Below are positions 1 to 64,000 of a stretch of 64,000 bases of DNA, in pieces. Under the pieces are notes generated by a model. The model worked only from the letters and a program-made list of their open reading frames with translations. It made no database searches and had not been told where the DNA came from. How positions within the stretch are numbered: the first letter of the stretch is position 1; each line of letters begins with the position of its first letter. The DNA is from Pseudobdellovibrionaceae bacterium (GTDB lineage: Bacteria; Bdellovibrionota; Bdellovibrionia; Bdellovibrionales; UBA1609). The stretch covers positions 963,402-1,027,401 of the forward strand of contig JACKAM010000001.1 in assembly GCA_020635075.1 (NCBI GenBank). Reading direction: 5' to 3'. Position numbers and translations under genes: made by a program.

Positions 1-85
1 GCCAACCTCAAAGTAACTTGGTTTTGATTTGAGGGAAAAAGTGGAGCCAATCTGACTCAAGCAAACTTAGACCAGTATCAACTGG

Positions 86-217
86 TCACCGGTTAAAAAT
101 TTGCAGAGAATTATTTGCGCCTTGTGTTACGGCGTTCATGGCAGGCAGTCCTGTCTTGCTCAGTACAAAAACAATGAGTGCCAGAGCAACCAGTGCCAAT
201 GCCCATTTGCTATCCAT
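86..217 (-). CDS. candidate 43-aa single-TM small protein (MDSKWALALVALALIVFVLSKTG...), below the ORF-track cutoff
   Basis: Hand-translated ORF directly downstream of the 232..576 gene. It has a hydrophobic helix and a weak AGGA about 11 nt upstream of the ATG. Confidence 0.25.
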   Translation of the reverse strand: MDSKWALALVALALIVFVLSKTGLPAMNAVTQGANNSLQIFNR

Positions 218-231
218 ATAGTCGGTCCTTT

Positions 232-576
232 TTAGCTGCAGGTGAGGTTAACGCAGGCATCAATTAGAAGTTGGCCACGGTCCATATCCACTTTTTGACC
301 GCGGACGCTTTCATAAAGTGATACTCGTCGATCAAAACACTTCTCAGCCGCATCTGCATGGGCTGCATTCCGGCTGGCGCCAACGCCGACGATGGTGCCC
401 ACATCACCCGAGTGGAATTTGCAGGTAAAACTGCGCGGGGCAGCTTCTTGGGGAGGGTTCATCATCTGCACTTTGGCTGAGGGGCTGGTGGTCTGGTGAT
501 TGACGCCAGAGGCTAGGGCCCTGTGAGCAGCGACCAGAAACATAAGAGCGGCAATCATGGTCAATAGGGATTTCAT
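232..576 (-). CDS. small secreted Cys-containing protein, unknown function
   Basis: Signal peptide MKSLLTMIAALMFLVAAHRALA and 4 Cys. I chose the second ATG (576) because AAGGAG lies 7 nt upstream of it; the track ORF extends to 591. Confidence 0.6.
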   Translation of the reverse strand: MKSLLTMIAALMFLVAAHRALASGVNHQTTSPSAKVQMMNPPQEAAPRSFTCKFHSGDVGTIVGVGASRNAAHADAAEKCFDRRVSLYESVRGQKVDMDRGQLLIDACVNLTCS

Positions 577-778
577 GGGTTTCTCCTTCATCTCTGTGAC
601 TCTTTAGAGCAATTGAAACGCCAACTCGACCCCTCAGCGGCCGCCTAAATATCTGTAATTACGAACGTAATTATTCGACATCGGAGCAAAAATGGTCATT
701 CCCGGTAATGGGCCAAAATTGGTTCGACCGGTGATCAGACTGTGGACAGGCTTCGGTGGTTCAGTGTAGGCAAAAAGA

Positions 779-1621
779 ATGGGCCTCATTGGTGAGTCGT
801 TACCTGATCTTTATCATTCCTTTCTTCCTGCGCCAGTTTTGGAGCTGCGGGTGCAGGAATCATTGGCCACCTGTGAATCATGCCCTCAAATCCGGAAAGG
901 GTCCCGACCGCGCTATCAAGAGAGTCTAAAATGCTGCACTTTTTATCCCTTAATGCCCAACTATTTGGTTGGAGGCGTTTTAGCAGAGCCAGGGGAGGGC
1001 AGGGGTTTGATTCTCAGGCAGCTGGAGCAAAGACAATTTATCCTTCCTGTCGGCCTTGGCCCATCTCCGGCCTATCAATGGCGATTTGTTAACAAAAGCG
1101 CAGGGGCATTTGGCAATAACCCCGATCTTCTCTGCCCCTTTTTTGCGAAGGGCACGGGTGGCTGTGGAGTGTGGCGTCTGAGGAGTTCCGAATGTCGCTC
1201 CTACTTTTGTCAAAGCGAACAAGGGGAGGCCGGCGAACGTTTTTGGCGAGCCTTTAACGAGTTTTTGTTTTTCGTGGAGGTCAATCTGAGCCAGGAGTAT
1301 CTTTTGCTTACCGGCTTTTTGCCCGTAGACTTCAAATCCCAAATGGCTCTTTTGAAACGGCTTGAGTTCAAAAGTGGAGATGGCCAGAATTGGTGTCTCT
1401 CCGACTGGGAACACCAAAGAATTTGGGATCATTGGCTGGGGAGAGAAAGGGAGTTTCTCCTTGGCGCCTATTCATGGGTTCAAGGATTGAGGCCGAAAGA
1501 CTGGGAACGGGAATTTGCGCGAGAGGCTCGCCCTTATGTTGATGGGGTGGTGCAGGCTTATCGTCGATGTTCGTGGAAGGCCAAATCTCCTAGGCCTGTT
1601 GGCTTGCCAGCAAGGCCCTAA
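779..1621 (+). CDS. cysteine-rich hypothetical protein, possibly with a YkgJ-like Zn/Fe-chelating Cys cluster
   Basis: 280-aa ORF with CESCPQ...KCCTFYP and further Cys pairs. Its 3' end overlaps the convergent sufE by 32 nt. Confidence 0.55.
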   Translation: MGLIGESLPDLYHSFLPAPVLELRVQESLATCESCPQIRKGSRPRYQESLKCCTFYPLMPNYLVGGVLAEPGEGRGLILRQLEQRQFILPVGLGPSPAYQWRFVNKSAGAFGNNPDLLCPFFAKGTGGCGVWRLRSSECRSYFCQSEQGEAGERFWRAFNEFLFFVEVNLSQEYLLLTGFLPVDFKSQMALLKRLEFKSGDGQNWCLSDWEHQRIWDHWLGREREFLLGAYSWVQGLRPKDWEREFAREARPYVDGVVQAYRRCSWKAKSPRPVGLPARP

Positions 1622-2030
1622 AGGCCGTGGCGTAGTACATGATTTGTCTAATCATCGAAATCAGTCCGTTGGCGCGGCTGGGTGACAAGTTTGCCTCGAA
1701 ACCCATTTCTTTGACGAAATCAGGCGGCGTAGAGAGTATTTCGTCTGGAGTGGCATCAGAATAGACTCGCAATAGGATGGCGACCAGTCCCCGTACAATC
1801 ATGGCATCGCTGTCTGCCTCAAATTGAATTTTCTTATTATCATCGAGACGGGCGAGTAGCCATACCTGACTTTGGCAGCCCTTCACCTTGTAGTCGTCCC
1901 GTTTTTTTTCCTCAGGTAACTCAGGGAGTTCTTTGCCAATAGCGATCAGGCGTTTGTATCTATTCTCCCAAGAGTTGAGCTGGGAGAACTCCTCAATGAG
2001 TTCTTTTTGACGGAGAGTAAGATTAGACAT
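1590..2030 (-). CDS. sufE: cysteine desulfuration protein SufE
   Basis: 146 aa with the KVKGCQSQVWL active-site Cys motif and SufE-typical length. Confidence 0.9.
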   Translation of the reverse strand: MSNLTLRQKELIEEFSQLNSWENRYKRLIAIGKELPELPEEKKRDDYKVKGCQSQVWLLARLDDNKKIQFEADSDAMIVRGLVAILLRVYSDATPDEILSTPPDFVKEMGFEANLSPSRANGLISMIRQIMYYATAFRALLASQQA

Positions 2031-2090
2031 GAGGTGGTCCTAACATCCGGGGGCCTTCATGGCAATCTTAGATCCGCCAGGAGGGAAACC

Positions 2091-2798
2091 TTATGGAAGG
2101 GTCGCATGTACCCGGTGAGAGTCATCGTTGTCATCGAGAGCTTCCAAAAATGTAAGCACCTCTTGGGTCTGCTCTTCGTTAAGTTCAGTGATGTTTTTGG
2201 CCTTGTAACTGAGCTCAGCAACGGTGACCTCCCAGCCTCTCTCACTAAGGGTTGAGCGAATATTGTCCAAATCTTCGGGGACCCCATAAAAACTATAGGT
2301 TCCTTCTTCGCTCGGGCCTTCGACTTCGTTGGCTCCGGCCTCAATGGCTTCTTCCTCCGGGTCCCCAACGGCTTCTTTTTTCCCTTCAACCAAGCTCACG
2401 CGGTCAAACATCCAGGCAACACTTCCGGAATCTCCCATTTGGCCGCCATGTTTTTTGAAGATGTTGCGGATCTCCGTGACCGTTCGATTTTTGTTGTCCG
2501 TTTGACATTCAACGATCACTCCCACCTGGTGGGGGCCGAATCCCTCGTAGGCCGTTTCTTCATAGGTGACACCGTCGTCACCGATACCAGCCCCTTTTTT
2601 AATCGCCCGTTCAATCGTGTCCTTTGGGCAGCTGGCCGCCTTTGCCTGGGCAATGGCCAAGGCAAGCCGGGAGTTGGATGCTGGGTCGGGCCCGCCTAGT
2701 TTTGCCGATACGGCGATTTCTCGGGCGAACTTGGTGAACATGGCGCCCTTCTTTGCCGCCATTGCCACCTTACTTGCGTTTTTCCAACCTTTTCCCAT
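2091..2798 (-). CDS. YebC/PmpR-family DNA-binding transcriptional regulator
   Basis: MGKGWKNASKVAMAAKKGAMFTKFAREI..., with family-typical N-terminus and length. The start is moved to the internal ATG at 2798, which has AAGGA about 9 nt upstream; the track ORF extends to 2873. Confidence 0.9.
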   Translation of the reverse strand: MGKGWKNASKVAMAAKKGAMFTKFAREIAVSAKLGGPDPASNSRLALAIAQAKAASCPKDTIERAIKKGAGIGDDGVTYEETAYEGFGPHQVGVIVECQTDNKNRTVTEIRNIFKKHGGQMGDSGSVAWMFDRVSLVEGKKEAVGDPEEEAIEAGANEVEGPSEEGTYSFYGVPEDLDNIRSTLSERGWEVTVAELSYKAKNITELNEEQTQEVLTFLEALDDNDDSHRVHATLP

Positions 2799-2902
2799 GA
2801 GCCTAATCCTTGTCGGTATTCGATTTGAGTCAACATGATGTCTGCGGGACTGGTAAAAGGCAAGCTTTGACAAGGCTGGAAATAAACGGAGGGGGGGAGG
2901 GC

Positions 2903-3640
2903 TTAGACCTGTTCTTTCTTACCCAAATAGCGCCATTGCCCCTCTTTAAGGGGGCCTAGTTTCAGCCGTCCAACACGAACTCGCTTCAGGGAGACCACTT
3001 TTAGATCGACCGCCTCACACATGCGCCGAATCTGTCTTTTACGCCCCTCAAGCAATACAAACTGCAACAGGCACGGTTCCAACTCCTTGACTCCTGCTCG
3101 TTTGAGCGGTTTGTCGTCCAGGCTCAAACCAAATCGAAGAGTCTCCAATTTTGCCTTTGTAATGTCTCCCTCGACACGTACAAGGTATTCTTTGTCGATG
3201 CGACTTTCCTGACCAATGATCTTTTTCGCCAGCACTCCGTCTTGAGTCAAAATCAACAAGCCTTTAGAGTCGATGTCTAGGCGGCCCGCTGATGCAAGGC
3301 CCTTTAGATGATAGGGGCTAAACCGGTTGCGGCTACGATCACGACGATCTTGATTGGTAGGTAGGATCAGCTTCTGGGCGAGAGGATAAGGGTCATCCGA
3401 TGGTGACGACAAATAGCCAATGGGCTTATTGAGAATAATGGTGACTTTCTTCCCAAGAAGATCCTTGCCTTTTTGACTGAGAGTGACTTTTGCCGAGGGA
3501 AGGACTTTAGTTCCTAGTTCAGTAATGGTCTCTCCATCAACACGTACGCAGCCCTTGGAGATCAAGTCGTCGGCCTCACGACGGGAACAAATTCCTTGAC
3601 TGGCCATTAACTTGGAAAGCCTCAGTTTTTCCTCACCCAT
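2903..3640 (-). CDS. rRNA pseudouridine synthase (RsuA/RluB/RluF family)
   Basis: N-terminal S4 domain (LMASQGICSRREADDLI) and the catalytic GRLDIDSKGLLILTQDG motif. Confidence 0.9.
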   Translation of the reverse strand: MGEEKLRLSKLMASQGICSRREADDLISKGCVRVDGETITELGTKVLPSAKVTLSQKGKDLLGKKVTIILNKPIGYLSSPSDDPYPLAQKLILPTNQDRRDRSRNRFSPYHLKGLASAGRLDIDSKGLLILTQDGVLAKKIIGQESRIDKEYLVRVEGDITKAKLETLRFGLSLDDKPLKRAGVKELEPCLLQFVLLEGRKRQIRRMCEAVDLKVVSLKRVRVGRLKLGPLKEGQWRYLGKKEQV

Positions 3641-3805
3641 GGGTGTGACCTCCGCCTAAAAATGGGAATGAATCGAATCCAAATGAGGCAAACATTGAGT
3701 TCTTTCGAGAAAGTTTCCGAGAGATTGTCAAAATCTTCTCACCTTTTCCGGGGATTGACTAAAATTAATCTTGGGTCGGTGGTGCGGCCCAGATGGTGGG
3801 AGTAT

Positions 3806-3949
3806 ATGAGTCAAAGAGTGGTACGTCAGCAGAAAACCGCGATGAGCAGCCTTTGGCGCTGGGTCGACGTTATTCAGGGAGTTGCCTTGTTTTCGGCCGT
3901 GGCCATGGTGCTTTCGACATTTGTGTATTTGCTGATATCGAATAGCTAA
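3806..3949 (+). CDS. candidate 47-aa membrane protein
   Basis: Internal ATG of track ORF 3662..3949 preceded by GGTGGGAG. The C-terminal hydrophobic helix is GVALFSAVAMVLSTFVYLLI. It sits in an otherwise empty 305-nt gap. Confidence 0.3.
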   Translation: MSQRVVRQQKTAMSSLWRWVDVIQGVALFSAVAMVLSTFVYLLISNS

Positions 3950-4284
3950 GGAAGGAACAGGCAACGATAGCCTTGGTTCCAGGAGAGGCTAATCGCCTCA
4001 AGGCAGGGCCCCAGCTTTGTCTTGTTGATGTCGCCCCAAACGTTCTGTAGAAACTCATAGGGACCATTCTCGCCCCTTTTACCAGCCAATTTAACTGCCT
4101 CATTTTGGGCCAGAGCCTCCAGGCTTGGGCGCGGGTATACCCAGCCACTTTGCGGGCTGGGTATACCCAGCAAATGAAAGGTGAGATGAAAGTCAGAGAT
4201 TAGTGGTCCACCCATGGTTACAGAGTCAAACCAGATTTGTAAAGGCAGAGTGTAAGCCAATCGCACCTTGGTGGTCTTCTCCAT
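3946..4284 (-). CDS. hypothetical 112-aa protein translationally coupled to the PTPS gene
   Basis: The ATG overlaps the upstream stop by 1 nt at 4284. Amino-acid composition is balanced and I recognised no motif. Confidence 0.5.
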   Translation of the reverse strand: MEKTTKVRLAYTLPLQIWFDSVTMGGPLISDFHLTFHLLGIPSPQSGWVYPRPSLEALAQNEAVKLAGKRGENGPYEFLQNVWGDINKTKLGPCLEAISLSWNQGYRCLFLP

Positions 4285-4727
4285 TAGAGCAGCCCACCGC
4301 TAGCGCCCACTTCAGCCCAAATGTCGTCACATTCGAAAAGTCGGACTCGTTGAATAAGCGCAGGGTCGGCGACCAAGGATTTGAGTCGTTGGTACACATA
4401 GAGGGCTATGTTCTCAGTGGTCGGGATGTGGTTTTTGAAGTATTCCACGTCCTGATTGAGAAACCGGTGATCCAGTTCCAGGCTGATTTGAGCCAGCAAT
4501 CGGTCGGCATCAACGAGGTTGATCACCATTCCGCTGGCGGAATCAATCGGTCCCGTGAAGTGGGCTTCCAACACATAGTTATGTCCGTGTCCATGGGGTG
4601 AGTAGCAGGCACCAAAAGTCTCGCGATTTTTAGATTCACTCCAGGCAGGGTTCTCGTAGCGGTGCCCGCAGGAAAAATGAACGCGACGAACAAAGGTGGC
4701 CGATGGAGAAGAGGATTGAGAATTCAT
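4284..4727 (-). CDS. 6-pyruvoyl-tetrahydropterin synthase / QueD family (mammalian-type PTPS motifs)
   Basis: FSCGHRY (Zn His), FGACYSPHGHGHNY (catalytic Cys plus HGH Zn ligands) and GMVINLVD. Confidence 0.9.
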   Translation of the reverse strand: MNSQSSSPSATFVRRVHFSCGHRYENPAWSESKNRETFGACYSPHGHGHNYVLEAHFTGPIDSASGMVINLVDADRLLAQISLELDHRFLNQDVEYFKNHIPTTENIALYVYQRLKSLVADPALIQRVRLFECDDIWAEVGASGGLL

Positions 4728-4748
4728 AAAGTTCCTTTGTCGGAGCCT

Positions 4749-5480
4749 CTACACAAGAGATATGCCTCCGTCTACATTGAGAACGCTTCCCGTCGTCCAG
4801 GAAGACTCCCCTGAGCCTAAGAAGTACACGGCTCTGGCGACTTCTTCCGCGGTGCCGACGCGACCCAAGGGCTGAAGCTTGTCCAGGTAATTCCTCTGGT
4901 CCTCTGAGAGTGTGCCGTGAATGGGGGTGTCCACAATTCCAGGGCACACACAGTTGGCGTGAATGCCTCTGTCGGCCAATTCAACCGCCAAGGAGAGTGT
5001 CCAATTGATCACCGCGGATTTTAATGCCGAGTAACTGGCTGTCCCAGGAACGGGCCGATGTCCCAAAGTCGATGACACATTGACGATCGCGGATGGGGCG
5101 GCCTTTTCCAGAAGAGGCAGTAGAGCTTGGGTGAGCAAAACGGGGCCGAGAAGGTGGACGCGAAAGCTCTCTTGCCATTCATTACGGGTGGATTCCAGAA
5201 AGGTGGCTCTTTTGATCAAGCCGGCATTATGAATAAGAGCATTTAAGCCTTTGCTGCCAACCGAGGAGAGGATGCTTTTACCCATCTTTTCCACCTGGTC
5301 CAAATCTGCCAAGTCGCAGGGAAAAACCTGGGCAGGGCCATCCAAAGACTGCGCGGTGGCTTCCAGCTTCTTAGGGTTTCGCCCGAGGAGCCAGACCTCG
5401 TATCCTGCCTTTGAGTAGGCTTGCGCAATAGCCTGACCGATGCCGCTTCCCGCACCGGTTATCAGAGCCGTTTTCGCCAT
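4749..5480 (-). CDS. short-chain dehydrogenase/reductase, sepiapterin-reductase-like by context
   Basis: TGAGSGIG Rossmann motif, NAG, and YSALK (YxxxK). It lies directly upstream of the PTPS gene in the same orientation. Confidence 0.85.
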   Translation of the reverse strand: MAKTALITGAGSGIGQAIAQAYSKAGYEVWLLGRNPKKLEATAQSLDGPAQVFPCDLADLDQVEKMGKSILSSVGSKGLNALIHNAGLIKRATFLESTRNEWQESFRVHLLGPVLLTQALLPLLEKAAPSAIVNVSSTLGHRPVPGTASYSALKSAVINWTLSLAVELADRGIHANCVCPGIVDTPIHGTLSEDQRNYLDKLQPLGRVGTAEEVARAVYFLGSGESSWTTGSVLNVDGGISLV

Positions 5481-5732
5481 GGATCACTCCTTTGGTCAGG
5501 TTGTGGTCGAGTGGACTACATCGCCCATGTGGTGATGGGTAAACTAGAACTAGCAAAACTGTCGAGGATTGACAATTGGGTAAACTCTGCGTCCAGGAAG
5601 GACTCTGTTCATGCGCCCAGTATCAAGTTACCATCTGATGGTGTTCGGTCTTAAAGTGTTCGCCATCTCATTTGCGCTCAGCTGGGTGTTTCTCGCCCAA
5701 TTTTGACGGGCGATTTGGCCCCCTTGAAAAGC

Positions 5733-5763
5733 AAAAAGCCGACTTGGTGAAGTCGGCTTTTTT
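5733..5763. terminator. bidirectional rho-independent terminator
   Basis: The 9-bp stem AGCCGACTT/AAGTCGGCT has a GGTG loop, with an A-run on one side and a T-run on the other. It lies 24 nt downstream of the 5787 gene end. Confidence 0.75.
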
Positions 5764-5786
5764 GTTTCCATTTCCTTGGCGATGGA

Positions 5787-6017
5787 TCAGGCGGCTTTGT
5801 GCTGTCTGCGCACATAAGCCTGATACTTCTTGTCGAAGTCCTTTGGCTTTTCGCCCTTGCGATTCACAAGTCCTTCCTTGAACCATACAAAATGCTCTTC
5901 ACAAAATGCGGATCGAACCACCTTTTTGCCACATTTTTCGACCGGGCAGCGCTCAGGTATTTTCGCAACTGATCCGCCACCTTGATTCTGGTTTTCTGGA
6001 TTGCCTTTTTTTGCCAT
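5787..6017 (-). CDS. small basic Zn-ribbon-like protein, unknown function
   Basis: 76 aa with CPVEKC...CEEH. AAGGAG lies 5 nt upstream of the ATG at 6017, and a sigma28-like promoter is upstream. Confidence 0.6.
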   Translation of the reverse strand: MAKKGNPENQNQGGGSVAKIPERCPVEKCGKKVVRSAFCEEHFVWFKEGLVNRKGEKPKDFDKKYQAYVRRQHKAA

Positions 6018-6045
6018 ATTCACTCCTTGCTAGGCCAATACAGTC

Positions 6046-6073
6046 TTATCGGCTGTCCCCATGGAGTGCTTTA
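6046..6073 (-). promoter_or_regulatory. sigma28 (FliA)-type promoter candidate
   Basis: The minus strand reads TAAA-N16-GCCGATAA, with a perfect -10 box, 28 nt upstream of the ATG at 6017. The consensus is TAAA-N15-GCCGATAA. Confidence 0.5.
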
Positions 6074-7654
6074 ATTCGAGACGTTGGCCCTGTCCTCGGC
6101 ATTTGCCACTTCAAGCTGAGTGAGGTCGAGTTGATTTAACTCATTGATTTCCCAGCCCTTAAAGTTTTGGTCCTGCAACATGGAGAAATGAATTTCACCC
6201 AGTGGCACCATGATGTGATCTGCCATCAGGGTCTCTACCGCCTGTTGACAGATATCCTGGCGTCGATGGGCCTGGGTCTCCAGCCGGAGCCTTTCAACTA
6301 AAAGGTCAAATGCAGGATTGTGGTACTTCAGGTAGTTCTCTCTGTGTTGAGAAGTAAAATTCTCCAAGGCAGCTAGGCAGGTGGGTCGATCGAGAGAAAC
6401 ACCTTTGCGAAAAACCATAGCGGGAGTCACCTGCAGCTGGTGGAGATACATTCCCTGTTCGCGGCCATCTAACTGGAAATTCCAATCCAGGTTCTGGCTC
6501 CACTGTCCCTGTAGCCATTCCATTCCGCGCTGGATGTCGTCTCCCCCCATTTTGCTAAAACCAATCACTGAAAGGGACAGCGGAGGGTACCTGTGGTTAG
6601 CAGCCAGCGCACGAGCTTCATCTTGGTCAAAGGGGTAACAGGGCGGACGTTTCATGTAGTGAATAGGAAGGCTGGGGCAGCCTGGTCGGCCAAGAGCATG
6701 ATAGAGTTCTTTGAGTTTGTCATAATCCAGGGCAAGAGTAAGGGCTCGACGGAGTTCAGGCTTATCTTTAAGTGCCGGGCCAAAACCAAGGTAATCGAAG
6801 CGGGCCAGAGGTACCTGGAAAAAATCAGCGCGAGAGCGATACTTATCGATCAAAATAGATGGCAGGCGCCTAAGCAGATTCAAGTGCCCTGTCTCGTAAA
6901 GGCGCAAGGCTGTGGTGTCATCATCGACGAGCAATACCTCAACTGCCGGTCTCTTTTGGGCGTCAGGATAATGAGGGTTGGCTTCCAGCCGAATGCGCCC
7001 TCGGTTTCCCCATTCCGCAACCCGATAGGGACCATTGACCACAACTTCCTGGGCCCGGGATTTGTTGGCTATGGGAAGGCTGTGGAGTGGAGCCAGAGCA
7101 GGAGATGCCAAACGGTACTCAAAATCTGAATCGGGAGTCGCCAAATCAAAGGTTAAAATGTGAGAAGACCTTGCCTTGATTCCCAACTTGGAAGGCTCCA
7201 GTTTTCCGGCCAGGATTTCCCTGGCATTTGCCAAGCTGAGGAGCAGCTCGGTTTGTACCGAGCGAGTGGCAGGATCAACCAGCCGGCGGAAGGCATTCAC
7301 GTACTGGGTCGCTGTTACCGCGCTTCCGTCACTCCATTTTCGCGAAGGGTCCAGATAGCAGGTGAGTCGCTTTTGGTTTTGCCAATTGCAATGGGTGGCA
7401 CCTTCTGGGACGAGTCCGATGCCGGGCCGATAACGATAGAGAGATCGATATAAGTTGTAGAGGAGATAACTGCCCGAAGCTCCTGAAATGTGAGCAGGAT
7501 CCAAGTCCATGGGCTCGCCGAGGAGGTGAAAACGGAACACCGCCGGTTTTCCCGAAAGCAACAGACCTGAAATGGCATTGAAGGAAAGCAGGCTGATGGC
7601 GATCAGCAGAATTAGACCAAATTTTGAGCGCAGTGATCTCCAGATTTTTGCCAT
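6071..7654 (-). CDS. ABC transporter substrate-binding protein, family 5 (peptide/nickel type)
   Basis: 527 aa with an N-terminal signal anchor and an SBP_bac_5-like N-terminal region (GEPMDLDPAHISGASGSYLLYNLYRSLYRY). Confidence 0.8.
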   Translation of the reverse strand: MAKIWRSLRSKFGLILLIAISLLSFNAISGLLLSGKPAVFRFHLLGEPMDLDPAHISGASGSYLLYNLYRSLYRYRPGIGLVPEGATHCNWQNQKRLTCYLDPSRKWSDGSAVTATQYVNAFRRLVDPATRSVQTELLLSLANAREILAGKLEPSKLGIKARSSHILTFDLATPDSDFEYRLASPALAPLHSLPIANKSRAQEVVVNGPYRVAEWGNRGRIRLEANPHYPDAQKRPAVEVLLVDDDTTALRLYETGHLNLLRRLPSILIDKYRSRADFFQVPLARFDYLGFGPALKDKPELRRALTLALDYDKLKELYHALGRPGCPSLPIHYMKRPPCYPFDQDEARALAANHRYPPLSLSVIGFSKMGGDDIQRGMEWLQGQWSQNLDWNFQLDGREQGMYLHQLQVTPAMVFRKGVSLDRPTCLAALENFTSQHRENYLKYHNPAFDLLVERLRLETQAHRRQDICQQAVETLMADHIMVPLGEIHFSMLQDQNFKGWEINELNQLDLTQLEVANAEDRANVSN

Positions 7655-7781
7655 GGGGGCTTATACCTTTGTTTTTATTCAGAATGAATGAAAATTAGTG
7701 ATTTCAGTTGTTTAGATCCTGAAACATGAAAAAAAGATAAACAGGCAAAAACCCTCAGACATCGCCATCTTAGAGGTGGCC

Positions 7782-7797
7782 TGGTACAGAGGATGCA
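7782..7797 (+). promoter_or_regulatory. sigma54-type -24/-12 promoter candidate
   Basis: TGGTACagaggATGCA, with GG and GC at the canonical spacing (consensus TGGCAC-N5-TTGCA). It lies 40-85 nt upstream of the 7836/7881 start. Confidence 0.3.
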
Positions 7798-7835
7798 GTC
7801 AATAAGACCAGGGTGGGGCTTAAGAATTCAGCCCT

Positions 7836-8390
7836 ATGTACCGATATGAGATATCGGAAGCCTATAGGGATCGGGAGAAGATGAGAAAATTCGTATCCAT
7901 TGGGTTTGTCAGTTTTGGGGTGGCGGTCTTATTGACCTACTTCACCAACTGCGACGTGTATTCAGAGAACAATCTGTTTGCCGAGTTGACCACTCGTTGT
8001 GTGGATACGGACGACTGTATCAATCAGAGCTCTGAGTTTATGGAGCTTAAAATTAACTCGGAAAATAACCTCCCCATCGGTCCCGCCGAAACTGAATTTG
8101 ATGTGGGTGGAGATTGCAATGAGGGAGGATACATCCAAAATGTGATCATTTGGGAGTTGTTCCTGGATAACACTATGATTCAGACGTCCCAGTTCTTGGG
8201 CTTAAATGGCCTGTGTGTCAACGGCCGTTTTTCAATGAGAGTCCGCCTCGTGCGTCCCGGTCTTCAGGATACTGGTGGGGTTCGTCGCGAACACCGATTG
8301 GAAGTGGAGATCGTCGGTATGGATGCGGAGGGGCAAATTTTCAAGAACCCCCTTTTAGCGCGAAAAAATATCACTCTTGTTCCCCGCTAG
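7836..8390 (+). CDS. hypothetical exported protein or lipoprotein
   Basis: The internal start MRKFVSIGFVSFGVAVLLTYFTNC gives a signal plus a possible lipobox. It is Cys-rich, and its 3' end overlaps the convergent radical SAM gene by 20 nt. Confidence 0.5.
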   Translation: MYRYEISEAYRDREKMRKFVSIGFVSFGVAVLLTYFTNCDVYSENNLFAELTTRCVDTDDCINQSSEFMELKINSENNLPIGPAETEFDVGGDCNEGGYIQNVIIWELFLDNTMIQTSQFLGLNGLCVNGRFSMRVRLVRPGLQDTGGVRREHRLEVEIVGMDAEGQIFKNPLLARKNITLVPR

Positions 8391-9354
8391 AACGAACTTC
8401 TGGCAATCTTTTGCTAATCCAAATGTCGTCTAAGCAAACACAATTATCTTTATCGCAAATGACAGGTTGGCGAGGGAAAATCACCTCCTCGTGAAGATTG
8501 CCAATCGAGCCACCCACACGACAGGTGGCTCGATAGATGGAACCATCGACATCGATACTGAAACTCTCAATACCCGCGAAACACTTCCAGCCCTTCCATC
8601 GGTTTTGGCGCAGAAGGCTTGCCGTAGAACGATTGAAGGCTTTGATGTGGCCATCGGCACTTCGTTGCACAATGTGCTTGCTGAGATCCAAAGGGATTGG
8701 GTGAATGGGGGTTCTCGGGTGGCGGCTGCCATGTTTGAGAAGCCAATTCTTTTGTTCTAGAGTGTAGGGATAATTCTCCGCGCCCATTGCCAATCGTACG
8801 GCCTTGGCTTTGACTGAACATTCAGGAGCTAACTCCTGAATTGTGTCCATGAGCCGCCGACTCTGCTCAAAAAATTCGGGCAATGCAAGGATCGAGACAT
8901 GAACCGGGATACTGGGGCCCGCGACCTGGAGAAGTTCAATGAAACGATCCTGGTTGGCAAACTCCCAATGGTAACTGAGAACGAGAAAATTAATGGAGTC
9001 CAAATTTTCTTTCCACCAATTGAGATGTCGTGAACCATTGGAATCGAGTTCCAGTATCAAGCGTTCTTGTTCGCGGCAGAATGTCAAAAAAGGGCCAATG
9101 TCCTTCCATAGAGTGGGTTCGCCACCTGAAAATACCAGATAAAGGCGCTTCTCAGGATTCGAGTCCAGCAGGTGTTGAAGAAAGCCAATCACCTTGTTGA
9201 TCTCTGGAAAGGACGTCTTGCCGTCGTGAAAACGCGGGTGGCAGTAGCTGCACTTTTGGTTGCACACTCCTGATGCTGTCCAAAGGACATAAATCAGGTC
9301 CTGCGCGGGTGGGACCTTTTCCAATGCCACATATGGGTGTTTGACTGGAGTCAT
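8371..9354 (-). CDS. radical SAM protein with a Cys-rich SPASM/twitch-like C-terminus
   Basis: CNQKCSYC (CxxxCxxC), the GGEPTL SAM-binding motif, and C-terminal CFAG...DGSIYRATC...CDKDNCVC. Confidence 0.85.
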   Translation of the reverse strand: MTPVKHPYVALEKVPPAQDLIYVLWTASGVCNQKCSYCHPRFHDGKTSFPEINKVIGFLQHLLDSNPEKRLYLVFSGGEPTLWKDIGPFLTFCREQERLILELDSNGSRHLNWWKENLDSINFLVLSYHWEFANQDRFIELLQVAGPSIPVHVSILALPEFFEQSRRLMDTIQELAPECSVKAKAVRLAMGAENYPYTLEQKNWLLKHGSRHPRTPIHPIPLDLSKHIVQRSADGHIKAFNRSTASLLRQNRWKGWKCFAGIESFSIDVDGSIYRATCRVGGSIGNLHEEVIFPRQPVICDKDNCVCLDDIWISKRLPEVRSSGEQE

Positions 9355-9421
9355 GGAGTGATCCTAGTCATTTCGCTATCTGTCTGTCTAGCAATTGTTG
9401 ATATCGCAATTTATGGGAAAG

Positions 9422-11224
9422 TTAGTCAAATGGGGAATCCTCATCGGTTGAGGACTCGCCCTCTTCGCCTGCGGGCTCAGTTATTGTGTCGGCATCGGCG
9501 GGGATCACGTCGGTTGTGGGTTCTTCCTCCGTCGCCTCTTCCGGGGGAGATGTGGTTTTCTTTTTTACTGGCGCGGGAGGAGTTGTGACGGACGGGGGAG
9601 AGGGAGCGGTAACTGTCGTACCCACGGGCCTTACTTTGGAGGTGGAGCCGACGGGCCGCAATCCTGGTTTGGTCGCAGGCGGTGAGACGGGTTTACTCTC
9701 AGCCTTAGATTCCGTCACCGGTGTTGGTGGGGGCGTTGGACTGGTTTGAGCCGGAGCTGGGTGATTGGTTGGGGGAGATTTCGAGTCCTCTGCGGCAGAT
9801 TGTTTCTTCATGACAGGACGGGGTTGAGGTTTCGCTAGCACCGGCTTTGGTTTTGGCTCAGGCGGTGGACTGGCCTTTCTTGCCACTGGTCTGGGTTTCT
9901 CAGCGGGAGCTGTGGTTTTCTGCTCGCGAGGAGGTGGTGGTGGAGCCGGAGCCGCCTTGGTCTCAGGCGGTTTGGGTTTGTTCTCTTTGATTGCAAGGGG
10001 TGAGGGGGCTCTTGATACGGGTTTTGAAGGCGGGAGAGCTTCCTTTACGACTTGGATGATTGGCTTCTCGGAGGACTTGGGCGCCTTTGGATCGACGGGT
10101 GTCTCAGTCGGTGGAGGTGGAGCTTCATCTCGCTTTTCCCTGGGATCAGGAAATACCTCAGGTAGAGCTTTACTCAAGGTCCGAAACCAAATGGGAGTCA
10201 AGGAAGCCGTGTCAGACTGGAGTTGTACCCGATTTAGGGCAATCTGCCGCAGATACTCGGGGTGTTGCATGGGGTGGATGTGCTGAGCCTTGGTCGGTTT
10301 GATGGCCGTGGCATGGGAGTTAAAGGCGACAAAATGTTGAATGGTTGAATCCTCTAGCAAGTAGTTGAGAAAGTCATGGGCCTCATTGAGGTGAGAGGTA
10401 GTTTTTGAGATACCGACCAGGCTGATCCACAAGTTGGTTTTGTCCTCGGGAAGCCAGTAAGTGGGGGGTGTTTCCCCTTGATTCATAATCACTTCGGAAG
10501 CGGGCCCATTGGCAACCTGAATCACATCGGCTTTGCCCTGTTTCCACATTTCGCCAGGCAAATCATTGGAAATGGACACTTGATCTAGGAGATCTTTGGT
10601 GGCCATGGCCAGCTGTTCCCACTTTTCCTGTTCCAGCCACTCGGGAAGGAGGGTGCCCGTTTTTTCAAGAAAACTAAAAATCTCGACCTGTTGAGGAAGT
10701 AGGGAAATACGTCCCTTTAGCTTTTTGTCGATCATCAGAGATTTCATGTCACCCGGAGGCAAGCCCACCTTGGGATTCCAAAGAAAGCCGTTGAGTCCCC
10801 AATTTAAAGGGAGAAGGAAACGAAAATCAGGATCATAGGCAAGGCGGATGAAATCAACGGAGACCTTACTGATTTTAGGGATTCGTGATTTGTCTAAATC
10901 AGCAAAAATTTGCGAGCCGACGGGGTCTTGAGCCATGTAGGAGAAAAGCTGTATCAGGTCGTAGTTGGCCGGCCGCTCGGAAATTTCCTCCCAGAGGGCT
11001 TGATCCGTCTCCATGGGGATGCCTACGACCTGAATGCCGGTTTTCTCCTCGAATCCAGTTAAGACCTGAGGGGGCAGGTAACCTCGACGATAAAGGAGCT
11101 TGATCTCTGTGCCGGCCCGGTTGCGAAAGAGGAAGCGCTTTTCAATACTGCGCAGTCCCCACCAGGTTCCCATCAAAAAAGAAAAGGGAATGACCAGCAC
11201 TAGTAACTTTAGAAACCGGTTCAT
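9422..11224 (-). CDS. membrane-anchored PotD-like solute-binding domain fused to a ~245-aa Pro/Ala/Lys/Thr-rich tail
   Basis: N-terminal TM (LKLLVLVIPFSFLMGTWWGL), then about 340 aa with periplasmic-binding-protein character, then low complexity (PPPTETPVDPKAPKSSEKP...) ending in an acidic tail. Confidence 0.7.
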   Translation of the reverse strand: MNRFLKLLVLVIPFSFLMGTWWGLRSIEKRFLFRNRAGTEIKLLYRRGYLPPQVLTGFEEKTGIQVVGIPMETDQALWEEISERPANYDLIQLFSYMAQDPVGSQIFADLDKSRIPKISKVSVDFIRLAYDPDFRFLLPLNWGLNGFLWNPKVGLPPGDMKSLMIDKKLKGRISLLPQQVEIFSFLEKTGTLLPEWLEQEKWEQLAMATKDLLDQVSISNDLPGEMWKQGKADVIQVANGPASEVIMNQGETPPTYWLPEDKTNLWISLVGISKTTSHLNEAHDFLNYLLEDSTIQHFVAFNSHATAIKPTKAQHIHPMQHPEYLRQIALNRVQLQSDTASLTPIWFRTLSKALPEVFPDPREKRDEAPPPPTETPVDPKAPKSSEKPIIQVVKEALPPSKPVSRAPSPLAIKENKPKPPETKAAPAPPPPPREQKTTAPAEKPRPVARKASPPPEPKPKPVLAKPQPRPVMKKQSAAEDSKSPPTNHPAPAQTSPTPPPTPVTESKAESKPVSPPATKPGLRPVGSTSKVRPVGTTVTAPSPPSVTTPPAPVKKKTTSPPEEATEEEPTTDVIPADADTITEPAGEEGESSTDEDSPFD

Positions 11225-11259
11225 TCCCTTATGTTAAACTGACGCGTTAGGTAGACCAA

Positions 11260-12348
11260 TTAGATTTCAATATTAACAGGATCGAAGTCGACCAAGATCT
11301 GAGCCCCGGCCTGAGGGATGTAATCCCCGTAGAACAAAATGCTATTAGCCTCAGCATTATAGACCCAACCACCAGACAGGGGTCCAGGATTTTCCTCGAC
11401 CCGCGGCACGAATTGTCCGTTGACTTTAACTGTAATGCTCTCAGGAATTGGCTCTCGCTTGAGGAAGAACTGAGTCGAGAGAGTCAGAATATTCTCTGAG
11501 ATGGTTTCAAGTTCGGTAGCGAAGTCACCGCAGAGACTTCCGACCACGCCGCCAGCGGCTTCAGCCATGGCCTGGTTACGCTTGCCGTAGATGCGGCCAC
11601 CACCCGAAAGCGCTGAGAGGCAATCAGAATCGCCATCGCGAATAACAATGGAGTTGACACTAAACCGCTTGGTCGCCCCGCTCGAGTTCGTGAGGGTCTC
11701 CAAGTACTCCATATATTTGGCAATGGTATGTCCCTTTGCTGAATCGTAATAGGAGTGACCAGGATTGGTGTAAGCGTCGTATTGGTTCTTAATGTAGGCG
11801 CTACCATCGTGAGAAAAGTCGTCTTCGTCACTGACAAGGATGACGGCAAAAAAACTGTCCGCCCTCAAGAAGCCGGCATTCCCGGGGTTGTTAAGTGCCC
11901 AGGGGATGCTGTGAAGCGTCCGCTCATCACCGTAGCCGCTGGTCCCAACCATGATATTGCCAATAAAGACGTTGGCAATGTCTGGGGTTTGCGGCGTGAT
12001 GACGGGAACTCCTCCGGCGCTCTTAAACAGAGAAACATTGGAGTTACCAGTAAAGGCTTCACGATAGGCATCGGAGCCAATGACAGCGATCCGGTAATCG
12101 AAACTTCGCGAGGCGAAATCGCCAATAAAGCTTTCGAAGTTATCAGCAATATTTTGTTGCGAAGTGTGCATCGACCCTGAATTGTCGATGACCCACAGCA
12201 AGTCAATCTTGGCCGACACCGCGCCAGTGTTCTGAAAGAACACTTCCGTGTCTGGCAAAATTGAAAAACTGGGTGAATTCTTATCACACCCAACCGTCAA
12301 CAAAAGAACGGCGAAACTAACGCCCAATAAAGCGCCTGTTCTTTTCAT
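11260..12348 (-). CDS. von Willebrand factor A domain lipoprotein
   Basis: Lipobox LLTVGC and MIDAS motif VIDNSGSM. The start is set at the internal MKRTGALLG; the track ORF extends to 12396. Confidence 0.8.
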   Translation of the reverse strand: MKRTGALLGVSFAVLLLTVGCDKNSPSFSILPDTEVFFQNTGAVSAKIDLLWVIDNSGSMHTSQQNIADNFESFIGDFASRSFDYRIAVIGSDAYREAFTGNSNVSLFKSAGGVPVITPQTPDIANVFIGNIMVGTSGYGDERTLHSIPWALNNPGNAGFLRADSFFAVILVSDEDDFSHDGSAYIKNQYDAYTNPGHSYYDSAKGHTIAKYMEYLETLTNSSGATKRFSVNSIVIRDGDSDCLSALSGGGRIYGKRNQAMAEAAGGVVGSLCGDFATELETISENILTLSTQFFLKREPIPESITVKVNGQFVPRVEENPGPLSGGWVYNAEANSILFYGDYIPQAGAQILVDFDPVNIEI

Positions 12349-12765
12349 GGCAAAAAGCCCCCTGTTCGGACCAATGGTCCGTTGATACACGTCCAACCTT
12401 TTGTAGGAACTTTAGAGAAATAGGAGCTTACATGCAGGTGTTACTGATCTTATCGACGAAAGTCCTGGTTTTTAAAGAGGGTGAAGCCATAGGTGTGTCC
12501 TGGGCCTAACTGAGCGGGACTCCACGACTTCTCGTAGCGTGACTTAAAATGAGAAACATAATGCCTTGAAATCAAAGATGAATTTAAATTGTGAAAATTG
12601 TCTTTTTCGTTCATTTTGTTGAGTCGATTGACAGAAAATGAGATTTGGCCGAAAAAAATTCGACCTATTTTGTCGAACAAAATGTCACTTTTGCGATGAT
12701 CGGTGGTTGGGAATTTACATAGATGTGCCTGTTGCCCTGCGGGTTTGAAATGATAGGATTCGGTT

Positions 12766-13863
12766 ATGACCAAGCAGAAAAAAATTCGTGTCGGAGTTCT
12801 TTTTGGCGGCAAATCAGCGGAACATGAAATTTCGCTGTTGAGTGCCCGCAATATTATTGAGGCCATGGATCGGGAGAAGTTTGATGTCGTCCTAATTGGC
12901 GTGGACAAGAAGGGCTGTTGGCATCTCAATGAGTCCTCTCAATTGTTGCTGGAGTCTCAGAATCCAAAATTGATTAAATTAAATGCCGCAGGAATGCCGA
13001 TCTCTGTAGCCCCGGGGACTTCGGACCGCGCCTTGGTGGCCTCAACAGGGACTCTTGAAGGGGTGGATGTGGTGTTCCCAATTCTTCATGGGCCGATGGG
13101 TGAGGATGGGACTGTCCAGGGCTTGTTAAAGCTGGCTGGGATTCCATTTGTTGGCTCAGATGTTTTAGGCTCGGCGGTAGGCATGGATAAGGATGTGATG
13201 AAGCGCCTTCTGCGCGATAGCGGCTTGCCAGTCTTACCCTGGGTCACATTGAATCGCCGCCAAGGGCACAAGTGGGACGCAAAAAAAATATTGGGCGAGC
13301 TGGGACCAACAGTGTTCGTCAAGCCGGCCAACATGGGAAGCTCGGTGGGCGTCAATCGGGCAACAAGTGAATCAGAACTGGATGCGGCCATCGCTGAGGC
13401 CTTTCAGTTTGATCACAAAGTGTTAGTAGAAAAGGGCGAGAAGGTCCGCGAGATTGAAGTGGCTGTTCTGGATGGCGATCCTCCCCAGGCATCGGTTGCT
13501 GGCGAAATCGTACCTAAGGGGGATTTTTACTCCTATGAAGCCAAATACGTGGACGAGAACGGCGCCGACTTGGTCATTCCCGCCCGCCTTGAGGATGATC
13601 AAAGTTCCCAAGTCAGGGACCTTGCCCTTAAAACCTTTGCCACTTTGGATTGTTTTGGCTTGGGGCGGGTGGATTTCTTTTTGACCGCCGACGGAAAGTT
13701 CTGGGTGAACGAGATAAACACCATGCCGGGTTTTACCCGAATCAGTATGTACCCCTCCTTGTGGAAAGCTTCAGGAATCTCCTACCCGGATTTGATCGAA
13801 AAGCTTATTCACCTGGCCATTGAAAGAGGAAAGCGGGATCAGTCCCTAAAATCCGATTATTAG
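12766..13863 (+). CDS. ddl: D-alanine--D-alanine ligase
   Basis: IRVGVLFGGKSAEHEISLLSA N-terminus, an ATP-grasp core, C-terminal NEINTMPGFT, and 365 aa (DdlA-type length). Confidence 0.95.
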   Translation: MTKQKKIRVGVLFGGKSAEHEISLLSARNIIEAMDREKFDVVLIGVDKKGCWHLNESSQLLLESQNPKLIKLNAAGMPISVAPGTSDRALVASTGTLEGVDVVFPILHGPMGEDGTVQGLLKLAGIPFVGSDVLGSAVGMDKDVMKRLLRDSGLPVLPWVTLNRRQGHKWDAKKILGELGPTVFVKPANMGSSVGVNRATSESELDAAIAEAFQFDHKVLVEKGEKVREIEVAVLDGDPPQASVAGEIVPKGDFYSYEAKYVDENGADLVIPARLEDDQSSQVRDLALKTFATLDCFGLGRVDFFLTADGKFWVNEINTMPGFTRISMYPSLWKASGISYPDLIEKLIHLAIERGKRDQSLKSDY

Positions 13864-13864
13864 A

Positions 13865-14635
13865 CTAAACCAGGAGTCCCTCTTCGGCGATAAAGTCTGC
13901 CAAGGCCAAACAGGCGTTGATCTTGTCGCCATCAAAAAAGTTCTTGGTGAAGGCCTCGCCATCAAATAGGCCAATCTCCAGTCCTTGCCAGATAAGGGGC
14001 AGACAGAGCTCGCTTTTGACAGCCGGATCACATTCATAATAGGGGGCACCATCGGCCACAGCTTCCTTCACATCCTGAATCAAGAGAGGTTGTTGATTCA
14101 GGAAGGCTCGGGAGTTGTTGCTCTGCCGGGCAAACTCCTGAGTCAAAGGGAAGGCCGCTCGACTTGGGGCTCCGATGTAACACAGCTTAATCAGATTGGG
14201 TTGATCGAGTTCGTTTCCATAATTATCGTCAATAAAACTCGGCTGGCTCAGGCCCTCACACTTTTGGTAGAGTCCGAGCCAATCGAGATGGACTTTTTCA
14301 TTGAGCCAATGCAGAGCCGTATAAAGGCGACTTAGGCGAAGAAGGTTTTTGTCGTGAAGCTCGAAGGCCCACTTGAGTTCAAAAGGGTTTTGAACCATGC
14401 CAAATCCACAGGTGTTGTCCTCTGAAATGCGCGGAACCCGATATTGATGTGGGGGCTGGAGAAGCTCTGCTCCGAGTCGTTGCGAAAGGTTAAGGCGTAA
14501 CTCGCTGATTTGAAAATGATGGCGGGCCTCATCGAATTCCAGTCCCAACAGGTCAAACAGTTTTTTTGCTTCAAGACTCATCCTTGCTCCTGGTCCCTTT
14601 TTAGAGCATCCTGGAATAGAAATCAAGGAGGCCAC
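13865..14635 (-). CDS. GAF-like domain protein (C-terminal YebR-type GAF)
   Basis: ECDPAVKSELCLPL...IGLFDGEAF resembles the ACDxxSxSEIVVPL motif of free-Met-sulfoxide-reductase-type GAF domains. The start is uncertain (alternative at 14581). Confidence 0.55.
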   Translation of the reverse strand: MASLISIPGCSKKGPGARMSLEAKKLFDLLGLEFDEARHHFQISELRLNLSQRLGAELLQPPHQYRVPRISEDNTCGFGMVQNPFELKWAFELHDKNLLRLSRLYTALHWLNEKVHLDWLGLYQKCEGLSQPSFIDDNYGNELDQPNLIKLCYIGAPSRAAFPLTQEFARQSNNSRAFLNQQPLLIQDVKEAVADGAPYYECDPAVKSELCLPLIWQGLEIGLFDGEAFTKNFFDGDKINACLALADFIAEEGLLV

Positions 14636-14637
14636 CT

Positions 14638-15225
14638 GTGTTGAGTCGAAGCTTTGAAGGTCTGTTCACGTTGCTGGTGATTGGCGGTTTGTCCGCCTGC
14701 GTGGGGCCAGGTGTTTCAAACAAAAAATCTGATATGATGGAGTCCGAATTGAAGGTTTACATGCAGCGCGGACAACAGGAGGCTTTGGAACTTAAAACAA
14801 AATTGGTGGGTGAGCTTTCCAAAGGCTTAAAGGAGGGCGGTCCGGTGAAGGCCATTGCCGTCTGCAAAGATAGGGCTGAAGAAGTGACAGCCCAGGCGGC
14901 AAAAAAGGGAGTTCGCATGGGGCGCACGAGTTGGAAATTGCGCAATGTAAACAATAAAGGGGAGCCATGGATGGAGGATTTATTGAAAGAATGGCAAACC
15001 ACACGCTTAAACACTCCGGCCGCAGCCCGAGTGGTGGTGCTCGCCAATGGCCGCATCGGCTATGCAGAGCCTCTTTATACCATGCCCCTTTGTGTGAATT
15101 GCCACGGGCAAAACCTAAAGCCCGAGGTGGCACAGCAGATCAAGAAACTCTATCCAGATGATCAGGCCACTGGCTTTCATGCCGGAGACCTGCGTGGGCT
15201 TCTCTGGGTCGAGTTTAGCCGTTAA
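14638..15225 (+). CDS. c-type haem protein, DUF3365-like
   Basis: Signal peptide plus lipobox-like LSAC and a single CVNCHG (CxxCH) haem-binding motif. GTG start. Confidence 0.7.
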   Translation: MLSRSFEGLFTLLVIGGLSACVGPGVSNKKSDMMESELKVYMQRGQQEALELKTKLVGELSKGLKEGGPVKAIAVCKDRAEEVTAQAAKKGVRMGRTSWKLRNVNNKGEPWMEDLLKEWQTTRLNTPAAARVVVLANGRIGYAEPLYTMPLCVNCHGQNLKPEVAQQIKKLYPDDQATGFHAGDLRGLLWVEFSR

Positions 15226-15229
15226 AGCC

Positions 15230-15342
15230 GGCCCCTTGTTTATTGATCCACAAAATCCTTTGTCAGTGACAACAGGCCCTTTGCCGACCATTCTCCCGGA
15301 CAAAGGCGGCACATGGTTTTGTGGATCAATAGTCAAGGGGCC
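15230..15342. repeat. 113-nt imperfect inverted repeat (long hairpin)
   Basis: The left arm is ggccccttgtttattgatccacaaaatcctttgtc. The right arm is gacaaaggcggcacatggttttgtggatcaatagtcaaggggcc. Paired blocks are 9, 14-15 and 7-8 bp. It starts 5 nt after the 15225 stop. Confidence 0.65.
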
Positions 15343-15575
15343 CCCGACGAAGGCGACTGCCCTTCGATCGAAATTAATACTGGTTCCTGAATTGACGAGC
15401 CAGACTCCGGAGGATCAATATGCTTAAAACCGAGTTCGGCTTGGCGCTGCGCTCTGAGAGAGAGCGCTGCTGCCGGACGCTGTGTCTGAGGTTTTAAGCG
15501 TGTTGATCGTAGGAGTCTGGCGGCCAAGTAAGAAACGCATTAATGAGATCAACTTTTGAGAGGGTGGGGGTGTGC

Positions 15576-16778
15576 TTAACTGGCGAGGGGGGTGCTCATT
15601 TGGGTGCGGACGGGGAAGGTCAGGATAAATTGGGTGTTGGGACATTCGCTATTAATGCTGAGGGTCCCCCCATGTTGTTCCATGATCCCTTTGGAGATGC
15701 TGAGTCCTAAGCCAGTACCCTTGCCGCGGGGCTTGGTGGTGACAAAGGGCTCAAGAATCCTATCGGCTAAATCCTTGGGAATCCCGGATCCGCTGTCAGT
15801 GAAGGTGATGACAATCTGGTTCTGGTCGCATACAGCGTGTATGCGGATCCACTTTTCATCTAGGTCCTGCAAGGCATCGATAGAGTTTCCAATTAGGTTG
15901 AGAAAAATCTGGCCAATTTGTGATTCACGACAGGCAATTTTGAGATGTTCAGGGATGGCGCTGTCATCAAACTGGATTTCGGCGGATCTTAATTTGCTCT
16001 CGTAGATTTCCCTCACCTCATTTATGATCTGCTTGACTGAGGTTTCAACAAATGGATCGTTTTCGCTGTTCCTGGAAAGAGACTTAAGGGAATCGACGAT
16101 GGCATTTACCCTCATGGTCATCTTGCGCATTTTTTCGATATTGACGAGGATATCCTCAGGGGGAAGTTCTTTCTTGGAGTTAACACGAAACTCAAGTAGA
16201 TCCAGTAGGCCAATGATGGCTGCCAAGGGATTTTTGATTTCGTGGCCAATGCCGGCTGAAACCTGTCCTAAAACAGAGAGTTTTTCTTGAGCGACAAGGG
16301 CCTGTTGTTGATCAACAATGAGTTTCTCGGCCATTTTTTGTTCGGTGATATCGATGCCGATAATAGTGGCGGCGGTGCCGCCACTGTATTTCTTCGCCAC
16401 GCTCAAAATTGTGCGTGGGTCCTGCTCCGTATTCACCAAGAACTCGTAGTTGAGCTGGTCTGAAGGGCTGTGAAAAAGGCGTTTGACGAATTCCAGGTAG
16501 TCCTGGTTTCCGCCGCGGAATCCAATTCTTTTGCCGACAATCTGCTCGGGTTCAAGGCCTAACAATTTGGCAAGATTCTCGTTCACGGCGATGTAGGTGA
16601 GGTTTTCATCCACCCAGGAAATGGTACAGGGGACCGCCTCAATCAAGGTTTTAAAACGATCTTTCTCATTTCGTAGCTGGTGGCGCAAATGAGAACAATA
16701 CCCCAAGGTCAGGGCCAATGCGCCGACCACAAGAGCAAGCACTACAGTGAGAAAATTTAATTCAAAAGAACCAATCAT
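15576..16778 (-). CDS. PAS-domain sensor histidine kinase
   Basis: One N-terminal TM, a PAS domain, H-box GHEIKNPL, N-box NLIGNSIDAL, G1 DSGSGI and G2 GTGLGLS. Confidence 0.9.
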   Translation of the reverse strand: MIGSFELNFLTVVLALVVGALALTLGYCSHLRHQLRNEKDRFKTLIEAVPCTISWVDENLTYIAVNENLAKLLGLEPEQIVGKRIGFRGGNQDYLEFVKRLFHSPSDQLNYEFLVNTEQDPRTILSVAKKYSGGTAATIIGIDITEQKMAEKLIVDQQQALVAQEKLSVLGQVSAGIGHEIKNPLAAIIGLLDLLEFRVNSKKELPPEDILVNIEKMRKMTMRVNAIVDSLKSLSRNSENDPFVETSVKQIINEVREIYESKLRSAEIQFDDSAIPEHLKIACRESQIGQIFLNLIGNSIDALQDLDEKWIRIHAVCDQNQIVITFTDSGSGIPKDLADRILEPFVTTKPRGKGTGLGLSISKGIMEQHGGTLSINSECPNTQFILTFPVRTQMSTPLAS

Positions 16779-16787
16779 GCCGACTAT

Positions 16788-16815
16788 TTATCGGCAAATG
16801 AATGGAATTGGTTTC
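16788..16815 (-). promoter_or_regulatory. sigma28-type promoter candidate
   Basis: The minus strand reads GAAA-N16-GCCGATAA with a perfect -10 box. That box ends only 9 nt before the kinase ATG and is also part of a small palindrome, so this is ambiguous. Confidence 0.3.
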
Positions 16816-16852
16816 TATATTATGGGCAAACTAGACCTACCCCGACTCGACT

Positions 16853-17833
16853 TCAAGGGAGTGGTCTAGGGAGGCGGGTGCCATAGGGCTCTTTGTCCGC
16901 CCTAAACTTGCCCATTGGTCCCAAATGGTCCGCCATCCGCGTGAGTTCCAGTGTCCCGTCGCGCAAAAAGCCACTGGCCGAAAAATAGCCAGCCCCTGGA
17001 ACAGTGCCAACGTTGGGGTTGGGCAGGCCTTCCATCCACACCTCTCCGGTTTCAGCATAGAAGGTGACGTCGGCCCAGCGGTCGGAACTGATTTGCATAT
17101 CCATCATGTGGACTCGGGCCTTAAGCTTTACTGAACCACCGAAGGGATCGTCCACCAGGTAGATGCGAATGCGCAGGCGAGTTTTGGTCACCCCTGCAGG
17201 CTCCACCACCGTGCCTACGTAGTCGCCTAAAAGGGGAGAATAAAACTGACTCAGTCGATGGCGCAAATCAGTTAAGTCCCGCTCACTCGGGGCAATCACT
17301 TGCCGAGTCACGCGAATGGCCTCGATTTCACCCACAATTCCAGAGCGTATTCGGTATTGGGCATTGGTCATCTGGCCATTGAATATAAAGCCACTCACTG
17401 CCGCACGTAGACTGTTTGAGGCACCGCCGTTGTTTCCGCCCGAAAAATCCTGACCGGCATAGACCATTTCAAAAAAACCGGTCTTTTCATTGAAGGAGGC
17501 CTGGAAAAACTTATCGTCAGTGGCCAAAATCGCATCTTTGCGTCGGTACTGGCCAATCAGTTCGGGCCGCGAGGCCAGGCGGCCGTCCTCGTTGCGTCCG
17601 CCAAAATTGGACATGGAAAAAAGGCGGATCTCAACGTCATAGCGATCCACTTCTTCGCCCTTCTCGTTTTTTTTGGTCAGACTTCCTTCGTAAACCCCTT
17701 CAACCTGATCATAGACACCAAGAATCTCCTGGCGATTTTCATCCGGGACATCCTTGTCGGGTGTCAATCCTACATTGCATCCAAACAGAGACAACAGGCA
17801 CAAAAGTGCACTTACTCTACAGAGTGAGATCAT
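16853..17833 (-). CDS. lipoprotein of unknown function, last gene of the RND operon
   Basis: Internal start MISLCRVSALLCLLSLFGC (lipobox). It overlaps the RND gene end by 17 nt. I recognised no family. Confidence 0.6.
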   Translation of the reverse strand: MISLCRVSALLCLLSLFGCNVGLTPDKDVPDENRQEILGVYDQVEGVYEGSLTKKNEKGEEVDRYDVEIRLFSMSNFGGRNEDGRLASRPELIGQYRRKDAILATDDKFFQASFNEKTGFFEMVYAGQDFSGGNNGGASNSLRAAVSGFIFNGQMTNAQYRIRSGIVGEIEAIRVTRQVIAPSERDLTDLRHRLSQFYSPLLGDYVGTVVEPAGVTKTRLRIRIYLVDDPFGGSVKLKARVHMMDMQISSDRWADVTFYAETGEVWMEGLPNPNVGTVPGAGYFSASGFLRDGTLELTRMADHLGPMGKFRADKEPYGTRLPRPLP

Positions 17834-20800
17834 GGTTACGATCCTCCATTGGCTTGGTCGAAGAGTGAAGACGTTGATCATCAGGTGAATTATTCATGGT
17901 CATTGGATTGGGCGTATCTGCCCCTTCCTCAAAGCGGCCCAGTAACCAGGATAGGCGGGATTTCCACCATAGCGAAATGTCTTCGACAATGGCATAGCCA
18001 CATGGAACCCAAATCAAAGTTAAAATGGTGCCGCTGGCGAGACCCCAGGCTAAAGCCAAGGTCATGGGGACAAGCATGCGTTCATAGCCACCCCATCCAT
18101 AAGCGGTCGGCAAAAGACCTCCTATGGTGGTCAGGCTTGTCACCATTACAGCGCGCAGTCGGGCCCCAGAGGCCTGAGCTAGAATCTGGTGTAAATCCAA
18201 GTGAGGTTTTTCTTGCTTGAGATCGTTAATGTAGCTCACCAGAACAATGGCCGAGTTGACGACTACCCCAGCCAACCCCACGGTGCCAATCATAGCTAAA
18301 AAACTCAAAGGTCGGTTGTGAAGAAAGAACGCCCAACTAATCCCAACCAACCCAAGAAAAATGGTGGAAAGAATAAGGCCCGAGTGTAGAAAACTGTGGA
18401 ACAATAAGACCAATATCGCAAAGATGCCGAGCAAGGCGAGAAGCAAGGCCTGTTGCAGCGACGTCATGGATTCCTGGGTACTCTCTTGTTCCCCGCCGAA
18501 AACGGAGGTAACTGCCGGATAGGTCCTTTTCAGGTTAGCCGCAATGCTCTGGGCTTTTTCATTGAGGGCGATTGAGGTGATGACTGATGGGATCACCCCG
18601 CTTTGCACTGTGATTGAGCGTTTAAAATCGTGGTGTTTGCGTACCGCCGGGCCTTCTGTGTCTTCAATGCGCACCAAGGAAGAAAGAGGAATCAGTTTGC
18701 CGGTTTTTTCCATGACGTGAGTGGCCTTGATAGCATTAAAGGTTTCCCTTTGCTGGTCATCATAGCGGATGCGTAAATCAAAATCGTCCCCATCCAAAGT
18801 GAGTTCCGTGGCAACAGCACCCTGGAGAGCAGTTCGCAGTGCCACGCCAATGGTCTGCGTGTCCAGATTCATACTGGAGATCGCCCCGTGGTTGGGAACG
18901 ATCCGATACTCCGGTCCGCCGCGAACCTCATCATTTTCAACGTCCACCACGCCGGGAATCCTTGTTAACTGTTCCTGGAATTCAGTCACAAAGCTCTTGA
19001 GTTGCCTATAGTCTTTGGATCTAAAAGTTGCGCTGAGAGCGGCCCCAACCGGAGGGCCATGCCTCGAAGCATCGAAAGTGAGTGTTTCCAGCTGACCCCG
19101 ATCGATGGTACGCAAGCGTTGCAGGACTTCCTGTGGGTCGAGGGTTTTGGCCGCATTTGCTGTGACAGCGATGACCATCATGCCCACGTATTCGCCATTG
19201 ACGGAGTTTTCGCTCCCTGAACGGCGGGAGACCCCGGATCTGGCAATGACATAATCGATATTGTCATTGCCGAGCACTCGGGTCGCCTCTTCGGAAACCC
19301 GCTTGGTCATTTTATCCATAGTTTCCAGATTAGTTGTAATAGGCGCTGAGAATCCCGAGAAGTAATACTCCACGTCGTCCGTAGGGAAGAGTTCAAAACG
19401 ATTTCCGTAACGTGCGAGGACCAGGCTCGACAACAACAATAGGGAAAGTGCTAGGAACACCAGATAGCGACGCCGAATGCAAAGGTCCATAAAACGTTCA
19501 AACCTAATGCGCAGAGGTTCAAACCAGTTTGTCTTGGTTTCGGCACTTGGGTCTTTGTTCCCGGCATTGTCCAAGACCGTAAACTGCAAACGGCTGGGGA
19601 GTAAAATAAAGCTCTCAATCAGACTCATGACCAGAGCGATACTCACCATAATAGGAATCCAGCGGATAAACTGACCCATCACCCCTTTGGTCACAAGCAT
19701 TGGTAAAAAGGCGGCGATGGTGGTGAGCACAGTTGCCGTCAAGGGGAGCCAAAATTGATGAACAGCCTTAAGTGCGGCGGGTTGCCGCTTATAGCCTTCA
19801 GCGCGCAGACGGGCATAATTCTCACTGATTACCACCGAGTTATCAACCAGCATGCCAATCGAAATCACCAGGGCCAGCATGGTGATGTTGTTAAAGTTGA
19901 CCCCCATGAGGGGCATCAGGGCCAAAGCTCCTAAAATCGCTAGAGGCAGACTGAGGGAGGCGACGAAACCTAAAGAGCCGGGTAGAAAGAACAGGAGAAT
20001 AACCAAGACCAAAACGAGGCCAGAAAGGCCATTGACGACGACAATATCGAGCCTCTCCGCAATGCGGCTGGCCTCGTCGTTATAGGAGATAAGGGAATAG
20101 CCGTCAGGGAGCTTATCTTTGCGAAATACTTCAAGCTGTTTATTAAGATTTTCAACCACGCGAATGGCATCTGCATCAGCCCGTTTAGTGACGGTGATTA
20201 AGGTTGCAGGCTCGCTATTGACCCTCACCATCACCGAGGGATCCTCCATTCCATCTTTTATTTCAGCTACATCCCGAATGCGAATCTTCTGACCACTGAA
20301 ATTGCTGCGAATGATAATTTCGCCCATTTCTTCGGCTGACTGAATTTGTCCTGTGACACGAACCAGACGTTGATTGTCAGGGCTGCGAATAAAGCCAGCC
20401 GGGATATTGAGGGTCCGGCGTTTGACCGCATCCACGACTTCGCCGATTCCCACATAGGCCTGCTGCATGAGATTTGGTTTGAGCAGGATTTGAAACTCCC
20501 TTTCCCGATAGCCACTCATGACGACGTCCGCTACTCCGCGACTGTCTTCAAGAAGAAGTCTGAGGTCGTTGGCGAGCCGGTCTCGACGCCGATTTTCATT
20601 GCCGCCTATGAGAGCGAGTTCGAGGATGGGGATTTCCTTGGCATTGGCCACGCGAACGCTGGGGGTATCTTTGATGTCCTGGGGAAGGCCACGCACTCTC
20701 TGCACGGCACGGTGGATTTCGTCCTGGGCCTTAAGCGGGTCTCCGCTGTCGATGTCCAGGCGTAGGGCAATCTCGCTGCGGCCTGTGGCAGACAGGGACT

Positions 20801-21044
20801 TGATGTCCTTAACCCCCTCAATGCCACGCAGTTCGTTTTCTATCTTAAGAGTGACCTGCTCTTCCACTTCTTCGGGGGAGGCTCCAGGGTAAATAGTGGC
20901 CACCGTGACGCGGGCAAAGTCCACAGGTGGCCTGGACTCACGCTTCACCTGACGCAGTCCCATGAAGCCCATCAAAACCAAAACGGCCATCAATAGCCAG
21001 CTCAGCTTATAGTTGGAAATGAAAAAGCCCAGCAGTTGTTTCAT
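17817..21044 (-). CDS. RND-family efflux permease (AcrB/CzcA superfamily)
   Basis: 1075 aa with a 12-TM layout and two large periplasmic loops. It has the typical N-terminus and an ATGA overlap with the upstream TolC-like gene. Confidence 0.95.
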   Translation of the reverse strand: MKQLLGFFISNYKLSWLLMAVLVLMGFMGLRQVKRESRPPVDFARVTVATIYPGASPEEVEEQVTLKIENELRGIEGVKDIKSLSATGRSEIALRLDIDSGDPLKAQDEIHRAVQRVRGLPQDIKDTPSVRVANAKEIPILELALIGGNENRRRDRLANDLRLLLEDSRGVADVVMSGYREREFQILLKPNLMQQAYVGIGEVVDAVKRRTLNIPAGFIRSPDNQRLVRVTGQIQSAEEMGEIIIRSNFSGQKIRIRDVAEIKDGMEDPSVMVRVNSEPATLITVTKRADADAIRVVENLNKQLEVFRKDKLPDGYSLISYNDEASRIAERLDIVVVNGLSGLVLVLVILLFFLPGSLGFVASLSLPLAILGALALMPLMGVNFNNITMLALVISIGMLVDNSVVISENYARLRAEGYKRQPAALKAVHQFWLPLTATVLTTIAAFLPMLVTKGVMGQFIRWIPIMVSIALVMSLIESFILLPSRLQFTVLDNAGNKDPSAETKTNWFEPLRIRFERFMDLCIRRRYLVFLALSLLLLSSLVLARYGNRFELFPTDDVEYYFSGFSAPITTNLETMDKMTKRVSEEATRVLGNDNIDYVIARSGVSRRSGSENSVNGEYVGMMVIAVTANAAKTLDPQEVLQRLRTIDRGQLETLTFDASRHGPPVGAALSATFRSKDYRQLKSFVTEFQEQLTRIPGVVDVENDEVRGGPEYRIVPNHGAISSMNLDTQTIGVALRTALQGAVATELTLDGDDFDLRIRYDDQQRETFNAIKATHVMEKTGKLIPLSSLVRIEDTEGPAVRKHHDFKRSITVQSGVIPSVITSIALNEKAQSIAANLKRTYPAVTSVFGGEQESTQESMTSLQQALLLALLGIFAILVLLFHSFLHSGLILSTIFLGLVGISWAFFLHNRPLSFLAMIGTVGLAGVVVNSAIVLVSYINDLKQEKPHLDLHQILAQASGARLRAVMVTSLTTIGGLLPTAYGWGGYERMLVPMTLALAWGLASGTILTLIWVPCGYAIVEDISLWWKSRLSWLLGRFEEGADTPNPMTMNNSPDDQRLHSSTKPMEDRNHDLTL

Positions 21045-22510
21045 TGGCCGGACTCCTTGGTTTGCACCGTGTAGCCGGCAATGAGCTCATCTCGTGTGGA
21101 GGCCAATTCGTTAAGCGCAATATGGTAATCACCAATGGCGCGTGACTTTTTGGTTTGCGCGGCAAAAAAGGCATTGTAGGCAAGTATCACGTCACTAATC
21201 GTCGAGCGACCTTGGCGGTAAGCCCGTTCCAGTTCCTTGACTGCCTTTTGGCGCAGGTCCACCATGCGTCCGGCACTTTCGGCAATCTGCAGCTGGGCCT
21301 GGCTCTGGCGTTCCTTTTCTCGGAGCTGACTTTCCAGTTCATCGGCTTTCTTCTGCAAATGAAGCTGCTTGCGTTTATGTTCTGCGGTTTTAAAGCTGAT
21401 CTCTGCCCGTCTCTGTCGTCCATCAAGGGAAGTGGAGAACTGAACTCCCATATAGTAGGTCGGTCGACCCAAGCCCGACATTTCCGCAAAAGCATCCGAA
21501 GGTTGTTCTTCAACCCCGGTGAAGCGGGCTTCGCCAACAAGGTCTAGTTGGGGAGCCTGCTGGGAGCGGCTCCAGCGAAGATCATCAGCAGCGATGGCCA
21601 ATTCCTTCTCAGCAATTTGGTAGGGGCGCAGTTGTTTCAGATCCTTGGCCTGAAGGCGCGGGAGAGGCGGGAGAACCTCTTTGATTTCAAACTCCAGGTC
21701 TTGGCCGACCGGGTAGCGAAGCAGTACGAGGAGTTCATCGGCGGCCGTCAAATAGGCGAGAGAGTTGGATTTAACCCTTTGCAACTGTTCCTCGAACTCC
21801 GCTTGCACTCGGGACAACTCCCCGGGGTTGGTGAAGCCAACCCTAGATTTATTGCCAACAATCTTGACTAGGTTTTCATAACGGTCTTTGGCGGCCAGGC
21901 TTTCTTTAAGATTTTCCTGAGCAACAAAGGCATCCCAATACTTTTTCATACCTTCCACGAGAGCATCTTCGAGTCCTTCGAGTCTTTGCGAGGAGGCATT
22001 TTTAAGAACTTCTTGGGCTCGGCTCAGGCGTGAGCGGTGAGCAGTGCCAAACCCGTTTTGCCATAGGTGCTGGGAAATCTTGAGATGAAGCTGGTCCTGG
22101 GTTTGTGCTTCCGGCAGATTGATATTTTGCGCAAAGGAGCTGAGTTCACTCTTTTGCGACTGACGTTGATAGCCGAGCTCAAAGTCCGTTCCACTAGAAA
22201 TACTTTTGTTGAGACTCAAGCCCATCACCAGTTTTTGATCTTTGAGATTGCTGGTGCCCGTGAGGCTTTCGCCGCGGTCTTCCTCGAAATTGGTCTCGGC
22301 TCCGAGAGTCCAATCCAGTTCGCTGAGAGCTTCCAGATATTCCTTTTCCTTTTGCTGTTCGTCGAGAGCAAGCTCCTGTGGCGTAAGACCTTGACTCAGT
22401 ATTCGATCCACCACATGTTGAGGGTTAAGACGCAAGACTTCGGCGCGGGCTCCGCCCGCTGTGAACATGAAGGTGGCAATTGCTCCACTGATATAACCGA
22501 CAAAATTCAT
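21041..22510 (-). CDS. TolC-family outer membrane efflux protein
   Basis: The start is set at MNFVGYISGAIATFMFTAGGARA (signal peptide), giving a TGATG overlap with the upstream stop. The duplicated coiled-coil-rich architecture is typical of OEP. The track ORF extends to 22663. Confidence 0.85.
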   Translation of the reverse strand: MNFVGYISGAIATFMFTAGGARAEVLRLNPQHVVDRILSQGLTPQELALDEQQKEKEYLEALSELDWTLGAETNFEEDRGESLTGTSNLKDQKLVMGLSLNKSISSGTDFELGYQRQSQKSELSSFAQNINLPEAQTQDQLHLKISQHLWQNGFGTAHRSRLSRAQEVLKNASSQRLEGLEDALVEGMKKYWDAFVAQENLKESLAAKDRYENLVKIVGNKSRVGFTNPGELSRVQAEFEEQLQRVKSNSLAYLTAADELLVLLRYPVGQDLEFEIKEVLPPLPRLQAKDLKQLRPYQIAEKELAIAADDLRWSRSQQAPQLDLVGEARFTGVEEQPSDAFAEMSGLGRPTYYMGVQFSTSLDGRQRRAEISFKTAEHKRKQLHLQKKADELESQLREKERQSQAQLQIAESAGRMVDLRQKAVKELERAYRQGRSTISDVILAYNAFFAAQTKKSRAIGDYHIALNELASTRDELIAGYTVQTKESGQ

Positions 22511-23277
22511 CACTGGCCTCGCCCCCAGTTCACGCCGATCATGAGATTGGTGTGTTGAACATCGACCTTTGCTGTGGAAGCAAAAGGGCTTCTCGATTCC
22601 AGCTGCATTTCCATTGACCACTGGCCAAGAAGGAACCACCTCAATGCGGCAGTCATGGACCAATAGCTGTTGGACTTGGAGAAAGTGGCAGAATCGCTTT
22701 TGCTGGTTTGGAAGTTAAGAGCCTGTCCCAAGCCGAGTCCGACAGCAGGTTCTAAGGTTGGCCATCCCTTTGGGCGTAGGCCAAGGCGAAATCCGGTCGA
22801 GGTGAGGAGGGTTGAGAGCCGGGTGTGCTGATACCGGAAACCTGTGGCGGTGGTGAGGTTCACATCTTGACTGGAGTAGCTGGCTTGAGCGGTGACTTGG
22901 GGCAGCCAGGTGGCGCTTGCCTTGGTTACTGAGTCTAAATACCAGCGGCCTTCCAGGCGAAACATGGACGTGGGTTTTAACTGGTTCAGCTGGTATTCGC
23001 TTCCGCCACGCTGGGAGCCCAATCCGCCCGGCTCAAAAAACTGCACAAAGAGTCCAAGGCTCCAAGGGGAGTGAGCTTCTTCGCGGGCGAGAATATCCTG
23101 GCGGATTTCCACTGTGGCCGGGCTTTGAGGTTGAATGGTGGCTGGGGCTTGAGAAAGCTCGCGCAGAGCTTGATCCCGGGGTTTGGGGGTGGCCCATGCA
23201 CTCATGCCGAAACCGAGTGCAAAAGCAAAAACCACACATAAGAAAGTTCCACCTGTCCCCACAGGAAGTGCCTTCAT
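22510..23277 (-). CDS. putative small outer-membrane beta-barrel protein
   Basis: Signal peptide ending AWA, with alternating hydrophobic and aromatic strands throughout (e.g. WSMEMQLESR, LMIGVNWG). The family is not recognised. Confidence 0.5.
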   Translation of the reverse strand: MKALPVGTGGTFLCVVFAFALGFGMSAWATPKPRDQALRELSQAPATIQPQSPATVEIRQDILAREEAHSPWSLGLFVQFFEPGGLGSQRGGSEYQLNQLKPTSMFRLEGRWYLDSVTKASATWLPQVTAQASYSSQDVNLTTATGFRYQHTRLSTLLTSTGFRLGLRPKGWPTLEPAVGLGLGQALNFQTSKSDSATFSKSNSYWSMTAALRWFLLGQWSMEMQLESRSPFASTAKVDVQHTNLMIGVNWGRGQ

Positions 23278-23392
23278 GAATCCCCCTCAAATTGAGGTCA
23301 TTTTCTACCTGTGGTTGTGGCTCAGATGCAAGAAACTTCGAAGGCTTAGGCGCCAAAGGAAAGGGGTTCAACCTCCTGCGTGACGCCCAACA

Positions 23393-25168
23393 TTATGGGT
23401 AACGCTGCCCCAGTATTCTGGCCGCGTCCTCCATCAGGCGCTCGGCCTTCTCCAGCAGGTGCTGGGCTTCGGCCGGATTGCGACCAAAGGCAACTAAACC
23501 CATCTTCCCGTGCTGGGGGATGGCCGAAAGCATATGAAACTTCACGCCTGAGTTTTTTGCTGGGTCAAACACCAAGTCCTGGTATCCGGGTTGCTTCGTA
23601 AAGTACCACCACAGGAGTTCCAGTTCCTTAGCGACGAACTCAGAGCGAACAAAATTATCGGTCATGACGTAATAGAGTTTTTTGCCCGTGGCGCGGGAGA
23701 CCAATCCGCCCCGCTGATGGTCGTAGTAAGCGTCGTTAAGGATAGCCACGGTTTCCCGCGGGTGGGTGGTGCCGCCCTCGCGGATGTTGGCTTCGCCGAA
23801 AACGAAATCTGACTTGCCGAGGGCATTACTCACCTCAAAAAAATCCAAAGCCACGCGTCCAACCACTCCGTGACGGGCCAAAGTGTTGGCATAAGACAAA
23901 GCATAATCGGTAAGCAGTTTAACCAGGACTGGATCGTCGTAAGCGGGCTGGCGAGCTCCCTTGTAGGTGGTGCCTTGCAGGATCTGCATATGCGTCGAGA
24001 GAAGATCAATCTTTCCATCTCCACCGATGTTGAGCTGCACGCTGGGAGCCCTTTTGTGGGGGACGCCCAGCTCATTCACGCCTCCATCGGTGGCCAGGCG
24101 AGCAGAGACCTCTTTCCAGGTCTTGCCGTTTTGTTCGGCCTCTTCCAGAAACTCGCGTATTCGGCGGTGGCGAGTCTTTTTTGGAGTCGAGGGGGTAATG
24201 GCCAGATCTTCAAATGGCACCTTAATGATGCCTTCACCGCTGGTGCCGTAGTTGGTTTTCACCCAGGCACTGCCAACGCCCTGATTTTCCATAAACAGGA
24301 TATCGACCGTTTTTACCGCTGCATCAGTGGAGCGCACACTGTTGAAGCCAACGGCGAAGGGGATATGTGCCTCAGCGGCGGCCTCGCGATTTCCCGCTTT
24401 CGAATTTAAGTAGCCAAGAGAGGGATGGATGTTGGTCACAGAAATGCCAAGCTCTGAGGCTAGGCGGCCAAGACTGGATTCGCTGATAAAACCATTGAGC
24501 ACAGTATTTGCCGAATTAATGTCCTCGCCTAGAATCTGACGGGCAGTTGTTCGAATCATATGCAGAGTTTCGGGGCTGTTGCGAACTTTATCTGAAAGGT
24601 AGTCCGAACCAGTATCATTGAGGCTGCGCAAATGAATGCGCTTTCTCATCGATTTTGCCTCGGCCGGCGGAAGGCCTTCAAGTAAATGGTCAACTACAAA
24701 GTCAGGAACCCTCTGCGAGGAAATGAAGATGACGTGTACATTGGGGTCCCGGGCGCGGAGGATATTCCACAGTCCTCGATGTTCGTAAAATTCAATGCCC
24801 TTGATGCCAGCAATTTCGGCCTTGGGAAGGTTAATCGAAGGAACTGAAACGAGGATCACGGGTTTTCCATCTTGGCGCCTTTGCTCCCACTGGCGAAGAC
24901 TTTTGCGTTGCTGGCGGAGCTCAGGCCCTTTGATGGAGCGCACCCTCTCCAGGTCGTTGAGGTGGGTGACCTTTACCTCGCCGGAAACATCCTCCCGGCA
25001 ACGGCTTCGGGCCCAAGCTCCGGTCTCAAGACAGAGAGCCGCAAAAAGGGCAGAGAGGACAACAAATGTCCCCAGATTCATCGGGAAAGGGGATTTCAAT
25101 TTGGACACAGGCCCTCCACGCGACCGATTGATGAGTAGCAGGGTGTGGGAGTTCAATTTTCGTACCAC
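23393..25168 (-). CDS. PGM1-like (pre-ATP-grasp plus ATP-grasp) carboxylate-amine ligase homologue with an N-terminal hydrophobic anchor
   Basis: GEANIREGGTTHP resembles the NLRxGGTTHP signature I associate with PGM1-type peptide ligases. N-terminal NLGTFVVLSALFAALCLETGAWA. The start is uncertain (GTG at 25168 or ATG at 25081). Confidence 0.5.
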   Translation of the reverse strand: MVRKLNSHTLLLINRSRGGPVSKLKSPFPMNLGTFVVLSALFAALCLETGAWARSRCREDVSGEVKVTHLNDLERVRSIKGPELRQQRKSLRQWEQRRQDGKPVILVSVPSINLPKAEIAGIKGIEFYEHRGLWNILRARDPNVHVIFISSQRVPDFVVDHLLEGLPPAEAKSMRKRIHLRSLNDTGSDYLSDKVRNSPETLHMIRTTARQILGEDINSANTVLNGFISESSLGRLASELGISVTNIHPSLGYLNSKAGNREAAAEAHIPFAVGFNSVRSTDAAVKTVDILFMENQGVGSAWVKTNYGTSGEGIIKVPFEDLAITPSTPKKTRHRRIREFLEEAEQNGKTWKEVSARLATDGGVNELGVPHKRAPSVQLNIGGDGKIDLLSTHMQILQGTTYKGARQPAYDDPVLVKLLTDYALSYANTLARHGVVGRVALDFFEVSNALGKSDFVFGEANIREGGTTHPRETVAILNDAYYDHQRGGLVSRATGKKLYYVMTDNFVRSEFVAKELELLWWYFTKQPGYQDLVFDPAKNSGVKFHMLSAIPQHGKMGLVAFGRNPAEAQHLLEKAERLMEDAARILGQRYP

Positions 25169-25244
25169 GATGAAACACCGGGACGGGGGGGGATGCCCAG
25201 CCTGAGACGGCTACGTGAAATTCTGCTCACACTCGGGAAAGCCC

Positions 25245-25272
25245 TACAATCGCCAACTTAGCTCGCCGATAG
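25245..25272 (+). promoter_or_regulatory. sigma28-type promoter candidate
   Basis: TACA-N16-GCCGATAG, 32 nt upstream of the ATG at 25304. Confidence 0.35.
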
Positions 25273-25303
25273 GGTAATCAGTGGCACGTATGGGAGGTTC
25301 AAA

Positions 25304-27982
25304 ATGAAAAGCGTATTTAAGACCCGGATCCGGGCTTTGCTGGCCGCAGCCATGCCCCTTGTGGTGGGCTTTGGAACCTTCTCTTGTACCCGCGATGTGG
25401 ACCGGGACGCTGTCCTGCGCCTCTCCATGCCCTCTTCGATCAATACCGGACAAAGTGTCATGGAGCTGGAAGTGGTCATCTTCAATATCCGCACCGGAGC
25501 AGGTGCGGGCTTGCCAATGGTGAAAGAAATTGATCATCACCAGTTGGAAAATATGATCAGTACCACTGGGACTACGGACACCTTGGACTTTGTTCTCGAC
25601 CATTACAATATGCATCAGCCTATCCCCAAGGGCGTGGTGATGGTTCAGTATTTGGGAGTCTTTGTAGATACGGGCGATGTCTTGCGTTTTAGCTATGGCG
25701 ATACCGTAGTGGACACGTCTGCTGGAGGCGATGTCTTTGTGGAGATCAATGCCAGCTTTTTGGGAGCAACAGTCACTAAGGAAGGCCATGCGGGAGGGCG
25801 CTACTACAATTCGCCTACTGGTGGCCCGACGGGAGTGATGGTTGGCTATTTTCAGCCGCCCAATGGTAAACCACGTATGGCAGTCACCAAGGAAGAGATG
25901 TACAACGGGTGGTTTAACATCTTCCTTCTCGACAACGTGGACTTCACTTATGAAATGCTCGACGGGACACCGGTGTTTAGCAATGTGAATCTGACCAACT
26001 TTGCGGCTACAGGCAATCACGTCCTCAAGGTGACCAAGCCAGCATCCTACTACCCTGAGTGGGATCCGGGCGAGGGGCCGGAAGAGGATGCAGAACGGGA
26101 TTTAATCATTGGTTTTTTCTCAAACGGCAATGGGCCGAGTTTTGCAGGACATGAAGTGTGCTTCCCCGACGTGAAAGAAGCGATTCCGTATATGTTCAAC
26201 GACAACACTCTGACAGCCAATTTGGTCTTTAAAGGTCCCTCTCATAGCCCGGCTGCGACTGATATACGTCAGGTGGCTGGCGGGGTGGCCCGGTCCTATA
26301 CGGACATTCACCAGAGTGGCCTTTGTGATATGGACGCACTTAACCGCATACGCTTTTATCCACAGCAAATGCGTGAGTGGGATGACGGTCCCTTTGGTAT
26401 GCGGGGTCCCTTTCGCTTGATTCGCCCCTTTGAAAAGTGGGGAGGCTACTCCGCTCAATCCTTCAACGGCAGCAATGCGATTACTCTGAACTGGAAGTAC
26501 TTGCCCGAAGTGGGGGGTGTGGCCGTGCATGGGGCAACTGTCTTTGCTGGTTACAACAACTGGAATAGCGATGATGGCGACCACGGTGACGAGGATCCGC
26601 CATGCAATGAAGAGCTGACGATGAAGGGGATGAATCCAGTGGGTGAGCTGAGCGGCACGGCGGAAAGCTATGTGTTTTCTGGTGGAACAGGAGGGATGCC
26701 TCCAGTGGACAACAATAATCACCACAATTTCAGACTGGCCGTATGCCCCTATTTTGTTGGCCCTCAAGGGCAGCGTCATTACATGAGCGAGTATGTGGAA
26801 AATGATTGCTCAGGCGATTGCGGACAAATGATGAGTTATGGTGTCGGCACCACCGATGCTACCATCGCCTCTGGCACGGCTTCAGCAACTATGGGGGCGA
26901 GCTACGCTCGTTTGGATGGGACATCCACATCGCCGGTTGAATCGACCGGGCTCAGCCTGTCGTCAGTCAATGGCAGTTTTGCCCCTGGAGATGAAGTTCT
27001 TATTCATGTTTCCGGTTATCGCCAGGCGGGAGACTGTGGCTACTGGAACGGTGAAGAAATCAGCCCTGGAATGCAGGCATTTGCTCGGGTGATTGTCGGC
27101 GGCGGTGGTTCCATATACATTAGCAAAGGAACTTTTCTTGACTCTGCCAGCACCGCCTATTTGGCAAATGCGGCTAGCGCTCCAAATATGTGCCGCATCC
27201 AGGTGGTGAAAGTTCTCCAGTATCGAGATCTCACCATTAACGGATTGGTGTTTTTGGACTCCTTTTCAACCTACATGAATGGTGGAATTCTGCCCATTCG
27301 CGTGAATGGAACCATGAACCTAAACGCCAACATCAACGGCATGAATGCTGGTTATGGTGGCGTCGCCAGTGTTGATGGGTCCGGCCTGATGGGTGCCAGT
27401 ACTAACACCGGAACCGGTGGTCAGGGCGATGGTGGTGGCCATGGTGCTGGAGGAGGCGGTTACGGCAATGGTGGTAACGCCAGCACAGGAGCCAATGGTG
27501 GAATGGGTGGTAATGATGGAGGCAGCGACGGAGGTTTTGGTTTGATCATGGGCAGTGGCGGTGGATCAGCAGGAGCCATCGCGGGCGGAACCGGTGGCGG
27601 CGCCATAATGATTGCGGCACGTAAAATTGCTGTGACCTCTTCCGGGGCCACGCTTGTGGTCGATGGTGGAGCCGGAACTGTCAGTGCCAACACCAGTGGT
27701 GGTGGCGGAGGTGGAACGATTAATATTTTTGCCAAAGAAATTGTCCGTCTCGGTGCGGGCGCATTCACTCTCAGTGCCAATGGTGGTAATGGGGACGCCA
27801 ACGCGGGCGCCGGCGGAGGCGGGCGCATCAAGGTTATGGCCTGTCAGGGTTCCAGCGAAGTGACGGCCACCAATAATGCGGGCGCCGGGTTCGGCAGCGC
27901 CCAGCCCGGAAACCAAACCAACGGCGACGGTAACATGATTATTGAGGATGCCAATCAGTGGCATGACTTCTGTCGCCAGTAA
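25304..27982 (+). CDS. large lipoprotein with a C-terminal glycine-rich repeat region
   Basis: GGGAGG RBS and lipobox GFGTFSC. About 170 aa of (G)n-rich repeats are interspersed with short beta-like segments (GGGAIMIAARKIAV, GGGGGGTINIFAKEIV, GGGGRIKVMA). Confidence 0.8.
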   Translation: MKSVFKTRIRALLAAAMPLVVGFGTFSCTRDVDRDAVLRLSMPSSINTGQSVMELEVVIFNIRTGAGAGLPMVKEIDHHQLENMISTTGTTDTLDFVLDHYNMHQPIPKGVVMVQYLGVFVDTGDVLRFSYGDTVVDTSAGGDVFVEINASFLGATVTKEGHAGGRYYNSPTGGPTGVMVGYFQPPNGKPRMAVTKEEMYNGWFNIFLLDNVDFTYEMLDGTPVFSNVNLTNFAATGNHVLKVTKPASYYPEWDPGEGPEEDAERDLIIGFFSNGNGPSFAGHEVCFPDVKEAIPYMFNDNTLTANLVFKGPSHSPAATDIRQVAGGVARSYTDIHQSGLCDMDALNRIRFYPQQMREWDDGPFGMRGPFRLIRPFEKWGGYSAQSFNGSNAITLNWKYLPEVGGVAVHGATVFAGYNNWNSDDGDHGDEDPPCNEELTMKGMNPVGELSGTAESYVFSGGTGGMPPVDNNNHHNFRLAVCPYFVGPQGQRHYMSEYVENDCSGDCGQMMSYGVGTTDATIASGTASATMGASYARLDGTSTSPVESTGLSLSSVNGSFAPGDEVLIHVSGYRQAGDCGYWNGEEISPGMQAFARVIVGGGGSIYISKGTFLDSASTAYLANAASAPNMCRIQVVKVLQYRDLTINGLVFLDSFSTYMNGGILPIRVNGTMNLNANINGMNAGYGGVASVDGSGLMGASTNTGTGGQGDGGGHGAGGGGYGNGGNASTGANGGMGGNDGGSDGGFGLIMGSGGGSAGAIAGGTGGGAIMIAARKIAVTSSGATLVVDGGAGTVSANTSGGGGGGTINIFAKEIVRLGAGAFTLSANGGNGDANAGAGGGGRIKVMACQGSSEVTATNNAGAGFGSAQPGNQTNGDGNMIIEDANQWHDFCRQ

Positions 27983-28913
27983 TCTGTTGAAACTCCGAAT
28001 GTGCCAGGTGGGTGTACAAGTCATCCACCTGGTCTTGGGCAATCGGTCCGTCCCCCAGCCGCAATTCCTGTCGGGCTTGAAAAATCCGTTGAGGGCCAAG
28101 GCGAAAGAACTGCTTAAGTGTTTCCAGATCTTCCTCAAGCCATCGCAAATAAAAAGCCTCGCTGAATAGGTTTTCCGTGCGTTTTAGGTGATCGGAAAAG
28201 GTCGAAATCAGGCTGTCGTCCCGGCCGCTAAGATAATTTTCTAGGAGGAAAGCCCAAAAACCTCTAATCCCCTCCGGTAGCGGTGAGCCCTTCCACTCCA
28301 ACTTCTCCATAGAGAGGGCTAAGGGTCTGTTAAGGGGTTGAGGCAGAGGTGCGCCTGGCAAAAGTGTCCAATGAAACAGGCGCATGAGTGCCGTCTGAGC
28401 CCGCTGGCAGAGTTGGCGGCCGCGAAAAGCGCCAAACACCCGGTGGCGAGCGACTTCACTCTGTTGCGTACGTAATAGCAATGAGAGATTGGAGTCAAAC
28501 CAGGCCACACCCCAATAGTAGTAGCCCTCCGGTCTTGTATTCATGGTGTTAAAGGGTGGTTTGAGTTCCCTGAGCAGCCGATTTTCCAATAACTCGGCGT
28601 CTTTCGGGTTGGCAGTGACCGACCAATCGACGGCATAGACTTGCTCAAGTAGTCTTCGCCACTTGCGGGCCCCTTCCCTTTTGTGCAGGTAACGATAAGA
28701 AGTGAGTCGTTGACGGAGATTTTTTGATTTTCCCACATAGAGAATTTGACGAGTCCGGTCCTTCAAAAAATAAACCCCCGGTTCACTCGGGATACGACGA
28801 AAAAACTCCAAGCCAAAACGGCGTCGAAAGCCGCTTTCAATATCAATTAAGGTGTGCTGTTTTGGAGCGGGCTGTCGTGATTCCAGTTGCTGTGGTTCCA
28901 AGGTCTCCGACAA
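27939..28913 (-). CDS. GIY-YIG nuclease, Cho/UvrC-N-terminal-like
   Basis: PGVYFLKD...ILYVGKSKNLRQRLTSY plus a downstream ENRLLRELKPPFN. VFGAFRGRQ...AQTAL resembles the Cho layout. Confidence 0.75.
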   Translation of the reverse strand: MSETLEPQQLESRQPAPKQHTLIDIESGFRRRFGLEFFRRIPSEPGVYFLKDRTRQILYVGKSKNLRQRLTSYRYLHKREGARKWRRLLEQVYAVDWSVTANPKDAELLENRLLRELKPPFNTMNTRPEGYYYWGVAWFDSNLSLLLRTQQSEVARHRVFGAFRGRQLCQRAQTALMRLFHWTLLPGAPLPQPLNRPLALSMEKLEWKGSPLPEGIRGFWAFLLENYLSGRDDSLISTFSDHLKRTENLFSEAFYLRWLEEDLETLKQFFRLGPQRIFQARQELRLGDGPIAQDQVDDLYTHLAHSEFQQITGDRSHATDWHPQ

Positions 28914-29187
28914 AGGTCCTGCCTTTCTGAGCGGCGTTCAGTTTTTCAAATACAGAGCCATCGTGCAAGAGCTGTTTTCTCGAATTGGGAATTATAAATT
29001 GGGGTTTTGGTAAGCATAAAAATAGAGAGCTAGGAGGAAGTCATGGACTCGGTTATAGTGAAGTAAATTGGTTCGATAGAACCGCGAGAGGAGGTGATGC
29101 CTATGGATAAACGTGGTGTTAATTCCAAGGCGGAGGTGGTCACCTCATAACAACAATGAGTGACCAACTTTATTAGCCGTTATCCTT

Positions 29188-29219
29188 AGGCCAAGGGACC
29201 TCCTCTTGGCCTTTTTTTT
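29188..29219 (+). terminator. rho-independent terminator with no annotated upstream gene
   Basis: The 7-bp stem GGCCAAG/CTTGGCC is followed by 8 T. The nearest + strand CDS ends 1.2 kb upstream. Confidence 0.7.
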
Positions 29220-29262
29220 GGGCACCACTTAACGCGTGGCGAACAATTCCTGGCAATTCAAC

Positions 29263-29517
29263 TCAAAACGAAGACCACTCAAAAGCCTTTGCTATCAAGG
29301 GTTCCACGCTGTGTTCCACGGAAGACTCAGTCACCATGGGGGATTCAAATACAGAAAAAAACAAAACCTTCATTTTTTGTAAAAACAAGTTGCCTGGTTG
29401 AGGAAAAAAGTTACGATTACATTCGTGGGGGGGCGATGTTAGGCAGGAAGACATGCTGAAGCACGGATGCTTCACATCGTCCTTTTTATTAAACCCACGA
29501 TCTAAAGATCCCAACAT
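29263..29517 (-). CDS. candidate 84-aa protein abutting the regulator gene
   Basis: Its ATG directly abuts the upstream TAA (TAAATG at 29515-29520). I recognised no motif and it could be spurious. Confidence 0.25.
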   Translation of the reverse strand: MLGSLDRGFNKKDDVKHPCFSMSSCLTSPPHECNRNFFPQPGNLFLQKMKVLFFSVFESPMVTESSVEHSVEPLIAKAFEWSSF

Positions 29518-30909
29518 TTAAACTGAAATGGATTCCAGGCAAACAGTAGGTTTCACACTGACTTTGTCGGCACTGACCTCTAGCACTTTAGGGATCGCTG
29601 TTAAATCATAAAGAAGTTGGTTGAGACGATGAACAGTCATGCGCAGGCGGTGGTAATTCTCCGGCGAGTAGCTGTCCTGCCACAATAATTGAATGACTTC
29701 GTCTACACTGTGCTCATTGTTTTCAGTCATGGCGTCAAGGAGTAACAACATTCCCTTTTTGCGAGACAGGTCAAGCTCCTTGTTCTGGAAGGCAATGGTT
29801 CTCTTCTCGCGGGAGAAGTTCAGAGTCAAATCATCAGAAGCCATATAGGGTCGCATGCGGTTGAGCCAAAAGGCCTTAGACTGTGCTCCCAATGAACTCA
29901 AGATGAGGTTGATTTTATTGCGCAGCTCTTGGGCCAGTCTCTCGTCCTCGGTACTGCTGAAGTAAAGAATCATAATACGCAGATAGCAACTCCAGGAGAG
30001 GACGGCCGCAAGATCTGAAAGCTCCCCCAGATCCCGCCGGCGCTGAGGATCAAAGGCGAGTAGGGCGATCTCCTGTTCAAAGGAGTCGCCGGATTTTTGC
30101 AATTCGGAAAATGCAAACATGTCCTCGGTCAATGGCAGGCCTCGGATCAACATCTCCTCCAGAAAATCAAAATAAACGAGGCGACGGTCTGACTCCATTA
30201 GGCTTGTGTCTTCAAGCACCAGCTTCACCCGAGCCCAGGCGTGATGAGGGCCTATCAAATTGATTTCAGCCAGCATCAGACTGTGTTGGATTTCCACGTC
30301 CAGATATTTGGGATATTCTGCCCGTTGTAGACTGATAAGTTCCGTGTAATAGAGGCCTAGTTTGTCGGCCTCAGCGAACTGGGACCGCAATCTCACGACC
30401 TGTGGCAAAACTCTCAAGTATAGAAACTGGCGGGCATCGAAGTCTTCGACTGAACGACTCAGATTAAAGGCCTGTTCATAGAGATCCAAGGCGCCAATGA
30501 GGTCGCCATCCTCCTCCATGTTTTTGCCCGCGCCCAATCGGCAAACGACTTTGGACTCTACGCTCAGTTGAGCATCAAATTCATCGAGGTGGTGCAAAAC
30601 CCTCTGATGATAAAACCGCCACTTGGCCATCAAATCCAGCTGGTAGCAAACACCAGCCAGGTCAGCAATTAGCTTAATATTTTCCCCATGTTTCTCAATG
30701 GCAAGCAAGTAGGTGTGATAAGCCTGTTCCAGGTCTCCTGAGAACTCAGCCACCACTCCCCGCAGGTGTTCCAAAATTCGCAGTTCCACATGGGTCCTAC
30801 CCTGAAACGAGTCAATTGCTCGTTTGGCCTCCTTCAGCTTGCCGCATTGAATGAGATTCAATGTGTCCAGGCGGAAAGTCTGAATGTCGGGAGACGCGGC
30901 GGTTGCCAT
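29518..30909 (-). CDS. TPR-like helical-repeat protein with a C-terminal OmpR/PhoB-type winged-helix DNA-binding domain
   Basis: C-terminal VDEVIQLLWQDSYSPENYHRLRMTVHRLNQLL is a trans_reg_C-like recognition helix and wing. The N-terminal ~350 aa are helical repeats. There is no receiver domain. Confidence 0.65.
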   Translation of the reverse strand: MATAASPDIQTFRLDTLNLIQCGKLKEAKRAIDSFQGRTHVELRILEHLRGVVAEFSGDLEQAYHTYLLAIEKHGENIKLIADLAGVCYQLDLMAKWRFYHQRVLHHLDEFDAQLSVESKVVCRLGAGKNMEEDGDLIGALDLYEQAFNLSRSVEDFDARQFLYLRVLPQVVRLRSQFAEADKLGLYYTELISLQRAEYPKYLDVEIQHSLMLAEINLIGPHHAWARVKLVLEDTSLMESDRRLVYFDFLEEMLIRGLPLTEDMFAFSELQKSGDSFEQEIALLAFDPQRRRDLGELSDLAAVLSWSCYLRIMILYFSSTEDERLAQELRNKINLILSSLGAQSKAFWLNRMRPYMASDDLTLNFSREKRTIAFQNKELDLSRKKGMLLLLDAMTENNEHSVDEVIQLLWQDSYSPENYHRLRMTVHRLNQLLYDLTAIPKVLEVSADKVSVKPTVCLESISV

Positions 30910-30910
30910 T

Positions 30911-32389
30911 TTACTGTCTCCTGAAGCGATTCAGATCGCCAAAATAGAATTTGTCCCAAGCTCGAATTTCCGGCAAATGCCCATTACCTCCACGAATTCG
31001 CGGACGAGGGCCGCCGGACAGGCGCACATTGAATCCACTTAACACAGGACTACTCATGAAGCGAAACAACTCAAATCGATTCGCCGTCGGTCCGCTTTCC
31101 GTGTCCTGTGACAGCCGCACGAGAGATTCGAGATCCTTGGGCAAAAGGAGTAAATCAAAGACGATGTTTGCCTCTTCGCGCTTTTCAGCAGCAACCGGAT
31201 CATCGGGAATCTTGAGAAGGTGAGAAAGAAAATCACCGTTGAGTGAGTCCTGAATATACTCTGGTGCCCACTGGGCTAGGAGCTGAAAGGCCTGGGCCGT
31301 GCTATCCCGCGAAGGACCATCGACGCCCTCAACCATATCCTTTAATTTGCGGTTTCTATAGTGGGGGGCGAAAGCAACGAGCGGCAGTGACAAGGGCAGA
31401 AGATTCCTTGCTTCGGAAGTCACATAATTAATGAGGCATGAATGATCGCAGGTTTTCTCAAGGAAAGGGTATTTGCTGGTGGAGTAACGATACTCGGGAG
31501 CCAAGTAGATTTCACCCTTTGCAGCCAGCTCGTTTACCATGCTTCTTTCGACTTGGAAGGCGCGCATAAAGGCAAAAACATTGGAAATCAGCGGGTTAGC
31601 CAAGGCGGTGTATAAGGGGCGCTTGCTGGCGCCACGAAAATTGGATTCAAGAAGTGTGTTGGGAACAACCTGACCCCATTCTGGAGAACCCGGCCAATAC
31701 CGGCTATCAAAATAGATCGCCATTTCGTGAGCAATCAGCTGGGTCAGAAATCCGTAATTGAGATCATTAGTGCCTGGCCGCTTTCTCACCAGCAAAACCG
31801 TATTATTGGTGAAGGGGTCCGTCCAGGAGTCAAAAGGGAAGTGAGGAGCATCAGTCACCACCAACATATAGAGACGTTCTTGTCCCCCTGCGGGGCGAAT
31901 ACTCAACTTATTGAGAACCTTTTCTGGACTGGGAAACACCATCCCTTGCGTTTGCTCTGAGGTCCACAGGCAGGAGGCGGCAATAATGTTAGCGGCGCGA
32001 GGGCTGACTGACAAATGGGATTCAATCAGTTGAGGCTGTTGGTTGAGGATGCGGGCACAGACCTGTTTGCCGACCCTGGTCTTCATCAGATCTATTGTAA
32101 TGTTGTCGATTAGTTTCTGCAGGTTTGGGTGCTCAGATGGAAAGAAGACTTGGTAGTTAAAACCCTGGCTATCATTGAACAGAACATCGCCACCACCAGA
32201 AAACTCTCGGAGCAGAACCTCTTTTTCCTGGAGGTAATACGCTACAATTGGATTGGGCGGTTGTTCAGGCCCTTGGAATCCATAAGCCATGGCAGGAAGA
32301 GACAAGAGGCTTGCCAAATTGAGAAATAGAAATATCCGCTGTATCTTTTTAAGGACACTTAGCCTTTTGAGCCCATTGACCATCTCCAC
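30911..32389 (-). CDS. secreted protein of unknown function
   Basis: Signal peptide (IFLFLNLASLLSLPAMA). It contains HEMAIY, which is not a canonical HExxH. Its stop lies 1 nt from the start of the downstream regulator. Confidence 0.7.
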   Translation of the reverse strand: MEMVNGLKRLSVLKKIQRIFLFLNLASLLSLPAMAYGFQGPEQPPNPIVAYYLQEKEVLLREFSGGGDVLFNDSQGFNYQVFFPSEHPNLQKLIDNITIDLMKTRVGKQVCARILNQQPQLIESHLSVSPRAANIIAASCLWTSEQTQGMVFPSPEKVLNKLSIRPAGGQERLYMLVVTDAPHFPFDSWTDPFTNNTVLLVRKRPGTNDLNYGFLTQLIAHEMAIYFDSRYWPGSPEWGQVVPNTLLESNFRGASKRPLYTALANPLISNVFAFMRAFQVERSMVNELAAKGEIYLAPEYRYSTSKYPFLEKTCDHSCLINYVTSEARNLLPLSLPLVAFAPHYRNRKLKDMVEGVDGPSRDSTAQAFQLLAQWAPEYIQDSLNGDFLSHLLKIPDDPVAAEKREEANIVFDLLLLPKDLESLVRLSQDTESGPTANRFELFRFMSSPVLSGFNVRLSGGPRPRIRGGNGHLPEIRAWDKFYFGDLNRFRRQ

Positions 32390-32731
32390 CTCACCTGAAT
32401 CTGTGTGACTTTATGTGTCGAGATCGTGAAAAAGGCAAAGAATTCTCTAGAGCTAGAAAAGAAGTGACCAAAATGCCTGAAAAATTTTCCAAAGTGAGGT
32501 GAAGCTTTGTCAGCTTCAACAAATGGCTTGCTGGGAATACTGGGAAGAAAATGCAAGGCATCCGCACATTGAATTGTGAACATTTGTGCACATTTGTTTA
32601 TTTCGACTTTCGGTGGGCGCTGGTAGGTTGTGCTCACCTTTTGGTCTTCCTTTTATGATTGCAAGAGATGGGATGTTGTCTTTTTTGTTGCCTTCGAGGG
32701 GGAGTAGAGAAGCAGCACTCTTGTGATACCG

Positions 32732-32760
32732 CCCTCTCCGGATACGGAGAGGGTTTTTTT
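32732..32760 (+). terminator. strong rho-independent terminator in the leader region of the MepA-like gene
   Basis: The 9-bp stem CCCTCTCCG/CGGAGAGGG has a GATA loop and is followed by 7 T. It lies 75-140 nt upstream of the 32836/32899 start. Confidence 0.8.
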
Positions 32761-32835
32761 ATGCCTAAAATCCAACTGGGGAATGCATCCCTGCCGCCGT
32801 AAATTGGCAGTCGGGTGCGCAGAGTCTAGCCAAAA

Positions 32836-34635
32836 TTGACCCAAAAATCGGGTATTCTCAAGGTTTTAGGCGGCCCCGAGTTTGCTTTTAATGGTGCCAT
32901 GAGCTTGCGTAGAATCCCCCCCCCAAGAAAGCCACAAAACCATGGGTTGGCCTTGATCTACTTGATTCTTGGCACCTTGATCTTCTGGCTGGGAGCCTGT
33001 GGGCCCCGTTCTCGGCCTCAGGGTCGAACAAGCCCCCATCAGGGGCAGGAGCCTGCCCCTATCGACATGAAGTTGGGAGTTGAGGTGGATCGGGCGGCCT
33101 TTGATTCCTTGCCTCTGGTGATGGCCCCATCTACCAGCCCTCGGTTCTCTGGAGGCGGACCCGCGCCCAAAAAAACCGACTATGTGATTTTTCAAAATCC
33201 ACTGATCGAACCGCCAAAGATGGGTTCCCGAGAAGTTACTTTTAAAGTGACACTGGTTACTGGAAGTGGGTCCAATCCGATATCCCTCGGTGGCGAAATT
33301 CAGGATTCGGGTCGGTTTAATCTGGATGAAGAAAGGCCCAGTGCCAATGGAGCCCCTCTGCGTGCCATTGGTCAGTGTCTTGAACTTAGTAGCTGTTCGG
33401 TTCTTTATGTGGACGTCTTTTATGTAGAAAATGGACAGCACCGAAAGCAGCAATTTCTGTATCAGGGGCATGGCAGCACCAAAGTGACCGGACAGAATTC
33501 AGGCAAGCAGAGCCCGGGAGCGGGAAGCGGAGTTGAGGCCAAGAGTGGACCATGTGATGAGTTTGAAGGCTGTGAAGGCCAATTTGTCGGACACCGGGTT
33601 GAAGAGACCTACTATGATAATCTTCACGACTGGAAAGATAGGGATGGGAATGCAGAGCCTGGAACTCAGGTGAAGGGTGAAAACCAACCATCGGGTCCGC
33701 TCCTCCTGCCTGGGGCAGACACCAGGACAGATGGAGTTCCATCGAGTCAGGTGGGTGTTGAAGTGCGCAAGGAGGGGTCCGAAGGCTCTCCTGGCGAGGT
33801 CAAGGCCCCTCCTGAATCTGAAGAGGTCGGAGGACAGGGAGTTCCGGTGATTTCCGGAGAAGTCCGTCAAGAGGAAGCGCCTGCAGCCCCCTTGGGAGAG
33901 AAACCAAGAATTTCGGGGATGCTGCAGTTGGATGCGATGGACTTAAAGGAAGGGGGGCAGAGCGTGGGTTTACCCTATACGATTTGCTTTGAGCCCTGTG
34001 CCAGCGGTATGTGTGTGAAACGAAAGTGTACCAAAGAGGATACCCATCGCAAAGATGGCGCTCTGACCGAAATGGATCATGGGCCTAATTTCCTTGAACT
34101 CGGAGGAGGTCCTGGCTTTGAAAAACTAAACCCACGGCGGGATCATCATTATGGATCAGGTCTGCTGGTGAGACTGTTGGAGAAATCCGCATTGGTCTTT
34201 CGCGAGGAATATGATCAGAAGTCGCTAATCCAGATTGATGATATGAGCAAAAGAAGGGGAGGTCGACTGGGTAGCCATTCAAGTCACCAAAGTGGGTTGG
34301 ACGCGGATATAGCCTACCTGGATGCCCAGCCCCGTTGGAGATCAGTCGTGACTGATGGCGTATTGGCTGAGGACTTTGATCTTGAACGCAATCTGCGCTT
34401 CTTCAAGCTCCTGGTTGACACTGGCTATGTAAATCGCATTTTTGTCGACCAAAAAATCAAAGAGGCTGCATGTGTTTGGTCAAAAGACAGCGGGCAGCAA
34501 AGGATTTTCAATGAAACTCTCATGCGCATGCGCCCTTATCGGGGACACGATGATCACTTTCATCTACGACTGCGCTGCTCTGACTACTATCCTCTGTGTC
34601 GAGACCAAGTTCCGCCGGGGGATTTGGGCTGTTAG
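32836..34635 (+). CDS. MepA-like (peptidase M74, LAS-fold) murein endopeptidase with a ~400-aa N-terminal extension
   Basis: C-terminal HSSHQSGLDADIAY and GHDDHFHLRL match the MepA zinc and catalytic motifs. N-terminal anchor/lipobox WLGACG. The alternative ATG at 32899 is likely. Confidence 0.8.
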   Translation: MTQKSGILKVLGGPEFAFNGAMSLRRIPPPRKPQNHGLALIYLILGTLIFWLGACGPRSRPQGRTSPHQGQEPAPIDMKLGVEVDRAAFDSLPLVMAPSTSPRFSGGGPAPKKTDYVIFQNPLIEPPKMGSREVTFKVTLVTGSGSNPISLGGEIQDSGRFNLDEERPSANGAPLRAIGQCLELSSCSVLYVDVFYVENGQHRKQQFLYQGHGSTKVTGQNSGKQSPGAGSGVEAKSGPCDEFEGCEGQFVGHRVEETYYDNLHDWKDRDGNAEPGTQVKGENQPSGPLLLPGADTRTDGVPSSQVGVEVRKEGSEGSPGEVKAPPESEEVGGQGVPVISGEVRQEEAPAAPLGEKPRISGMLQLDAMDLKEGGQSVGLPYTICFEPCASGMCVKRKCTKEDTHRKDGALTEMDHGPNFLELGGGPGFEKLNPRRDHHYGSGLLVRLLEKSALVFREEYDQKSLIQIDDMSKRRGGRLGSHSSHQSGLDADIAYLDAQPRWRSVVTDGVLAEDFDLERNLRFFKLLVDTGYVNRIFVDQKIKEAACVWSKDSGQQRIFNETLMRMRPYRGHDDHFHLRLRCSDYYPLCRDQVPPGDLGC

Positions 34636-34683
34636 GGAGATCGGTTCTTGCCTTTTTTGCCCGACTATCTTTAAATACCGGCC

Positions 34684-36276
34684 ATGAAAAATCTGAGCGC
34701 AAAATCCACAATCGTATTCGGGGCGGTTCTTGTGAGCCTGTCATTTGTTGTTCTCTCTCTGTCGAGCTGCACAAAAGTTCAATCGTGGTGGCAGGCCCGG
34801 CAAGAGATTGAATGGCGCAAAGATGGAATGGAATCGGCTCTGGCCGAGGCCAAGAAAACAAATCGACCATTGTTTGTTTATTGGGGAGCAATTTGGTGCC
34901 CTCCCTGCAATGTCCTAAAGGCTAAGGTGTTTCCTGATTCGGACTTTAAGCAGGCGGTGAGCTCTTTTATTCCGGTTTATTTGGATGGAGACACGGAGAG
35001 CGCTCAGCTGTGGGGTGAAAAGCTCAATGCCAGCGGTTACCCGACCTTGATGGTTCTTAACTCCGCAGGTAAAGAGGTGGTTCGTCTGTCGACCAATGTC
35101 TCGGCCACCGAGATTGCGGAAGTCCTAAAGGATGCCTACAACGTGTTGTCGCCAGTGCCGGAATTATTGAGGGAAATCAAAAATGGAGCAAGGAAACCAG
35201 GACCCGAGGAGTGGCGCCTCTTGTCTCGCTATTCCTGGGATCAAGATCCGGCTTTTGATGAGTTGCGAGCTGAATGGGGAGAGAGCTTGTGGAGCCTAAA
35301 GGAACAAATTCCCGAGTCCTCTGGTGCCGAGAAAGCGCGTCTGGGCCTGGTCTCATTGCGTTTACGGCTCGGCGAGGGACTGGAAAAGAAGAAATTGAGC
35401 CTGGCACAAAAGGCTGAGTTTCTCGCATGGCTGGAAAAGCTTTTTCAACAGGAGGGTCTGCTTCCGGAGCTCGTCGGGGAGCTCTCCGGATTGGCTGGTT
35501 CTATCCACTCAGGTCTGTTCGAGGAAAAAGAAAAGAGGGCTAGACTTGAGTTTGGCCAAAACTACAAGAGAATGATGAGAAACATCCTGCAATCACCTAA
35601 AGTCAGTTGGGATATGAGACTCAATGCTTTGTATCCGGCCATAGATCTGGCACAGACTGACGAAAAGTCCTTTCCCCTCTCAGATGAAGAAAAACAGACG
35701 GTTGTTGATGAGTGCGAAAAAGCGCTGGCAGCCGCAGCCAAGAAGGAACAGAGAGTGGCGGTCGTGAGTGACGTAAGCTATTACTTGGGTGAAGTGGGTC
35801 AGCCAGGGCGAGCCAGGGATATCCTCAAATCCGAAATGGAAAAAGGTCTCAACCCCTATTACATGATGTCAGGCCTTGCCTACTTGGAGAACAAAGCAGG
35901 GAATAAGCAGGAGGCCTTGGATTGGCATAAACAGGCTTACCAAAAGGCTGAAGGTCGGGCGACCCGAATTCAGTGGGGAGGCAAGTACCTCAAATACTTG
36001 GTTGAAGTAAAACCTGAGGACAAAGCTGGAATCATGGCGGAACTCAAATCCTTTTACACGGACAATCTGAAGACCAGCGATGCCTTCATGGGTCGCAACA
36101 AAAGAGTGTTGGATAAGCTTCGCAAGAGTCTGGTGAAGTGGGGAGAGGAGAGGAAATCTGGAAGCGAATTACAGGCTCTGGCTAAAAACCAAGACCAGGA
36201 ACACTGCAGTCAGCAAAGAGTTGGTTTTACGGAAACTTATCTGAGTTCGTGCAAGGAGTATTTCAAGGGGTTTTAG
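34684..36276 (+). CDS. thioredoxin-fold lipoprotein with a helical C-terminal domain
   Basis: Lipobox LSLSSC, and YWGAIWCPPCNVLK (WCxxC) in a DUF255/thioredoxin-like N-domain. Confidence 0.8.
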   Translation: MKNLSAKSTIVFGAVLVSLSFVVLSLSSCTKVQSWWQARQEIEWRKDGMESALAEAKKTNRPLFVYWGAIWCPPCNVLKAKVFPDSDFKQAVSSFIPVYLDGDTESAQLWGEKLNASGYPTLMVLNSAGKEVVRLSTNVSATEIAEVLKDAYNVLSPVPELLREIKNGARKPGPEEWRLLSRYSWDQDPAFDELRAEWGESLWSLKEQIPESSGAEKARLGLVSLRLRLGEGLEKKKLSLAQKAEFLAWLEKLFQQEGLLPELVGELSGLAGSIHSGLFEEKEKRARLEFGQNYKRMMRNILQSPKVSWDMRLNALYPAIDLAQTDEKSFPLSDEEKQTVVDECEKALAAAAKKEQRVAVVSDVSYYLGEVGQPGRARDILKSEMEKGLNPYYMMSGLAYLENKAGNKQEALDWHKQAYQKAEGRATRIQWGGKYLKYLVEVKPEDKAGIMAELKSFYTDNLKTSDAFMGRNKRVLDKLRKSLVKWGEERKSGSELQALAKNQDQEHCSQQRVGFTETYLSSCKEYFKGF

Positions 36277-36461
36277 TTGCCAAAGGGGGAATTCATGGGC
36301 CTAAAGAGCGCCCCCGCGTCTAAGTGGCGAACTTATGAGGGTTTGGCTTGTTCCTGATCAGCCGTCTCATATTGACACGAGTCTAGTCTGGATAAGGGGT
36401 ATTTGGGGGGTGTCTCGTGGCATAGGCCTTGCTCAATAAGGCTGTGGGACGCGAGGGTTGA

Positions 36462-37013
36462 ATGAGTATAAATCAAAATACACAAAAGACCATGATTGAT
36501 GAGATGACTCAGTCAGGAATTCACACCTTGACCATCGAGCTCGATCTTAACTCCTATGATGAGGACAAAGCCAGACAGGTGGCCAGTGAGTTTGCTGACC
36601 GTCTCAGCGACCAATCTCTTCCTGTTGAAGAAGAAGATGACGACTACGGAGAGGGCCTCAGTGATTCAGGTGAGCGGCGTCGGCACACGAGAACGCCATC
36701 CACCTTGCCCGCAATGGCACATAAGATTCTGGCCAGCAGTCCGTCTCATGAACCAGTTAAGGGTTTTGTCGTGAATATGAGTCTCACCGGAATGGCGTTG
36801 ATCTCCGAGTCTGAAGAGATTTGCAAGGGTGACGTTGTTGAGCTTGAAATCATGGATGGGGTTATCCCTTTTTCGGTGTGCGCTCTTGTGGTCAAAAAGA
36901 ACCCTGTCTTTGGTGCGGCTAGGCCTCACTTTTCATATGGCTTTCGTATCATGAAGATGAATCAGCAGGCACGGACCTCCATTGAGCGAATTGTCTCCGG
37001 CCGAGCGGCCTAA
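36462..37013 (+). CDS. PilZ domain protein with an acidic N-terminal region
   Basis: RRRHTR (RxxxR) followed by NMSLTG (D/NxSxxG). Confidence 0.8.
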   Translation: MSINQNTQKTMIDEMTQSGIHTLTIELDLNSYDEDKARQVASEFADRLSDQSLPVEEEDDDYGEGLSDSGERRRHTRTPSTLPAMAHKILASSPSHEPVKGFVVNMSLTGMALISESEEICKGDVVELEIMDGVIPFSVCALVVKKNPVFGAARPHFSYGFRIMKMNQQARTSIERIVSGRAA

Positions 37014-37029
37014 GCTGGCCTTTCGGTCA

Positions 37030-37057
37030 TAAATTTCTCAATTTGAAGCGCCGATAG
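37030..37057 (+). promoter_or_regulatory. sigma28-type promoter candidate
   Basis: TAAA-N16-GCCGATAG, 20-50 nt upstream of the 37078/37108 start. Confidence 0.45.
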
Positions 37058-37077
37058 AGCAAGGACAAGAAAGGTCT

Positions 37078-38691
37078 TTGCTCGTGTTCCAATTTAGATG
37101 GCCAGGAATGCTAAGAAGGAATTGTCTCCTAGGGGCTTTGAACCTGGTGATCTCAACAATTGCAGGTCCCTTTCCCGTGGCCCATGGCGCCCCTTCTGAC
37201 CCGATTGGAGATCTCATTAAGCAGCTTGAGGAGCGGGACCAACGGCTCCCCTCGTTTTTCTACCAGACCAGCCAACCAGTAGAAGTATTTACTCAGCCCA
37301 AGGGAGGGGAACCGCTCACGACTTTGGAGACTGACGACTTGATTCCTTTCGAAGGCGTGTCAGGCGGCAGAGCGGTGATCAAGAGCGACGACTACGGAAT
37401 GCTCTATGCTGAGACCAAGGGGAAGGTTATTCGCAAAGACGCATCGGAAACCAGAATGATTGACGTGTTTCTGGACGTCCCAGAGGGGCAACCAGTGACG
37501 ATCACTTCGGCACCAGGCAAGACCTGGAGGGACTGCGGTCCATCGGTTCCGGAGGGCGAAAGGCCTTGTGTAGCTTGGCCAAAAGGTGGCCCCCAAACGC
37601 GAATGCAAATCCGCCATGGGAAAATCATTGAAGAGACCGACCCTGTTACTGGAGCAAAAAGGCCTCAGCTGTTCTATCTGGTCGATGTTCAGTACCCGAC
37701 CGACTGGGGAACCAAAAGTGAGAGGGGCTGGCTAAGTGCCCAATATGTGCGCGCCGATCCCTTGCCGCGAAGTGAGCTCTCTGTGGGAGAAGTGGACTAC
37801 GTTGCCCCTCGACCCTTGCCGAAGCCGGACTGTAACTGTAAATCAAAGGATTTAGGGAAGCAGATTAAAGAAGGGCTTGATGTCGTCATCCACGAACCAA
37901 ATGAGGCGGCCAAGAAGGCCATAAACTATGTAGGGCAATGTGTGTCTGGAAATCTTAATCCCAGTGGCTATACCAACCCCTTCAATCACTTCATGGGCAG
38001 TCACTGGCGAAATCAAAAAGGAAAGACTCTGTTTCGCTACAAGGATCAGGCAGTGACTGGAGAAAAAATGTTCGCCATTGACGCCATTGCGCGAACCATA
38101 TTTGGGGAAATGCGTGGATGTTTCCGCAATGGGATTCGCTATCCCATGGCAGTGGCACGAGTCATTATGAACCGCGCTTACTACGTCAAAAAGCAGGGCC
38201 GAACAGTCCCTTTCGTCAAGGCGACGAGTCCCAATTACAAGGCGCTGGAGATTGAGCAGATCGTCCCTTATGTCACATCGTCCTCAGCGCAATTTTCTCC
38301 TTGGAATCGAGACGACCCGAATCTCAAACATATTCTTTGTCCCAAGAACATGGATGCGGAGACGAAAAAGATCTGGCTCAAGAGTGTGGAGATCGCCACG
38401 TCGGCAATTTTGGATCGAAAGCAGTTTGCTCAGGAAACCAAGCAGGTCAGGCAGCTGCACTTCAGCTCAGGTACAACTCCAAATTGGGCGCGAAACTACA
38501 AGCTCGAAAAACCAAGTATTGGTGCATCGCCCATTGACTCCGGGCGCTGTTTGAAACTTTGGGGAAGCGAGTCCTCAAAGACCTTTCGGTGGCAGGCATT
38601 TTTGCATGACCAGAACCCCCAGGGTCTTCTAGGAAACTTTTTTGCTATTGGCAGCGGCCTCTCGGAGAGCGGTGATGAGAACACCGATTGA
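37078..38691 (+). CDS. secreted cell-wall hydrolase (SleB/Hydrolase_2-like C-terminal domain)
   Basis: IDAIARTIFGEMRGC matches the ARTxxGEARGE signature. The signal peptide starts at MLRRNCLLGALNLVISTIAG (likely start 37108). Confidence 0.75.
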   Translation: MLVFQFRWPGMLRRNCLLGALNLVISTIAGPFPVAHGAPSDPIGDLIKQLEERDQRLPSFFYQTSQPVEVFTQPKGGEPLTTLETDDLIPFEGVSGGRAVIKSDDYGMLYAETKGKVIRKDASETRMIDVFLDVPEGQPVTITSAPGKTWRDCGPSVPEGERPCVAWPKGGPQTRMQIRHGKIIEETDPVTGAKRPQLFYLVDVQYPTDWGTKSERGWLSAQYVRADPLPRSELSVGEVDYVAPRPLPKPDCNCKSKDLGKQIKEGLDVVIHEPNEAAKKAINYVGQCVSGNLNPSGYTNPFNHFMGSHWRNQKGKTLFRYKDQAVTGEKMFAIDAIARTIFGEMRGCFRNGIRYPMAVARVIMNRAYYVKKQGRTVPFVKATSPNYKALEIEQIVPYVTSSSAQFSPWNRDDPNLKHILCPKNMDAETKKIWLKSVEIATSAILDRKQFAQETKQVRQLHFSSGTTPNWARNYKLEKPSIGASPIDSGRCLKLWGSESSKTFRWQAFLHDQNPQGLLGNFFAIGSGLSESGDENTD

Positions 38692-39105
38692 AAAAGGTTT
38701 TGCCACAAGATTGGCCGCCCCCATGGCGCGAGCCTGGGTGTAGTTGAGATCCGAATGGGCTGATATCATCACCACTTGGGGAGCTTTCTCCATGGTGGAG
38801 ATGAACTTAAGGACCTCGACACCATTTTTGACTGGCATTTGCACGTCCGACACCACAAAGTCGATCTTTCCTTCGTTTTCCATGAGAAGGGAAATGGCCT
38901 CTTCGCCATTGGCGGCAAACACGACGCGATAACCAGCTTCACCAAGAGCCCAAGATAAAACCTGACGAACATTCTCCTCGTCATCGACGACAAGCACGGT
39001 TTCTGGCTCTTTGTCCTGATTTGGATCTGACACTGGTACTAGCCCCTCTCGTGGTGACTTCTTTGGATCGACATAATGGGCCCGTTGTTTTAGGGCGAAA
39101 GTCAT
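38629..39105 (-). CDS. single-domain response regulator (CheY-like receiver) with a ~35-aa N-terminal extension
   Basis: VLVVDDEENVR...DFVVSDVQMP...VVMISAH...AKPF, with the phospho-acceptor Asp and conserved Lys present. Confidence 0.9.
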   Translation of the reverse strand: MTFALKQRAHYVDPKKSPREGLVPVSDPNQDKEPETVLVVDDEENVRQVLSWALGEAGYRVVFAANGEEAISLLMENEGKIDFVVSDVQMPVKNGVEVLKFISTMEKAPQVVMISAHSDLNYTQARAMGAANLVAKPFSIGVLITALREAAANSKKVS

Positions 39106-39161
39106 ATTCTCAAATTGGTGCGCGGAGATTTCATTAAGTCGAGTTCAGTAATTTCCGATGG

Positions 39162-40766
39162 TTGAATGTCACGGGAGGGCCCTTGGCAAAGAGTTTTCGT
39201 AAACTTGGAAAATACACGCTCTTAGAGCGCCTCGGAGCAGGAGGCAGTGGGGAAGTCTATTTGGGTTACACCCAGATGGCCCCAGGGCTCTTTAACTTTT
39301 TTGCCGTCAAGATTCTCACCGCCGAACAGTCTTCCAATCCTCGAGCATTAAAAATGCTTCAGAGAGAAGCCTCATTGGCCAATGTGCTTAAGCACAACTC
39401 TATTGTTTCTCTCTATGAGTGTGGTCATGACGATGAGATCTTTTATGTGGCCATGGATTATGTGAACGGGTTGCCCTTAAGTCGACTCATGCATCACCAC
39501 ATGACCCGCAAGCCGATCATCAAAATGGAATATGCCATCTATATTGCTCGCGCCGTGGCCGCGGGACTGGAATATGCAAGGACATGTAAAAACCCTGAGA
39601 CAGGGCAAGAACTGGGGATTGCCCATCGGGACATTTCACCGCAGAACATCATGGTGAATTTCGAAGGGGAAGTGAAAATTATCGACTTCGGTCTGGCTCG
39701 CTCAGCCGGGTTGGGCGACAAGACCCAATCGGATCAGATTATGGGTAAGCTCAAGTACATTAGTCCTGAACACGCCAGTGGCGAGTCAGTTGATCATCGA
39801 ACCGACATTTTCTCCCTTGGCGTTGTCCTGTGGGAGATGCTGTCAGGAAGGCGGTTCTACCAGGACCTGCAAGACGCACAGATTGTCAGCTGGCTCAACA
39901 ACCCGGATTACACCAGTCTAAAACAATTTGTTCCTGGAATGTCAGATGAGCTGGATCGAATTGTCCAGCGAGCGGTGGCTGGTCAAGCCGAGGATCGTTA
40001 TCAGACGGCCGGAGAACTACATGACGATCTTAACCGGTACCTCAATAAGAACTTCCCGGACTTTTCGCCCAGCGAATTCAGGCGTATTTATCGCCATGAG
40101 TTCGAAAATGAAATGAAGGAAAGAGATCATAAACTGGCGAGTTATCTAACCGACATCGAAGTGTCTGAAAAAAAATACCAAAAGACCTTTGATCAGTATG
40201 CGGATATGGTTGATCGCATGGGAGTTTTAGTTGAAAAGGAATCTCCCCATAAAAACACCGAGGAAGCGGTCGAAAGATTCAAAAAGGCCCGCCAAGCGAT
40301 CACAGAAAAGAAGAAGCGAAATCGAGGAATGTGGCGGCACTATGAGCTCAAACAGGCTATGTCTTACTCCTGGAAGCTTGGAGCCGCACTTCTGGTCTTG
40401 TCACTCATGTGGTCCAGGGCGGCCAACAAAAGCTATGGTGAGTTTATGAAGGGGGCGTGGGTTACAATGAGGCAGGCATTGGGGTTGAGTACGGAAACCC
40501 GTGACGTGGCGAGCATCATTGCGGACGAACAGAACCTCGGTCTTAAATATCCAGACAAACCATTTACGGTACAGATCCGCACGCGACCGACTGGAGCGCG
40601 AATTTATCAAAATGGAAAGCTCTTGCGTTTGCGAACGCCAGCCCTGGTGAGGGTTTCCAATGCTAAGACGGCAAAAATCAGCCTTGAATCAAAGGGGTTT
40701 CCGGTGCGAAATCTCCAAGTCAAACCCTTCGAAGAAGATGTCTTCATCGATTTTCGTAACCAATAA
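39162..40766 (+). CDS. Ser/Thr protein kinase with a TM segment and a C-terminal PEGA-like domain
   Basis: GAGGSGEVY (P-loop), AVK, HRDISPQN, DFGLAR and SPEH. There is a TM at about aa 395, and the tail is IRTRPTGARIYQNGKLL. Confidence 0.9.
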   Translation: MNVTGGPLAKSFRKLGKYTLLERLGAGGSGEVYLGYTQMAPGLFNFFAVKILTAEQSSNPRALKMLQREASLANVLKHNSIVSLYECGHDDEIFYVAMDYVNGLPLSRLMHHHMTRKPIIKMEYAIYIARAVAAGLEYARTCKNPETGQELGIAHRDISPQNIMVNFEGEVKIIDFGLARSAGLGDKTQSDQIMGKLKYISPEHASGESVDHRTDIFSLGVVLWEMLSGRRFYQDLQDAQIVSWLNNPDYTSLKQFVPGMSDELDRIVQRAVAGQAEDRYQTAGELHDDLNRYLNKNFPDFSPSEFRRIYRHEFENEMKERDHKLASYLTDIEVSEKKYQKTFDQYADMVDRMGVLVEKESPHKNTEEAVERFKKARQAITEKKKRNRGMWRHYELKQAMSYSWKLGAALLVLSLMWSRAANKSYGEFMKGAWVTMRQALGLSTETRDVASIIADEQNLGLKYPDKPFTVQIRTRPTGARIYQNGKLLRLRTPALVRVSNAKTAKISLESKGFPVRNLQVKPFEEDVFIDFRNQ

Positions 40767-40803
40767 GAGACCTAATTAGCAAACATCCGCCAAGGTTTTT
40801 CCC

Positions 40804-41340
40804 TTACTGTTGGCCAGTCGACTTGCTCGGAGGATTTTGCGCAGGAGAGCCAGTCGGGGCGGGTGGGTACATCTGCGAATCCCCTCGCTGGTCTTTAAAC
40901 AACAAAGGCAACAGCTTGTCTTTATCGATTGTCGCCCGTTTGACAATACCGATTTCACTGGGGTCAAATCGCTGCTTCACATCAGCCTGCTTGAACATGA
41001 ACTGATTGTATCCCACCAGCGTAGCAATGGCGGGTCGGACATCCTGATCTTCAGGTACCCTTAAGGGCGAGGATTCTACATAGGTGTTTTTTATGCGATC
41101 TCGATAGAGGAAAACAATGGATTCAGGCACAAATTTATCGTCAGAACCGTTGCTCAAGTAGCCAATCAGATTTTCACCGCAATCGACCTTAATCTCCCGA
41201 CAAACCCGCACCAAACAACGGTCGCGCGTGATTTCGCACTCGACACTTTCGCCAGCCGAGGCCGAATAGGGAGAAAGGCTGAGTAGCATGAGGACGGATA
41301 AAACGATAATGATGCGAAAATTCCTAGGGTAAACATTCAT
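40804..41340 (-). CDS. secreted hypothetical protein
   Basis: Internal start MNVYPRNFRIIIVLSVLMLLSLSPYSASA (signal peptide). The track ORF extends to 41397. Confidence 0.55.
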   Translation of the reverse strand: MNVYPRNFRIIIVLSVLMLLSLSPYSASAGESVECEITRDRCLVRVCREIKVDCGENLIGYLSNGSDDKFVPESIVFLYRDRIKNTYVESSPLRVPEDQDVRPAIATLVGYNQFMFKQADVKQRFDPSEIGIVKRATIDKDKLLPLLFKDQRGDSQMYPPAPTGSPAQNPPSKSTGQQ

Positions 41341-41840
41341 ATGTTCATTCTGCCAAAATCCTAGAAGACTTCCCAGGACATATATTAAATGTAACATAAT
41401 ATATCTTATCAGATCAAACTACCTCCAGACCCAAGTCCCGCGCCAAACCTCATCCAGCCTGCATTTATACTGAGGCAAAGGGGCCCTTTCGCTTCCACCT
41501 AGCTCCCAGACCTGGTCATCAAAGGAGCGCCGATGATCGAGAGGCCCACTTAGAATCTATTCACTTGTCGACCTCTGGAGATCAATATGGACATCCCCTG
41601 GCTTCCGGCCTCTATCCACAAGGAGCAAGAATCCCTTTTCAAGTAGTCCGTCCTGTAGCCGAGCCTTTTCCGTGAATCCGAATCCTCCGCCGTCGCGCAA
41701 GGGCGTATCCGAGGTGCAGCAGCACAGCTGATGCGCCCCGAAGACGCGCCTGCGGCCGTAAGGCGCGTGAGGATTTACGGGAAAGGTCGGAGATAGGACG
41801 GATTTCTTTGGCAAAGGGACTTGCGGATCGCTTTAGAGCC

Positions 41841-42242
41841 TCACTCAAAACGCTGCCAGCGCCCCTTGGTCAGCAGATACACAATCACTGGCCCCAATAG
41901 CCCCAATAGGGATTGAAACACACTCAGGCCAATATAGACGTTTACAATCAGGGCCACCACGGCACTGGCATAAAACCCATACACCCCCCATTTTTTCCAC
42001 ATCCAAATGCCCGCTGCAAAGACAGTGTTAAGGACGGCCATCACTCCAAGGCCCATGATGAGGCCCTCTGTGGCTTTGGGGAGTGCCGACACAATGGCTC
42101 CAGGAAACAGAAAGTAACTAATTGCAGTCAGAGGATTGGCGATGAACATCAATATTAGGAATGCCGTCAACCACCCTCCCCGTCTAACTTCTGGACTTCG
42201 GGATAGGCTTGAATCGTCTCCGTGTAGGTCACCTATTGACAT
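41841..42242 (-). CDS. small polytopic membrane protein
   Basis: Four hydrophobic helices. The start is set at MSIGDLHG, which has GGGAG 6-7 nt upstream; the track ORF extends to 42320. Confidence 0.6.
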   Translation of the reverse strand: MSIGDLHGDDSSLSRSPEVRRGGWLTAFLILMFIANPLTAISYFLFPGAIVSALPKATEGLIMGLGVMAVLNTVFAAGIWMWKKWGVYGFYASAVVALIVNVYIGLSVFQSLLGLLGPVIVYLLTKGRWQRFE

Positions 42243-42342
42243 GATTTTCTCCCTGCGCGGTCTCTTTGAAGAAAAAAACCCAATCGCGGGGTCACGATTG
42301 GGCGAGAACTTCTCCATCAATTACCTATCAAAACAGAATCAA

Positions 42343-43929
42343 TTAAACCTGAGTGGCTTCAAACACACTTGGTGCCCGTGCCGACTTCTTCTTCTTAATA
42401 AACAAGGCCACTGCAGCCAACAATCCCAATGCCACGTATATGAGGGTTGAGCTATCGCCGCCAAGTCCACCAATACCGCCGGCACCATCTGCACTCGTTG
42501 CCGCATCACCAGGAATGGTAGGCGCTCCCGCAATAGGTTGTGGGGAAGGAGGTGGCGGTGCCATATCTCCGCCTGGAACGGGAGGTGGTGGCGGAGGCGG
42601 AGCCCCCGTTGTGGTACCGCTCGATGCCATATCCTGTAGGCCTGCCTCAAAATCAGGTCCGGGAGGAGGTGGCGGCGGAGCGCCGGCTCCGGGCATATCA
42701 TTGTTAAAGTCATTGGCGACGCCCGACATGGCGCTATCCAACTCAGGTGGCGCATCATTGGCGGCCAATTTGGTATTCAGAGAGCCTAAATCATCTTTCC
42801 AATAACGAAGTGACATCCCTTCGGCCACTTCAGATTTTGATTCCACTTCGCCGTTGGTTGCCCAAACTTCTTTCCACGCATCAGGAAAGCCAAGTAAGGA
42901 GGCTGAAAACGAACGGATGTTATCACCCACCTGAGTCACATATTCCTGGGCGGCCTGTCCCACGTCCTCATAGGCCACTTTCATTGAGCCAGAGTCATTT
43001 GGACGATTAGGGGAGTTGTAATAGAGTTTGTCCCCTGGGTCAGCACCACTGGCCAGGTGAGGGTTATCCTCCAACAGAGTGGCCGTGCGGTCTTCGCCAA
43101 AAATCTTCTGGCTCACACTGGATAGATCGGTGTCCTGGCGAAATATGTAGACGGTGTTCAATAGGCGTCCATTGCGATAAAATGGAGCGTCCTTAATTTT
43201 CTTGACGGGAATCCACGATTGGGCGGGAGCTTCATCCGCATACCCTTCGTCTGCGGCAGCCACTTCCATCGGAGCGGCAGCTAGCTCGTCCGGGTTTTCC
43301 ACCTGGGCATCAGGGTATTCCCCCTCGGCTCCAACTTCCTCCGCTCCCACATCGGCAGCAGCGATGTCTCCGCCTTCAGCAGCAGGCTCATTAAAGGCAT
43401 CTTCCGAAGATCCATCCAGGGCTTCAAGCGTGGGTTCTCCCCCTTCTTCCTGTGCCACTTCACGGTCAGCGCCTTCTTCACCCTCTTCAAAGTCTTCGAA
43501 TTCGTCGAACCCCTCTTCATCTCCTCCGGCGACCTCTTCACCCTCTTCGGCAAAGTCTTCATCTTCGAAGTCTTCATCAGCAAACTCTTCGTCTTCGAAT
43601 TCACCTTCCTCGTCTCCAGCGGCCATTTCATCGCCCGCCTCTTCATCACCACCTTCTTCGACGGCGGCTTGTTCTCCTTCTTCGCCTTCCTCGTACTCAG
43701 AGGCGAATTCTTCTTCAGCCCCACCTTCTTCATCGCTCTCACTGAGAAGGCTCTCTTCGTCACCGCCTTCTTCTTCTGAGATATCAGAAGTGGCTTCGTC
43801 GATTTCAGAGACAAGATTGGAATCCTCGTCCACTCCTTCACCACTCGTAGACCCACAGGACCACAAATTGGTTGCAAGAAGCAGCATCATCAATGTGCGA
43901 ATTGCCAACGACATCTTACCCATAAGCAT
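42343..43929 (-). CDS. highly acidic lipoprotein with a LysM/FimV-like segment, a poly-Pro region and a C-terminal TM anchor
   Basis: Lipobox LATNLWSCG, then about 200 aa of D/E-rich sequence. The LysM-like segment is YIFRQDTDLSSVSQKIFGEDRTATLLEDNP. It also has PPPPPPGP/PPPPPPPVP and C-terminal LIYVALGLLAAVALFIKKKK. Confidence 0.7.
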   Translation of the reverse strand: MLMGKMSLAIRTLMMLLLATNLWSCGSTSGEGVDEDSNLVSEIDEATSDISEEEGGDEESLLSESDEEGGAEEEFASEYEEGEEGEQAAVEEGGDEEAGDEMAAGDEEGEFEDEEFADEDFEDEDFAEEGEEVAGGDEEGFDEFEDFEEGEEGADREVAQEEGGEPTLEALDGSSEDAFNEPAAEGGDIAAADVGAEEVGAEGEYPDAQVENPDELAAAPMEVAAADEGYADEAPAQSWIPVKKIKDAPFYRNGRLLNTVYIFRQDTDLSSVSQKIFGEDRTATLLEDNPHLASGADPGDKLYYNSPNRPNDSGSMKVAYEDVGQAAQEYVTQVGDNIRSFSASLLGFPDAWKEVWATNGEVESKSEVAEGMSLRYWKDDLGSLNTKLAANDAPPELDSAMSGVANDFNNDMPGAGAPPPPPPGPDFEAGLQDMASSGTTTGAPPPPPPPVPGGDMAPPPPSPQPIAGAPTIPGDAATSADGAGGIGGLGGDSSTLIYVALGLLAAVALFIKKKKSARAPSVFEATQV

Positions 43930-44091
43930 TCCTTCCTACGGGATATTATCGTATGTATAGACAGTTTTCTTAACCAAAACGGGACCCGTCATCAGTCGAG
44001 AAATTACTCAGCGAGGGGGTTTCAGCGATTGTTCTCGACCTTGGTGAGAAGACATACCCAACCTTAGATGGGTCCCTCACTAGACTAAGGC

Positions 44092-44118
44092 AAAAAAAAT
44101 GGCCCCCGCAAGGAGGCC
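44092..44118 (-). terminator. rho-independent terminator with no annotated upstream gene
   Basis: On the minus strand, GGCCTCC-TTGC-GGGGGCC is followed by A + 8 T. No credible minus-strand CDS lies between it and 44498. Confidence 0.75.
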
Positions 44119-44446
44119 ACAAAGCGAATGGGGTGAACCAAGATCTCTTTTTTAAGAGAGAATCCGTTGCTGTCTCCTTAAGCAAATGACAGTCCAGACG
44201 AAGGTCCCAGGCTCTCACGGGTGAACCCCATGTTTTCAACACCTTAAGATGGCTTCCTGGGAGAACCCTTTGAATTCGGCTGTCAGCCTTTGGACAAAGT
44301 GACCTTCTTGGCCGTCACCTCCGCCCTAGGTCGAGGCTCTTGAGTTCAGGTAAGGCTGAATCTTTAAAACTGTCTTAGGTTAATCCACTGACTCTCTCAA
44401 TTCGATACAACTAATTGGAAATCCACAGATTTTTCTGTCACTTACT

Positions 44447-44473
44447 CTAATGTCTCGCTTTAGATTCCGATAA
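44447..44473 (+). promoter_or_regulatory. weak sigma28-type promoter candidate
   Basis: CTAA-N15-TCCGATAA, 25-40 nt upstream of the 44499/44514 start. Confidence 0.25.
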
Positions 44474-44498
44474 TTCATAGAGAACTTGGATTTGTTTT

Positions 44499-45947
44499 GT
44501 GGGGAGATTTCTTATGGTGGCGTTTATTCGTTATTGGCTGAGATGGTCCATTTTGCTGCAGTTCTTGATTGTAAGCAGCATGGTTTTGTCAGCGGCCGTA
44601 TTCACCTCCGGTTGCGGCTCGGAAGGAACTTCTGATTCCGCCTCCTCAGGCGATGACGACGACGATGATGATGGCGGCGGCACCAACCCACCGGTGGGCG
44701 AAGTCGACAACGACAACTTTTGGATTCGCGTCTATGACACTGCTAAATATCCTTATCACATGCATGCCACCACCGGATTTGCCGATGAATGTAAGATCGA
44801 CGCGGCGGCAACCGACCAGACCTTGGATTGCGTTATTGAGATGAACGAAGGGGATCTTTACTTCCACCAACTACAAATGCATTACAACGTACCTCCCGAT
44901 ATGTGTACCTATCTCACTCGGACTCCCTACTTCTTCTATAACCAGGAGCCAGGAATTGGTCCCTCTACGGTTAACTACGAAGTCGCCTACTCGACCACTG
45001 GGAGCCTGGTCGGCCACAACTGTACGGTGGATGGCGTTGCCAACACAGCCAATAGCTCAACTGGACCTAATGGATCCCCGGATGGTGCGGGCTGTAGTAT
45101 TGACAATGCCCAACTTAACTTCAGAGAACTCAATTTCGACCCACAGAACGCCGCAGTGAGCTGTGTCTACGATCAACAGCAAACAGGAGGAGCCAACTGC
45201 TGCTTTGGTGACTACACAATGAGTCTGACAATATGGCGCGAGGACAGCGGTGGGGCATTCTCGGCGTCCAGCACCTCCATTGATGGCAAATGGGGAGGCA
45301 GTTTTACAAGCTGCCTGGGTGGCCCTGTCCGCACCAATGCGTGGACGGACAAGAGTAACGACGGCTGGCCGCTGAATCTCATCAGTTATGTCTTTGGCGA
45401 AGGTCTTAACACCACCTTCAATCTGGCTAAGCTCATCGAGGAGCCAAAGGGCTATGACACCCTGACTATCGCTAATCACTACAGCACGCTCGCCGGCGTT
45501 CACGATCATACAGATTTTGAGAATGGGTCCGCATGGGCTTCTTCCAAGCCATATATGATTGACCCTCTTGATGACCGCAGTGGGTCTGACATGAGAGGCT
45601 GGACCACATCCGACTCTTATGATTTCAAGTGTCTGGACAAAGCCTTTGAAGTGCGCAATCGCATTCGCGTCTACATCCGTGAGTGGGACGCCTATGCTGA
45701 TTACCTGGCCTACATTTCCTCGGCGGGTGTGACGGTAGCGCCCGATCGTTACGGAATAAGTGAAGGTGACCCCAGCTGCGTGGGTATTTATGGCCCCTGT
45801 AATGACAAATACGATATCGACGATCTCGTCTATAGCTTCCAAAACGGAACTGGCATTTGCGCAGGGACTGACGCCACCTATGATTCTTGCTACGATCAGT
45901 CCACCGTATCTAACCGAAAGAACTTCTTTCCTGGAATCGAATACTAG
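44499..45947 (+). CDS. lipoprotein of unknown function with a poly-Asp linker
   Basis: Lipobox VFTSGC followed by SSGDDDDDDDGGG. It is Cys-rich and globular. The likely start is the ATG at 44514 (GGGGAG 7 nt upstream). Confidence 0.75.
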   Translation: MGRFLMVAFIRYWLRWSILLQFLIVSSMVLSAAVFTSGCGSEGTSDSASSGDDDDDDDGGGTNPPVGEVDNDNFWIRVYDTAKYPYHMHATTGFADECKIDAAATDQTLDCVIEMNEGDLYFHQLQMHYNVPPDMCTYLTRTPYFFYNQEPGIGPSTVNYEVAYSTTGSLVGHNCTVDGVANTANSSTGPNGSPDGAGCSIDNAQLNFRELNFDPQNAAVSCVYDQQQTGGANCCFGDYTMSLTIWREDSGGAFSASSTSIDGKWGGSFTSCLGGPVRTNAWTDKSNDGWPLNLISYVFGEGLNTTFNLAKLIEEPKGYDTLTIANHYSTLAGVHDHTDFENGSAWASSKPYMIDPLDDRSGSDMRGWTTSDSYDFKCLDKAFEVRNRIRVYIREWDAYADYLAYISSAGVTVAPDRYGISEGDPSCVGIYGPCNDKYDIDDLVYSFQNGTGICAGTDATYDSCYDQSTVSNRKNFFPGIEY

Positions 45948-45987
45948 TCCAAAAGCCAGAAATGACTGCCAAAATGCCTTTAGTTGA

Positions 45988-46512
45988 GTGTGCAATGCCC
46001 TCATAAAGGCTTTTTGGTATAGTCGGTCTATGGCCAGCTCTCCCGAACCCCAGGAAAAGATTCTCATCGAGACCATTCCCTCCCAGGACACCTGGGCCTT
46101 TCGCCAAAAAGTGCTACTGCCCCACCTGTCCGTCGAGGAATGTCGATTCAGTAACGACAACATGTCGGGATCCTTTCACCTGGGGGCCTTTGTTGAAGGC
46201 AAACTCACCGGCGTCGCATCTTTTTATCCCGAGATTAATGAGAACATTGCCTACTCAGGCAAAAACCCCTACCGACTCCGACAGATGGGCACCCTTCCGG
46301 AAATGCAAAAGCAAGGAATAGCACGAAAGCTGTTGGACACCGCCGTCTCCTACCTGCAAATGAAAAACTGTGAGCTCCTGTGGTGTCACGCCCGAGAAAA
46401 GGCCTTCCCTTTCTACGAGAAAATGGGTTTCACCTATCAGAGTGATCTCTTCGATGTCCCCAATATCGGCCCCCATCGGCTCATGACTCTCGACGTTCCA
46501 CCGATGGATTAA
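45988..46512 (+). CDS. GNAT-family N-acetyltransferase
   Basis: QKQGIARKLL (Q/RxxGxG/A acetyl-CoA motif) and C-terminal FYEKMGF. The start may be 46030. Confidence 0.8.
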   Translation: MCNALIKAFWYSRSMASSPEPQEKILIETIPSQDTWAFRQKVLLPHLSVEECRFSNDNMSGSFHLGAFVEGKLTGVASFYPEINENIAYSGKNPYRLRQMGTLPEMQKQGIARKLLDTAVSYLQMKNCELLWCHAREKAFPFYEKMGFTYQSDLFDVPNIGPHRLMTLDVPPMD

Positions 46513-46522
46513 CGGGCTTGAC

Positions 46523-47512
46523 TCAAAAACACTCGGTTGAATTGTCTTCTATACGACCCCAGATGAATGTCGGTGCCGTTGAACCCAAGGCCCAGTGAGC
46601 TAGGCCATCATCGTCCCAGGCCACGGCAATTGCTGCCAGACTCATTTCCCGTTCAAGCCCTTCTTTAAGAATGTCTCCCAAGGCTTCAGAAAGCCCTTGG
46701 CCTTCATCCACCCGGGTGGCCACCCGAACAGCCAAGGCCAAATCGATGATTTGCTCTCCCCTCCCGGTACAACTGACCGCCGCCCGTCGGCTGGTATAGT
46801 TCCCGGCAATGGTTGGTGTGTCCCCAACTCGGCCTCGAGGCTCATAACCAACCCCACCGGTACTGGTGACACTGGCCAAATGTTTTTTCCCATCCAGACT
46901 CACACATCCTATGGTGCCGTGGGAGCCCGTCCGACGCGGATTCTCCATCATCTGCTTGATCCAGCGAGCACTACGGGTCGCCGTGACCATCTCAAATCTT
47001 GGTAAATCCCACTGGCGGATCAGGTCTTCAACACCATCCGCATCACGGATGCCGTGCTTCTCCCCCTGTAAAGCAAAGGCCAGCAGGGAGGCGAAGGGAT
47101 AATCCTGCCCGTTCATCACAGCTGTAAACTGTCGATATTGGCTCTCCATAAAACTGGCACTCAAACGGGCCTTGCCGTCTTCCTGTAACACGCTACCAAT
47201 TCCGGCATTAAAACTTGGGTGCCTTTCCATAGCCACGGCTACATTTAAAGCCATTCTGGTCGCTGGGCAATCCACCTGCCGGGCGGGGTGCGACAGCCAA
47301 CCCAACTCAGCGGGAGGTTGAGTTTTATGCTGCAACTCCGAGATGATCGTTTGCAGTGCTGTTCGGGCCTCTTGAATGCGCTCACCCTTAGGGTCCCCCG
47401 GGCCGGCTCCACCGTGAATCAAGGTCAATGGTCTCTGAACCAAGTTACCGAGCTCACGACTTCCAGTGCGCAAATAGATCTCTGACAATCTCTCATCCAT
47501 GCTCAGCTCCAC
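46523..47512 (-). CDS. isoaspartyl peptidase / L-asparaginase (Ntn hydrolase, Asparaginase_2)
   Basis: HGTIGCVSLD (autocleavage Thr), TSTGG and GRVGDTPTIAG. Confidence 0.9.
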   Translation of the reverse strand: MELSMDERLSEIYLRTGSRELGNLVQRPLTLIHGGAGPGDPKGERIQEARTALQTIISELQHKTQPPAELGWLSHPARQVDCPATRMALNVAVAMERHPSFNAGIGSVLQEDGKARLSASFMESQYRQFTAVMNGQDYPFASLLAFALQGEKHGIRDADGVEDLIRQWDLPRFEMVTATRSARWIKQMMENPRRTGSHGTIGCVSLDGKKHLASVTSTGGVGYEPRGRVGDTPTIAGNYTSRRAAVSCTGRGEQIIDLALAVRVATRVDEGQGLSEALGDILKEGLEREMSLAAIAVAWDDDGLAHWALGSTAPTFIWGRIEDNSTECF

Positions 47513-47649
47513 CTTAGACTGGAAAAACTAGTTCTTTTGGCCAGCTATTGTCCATCCTAAAGCTTCAAATCCAGGGCCTAACGCAAAGCCTCAAGCCTAC
47601 AGGATCTTGGTTTTTTACTCTGCTGTTTCTATAATTAAGAATCAATTGA

Positions 47650-48312
47650 TTGCCACTTATCAAGACCAGAGGATTTTCACCTATGAGTTCCCCTCGCCAA
47701 AGTTTTTGGAGCCTCTATGATCAAATGGAAGATCATCAAATCGATGGCCTTCAATTGCACGATGTGGTTTTAATCGTAAGGTCCATTGCCCCCAAGAATC
47801 GCAATCACTGGCTGGCCTGGAAGACCGGAGAAAAATCCTGGAAGCCCCTTTTGGAGTTTTCAGAAATCGAACAAGGTTCAAAGGAGGAGGCCCCGCCCCT
47901 TCCCGGCATGGGACCAGACGAGGAAGTCACCAAGACCGTGACTTTTATCCGCGTTGGACAGCTACCAAACACAGAGGAAGAGGGTGCCGTGGGTACCGGA
48001 AGCTTAATGATTGAGGACATGGATACCGAAGACCGCCGTTCCTCCACTCGCTTTCACAAGTCATTTAAGGTAAAAATCGAGGGCACCTCCGGGCAGGTCT
48101 TCAAAACCAACACTCTTGATGTGTCACTCGACGGAGTGCAGTTGCAGGAGGCTGTTCCCGACTGGTCGGGAGAGCTCTTCCGCATGGAGCTCTGGCGTGG
48201 CGATGAGCATATCGATGTGCTCTGTGAGCGGACTGGAAAAGGCGAGCACACAACCTTGATCATTCGAGAAAATCCGCGGGAGGAGCTCCTGCGCAAGTGG
48301 TTATTAGGGTAA
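47650..48312 (+). CDS. PilZ domain protein with a GYF_2-like N-terminal segment
   Basis: RRSSTR...DVSLDG. The N-terminus is W..Y....DGL......LAWKTGEKSWKPLLEFSEI. The likely start is the ATG at 47683 (AGAGGA upstream). Confidence 0.8.
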   Translation: MPLIKTRGFSPMSSPRQSFWSLYDQMEDHQIDGLQLHDVVLIVRSIAPKNRNHWLAWKTGEKSWKPLLEFSEIEQGSKEEAPPLPGMGPDEEVTKTVTFIRVGQLPNTEEEGAVGTGSLMIEDMDTEDRRSSTRFHKSFKVKIEGTSGQVFKTNTLDVSLDGVQLQEAVPDWSGELFRMELWRGDEHIDVLCERTGKGEHTTLIIRENPREELLRKWLLG

Positions 48313-48313
48313 G

Positions 48314-49096
48314 ATGGAAGGCATTCGTCTACACAATTGGATTTCTCGCATCCTTGGCCTGTACAAGAATAATGAAGTTCTATCACCAAAACTGACCACC
48401 CAACGCCTGGCGGCTGAAAACTCGCTTGATCGCAGGAAGGCGGCGCGGATTCACTATCCAGAGCACGGGGCGGTGGGAAATCTTCCGGAAATTCATTTTG
48501 AAGGAAAACCCATGCGCATATATGACATCAGTCTGGGAGGGACCTGCCTCATCGATGACTTGGATTATCTTCAATCGACAGCTGGCAACACCATCACCCT
48601 TGATTTGGTTTGGAAGGACAAAGTCATCCCCCAGCCATCCTTGATCGTGGCGGCCGGCTTTGACAAAAGGCACATCCGTTTTTTGGATTTGGACACTCAG
48701 TCCTATGTCCGCCTCAATCTGCTTCTTAAACCCGGTTATCTAGGCTTGCGCATGAGGAAAATACCAATGGACGATGCCAAACATCTCCAGGTGGGGGCCG
48801 AAGAGATGTGGGTCGGAATTTCTGGCGAAGCCATTACCCTTTTCCCCAATATGGAAAAAAACCTGCCCATTGGGGAGATCACTCTGTACGGACATAGCGT
48901 CCTGGTATATGCGGATGCCCCGCCGGTTTATAAATTTCAAAGCCGGGACGGCCTCCCGGGACAGAGGATTCGCGAACAACTTCTCCATGACCTTTTGATA
49001 TTTGCTGTGAACATCAAGAACCCCAGCGAAAGGATGATGGACCTCATCTACTGTCTCACCGATGCCCACAAAGAACACGAAAGGCGTAAAGAGTGA
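48314..49096 (+). CDS. PilZ domain protein with an unknown C-terminal domain
   Basis: RRKAARIHYPE...IYDISLGG, with a 1-nt gap to the upstream gene. Confidence 0.8.
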   Translation: MEGIRLHNWISRILGLYKNNEVLSPKLTTQRLAAENSLDRRKAARIHYPEHGAVGNLPEIHFEGKPMRIYDISLGGTCLIDDLDYLQSTAGNTITLDLVWKDKVIPQPSLIVAAGFDKRHIRFLDLDTQSYVRLNLLLKPGYLGLRMRKIPMDDAKHLQVGAEEMWVGISGEAITLFPNMEKNLPIGEITLYGHSVLVYADAPPVYKFQSRDGLPGQRIREQLLHDLLIFAVNIKNPSERMMDLIYCLTDAHKEHERRKE

Positions 49097-51183
49097 AAAA
49101 CAGTGATCAACTTTCTTTTGATCACTTTCGCCCGGTAATAAAACCGGGCCGCATTCTTCCTCAAGGATCCAAGATCATCTACGAAACCAGTGAGCCTTTT
49201 AACCAGATCATCCTGCCCATCGAGCTTGCCGACCTGTTGGTGCTGTGTAACGGCAAGTTCACCATGCGTGAAGTGATTGAAAAGATCTATAAACGACAAG
49301 GTGTGGTGCACTTCAAGTCTGTCTTTACTGCCATCTACCGTTTGAAGGACAGAGGGTTCCTTGAAAATGGTGGGGAGTTGATTGACTCGCCCACCAGGAC
49401 CCATCTGACCGAACCTCATCAGTCGGTCTTTCTTAGGCCATTGATTGAAATCTTCTTTGGTCAGCGGATCAGTAATGACAAAACCCATCCTTTCCTGTTT
49501 TATTTTCTATCCATGGCCATGATTGTCCTAGCCCTCCTTGGCCTGCAGAATATCCCCAGCGATTTTTTTGGCACCAAATTCTTTCGCATTAACGGCAGCT
49601 ATGCTCTAGGGGTTCTCTATTTTATCGGTCTCTCCAGCATACTTTTGTCGTTAAAGAGTTTTTTTAAGGCGATCATGCTTTTGTTCCTCACGGGACGAGT
49701 CTACAACTTTCGCCTTGTTTTGAACCTTTTTGGTATTCACTTCAAGGTGGGAAACGAATCCCTGTTTCTCCTTTTCAACAAGCTCTATTTGACCATTTTT
49801 CATCTGAGCCTTGCCCTTTCTCACTTTGTTTTTGTTTCTATTCTTTACTGGCTCACCCCGGATCTGCCGCTGTTAAGTCAGTCTCTATTTATCGCTTTGG
49901 TTTTGACCCTGATTGACCTTAACCCGTTTACCGAGAGTGAATTCTCCCTCTATTTCAAGGCCCTTTGCGAAGATGATGGCCTCAATCAACTCACCGCCTA
50001 TATCCCCAACAAAAATCTTTTGAGCGTCCTGACCCCCTCCGGCAATTCCCGTTACCAGGGAGTGGTCTTGGCTTTCTGGCACATGGCGGGACTGTGGATG
50101 ATTGCCACCTGTTATCTCCTCTATCAGGTCAACAAACACAACTCGGCCCTTATCCGCTTCAGCTTGGAAACTGACCCTCACGCGGAAAAGATCGCAGCCC
50201 TGGTATTGGCCGGGCTCTATCTCACAGCCATTGTGGTCCTTTTACAGGATATTTACCAAGTCATTATGCCTCTCATATCCAGGCCCATCAAAAATCGTTA
50301 CCATCGAGTGCTTCGTCGCTTTCGCAGTATTAAATCCTCGGACTTCACCCCGGAATCACTACTATTTGCCGTTCGTGATTTGCCCTTGTTTTCCTATTTT
50401 TCAGACCCTCTCCTGGAGAAGGTGATCCGGCAATCCCAGGTGAGATCCTTTCCGGCTGGTACCAGAGTGATTATTCAGGGAGATGTGGGGCGACACATGT
50501 ATGTTCTCCTGCGGGGAGGCCTGGCTGTGCGAAGAGCAGCGAATAGGGGCGCTGAGAAAATTGGGGAAGTTCTGCCGGTCTCTATTTTTGGCGAAGTTGC
50601 TGTCATTGAGGAGATCCGCCGGACGGCGGAGGTTGTCACTGAGGAACCAAGCGTAATCCTGGAGATTCCGGCTGAAGTGATACGCGAAGCCTCAGCCGAA
50701 TCCCAGTACATTCGTGAAATAGAAGATTTCAAGAATGCCATTATGGTCTCGCAGTATTTCACAAGTGCCCCCATGTTTCGTAATCTGCCAGAGGATATCG
50801 TCCAGCTGTTTCTAAGCCATGGGCGAATTGAACCCGCTCGCGAAGGGGAGATCGTCTTCCACCAGGGAAGCCGAGGAGATGGGTTTTACCTACTGATTCG
50901 TGGCTCAGTTGGAATCAGCATCAACGGCGTCCAGGTCAAAAAAATCCATCAAGGGGGATTTTTTGGGGAAATATCTGTGATAGCCGATATTCCCAGGACG
51001 GGAACTGTGACGGCCTTGGAAAACACACTGTTGTTGAGAATTAGTAACGACGCGTTTTGGGAGATCGTCACCCAAAACATTGAAATGGCCATGTTCATTG
51101 AGTCTGTCAGCGAAATGCGCATTGTCGAGGACATCGAGCTACTCAATCGCGGCATCCCTCAACAGGGGCAAGCGGTCGGATGA
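49093..51183 (+). CDS. polytopic membrane protein with a PqqD-like N-domain and two C-terminal cyclic-nucleotide-binding domains
   Basis: GTGA overlap with the upstream stop. The N-domain is ILPIELADLLVLCNGKFTMREVIEKIY, followed by about 8 TM helices. The CNB motifs are FGEVAVIEEIRRTAEV and FGEISVIADIPRTGTV. Confidence 0.85.
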   Translation: MKNSDQLSFDHFRPVIKPGRILPQGSKIIYETSEPFNQIILPIELADLLVLCNGKFTMREVIEKIYKRQGVVHFKSVFTAIYRLKDRGFLENGGELIDSPTRTHLTEPHQSVFLRPLIEIFFGQRISNDKTHPFLFYFLSMAMIVLALLGLQNIPSDFFGTKFFRINGSYALGVLYFIGLSSILLSLKSFFKAIMLLFLTGRVYNFRLVLNLFGIHFKVGNESLFLLFNKLYLTIFHLSLALSHFVFVSILYWLTPDLPLLSQSLFIALVLTLIDLNPFTESEFSLYFKALCEDDGLNQLTAYIPNKNLLSVLTPSGNSRYQGVVLAFWHMAGLWMIATCYLLYQVNKHNSALIRFSLETDPHAEKIAALVLAGLYLTAIVVLLQDIYQVIMPLISRPIKNRYHRVLRRFRSIKSSDFTPESLLFAVRDLPLFSYFSDPLLEKVIRQSQVRSFPAGTRVIIQGDVGRHMYVLLRGGLAVRRAANRGAEKIGEVLPVSIFGEVAVIEEIRRTAEVVTEEPSVILEIPAEVIREASAESQYIREIEDFKNAIMVSQYFTSAPMFRNLPEDIVQLFLSHGRIEPAREGEIVFHQGSRGDGFYLLIRGSVGISINGVQVKKIHQGGFFGEISVIADIPRTGTVTALENTLLLRISNDAFWEIVTQNIEMAMFIESVSEMRIVEDIELLNRGIPQQGQAVG

Positions 51184-52061
51184 GTCTTGGCCTCAATGCC
51201 CTACTTGTCGAGGATTCCACAGCCACCAAAGCCCTTTTCTTTCTCGCCCTGGCATTTGTCTTTTGCTTTCTGTCGCGCAAACACTTCTATTGGTTTACAT
51301 GCATATGCCTTTTCCTGGCTCTTGGGGTGATGGCCAGCCGGATCATGTGGCCAGGAGTCTTGATTCTCTCCATCACGGGAGGACTTCTCGCCGTCTATCA
51401 TCTTAAGATCAACTTGCCCATGTGGGGGCGTTTGGCTGTCACACTTTTGGCCCTCGGAATTGGAGCGGCCTTGTCCCTTCACCTGCTTCCAGGCTTTGAT
51501 AACTGGCATGTTGGTCGCGACGTGATCAAGGGCTCAGGTAGGCCCTTTCAACTCTATCTCAATTTTGATAAACCCTTTTTTGGAGTGGTGTTTTTTGCTC
51601 TCGCTGGGCAGGCAGCCCGCAGCCAGAAGAGCTGGAAAGTGATCCTTAAACCAGTCTTCATTGCGTTACCAGGCGCACTGATTGCTGTTTTGGGAGGAGC
51701 TTTCACTCTCGGGTGGCTCAATCTTGAAGTCATTTCTCCTCCCGATTGGATCGGCGTTTGGGTCTTCAAAAATCTATTCCTCACTGTTATTGCCGAAGAG
51801 GCTTTGTTTCGGGGCCTCATCCAGAAAGAGCTTCACCAATATTTGCCGTCAAAATGGAAGTGGCTGGCTCTGGTTATGGCCTCTTTTCTCTTTGGTCTCG
51901 CTCACTTCGGGGGCGGGACTCGCTATGTGCTTGCCGCCACCTTTGCCGGTTTGTTTTATGGGTGGGTCTGGCAGAGGGCTGGACAGCGCCTAGAAGCCTC
52001 CATTCTCACCCATTTCGGCCTTAACCTCACCCACCTACTCCTATTCACTTATCCACAGTAA
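51180..52061 (+). CDS. CPBP-family (CAAX/Abi) intramembrane metalloprotease
   Basis: ATGA overlap with the upstream gene. Motifs are EEALFRG, FGLAHF and HFGLNLTH. Confidence 0.9.
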   Translation: MSLGLNALLVEDSTATKALFFLALAFVFCFLSRKHFYWFTCICLFLALGVMASRIMWPGVLILSITGGLLAVYHLKINLPMWGRLAVTLLALGIGAALSLHLLPGFDNWHVGRDVIKGSGRPFQLYLNFDKPFFGVVFFALAGQAARSQKSWKVILKPVFIALPGALIAVLGGAFTLGWLNLEVISPPDWIGVWVFKNLFLTVIAEEALFRGLIQKELHQYLPSKWKWLALVMASFLFGLAHFGGGTRYVLAATFAGLFYGWVWQRAGQRLEASILTHFGLNLTHLLLFTYPQ

Positions 52062-52090
52062 AGCCAACGTCTCACAGTGAGACGTTGGCT
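52062..52090. terminator. perfect 13-bp hairpin immediately after the operon stop (terminator-like, no strong T-run)
   Basis: AGCCAACGTCTCA-cag-TGAGACGTTGGCT starts 1 nt after the 52061 stop. Confidence 0.5.
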
Positions 52091-52279
52091 TGCACGAGAT
52101 GTGTGGATTTTTGAGGCGATTTCAACCCCTTAAAGGGAGAGGATAATTTCTTGATTTCCAGCCTCCAGCTTGCCCGACTTTTGGCCGACAAAAATGATAC
52201 ACTGATAATGCGCGAAGGGTATGAATCTTCAGTGATCGCCACGTCTTAGGCGAATAAACTCTGGTAGAGAAAGAAGGGC

Positions 52280-53899
52280 ATGGTCGGTAAGAGAAAGCTT
52301 CCTTATTTGGCTTTGGCAATTCCCGTTTTACTTTTGGGTATTTTGGGTGCTTTCAATTCCTGCGAAGGAAAGTTTGAAGCCAATAACAAGAGCTGCCAAC
52401 CACCCGGAAACCTGTCGCGTAAACTTGATCCCAAACTGGCTCTGCTTCACTACACCTCTCCTTTTGCAAACGGCAAAGTTATGCTCGGTCAGTACAGGAT
52501 TGAAAGCGGCGGGGCCCAAATTCATTCCAAAGTGAAAGACAATCCAATCACACTTCCTGCAGGAAGCCAGCTAGCGGCACTGGTAAACACCTCTTGCCTT
52601 GAGCAAAAACGGCAACAGGGAGAGATGCCACCGCCTTTGAGCGTTGAAGTCGCCGATGGCCGGGAGATTCTGCCAGGCCTTGATAAACAGGCCTTTTCAT
52701 TTATGACGACGACGGACCTGGACGTGGCTGAACTGGAAGCCGAGGCCGCCAGCGACCGCTGCGTAGTGGGCATCAGCTACAACCACAAATATGACCTTCA
52801 CGCCAACTATGATGATCCCGGCGCATACTACCAAAATCATTTGGCTTCCCTTCATGGGCCCGTGGCCTACGATGGCTTTTACCATCCTCAGTATGGAATG
52901 CCCATGAACTACAACGGGCGCGAGCCGATCATTGCCATAGTCGATACTGGGGTGGATTACAATCACCCCGACATCTCCTCCCGCATGTGGCGCCATCAGG
53001 ATGGGATTGGCATCGACGCCACCACCATCGGCACAGCCTTGGTCGATTACAATCCGATGGACAACTCCCCTATTTCCCACGGCACCCACGTAGCAGGCCT
53101 GGCGGCTGCTGCTGGCAACAATGGCGTCGGGGTCACTGGAACCATGCCTTTCTTTGCCAAAATTATGGCCATCCGCGTGTTCCGCAAAAATGGTAATAAC
53201 TTTGAAACCACAAGTGAGATTGTTTCCAACGGAATCCGTTTTGCCTTTCTCAACGGAGCAGACGTTATCAATCTCAGTCTTGGCCGATTGACCAATGGTC
53301 CGGACTCAGATCCTTTTTATTTGGATGCCATCACTGAGGCCGTGAACGCTGACGTGGTGGTTGTCAGTGCAGTGGGTAACGCGACAAACAGTTCCCCAGC
53401 ACAAGAGGTCAATGGCACGAGTTTCACTTCCTTACCGGCCATGTATGGTGAATCCTTGGCCGGCATGATCACTGTAGGCTCGGTGGACAGTAAGACCAAT
53501 GCCTGGAGTTCATTTAGTCACTACAGCACCAAGTATGTGGAAATTGGGGCGCCCGGAGCTGAGGAAAATGGGACGGGTCTTTACTCCACTGTCACTCCCG
53601 TCGCCTACCACCAAAATCAACTCTACTCGCGACTCTCTGGAACTTCCATGTCAGCGCCCATTGTGACGGGTGCTGCCGCCCTGGTCGTGGGCTTGCTGAG
53701 AAACACATTTGGGGTAAAGCCCAAGGCATCTGAAGTGGAGCGCCTACTGACTGAAGGCGCGATTCAAGATCCAGGACTCACGGCTTATTACAAACAGGGG
53801 CGTCGTTTGGATTTGGAGGCTCTGATAAAGAAAGTCCACGAGGACTATCCTGAGACAATTGGTAACTCCCAGGGATTTTCGTCCCAGGGCTGCCCCTAG
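52280..53899 (+). CDS. secreted subtilisin-like serine protease (S8)
   Basis: IVDTGVDYNHPD (Asp), HGTHVAG (His) and GTSMSAP (Ser), with an N-terminal signal. Confidence 0.9.
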   Translation: MVGKRKLPYLALAIPVLLLGILGAFNSCEGKFEANNKSCQPPGNLSRKLDPKLALLHYTSPFANGKVMLGQYRIESGGAQIHSKVKDNPITLPAGSQLAALVNTSCLEQKRQQGEMPPPLSVEVADGREILPGLDKQAFSFMTTTDLDVAELEAEAASDRCVVGISYNHKYDLHANYDDPGAYYQNHLASLHGPVAYDGFYHPQYGMPMNYNGREPIIAIVDTGVDYNHPDISSRMWRHQDGIGIDATTIGTALVDYNPMDNSPISHGTHVAGLAAAAGNNGVGVTGTMPFFAKIMAIRVFRKNGNNFETTSEIVSNGIRFAFLNGADVINLSLGRLTNGPDSDPFYLDAITEAVNADVVVVSAVGNATNSSPAQEVNGTSFTSLPAMYGESLAGMITVGSVDSKTNAWSSFSHYSTKYVEIGAPGAEENGTGLYSTVTPVAYHQNQLYSRLSGTSMSAPIVTGAAALVVGLLRNTFGVKPKASEVERLLTEGAIQDPGLTAYYKQGRRLDLEALIKKVHEDYPETIGNSQGFSSQGCP

Positions 53900-53911
53900 A
53901 GCTGTTAGGCT

Positions 53912-54367
53912 CTAGGGACGCTCTGCCTCACGCCACACATCGACCCAGTCATCCTCACCCTGCTTAAGGCGAATGCCGGCCAACAGCTTTCCCAATCGCT
54001 GGCTCAATTGCTGAAAACAAAACTGACCCAGGTTTTCCAATGTCGGTACCTTGTCGGCAAAAGCGGGTACGTCAAAGGCCAGATGACGGTGATCCAACTG
54101 GCCCACCACTTGCTGAAGGTCTTTCTCCACATCCGTCAGGTTGACCACCAGACCGGTTACAGGATCACGAGATCCCTCCACACGGACTTCCAGGACATAG
54201 TTGTAACCATGACCATGAGGACTAAAATGGGGCCCAAAAACCTGCAGATTTTTGGCCTCAGACCATTCACTTCGTGCATAGCGAACTCCGCTGCTAAAAA
54301 AGGCCTTGCGAGCCAAAATCAAATGAGCAGGCACGGATGAGTCCTTTGTCTTAACCACCTTTGTCAC
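53912..54367 (-). CDS. PTPS/QueD-fold paralogue with substituted active-site residues
   Basis: FFSSGVRY...FGPHFSPHGHGYNY...GLVVNLTD aligns to the copy at 4284..4727. The first Zn His is replaced by Val, the catalytic Cys by His, and HGHGH by HGHGY. Confidence 0.8.
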   Translation of the reverse strand: MTKVVKTKDSSVPAHLILARKAFFSSGVRYARSEWSEAKNLQVFGPHFSPHGHGYNYVLEVRVEGSRDPVTGLVVNLTDVEKDLQQVVGQLDHRHLAFDVPAFADKVPTLENLGQFCFQQLSQRLGKLLAGIRLKQGEDDWVDVWREAERP

Positions 54368-54454
54368 TGAAGACGGCCCTCCCTTCGGGTCAGGCTTGAC
54401 TCTAGTCCAGCTCTACCCAAGAATGGAACGGATATTGTCTGCGTCATTAGAACC

Positions 54455-55522
54455 GTGACCAAAAGGGTGGGATTCAGTTTGATGCGCATCATGGTGTTAT
54501 TACTTCTCCTTGTTGGGCCGACATTGCCCGCCTGTTCGAATGTTCTCCCCAAGGGCGAGCCTGCGAAGCAGGCCTTGCCGGACTCCCCCTTTGATAACGG
54601 CGAAGAAAGGGCTGAGCCCTCTTCACCGCAATCTGATAGAATGCATTTGACCGAGAAAAAATCTGGGACAGCTCCTAGCCTTGCAGACAAACAGAAAAAG
54701 GAAAGCGCACCTGTCCAACCGAGCTCTTCGGCCACCAGGTATTCGCCAGAAGAAGTGGCCTCCATTTGTTACCAAAGCCTCAAGGGGCTTCCAGGTCAGT
54801 TCAACCAGAAGGAACTCAAAGAGGTTTGTCAAAAGACGCTGGTCATGGACGGCTGCTCCAGTGAGCAGGATCGACCCATTTTTCACTACGACAGGCCTGG
54901 AAGGGACAGCGAGGGCAAGCGCATATTGACACTGTCTTTGATCCACGGAGATGAGTACCCCAGCGGCAGTGTGGCTCGGGCCTGGATCGCCCGACTGGAA
55001 AGGCTCAATCCCCGCAACAGCTGGCGGGTCATTCCGGTGATGAATCCTGACGGCTTAAGGAAGGGCACTCGCACCAACGCTCGGGGTGTGGACCTGAACC
55101 GCAACTTCCCAACTAAGAACTGGGACGATGAGGCTCTTCACAAGTGGAAGACGCTCAAGAAAGAAGACCCTCGTCGCTACCCGGGTCCCTATGCCTCAAG
55201 TGAGGTGGAGACCCGCTGTGCGGTGAAGCACATCGAGGAGTTTAAGCCTGACTTTATTATTTCCATTCACACCCCGCTGGGAGTGTTGGACTTTGATGGA
55301 CCCAAGGTTAAGTATCCACACTTTAAACCTTTGCCCTGGATTTCGCTGGGGCATTTCCCGGGGAGTCTCGGTCGCTATATGTGGAAGGATCGCAACATTC
55401 CAGTCCTCACCATTGAACTCAAAGGTGATCGGGGGATGCGCCATTTGGAGCAGTTCGATCGCCTCCAGGATATCTCTGGAACGGTTGCCATTCAGGCAGA
55501 TGAAGCCAAGACCGATAAATAA
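54455..55522 (+). CDS. M14 zinc carboxypeptidase-like lipoprotein (MpaA-type murein peptide amidase candidate)
   Basis: Lipobox LPACS, IHGDEYPS (HxxE zinc site) and DLNRNFP. GTG start. Confidence 0.8.
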   Translation: MTKRVGFSLMRIMVLLLLLVGPTLPACSNVLPKGEPAKQALPDSPFDNGEERAEPSSPQSDRMHLTEKKSGTAPSLADKQKKESAPVQPSSSATRYSPEEVASICYQSLKGLPGQFNQKELKEVCQKTLVMDGCSSEQDRPIFHYDRPGRDSEGKRILTLSLIHGDEYPSGSVARAWIARLERLNPRNSWRVIPVMNPDGLRKGTRTNARGVDLNRNFPTKNWDDEALHKWKTLKKEDPRRYPGPYASSEVETRCAVKHIEEFKPDFIISIHTPLGVLDFDGPKVKYPHFKPLPWISLGHFPGSLGRYMWKDRNIPVLTIELKGDRGMRHLEQFDRLQDISGTVAIQADEAKTDK

Positions 55523-55534
55523 GGCACGGGTATC

Positions 55535-55951
55535 TTATTTAAGATGCATGGGCCCGAAGAAGTGGGGGCACAACTCCGCCACCGTTTGAGCAATTTCCTT
55601 GCCTTTAAGATTGGCCAAGATCACCGGTACTTCGGGTGAGGAGAACTCACTCACCACCTGGCGACACATCCCACAGGGGGGCCAGGGTTGGTCACTGTCC
55701 GTCACAACAACCAGGGCCTGCACACGCTTGGCTCCCTCACTCACGCCCTTCCAAATGGCCGTTCGCTCGGCGCACACCGTGCCCCCGTAAGAGGCATTTT
55801 CCACATTGCAACCACCATAAATCTGACCGTTGTCCATGAGAACGCTGGCCCCAACTTTAAAACCGCTGTAGGGACTGTGGGAATTCAGCCGCGCCTCCAT
55901 GGCCGCCTGAAGCATTTTTGCCTTGGTGTTAGTATCCAGTGTTTCTGCCAT
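55535..55951 (-). CDS. cdd: cytidine deaminase
   Basis: 138 aa with the CAERTAI and PCGMCRQ zinc motifs. Confidence 0.9.
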   Translation of the reverse strand: MAETLDTNTKAKMLQAAMEARLNSHSPYSGFKVGASVLMDNGQIYGGCNVENASYGGTVCAERTAIWKGVSEGAKRVQALVVVTDSDQPWPPCGMCRQVVSEFSSPEVPVILANLKGKEIAQTVAELCPHFFGPMHLK

Positions 55952-55965
55952 CGCCTCTGGACCTC

Positions 55966-56514
55966 TTAGTAGTGGATAAAGGCTTGATATGGAGTGGACA
56001 GTTTTTTACCGCCTTCAAGGAATTTGATTTCCATCAGAAAGCGATGACCCAACACCTGGGCTCCACACTTGGTCACTAGGGTTTCGGTCGCATGAGCCGT
56101 TCCTCCCGTTGCCAGTACGTCGTCAATGATGATGACTTTAGAGTTCTCATCCAGAGCGTGCTCATGGATCTGCAAGGTATCCGTTCCATATTCCAAGTCA
56201 TAGGTGTGACTCACGGTCTTGCGCGGTAGCTTGCCCGGCTTGCGCGCCAAAACCACACCAATCGGGCGGTGCTGAGCAACGGCCGCACCCAAAATAAATC
56301 CCCGACTTTCAATCGCCACCAAGTGAGTGGTCTCAGCCGGGAGGCTTTCAGCGAAGTGACGGGCTAAAGAGACAAAGGCCTGGTTATTTTCCAAAATGGG
56401 CGTGATGTCCTTAAACAAGACACCGGGCTTGGGAAAATCGGCCACGTCCTCAATGAGATTTTCAATTTCCTTGATCGACCAGTTTTTCACTTCTTTCCCC
56501 CTTAAAACTTCCAC
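55966..56514 (-). CDS. apt: adenine phosphoribosyltransferase
   Basis: FKDITPIL and the VIIIDDVLATGGTA PRPP-binding motif. 182 aa. Confidence 0.95.
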   Translation of the reverse strand: MEVLRGKEVKNWSIKEIENLIEDVADFPKPGVLFKDITPILENNQAFVSLARHFAESLPAETTHLVAIESRGFILGAAVAQHRPIGVVLARKPGKLPRKTVSHTYDLEYGTDTLQIHEHALDENSKVIIIDDVLATGGTAHATETLVTKCGAQVLGHRFLMEIKFLEGGKKLSTPYQAFIHY

Positions 56515-56969
56515 TCCTGAAAACCCTTGGCCTGAGCTTTGGCCAAATCTTCAGCTTTGATTTCATAAACGTTGGCACGCCCTGTAGCTGCTCCGCACAC
56601 CTGTATGTGCATGAGGCCATCAGGCTTGTTCTCCTGGGAAAAAACCTGCATACCCTTCAGCTCTTTGGCCATGGTCTTTACTGATATGGGCTGACCCGCT
56701 CCGCATTGCTTGGAACCATCGTACTTGTAGACAAATACTCGATTTTCCAAAGGCGGGAAGGCCCCCTGCCCAGCTGAAGCCTCATCCCCAGGTGAAGGAG
56801 AGGTCTCATCAATAGGCTTCACTTGCCCCGGGTTTTTCGGCGTGATCATGGTCCCATCCCTTCGGCAATTCCCCGATGTGCAGGATGCCACCAGCAAGGT
56901 GGTCAACCCCAGCCAGGAAAAATTGCGTCGGGTTATTCCCATGGCCAAACCCGATGTGGGATGTCCCAA
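56502..56969 (-). CDS. lipoprotein of unknown function
   Basis: RRNFSWLGLTTLLVASC (lipobox). It overlaps both the bamB end and the apt start. Confidence 0.55.
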   Translation of the reverse strand: MGHPTSGLAMGITRRNFSWLGLTTLLVASCTSGNCRRDGTMITPKNPGQVKPIDETSPSPGDEASAGQGAFPPLENRVFVYKYDGSKQCGAGQPISVKTMAKELKGMQVFSQENKPDGLMHIQVCGAATGRANVYEIKAEDLAKAQAKGFQEWKF

Positions 56970-58084
56970 CCCAATTTTAGTGCGTAAAGAACCGCATTGG
57001 CGGACATAAAATAAATATCGCCCGTGGTCCCATCCAAATAAGGCGAGGAAGTCACTCCCCGGCCCGTTTTAAACTCTGAAACCTCGCTCCCCGTGCGGGC
57101 ATCCAGGATCTTAAGGCTTCCCTGGGACTCACCGTAGATCAAAAGTCCTCGATAAAGAACAGGAGAAGAGGCCACTCCCCGCACATTGTTTTTGCTCCAC
57201 AGAGCTTTACCTGAGGCCTTATCAAGGGCCATCATCTTACCAGTTGAAGTCCCATAGTAGATCACGTCCTTATCCACCAGGACGGGGGCATAGCCACCTT
57301 CTTCCAAACGCCAGTAGATCGTTCCGTCTTTGCGGTCTAAACAATAAAGGGCGCCATCAAAACTGGAAACATAAATGCGATCCCCATCAGAAACCGCCGT
57401 GGCGTCCACGTCGCGAAACCGCTTGTTCTGGTTGAGGTTCTGCTCCCAAGCAACCGTGCCCTTGCTCTTATCCAATGAAACAAAGCTCCCATCGCTAAAG
57501 CCCAGGTAAAGGTGAGGCCCAATCACCAAAGGTCGGCTGGCTCCCCGGATGCTGAGCTGACTAGGATCCAAACGGTTGTAGGTCCAAAGCTGCTGGCCCG
57601 TCTTGGCATTTAAAGCATAAAGAACATTGTTGCCGGCCAGGAAGTAGACCACATCATTTTCAACCAAAGGCTCTCCCAAGGTCTCAATGCGCACGGGGAA
57701 GGTCCACAGGGTGTCCCCTGTCTCTGCGTTCAGGGCATAAAACAAACCATCGCTGGCACCAAAGTACAAAGTGTTATCAACAATCTGAGCTCCACCTTCC
57801 ACGCCATCACGCATTTCACGCACCCAGCGCACTTTGCCAGTGTTACGATCATAGGCTGTCAATCGATCAATGGCATTGCCTTCGATGACCAGCTTCTCCG
57901 TCACCACTGGTTTCATCCGATTCATGCGACGAAAGTGGAGGTACTCCCCTTCGGGCGTCGACCTCAGCCAATGTCTTTTGACCATGAACTTCTTTTTTTC
58001 CACATGAGGAGCAGAAGAACATCCGCCCAAGAGAACGCCTAATCCCAAAACTACGAGTAGAGGTGCTTTACCCCAGCTCTTCAT
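56933..58084 (-). CDS. bamB: outer membrane protein assembly factor BamB (PQQ-like beta-propeller lipoprotein)
   Basis: Lipobox LLGGCS and repeated LYALNAxTGxxLW propeller blades. It is preceded by a yfgM-like gene, as in many proteobacteria. Confidence 0.85.
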   Translation of the reverse strand: MKSWGKAPLLVVLGLGVLLGGCSSAPHVEKKKFMVKRHWLRSTPEGEYLHFRRMNRMKPVVTEKLVIEGNAIDRLTAYDRNTGKVRWVREMRDGVEGGAQIVDNTLYFGASDGLFYALNAETGDTLWTFPVRIETLGEPLVENDVVYFLAGNNVLYALNAKTGQQLWTYNRLDPSQLSIRGASRPLVIGPHLYLGFSDGSFVSLDKSKGTVAWEQNLNQNKRFRDVDATAVSDGDRIYVSSFDGALYCLDRKDGTIYWRLEEGGYAPVLVDKDVIYYGTSTGKMMALDKASGKALWSKNNVRGVASSPVLYRGLLIYGESQGSLKILDARTGSEVSEFKTGRGVTSSPYLDGTTGDIYFMSANAVLYALKLGWDIPHRVWPWE

Positions 58085-58109
58085 AACCTCTCCTTGGCCT
58101 GCGAACCCA

Positions 58110-58874
58110 TTAACGGCCAGCGGCCGCCTTTTCCAGATTCATCAATCGTAGGTAACCCTTAGCCGTTTTGCCTGCGTCGGTTGCAGAAAACTCCTGGCTG
58201 GCCCGGTTGTAGTGATCTCTGGCCTTGTCCACATTGCCCAATATCTCTTCAGCTAAGCCGAGTTTCAACACCGCTTCTGCGTGCAAAAAGGCAGAGCCAG
58301 GATCCTTGACCACCATTTCAAACTCGGAGCGAGCCTCTTCGTTCTTTCCCGTTGCTGCCAGTGCTGTCCCCATTTGCATATGCAGAAGACCAAAAAAGGT
58401 TCCACTCTTGCCAACGCGTGGAAGCTGTTCAGCCAAAAAGGCCTTGGCCTTTTCGAACTCTTTGTAGTCCATGTAGAGGGCTGCCAAATGAATGGAAGCG
58501 ATCAAGGAGGCCTTACTCCCCTTCAAATCGTTAATCTGACTGGAGTACTCTGACAGCAAAGGGCCAAAGTCTGCTTCCAAGGAACGATCGGCAGCCGGCT
58601 CCTTTTTTTCTTTCTTGGCTTCCAGCTCTTTGGCGATTTCTTCTTGTTTCTTTTTTATCTTGGCTTCAACCGTATAAAGAGCTTCCTGAGCGGACTTCTC
58701 CCTGTAGCCAGCCCATTGGTCCCAGGCCACTTTGATGCCGCCGATGACAAAAAGGGCTCCAATAATGGAGAACACAGGGACCTTATTTTTCTCGATCCAC
58801 TTGCCTACTTTGTCCGACGTTGCCACAAAGGCATCTGGCCCACGAACTTCCTCTTTAGATAGCTTTTTACTCAC
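58110..58874 (-). CDS. YfgM-like membrane-anchored TPR protein
   Basis: One N-terminal TM (VFSIIGALFVIGGIKVAW) plus a TPR-like helical domain. It has the conserved position upstream of bamB. Confidence 0.65.
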   Translation of the reverse strand: MSKKLSKEEVRGPDAFVATSDKVGKWIEKNKVPVFSIIGALFVIGGIKVAWDQWAGYREKSAQEALYTVEAKIKKKQEEIAKELEAKKEKKEPAADRSLEADFGPLLSEYSSQINDLKGSKASLIASIHLAALYMDYKEFEKAKAFLAEQLPRVGKSGTFFGLLHMQMGTALAATGKNEEARSEFEMVVKDPGSAFLHAEAVLKLGLAEEILGNVDKARDHYNRASQEFSATDAGKTAKGYLRLMNLEKAAAGR

Positions 58875-58981
58875 CTTGATACCTCACCTGATCTAAGTCT
58901 AGGGCTCAGCATAAAACTGCTGTGCCAGAGAAGTAAAGCTCTGATTGGATGAAGGCTTTTAACTCTCTGGCAACAGAGGAC

Positions 58982-60103
58982 TTATTTCTGACGATTGGTC
59001 ATTTCTTTCAGGGTTGAGAAGGGACGAGCCGTGCGCCCATGATGGTGCTGGCGAAGTCCACCAATCTTCTTAATTCGCTCCTCAGCCAGACGATCAGCCG
59101 CCCGATGCGTAGCGATATTATCCCTCTTAGCGATTTGAAAGACGTTCATCAGATTGTCATAGACCTGGTTGGTCTTTTCAAAGGCCCGATCAGAGGAATA
59201 GCCCTCAAGTTCCACAAAGACGTTCATCAAGCCGCCGGCATTGATCACGTAGTCGGGGGCGTAAAGGATGCCCATTTCCATCAGGTTGTCGCCATGGCGG
59301 TATTCGGCCAATTGGTTATTGGCTCCACCGGCAACCACTTTACACTTCAATTTGGGGAGAGTCTGGTCATTGATCACCGCACCCAAGGCGCAGGGAGCCA
59401 GCACATCACAGTCGCTGGTGACGATTTCGTCGGGACCCACCACGCTGGCGCCAAAACGAGAGGCCATATTCTTTACTTTGTCCTGATCGATATCAGCCAC
59501 CGCCACTTCAGCGCCCTCTTTCACGAGGTACTCCACCAAGTGAGAGCCAACATTGCCTAGGCCTTGTACGGCAACGCGCACACCCTGTAGGCTATCTGTC
59601 TGCATATTTTCTTTTACCGCAGCCTTGATCCCCATCAAAGTCCCGTGAGCTGTATAGGGGCTTGGGTCACCCGATCCGCCGAGAGCCACGGGAATCCCGG
59701 TCACATAAGGAGTTTCCATAAAGATATATTCCATGTCGTGGACCGTGGTGCCCACATCTTCCGCCGTGATATACTTACCTTTAAGAGAGTTCACATAGGC
59801 ACCAAAGGCACGGAACAAAGCTTCCGTCTTCTCCTTTTTTGGGTCACCCATAATGACCGCTTTACCGCCACCTAGGTTCAGTCCTGCGGCCGAAGCCTTG
59901 TAGGTCATCCCCTTAGACAGACGAAGCACGTCGATGAGAGCGTCTTCCTCAGTCTTGTAGGTCCACATCCGGGTTCCACCCAGCGCCGGCCCTAACGTGG
60001 TGTTATGAATGGCGATGATCGCCTTCAGTCCCACTTCCTTGTTATGACAAAAGATCACTTCCTCGTGCTCACCGTGCTTTTCTATCAACTCAAAGGTAAA
60101 CAT
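58982..60103 (-). CDS. leucine (Leu/Val/Phe) dehydrogenase
   Basis: GGTRMW...KGMTYKASAAGLNLGGGKAVI (catalytic Lys motif) and a GLGNVG NAD site. 373 aa. Confidence 0.9.
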   Translation of the reverse strand: MFTFELIEKHGEHEEVIFCHNKEVGLKAIIAIHNTTLGPALGGTRMWTYKTEEDALIDVLRLSKGMTYKASAAGLNLGGGKAVIMGDPKKEKTEALFRAFGAYVNSLKGKYITAEDVGTTVHDMEYIFMETPYVTGIPVALGGSGDPSPYTAHGTLMGIKAAVKENMQTDSLQGVRVAVQGLGNVGSHLVEYLVKEGAEVAVADIDQDKVKNMASRFGASVVGPDEIVTSDCDVLAPCALGAVINDQTLPKLKCKVVAGGANNQLAEYRHGDNLMEMGILYAPDYVINAGGLMNVFVELEGYSSDRAFEKTNQVYDNLMNVFQIAKRDNIATHRAADRLAEERIKKIGGLRQHHHGRTARPFSTLKEMTNRQK

Positions 60104-60577
60104 CTACCTCACCTCCAAAGGAATCTAGGCTGCATAACCCCGGTCATGATGCGCAAGCCACCTTAGAAACTTGGTCACTCGGGTTCAAGGAAAAAGTGGG
60201 GATTTGATTAAGATGACTAAAGAATCCGCCTGCCTCACTGAGTCAGAGAGTAGAGGGCTATGGCCACCAAAACCAGTTGGGTGGCGTAAAAGCCGATCAG
60301 AGCCCGAGAATAGGCTCGCCCCAGGGAGGGAGAGGTGTGGGTTTTGTCTAGATGCCTCATCAAATCCCTTTTCGGCAAATTTTCTTGTCGCTTCAAGGGC
60401 AACTTTCAAGTGTCCCTTGAGCTGCACTAAAGTCAGTAATTACCGTGATTTATCTAACTTCCCATGAATTCCGTCAGTACTTGGGCTGCATTGACTGAAT
60501 CTTCCAGAATGGGTATTGTTGCTCGGCGCGCCATAAGGCCGGCAATCCAGCATCTATAGGGACAAAGGAGAACTTGA

Positions 60578-61363
60578 GTGAGTAAAGTCCTGGGCCAAAA
60601 GTCTAAACTGGAATCCGAAAAATCTGCTCGATTTTTATGCTTGTCGACTCATCTCGCATCAATTGCCACCAAGGACGGGGTCCACTATCACCCCTATTTT
60701 GATCCAAGACTCAAAGTCTTTTCGTCACTGTCCCCTCAACAGCAGCAAAATGCCCTCTCCTCACTCGAGACGTATATTGGTATCTGTGAGCTGACCCAAG
60801 CCAACGGGGCCCGCTTGCGGGACAACAAATCCCTTCTGTGGTACGCGCTCAAGTCGATGAAGCTACGTTTCAGCTCAGATCTTTTCGATCTTATTAGTGA
60901 AGAAGACACCATTGAGATCTACGACGCCGAGAATATTCAAATTTTTCGCAACCTCCAGGCCATGAGCTTACTCAGCTATTCCCTTGAAGATTTGTTCTGC
61001 CACACGTGGATGGAACTCTTTTCCCGAGAGAACCCTGAGATTGTTGAGAACATCCAAAAGACGGCTATTGAAATGTTCACCAGCAATTCCAATTCCGCAC
61101 GACCGATGAGCCACCTGGGATTCCAAAAAGTGCGCGAAAGCCGCTCCCCTCTAAAATATGAATACAACTTAATGGTCAAATACTTGGCTCCCCTCCTCGA
61201 CGACAATGGTCATGTGGTTGCTTTAATGGCCATTGAGGATGTCCAATCCGTCGGCAAAAAACTGAGTCGTGAAGAAGAGGCCGAGCGATACGCCCAATAC
61301 CAGAGAGAAATTGCCGCCAACCAGATCCGCAAAAAGCGCAGCCCCGACTTGACGATTATCTGA
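60578..61363 (+). CDS. hypothetical protein, possibly PAS-like fold
   Basis: 261 aa with a GTG start. The central DTIEIYDAENIQIFRNLQAMSLLSYSLEDLF...WMELF resembles a PAS core. Recognition is weak. Confidence 0.5.
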   Translation: MSKVLGQKSKLESEKSARFLCLSTHLASIATKDGVHYHPYFDPRLKVFSSLSPQQQQNALSSLETYIGICELTQANGARLRDNKSLLWYALKSMKLRFSSDLFDLISEEDTIEIYDAENIQIFRNLQAMSLLSYSLEDLFCHTWMELFSRENPEIVENIQKTAIEMFTSNSNSARPMSHLGFQKVRESRSPLKYEYNLMVKYLAPLLDDNGHVVALMAIEDVQSVGKKLSREEEAERYAQYQREIAANQIRKKRSPDLTII

Positions 61364-61367
61364 GAAC

Positions 61368-63095
61368 TCAGGAAGCCTTCCTAGAGGGTGGTTGTCCCCA
61401 GTTCAAATCCTTTTGATCCGCAAAGACTCTCTGCCTTGAATTGGAGTTTATGGCACGAATGACCTCTGAAATGGGAGAAAAATCCCCATAGAGCAACGCC
61501 TTGAGAATATCGCCTTGGAACTCCTCAAGGGATCGTCCGCTGAGCTTTCCCATTAGCATCCAGTCGTCCGTCATATTTACCAAAACGCCCTTGTTGCGGA
61601 TTTCAGAAGTGAGCCGATCCGTGAGGTAGTTATTCTCGTTAAAGGTCTTACCTTCATAGGAAAATGACATTCTGTTCAGCAGCTGCCGAGGAACGTGAGT
61701 TCTCAGCGTCAGATGGACATAGTCCTTGATCAGTTGCGGCTTACTTGGAATTTCAAAGCCAAAGGTCTCGCTTTCTGAGAACCATTTTGTCCCCGGAACC
61801 ACTGTCCCCGGGACAATCACCACACTTCCGCTGTTTGGCCTACCTTCGTAGGTCTCAAGAATGAGATCCTTCATTTCGACCCGGGCCTCCTCCGTCATTC
61901 GCGGCATAGGGTATATCCAAGAGGTCGTCAAAAAGATGCCGTTCTCAAGGACGGCTTGAATGACTTCCTTAACACGTTGTTTTTTCTGCCCCTTTTTCGT
62001 GACAACATTAACTAGCAGGTCTTCATCCAGAGTCTCAATACCAATGAAAAGACCACAGAGACCGCTTGCCTTGAGTTTCGGTAGAAGATCAATCTTGGCA
62101 AAGTTGACCGATGTGAAACAGGAGTACCGAATATCCAACCCTTCCTTCAAGACCAAATCAGCGAAGGGGCTCAGGAATTGCCTGGGGGTGTTTGACCCTG
62201 TAAATCGAAATGCATAGGCTCCAAACTTCTTCTGAAGATCCTTGATCTGCCTGACGATCTTTTTTGGACTCTGCAAACGGGTCCCAGACCGGCTAATGCT
62301 CGGATGCACACAGAAGCTACACGTGTTGGGGCAGCCGCGAGATTCATCGATTTGGAAGACCATGGTTTTCTGGCCACTTTCCCATAGGGCGGGGTATACT
62401 TCTTCATCGTAGCAAGGGTCAGGAAGGGAGTCCAAATCAGGGATCACATCTCGTTGATTGGCCGTCAGTTGTCCATCTTCTCCCCGATAGATGAGACCCT
62501 TGACATCGCCGATCTTTTTCTTACCCTCCACATATTCGGCAAACTGTACGATGGCGTTTTCCGCTTCTCCATCGATCAAATAGTCAAAACCGTTAACAGA
62601 CTCCATTAAGTCCTCGCCCACGACTTTAACTACAGGCCCTCCGGCGACCGTCACCACTCCGAGGCGCCTCTTGAGGATCTGGGCCAGGTGATCGGAGAGC
62701 CTCACCCCATCGCCCGAGTAAACCTTAAAGCCCACAAACAGTGGTGCCTCCTGAGATGCTCTCAGGACAAGCTCCTCTGCAATTGTATCCACAATATTGA
62801 GTTGATGCTCAGCCAGGCGTTTCTCCAAATTCAATAGGTCATCTAGAGCACCATGGTCATTCCCTTCTCGGTGAAAAGCATCCAACTTAACACGCAATTC
62901 ATTCCCAATCTCTTGCGGCATAAACAAACGACCGTAGTCAAAGGTCTGGTAGTCGAGAATCAGGGGGCGGTACTCGTGACGTTTTAGCGCCCCAGCCAAA
63001 GCAGCCAAGGAGTTATCCGGATTAAAGGAGCTAGGAGCTATGGACATACCAAACAAATTCACTAACCAAATTGAGGCGGAGGGAGTCTGTGACAT
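61368..63095 (-). CDS. B12-binding-domain radical SAM protein
   Basis: The N-terminal ~150 aa have a Rossmann-like B12-binding layout, followed by GCPNTCSFC (CxxxCxxC). 575 aa. Confidence 0.85.
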   Translation of the reverse strand: MSQTPSASIWLVNLFGMSIAPSSFNPDNSLAALAGALKRHEYRPLILDYQTFDYGRLFMPQEIGNELRVKLDAFHREGNDHGALDDLLNLEKRLAEHQLNIVDTIAEELVLRASQEAPLFVGFKVYSGDGVRLSDHLAQILKRRLGVVTVAGGPVVKVVGEDLMESVNGFDYLIDGEAENAIVQFAEYVEGKKKIGDVKGLIYRGEDGQLTANQRDVIPDLDSLPDPCYDEEVYPALWESGQKTMVFQIDESRGCPNTCSFCVHPSISRSGTRLQSPKKIVRQIKDLQKKFGAYAFRFTGSNTPRQFLSPFADLVLKEGLDIRYSCFTSVNFAKIDLLPKLKASGLCGLFIGIETLDEDLLVNVVTKKGQKKQRVKEVIQAVLENGIFLTTSWIYPMPRMTEEARVEMKDLILETYEGRPNSGSVVIVPGTVVPGTKWFSESETFGFEIPSKPQLIKDYVHLTLRTHVPRQLLNRMSFSYEGKTFNENNYLTDRLTSEIRNKGVLVNMTDDWMLMGKLSGRSLEEFQGDILKALLYGDFSPISEVIRAINSNSRQRVFADQKDLNWGQPPSRKAS

Positions 63096-63214
63096 GGGGA
63101 GTTCAACCTATTTACTTGAGATGGCTACAATCCCCCCTCTATCGGGGGATAAGTGAGAATAATGAATAATAATTTTTATTTTATTTCCGCTTAAAGAAGT
63201 TCACTTTACTGCCG

Positions 63215-63934
63215 ATGCAATTGACCTCAGACACATTCACCTCTTTCTCTGTGACGGAGCGTTTAATGCAGTACCAATATTTGATCCTACCCACCCGACT
63301 TGAAAAAGGGAGTTCTCTCGCCCCTCTGCAAAATGAGATCTACAATCTGTTTAGCATGGTTCATGGACCAGTGACTCACGATTCCATCTCTGGCGATACT
63401 TTTCTCCGCAATGAAGTTTGCACGGGCATTTTTGTGAATCAAAAGGCGGTGGCCTGCCATCAATATTGTTTCTTTAATCTTGAGACCAACGCGGCCACAG
63501 CCAGCAAGTACTTCCAGTCCATTTCCAAAATCTCCTGGGACTTCTTCAAAGATCACAACCTCACCTATGTGATGTCTCTCGAATACCTGACCGTGCACCC
63601 GGACTTCCGCAAGTCCAAGTCTGGCGTAAGCTTCGCTGGAGTTCTGGGCTCTTTGGCCACCATGTACATGAGAGAGCGAAATGCCGATGCAGGCACCGCC
63701 ATCTCCCGCGTGGATCTAAAGGTCGACCGAACCGCGGCTGCCATTGGCTTTGAAACCATTGAATCTGGTCTCAACTGCTTTGGCTACGACTGTTGCTTTC
63801 AGGTCTGTCGCACGGATCGGATAAAGCCCAACGAGGACAGAGGGGCGGGGCTGTTAGCGGAAAAACTCTGGCAATCACGTCGGGACTATACAAATGATGA
63901 CCACGGGCCTGACCGCATTCGCCTTGCGGCCTGA
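63215..63934 (+). CDS. GNAT-fold protein, possibly N-acyl amino acid/AHL-synthase-like acyltransferase
   Basis: LEYLTVHPDFRKSKSGVSFAGVLGSLATMYMRE resembles the acyl-CoA/ACP-binding beta4-alpha3 region of FeeM/LuxI-type GNAT folds. The start may be 63266. Confidence 0.45.
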   Translation: MQLTSDTFTSFSVTERLMQYQYLILPTRLEKGSSLAPLQNEIYNLFSMVHGPVTHDSISGDTFLRNEVCTGIFVNQKAVACHQYCFFNLETNAATASKYFQSISKISWDFFKDHNLTYVMSLEYLTVHPDFRKSKSGVSFAGVLGSLATMYMRERNADAGTAISRVDLKVDRTAAAIGFETIESGLNCFGYDCCFQVCRTDRIKPNEDRGAGLLAEKLWQSRRDYTNDDHGPDRIRLAA

Positions 63935-63954
63935 CCAGGATGAAGGAGTCCCAC

Positions 63955-64000
63955 ATGAGGCTAAATGAATCTCTCACCAACGAGCTGAAACAGACCACCA
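63955..64000 (+). CDS. 5' end of an unidentified CDS running off the window
   Basis: The ATG is preceded by GAAGGAG at 7-nt spacing, and the frame is open to the window end (MRLNESLTNELKQTT). Confidence 0.35.
   Translation, partial: MRLNESLTNELKQTT

Follow-up and report, generated by a model that had tools for sequence, protein, structure and literature searches.

A coupled PilZ and cyclic-nucleotide-binding gene pair of Bdellovibrionales and its possible role in second-messenger signalling at the membrane

Two adjoining genes on a 64,000-nucleotide stretch of a Pseudobdellovibrionaceae genome (the window) encode a PilZ protein (ORF2) and a membrane protein with two cyclic-nucleotide-binding (CNB) domains (ORF3), and together form the conserved, translationally coupled core of a gene module that frequently includes a second PilZ protein (ORF1) as an accessory. 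We read this module tentatively, with rather less than even confidence, as a second-messenger signalling module confined to the Bdellovibrionales lineage, in which PilZ proteins dock on the cNMP-sensing ORF3. The PilZ c-di-GMP receptors probably act on ORF3 as a membrane scaffold, by a mechanism in which every binding event, the place of docking and the output are our inference. An earlier note on this DNA had proposed a membrane module that integrates c-di-GMP with cAMP/cGMP and ends in an intramembrane protease; the two PilZ proteins, the two CNB domains and a conserved ORF2–ORF3 coupling stand, and the protease end does not. The same note knew of no characterised system of this composition, and our literature searches likewise turned up none.

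The four plus-strand genes and their three junctions are as first described, according to both the ORF listing and the sequence. In ORF1 (47683..48312, +) a variable linker joins a conserved N-terminal domain (~47683-47880) to the PilZ domain at the C-terminus (~48031-48309). The longest frame of ORF1 in the ORF list opens at TTG 47650, and ATG 47683 is the most likely true start, giving 209 aa; it has an AGAGGA 9 nt before it, and the alignment of homologs begins there. A 1-nt gap (48313) separates it from ORF2 (48314..49096, +), in which an N-terminal PilZ domain (~48428-48715) is followed at the C-terminus by a conserved domain of no known family (~48716-49093). ORF2 overlaps ORF3 (49093..51183, +; 696 aa) by GTGA at 49093-49096, and ORF3 overlaps ORF4 (51180..52061, +), which encodes a CPBP/Rce1-like intramembrane glutamic protease (core ~51753-52028), by ATGA at 51180-51183. 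Directly 3' of the ORF4 stop codon lies a hairpin (52061..52091, +), as real and as perfect as had been reported, with a stem of 14 bp and a 3-nt loop instead of the 13 bp at 52062-52090 given before. With its outer stem it reaches a dG of -30.6 kcal/mol (z = -5.7 against shuffles); no U-tract follows it, and the terminator scan did not call it. Beyond it lies a gene for a secreted or lipoprotein-type S8 subtilase (52280..53899, +; Pfam Peptidase_S8, E = 5e-45).

ORF1 and ORF2 are PilZ proteins, as had been proposed, on the strength of their motifs and of family-level Pfam matches. Canonical c-di-GMP motifs (RxxxR and [D/N]xSxxG) are present in both, as RRSSTR...DVSLDG in ORF1 and RRKAAR...DISLGG in ORF2. 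The window proteins themselves score 16.9 (about 17) and 12.9 bits against Pfam PilZ, both below the cut-off of 22.5, and the profile is matched by 13 of 14 ORF1-family and 21 of 28 ORF2-family members (best E = 5.9e-8 in the latter). Among distinct ORF2 homologs all 27 carry both motifs, as do 12 of 13 ORF1 homologs, the ORF1 motifs having been lost in one lineage (L001), and R41, R45, S73, G75 and G76 of ORF2 are invariant across 28 sequences. The N-terminal domain of ORF1 is also conserved among homologs, and the suggestion that it is GYF_2-like is not supported by Pfam, which gives no GYF_2 match even at E <= 10 in 14 family members. The assignment of the C-terminal part of ORF2 to an unknown family holds.

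The ORF3 family comprises 161 cluster representatives among 1.84e9 proteins, and its genome matches all fall in Bdellovibrionales or Pseudobdellovibrionaceae MAGs. Across 29 Bdellovibrionales genome loci and metagenome contigs, ORF2 is the gene immediately before ORF3 wherever a related locus includes upstream DNA, with junctions of -8, -4, 0 or +6 nt over 33–77% ORF3 identity, and ORF1 usually precedes the pair. PilZ is not universal for the ORF3 family, distant members having no PilZ neighbour. Soluble ORF3 variants consist of an RRE and two CNB domains without the membrane domain and keep the order PilZ-PilZ-X-S8 (L041), which suggests that PilZ together with RRE/CNB makes up the functional core. 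The S8 subtilase is the usual downstream neighbour of ORF3, 76-245 nt away in 21 related loci (tblastn). It is absent beside distant family members and from the 39–46% identity clade (L003, L008, L010, L012, L015), where M14 follows ORF3 directly. The whole region (S8, M14, cytidine deaminase, APRT, BamB-like, TPR_21, GDH) is syntenic across the family; part of the co-occurrence may therefore reflect vertical inheritance rather than functional linkage.

That ORF3 ends in two CNB domains, as first noticed, is confirmed by Pfam, which finds cNMP_binding twice (E = 4.6e-35) in 50350..51117 (+; residues ~420-675). Both phosphate-binding cassettes (FGEVAVIEEIRRTA and FGEISVIADIPRTG) are intact; G500, E501 and R510 are invariant and E626, R635 and T636 nearly so, and Foldseek aligns the tandem with those of PKA-R and PKG at E ~5e-16. 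CNB domains fused to transmembrane helices also raise the possibility of a Pycsar-like anti-phage effector that damages the membrane on cyclic nucleotide synthesis, and PADLOC indeed matches PycTIR and Pycsar effector models here (E = 3.6e-25). We consider this extremely unlikely: the matches cover the shared CNB domain only, no cyclase gene lies nearby, and ORF3 occupies a stable, vertically inherited chromosomal neighbourhood across the whole family and not a defence island.

The membrane domain (49444..50274, +; residues ~118-394) has six transmembrane helices in the high-confidence model, fewer than the eight or so estimated before, with a cytoplasm-side beta-hairpin at residues 202-218 and conserved polar residues S182, K188, K192, G201, H237, D275, N277, P278, S282, E283, Y303 and W335. 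It matched nothing in Pfam, NCBIfam or PDB sequences, and Foldseek returned no PDB fold at E < 0.1; the domain is without a solved analogue. ORF3 could be a cNMP-gated transporter or channel, with a six-TM pore or carrier gated by the CNB domains and the PilZ proteins as c-di-GMP-dependent brakes or activators, for which PilZ control of BcsA and YcgR control of the flagellar motor serve as models. The charged or polar K188, K192, D275, N277, S282 and E283 inside or beside the helices are consistent with this, as is a long continuous helix (residues 363-413) that in the model joins TM6 directly to CNB-A, as in CNB-gated channels, and there is a weak, non-significant Foldseek match to cAMP-gated SthK (8vt9, E = 1.2, TMq 0.21). 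We nevertheless regard the channel reading as doubtful, if conceivable, since no channel or transporter matched ORF3 significantly in fold or in sequence, and since the soluble variants keep the same neighbourhood, so that the membrane domain cannot be the indispensable output.

A further reading makes the four genes one proteolytic cascade under c-di-GMP/cNMP control, with ORF3 as a site-2-protease (S2P)-like (pseudo)protease or substrate gate and ORF4 as the effector. ORF4 is indeed the CPBP protease with intact motifs that had been recognised (Pfam Rce1-like/CPBP, E = 1.6e-18; EEALFR, FGLAH and HFGLN, all three CPBP motifs, with all catalytic motifs present), its best NCBIfam match being the myxosortase core, far below cut-off, and its ATGA overlap with ORF3 recurs in the 77%-identity relatives (L006, L007, L011). 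On the ORF3 side, a helix, a beta-hairpin and a second helix that N-P interrupts, the sixth position after the Asn being acidic, look colinear by inspection with HExxH...NxxPxxxxDG, and a low-stringency hhalign against two sequences reproduced that order at P = 0.4. The likeness of DLNPFTESE to the S2P motif nonetheless failed HMM, profile-profile and fold tests. HExxH is absent from ORF3, as had been seen, and from the corresponding helix in all 81 aligned family members, where K/R and K/Q occupy those positions; Pfam, NCBIfam and PDB HMM searches found no M50, and Foldseek against the PDB, which contains 3b4r, 7w6x and 8vjl, gave no S2P match. Against a 121-sequence M50 profile, hhalign scored 12.9, compared with 13.3 for reversed columns and 9.8-13.7 for 20 block-shuffled controls, and an S2P-like ORF3 was rejected. 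Outside the window, only the 77%-identity relatives have a CPBP gene after ORF3; it is absent from all surveyed loci at <=55% identity, and ORF4 homologs elsewhere are widespread stand-alone YdiL-like genes in unrelated neighbourhoods. Survey of the supposed four-gene unit found ORF2–ORF3 kept, ORF1 usual and ORF4 confined to the close lineage: ORF4 was added recently in this lineage and lies outside the conserved module, and the cascade, already largely refuted by this lack of co-conservation, is very unlikely.

The N-terminus of ORF3 (49120..49383, +; residues ~10-97) is predicted to form a winged-helix domain like those of RREs and PqqD, its secondary structure running beta-beta-beta-alpha-alpha-alpha. 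The PqqD likeness noticed earlier holds at fold level only: neither Pfam PqqD nor NCBIfam matches the domain. In the AF2 model the region has a pLDDT of ~90-97 (89, with pTM 0.87, in the confident N-terminal model), and its sole small-domain Foldseek matches are RREs in complex with leader peptides or with the enzymes they serve, namely LynD (4v1u, prob 0.97, rmsd 2.9 Å over 79 columns), TbiB1 (5v1v/5v1u, TM-target 0.59-0.63) and McbB, with weak E-values (0.24-1.7). Conservation of the beta3 motif QI[IV][LM]P and of helix alpha3 is high within the PilZ-linked clade, and both diverge in distant members lacking PilZ neighbours. RRE folds bind N-terminal leader peptides (structures 5v1v, 4v1u), which is compatible with a role in which the RRE and six-TM domains hold the adjoining S8 subtilase precursor or gate its export or maturation according to c-di-GMP/cNMP. 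The S8 gene also follows the soluble variant (L041), and the ~80-nt gaps of the L018-L033 clade permit co-transcription. Such control is unlikely, however, given the patchy presence of S8 described above, its own intergenic region at every locus, its displacement from ORF3 in the window by the ORF4 insertion and the strong hairpin, and a link that may be plain synteny. As had been remarked, no precursor gene is evident; the neighbourhood contains neither a precursor peptide nor a RiPP enzyme.

Under the preferred second-messenger reading, the ORF2 PilZ protein and ORF3 would be made in fixed proportion. ORF3 would unite a cytoplasmic RRE-like domain for peptide or strand docking with a pair of CNB domains, also cytoplasmic, and with an orphan six-TM domain whose conserved polar pocket lies at the cytoplasmic face. 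The CNB tandem may sense cAMP or cGMP and relay the signal along helix 363-413 both to the RRE and to the membrane domain. One or both c-di-GMP-loaded PilZ proteins would bind to ORF3, for which the beta3/alpha3 groove of the RRE-like domain is the most plausible site; with both messengers sensed, ORF3 would respond to the two messengers jointly at the membrane. Candidate outputs are the state of the six-TM domain and the sequestration or release of the PilZ adaptors. ORF4 is co-translated where it has been inserted, without being required by the module.

Among known systems, PilZ adaptors act on membrane machines, as in YcgR and the flagellar motor, the BcsA PilZ domain, Alg44 and MapZ. ORF1 and ORF2 resemble them in carrying canonical motifs and in being genetically tied to a membrane protein, but the partner here is an orphan protein predicted to sense a second nucleotide itself, and neither the ORF1 N-terminus nor the ORF2 C-terminus matches a described PilZ partner domain. 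With TbiB1, the LynD RRE and McbB, the ORF3 domain shares three strands followed by three helices and conserved residues on beta3 and alpha3, the two elements of the RRE groove that binds the leader; it differs in lacking HMM-level similarity and in its fusion to membrane and CNB domains. Site-2 proteases (M50: MjS2P, SpoIVFB, RseP) likewise pair six transmembrane helices with a C-terminal nucleotide-binding regulatory domain (CBS in SpoIVFB and MjS2P-type proteins, CNB in ORF3) and share with it a helix that leads into a beta-hairpin, as well as a conserved polar site at the cytoplasmic face, whereas ORF3 has neither HExxH nor LDG and no HMM, profile-profile or fold similarity to them. NCBIfam TIGR03896 (cyc_nuc_ocin), a two-CNB protein associated with bacteriocin transport, matches ORF3 weakly (51 bits against a cut-off of 161) in the CNB region only; both have two CNB domains, but the profile spans 317 positions against 696 aa, and the proteins it describes are soluble and cyanobacterial. 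From the same bacterial group as the window comes Bd1971 of Bdellovibrio bacteriovorus, a CNB-EAL phosphodiesterase activated ~8-fold by cAMP or cGMP, in which a CNB sensor is likewise wired into c-di-GMP signalling (PMC6717892). In Bd1971 one soluble protein does the work by degrading c-di-GMP, whereas here two PilZ receptors are encoded by separate genes and the CNB protein has six transmembrane helices, an RRE-like domain and no recognisable catalytic domain; Bd1971 nonetheless sets a precedent for a meeting of the cAMP and c-di-GMP pathways in Bdellovibrio (PMC6717892).

The four forward-strand frames described in the earlier note lie at exactly the coordinates it gave: ORF1 (47650–48312) and ORF2 (48314–49096), both PilZ proteins, ORF3 (49093–51183), a membrane protein with two cyclic-nucleotide-binding (CNB) domains, and ORF4 (51180–52061), a CPBP protease. 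Their junctions are real, consisting of a 1-nt gap followed by a GTGA and then an ATGA overlap. ORF1 probably starts at ATG 47683 rather than at TTG 47650, because its homologs align from that methionine and an AGAGGA lies 9 nt upstream. Taking overlapping or abutting frames kept in relatives as the mark of an operon, ORF1–ORF2–ORF3 would form one, and the ORF3–ORF4 frames overlap in this way only in a clade with 77% ORF3 identity. The hairpin that had been noticed behind the genes also exists, as a perfect 14-bp stem with a 3-nt loop at 52061–52091, directly 3' of the ORF4 stop codon; with its outer stem it has a dG of -30.6 kcal/mol (z = -5.7), no U-tract follows it and a simple scan for terminators did not pick it out. 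Rfam (gathering threshold) and tRNA scans of the entire 64-kb window (1–64000) returned no family and no tRNA gene.

A word-indexed search found just 14 full-length ORF3 homologs; searching exhaustively with a profile of the N-terminal 419 residues recovered 161 cluster representatives out of 1.84e9 proteins, almost all of which are 650–720 aa long and have two CNB domains. Scanning species-representative genomes gave 29 ORF3 loci, all in MAGs of Bdellovibrionales, Pseudobdellovibrionaceae or Bdellovibrionaceae. Neighbourhoods were read from tblastn matches of the window proteins in every fetched locus and from the called genes of the metagenome contigs. Wherever a locus includes upstream DNA, an ORF2 homolog sits directly upstream of ORF3 and, down to loci with only 33% ORF3 identity, the junction between them is -8, -4, 0 or +6 nt. 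In 13 distinct loci, on shallow and deep branches alike, ORF2 is preceded by an ORF1 homolog; loci at 39–41% identity with called genes carry a DTW-domain gene in its place. The conserved functional unit consists of ORF2 and ORF3; ORF1 usually accompanies them, and a secreted S8 subtilase gene is often nearby. Mere synteny is a rival explanation: the whole region is syntenic across the family, so co-occurrence is by itself weak evidence. What speaks most strongly for a functional link is the conserved translational coupling of ORF2 and ORF3.

Several features of the surroundings vary among loci. The DTW-domain genes lie at L003:6594–7220, L008:4866–5510 and L010:5125–5769; the S8 gene is missing from these three loci, so that an M14 carboxypeptidase gene directly follows ORF3. 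Between a 482-aa gene and ORF1, the window holds a GNAT acetyltransferase gene (+) and an Asparaginase_2-type gene (-) at 45988–47512, named after the syntenic genes of L006, a 77%-identity relative; the pair is present only in the window lineage and this relative. In L001, another related locus, a 456-aa gene in the position corresponding to the 482-aa gene directly precedes ORF1.

The earlier note had read the locus as a four-gene unit ending in an intramembrane protease, and here the comparison leads elsewhere. ORF4 itself is what it had been taken for, a CPBP/Rce1-like protease (PF02517, 67.2 bits; cut-off 22.4) with intact EExxxR, FxxxH and HxxxN motifs, which read EEALFR, FGLAH and HFGLN in the translation. 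Against the NCBIfam Mrt* families (myxosortase and CTERM-sorting CPBP proteins), its best score was 45.7 bits to Mrt_core (cut-off 100), and it fell further under the cut-offs of the remaining families. A CPBP gene stands next to ORF3 only in the window and in its three relatives at 77% ORF3 identity. CPBP homologs at 35–46% identity are widespread, YdiL-like and stand-alone, and the neighbours of two examples are unrelated genes. In this lineage the CPBP gene was recently inserted between ORF3 and the S8 gene and has acquired the ATGA overlap; its GC content of about 0.51 matches that of the neighbouring genes and gives no compositional sign of recent transfer. In downstream analyses, the protease should be left out of the system. 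In L006 an additional gene, read from the other strand, separates the CPBP and S8 genes (L006:10992–11393, -); its 133-aa product has a signal-peptide-like N-terminus, and a search of the window for a remnant found no trace.

The assignment of ORF1 and ORF2 to PilZ, made at first from motifs, is secure at the family level on sequence grounds, given the matches of family members and the retention of the c-di-GMP motif. The window proteins fall under the Pfam PilZ (PF07238) gathering threshold of 22.5 bits, ORF1 with 16.9 bits and ORF2 with 12.9 bits (E = 0.15), and each carries the expected motif pair of RxxxR followed about 30 residues on by [D/N]xSxxG (RRSSTR and DVSLDG in ORF1; R41, R45 and D71-I-S-L-G-G76 in ORF2). 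Across the families, Pfam PilZ is matched by 13 of 14 ORF1 members (best 1.1e-5) and, at E <= 0.01, by 21 of 28 ORF2 members (best 5.9e-8), with 26.1 bits for the ORF2 homolog of L041, a related locus. Both motifs are kept at canonical spacing in all 27 distinct ORF2 homologs and in 12 of 13 ORF1 homologs, the exception being the L001 lineage, and R41, R45, S73, G75 and G76 are invariant in the 28 ORF2 sequences. The N-terminal domain of ORF1 is conserved, and its proposed likeness to GYF_2 was not borne out (PF14237 was matched neither by the window protein at E <= 1 nor by any of the 14 members at E <= 10). No family matched the last 125 residues of ORF2, which are likewise conserved, and profile searches of both families against PDB sequences gave nothing useful.

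A third PilZ gene (36462–37013, +; 183 aa; Pfam PilZ E = 6.6e-10) lies ~10.6 kb upstream, flanked by genes for an M74 murein endopeptidase (32836–34635) and a Ser/Thr protein kinase (39162–40766), with a thioredoxin-like gene close by (34684–36276). The order M74, PilZ, kinase is identical in L001.

The C-terminal half of ORF3 does contain the two CNB domains previously proposed. PF00027 matches two stretches with 119.9 bits (cut-off 27.5; E = 4.6e-35), and Foldseek places the pair with PKA-R/PKG-like tandems (E about 5e-16). Both phosphate-binding cassettes are intact, FGE...RRTA (G500, E501, R510) and FGE...PRTG (G625, E626, R635), and their residues are invariant or nearly so among 13 sequences. 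A Pycsar-like effector is one rival reading suggested by such domains, and we rejected it along with any known defence system: the PADLOC matches are confined to the CNB domains, no cyclase is found in the neighbourhood and the chromosomal synteny is stable across relatives.

Because Foldseek with the full-length ORF3 model returned CNB matches only, a second prediction was needed for residues 1–419 (AF2, 81-sequence alignment, pLDDT 89, pTM 0.87). In this model, residues about 10–97 form three strands (19–24, 27–32, 37–42) followed by helices 43–51, 58–69 and 74–86, an order shared with the RiPP recognition element (RRE) and PqqD and not with DNA-binding winged helices. RREs accounted for every compact Foldseek match: LynD (prob 0.97), leader-peptide-bound TbiB1 (TM-target 0.59–0.63) and McbB, all with weak E-values of 0.24–1.7. 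The PqqD-like N-terminus suggested earlier thus stands as a predicted fold and not as a sequence match, since PqqD (PF05402) was absent from Pfam and NCBIfam scans of window ORF3 and 11 family members at E <= 10. The beta3 motif of this domain diverges in the distant family members of L040, L042 and L043. Neither the neighbourhood in the window nor the related loci revealed a precursor peptide or RiPP-modifying enzyme, and the flanking intergenic regions yielded only unsupported short ORFs as precursor-peptide candidates.

Between these domains the model shows six TM helices, not the approximately eight first counted, with a beta-hairpin on the cytoplasm side and a conserved polar cluster in the inner-leaflet half (S182, K188, K192, H237, D275, N277, P278, S282, E283). 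By eye, a helix, a beta-hairpin, a helix broken at N-P and, six positions on from its Asn, an acidic residue recall site-2 proteases (S2P), and the segment DLNPFTESE had been likened to their NxxPxxxxDG motif. The family motif, [ND]-P-[FY]-x-x-S-[ED], has a different spacing and lacks the DG. HExxH is missing from the window protein, as the earlier note had stated, and from the corresponding helix of all 81 aligned family members, which carry K/R188 and K/Q192 there instead. At E <= 10, neither Pfam nor NCBIfam scans matched M50 (PF02163) in window ORF3 or 11 family members; a profile search of PDB sequences gave zero matches, and Foldseek of the pLDDT-89 model against a PDB library that includes MjS2P, RseP and SpoIVFB did not match S2P. 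With hhalign, ORF3 against SpoIVFB and MjS2P gave P = 0.4; against a 121-sequence M50 profile it scored 12.9 (probability 0.16%), which is indistinguishable from noise because a reversed profile scored 13.3 and twenty block-shuffled profiles 9.8–13.7. We therefore rejected the identification of this domain as S2P/M50, with motif, HMM, profile-profile and fold tests all negative. As modelled, the six-TM domain is one with no recognisable relative among solved structures.

Two rival readings concern what such a membrane domain might do. One is the proteolytic cascade of the earlier note, for which ORF4 would supply a CPBP protease with intact motifs, its gene adjoining ORF3 only in the 77%-identity clade; the other makes ORF3 a cNMP-gated transporter under PilZ control. 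A further rival, that the module controls the S8 protease, draws on the subtilase gene found 76–245 nt downstream of ORF3 in 21 loci. The window copy (52280–53899) has a lipoprotein-like N-terminus (…LGAFNSC…), ends in …SSQGCP and gives weak PADLOC matches to 'subtilase' and IetS via the shared S8 domain.

Divergent loci bear on which part of the module is central. Soluble ORF3 variants retain the RRE-like and two CNB domains without the membrane domain, as at L041:826–5048, where the order is PilZ, PilZ, the soluble variant P0118 (394 aa) and an S8 peptidase. These variants suggest that the PilZ–RRE/CNB partnership is the core and the membrane domain an add-on for localisation or output. The distant members of L040, L042 and L043 have no PilZ neighbour and instead a coupled ~135-aa T2SS-G/pseudopilin-like gene 3–16 nt downstream (L040:8138–8545, L043:8122–8532 and L042:4619–4990), with the signature DxWGxPF...SCGPD..CGTxDDI.

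On the reading we prefer, ORF3 would act as a membrane scaffold whose CNB tandem senses cAMP or cGMP, and the PilZ proteins would bring a c-di-GMP signal to it, docking most plausibly in a conserved groove between beta3 and alpha3 of the RRE-like domain; the output of the module is something we only infer. To our knowledge, RRE-type docking domains are otherwise known only from RiPP biosynthesis. It is conceivable, though in our estimate unlikely, that ORF3 represents a new membrane signalling class, in which a recruited RRE-type domain captures PilZ receptors by strand addition and coincident cNMP and c-di-GMP signals are turned into a membrane output by a six-TM fold not seen before; such an output might be control of the envelope or of secreted proteases in predatory bacteria. 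If the mechanism is true, the module would be a hard-wired point of c-di-GMP and cAMP/cGMP convergence at the membrane and would provide the first RRE-like fold employed outside peptide natural-product pathways. Whatever the mechanism, the six-TM domain has a conserved polar site and a well-predicted fold that lacks a solved analogue. The module is small, with two or three genes, and its conservation in at least 29 species-level genomes makes it directly testable.

The module is conserved and uncharacterised: as the earlier note had supposed, no characterised system of this composition emerged, and our literature search found no paper on a PilZ and CNB membrane module or on an RRE fused to CNB. 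It appears to be a second-messenger receptor type whose membrane fold is an orphan and whose RRE-like domain stands in an unusual setting. Predation, gliding and axenic growth are under c-di-GMP control in this bacterial group (PMC3271064, PMC6717892). Of known systems, the nearest in logic is Bd1971 of B. bacteriovorus, in which a cAMP- or cGMP-binding CNB domain activates an EAL c-di-GMP phosphodiesterase (PMC6717892), whereas in the ORF1–ORF3 module the two signals would converge at the level of the PilZ receptors, on a membrane protein.
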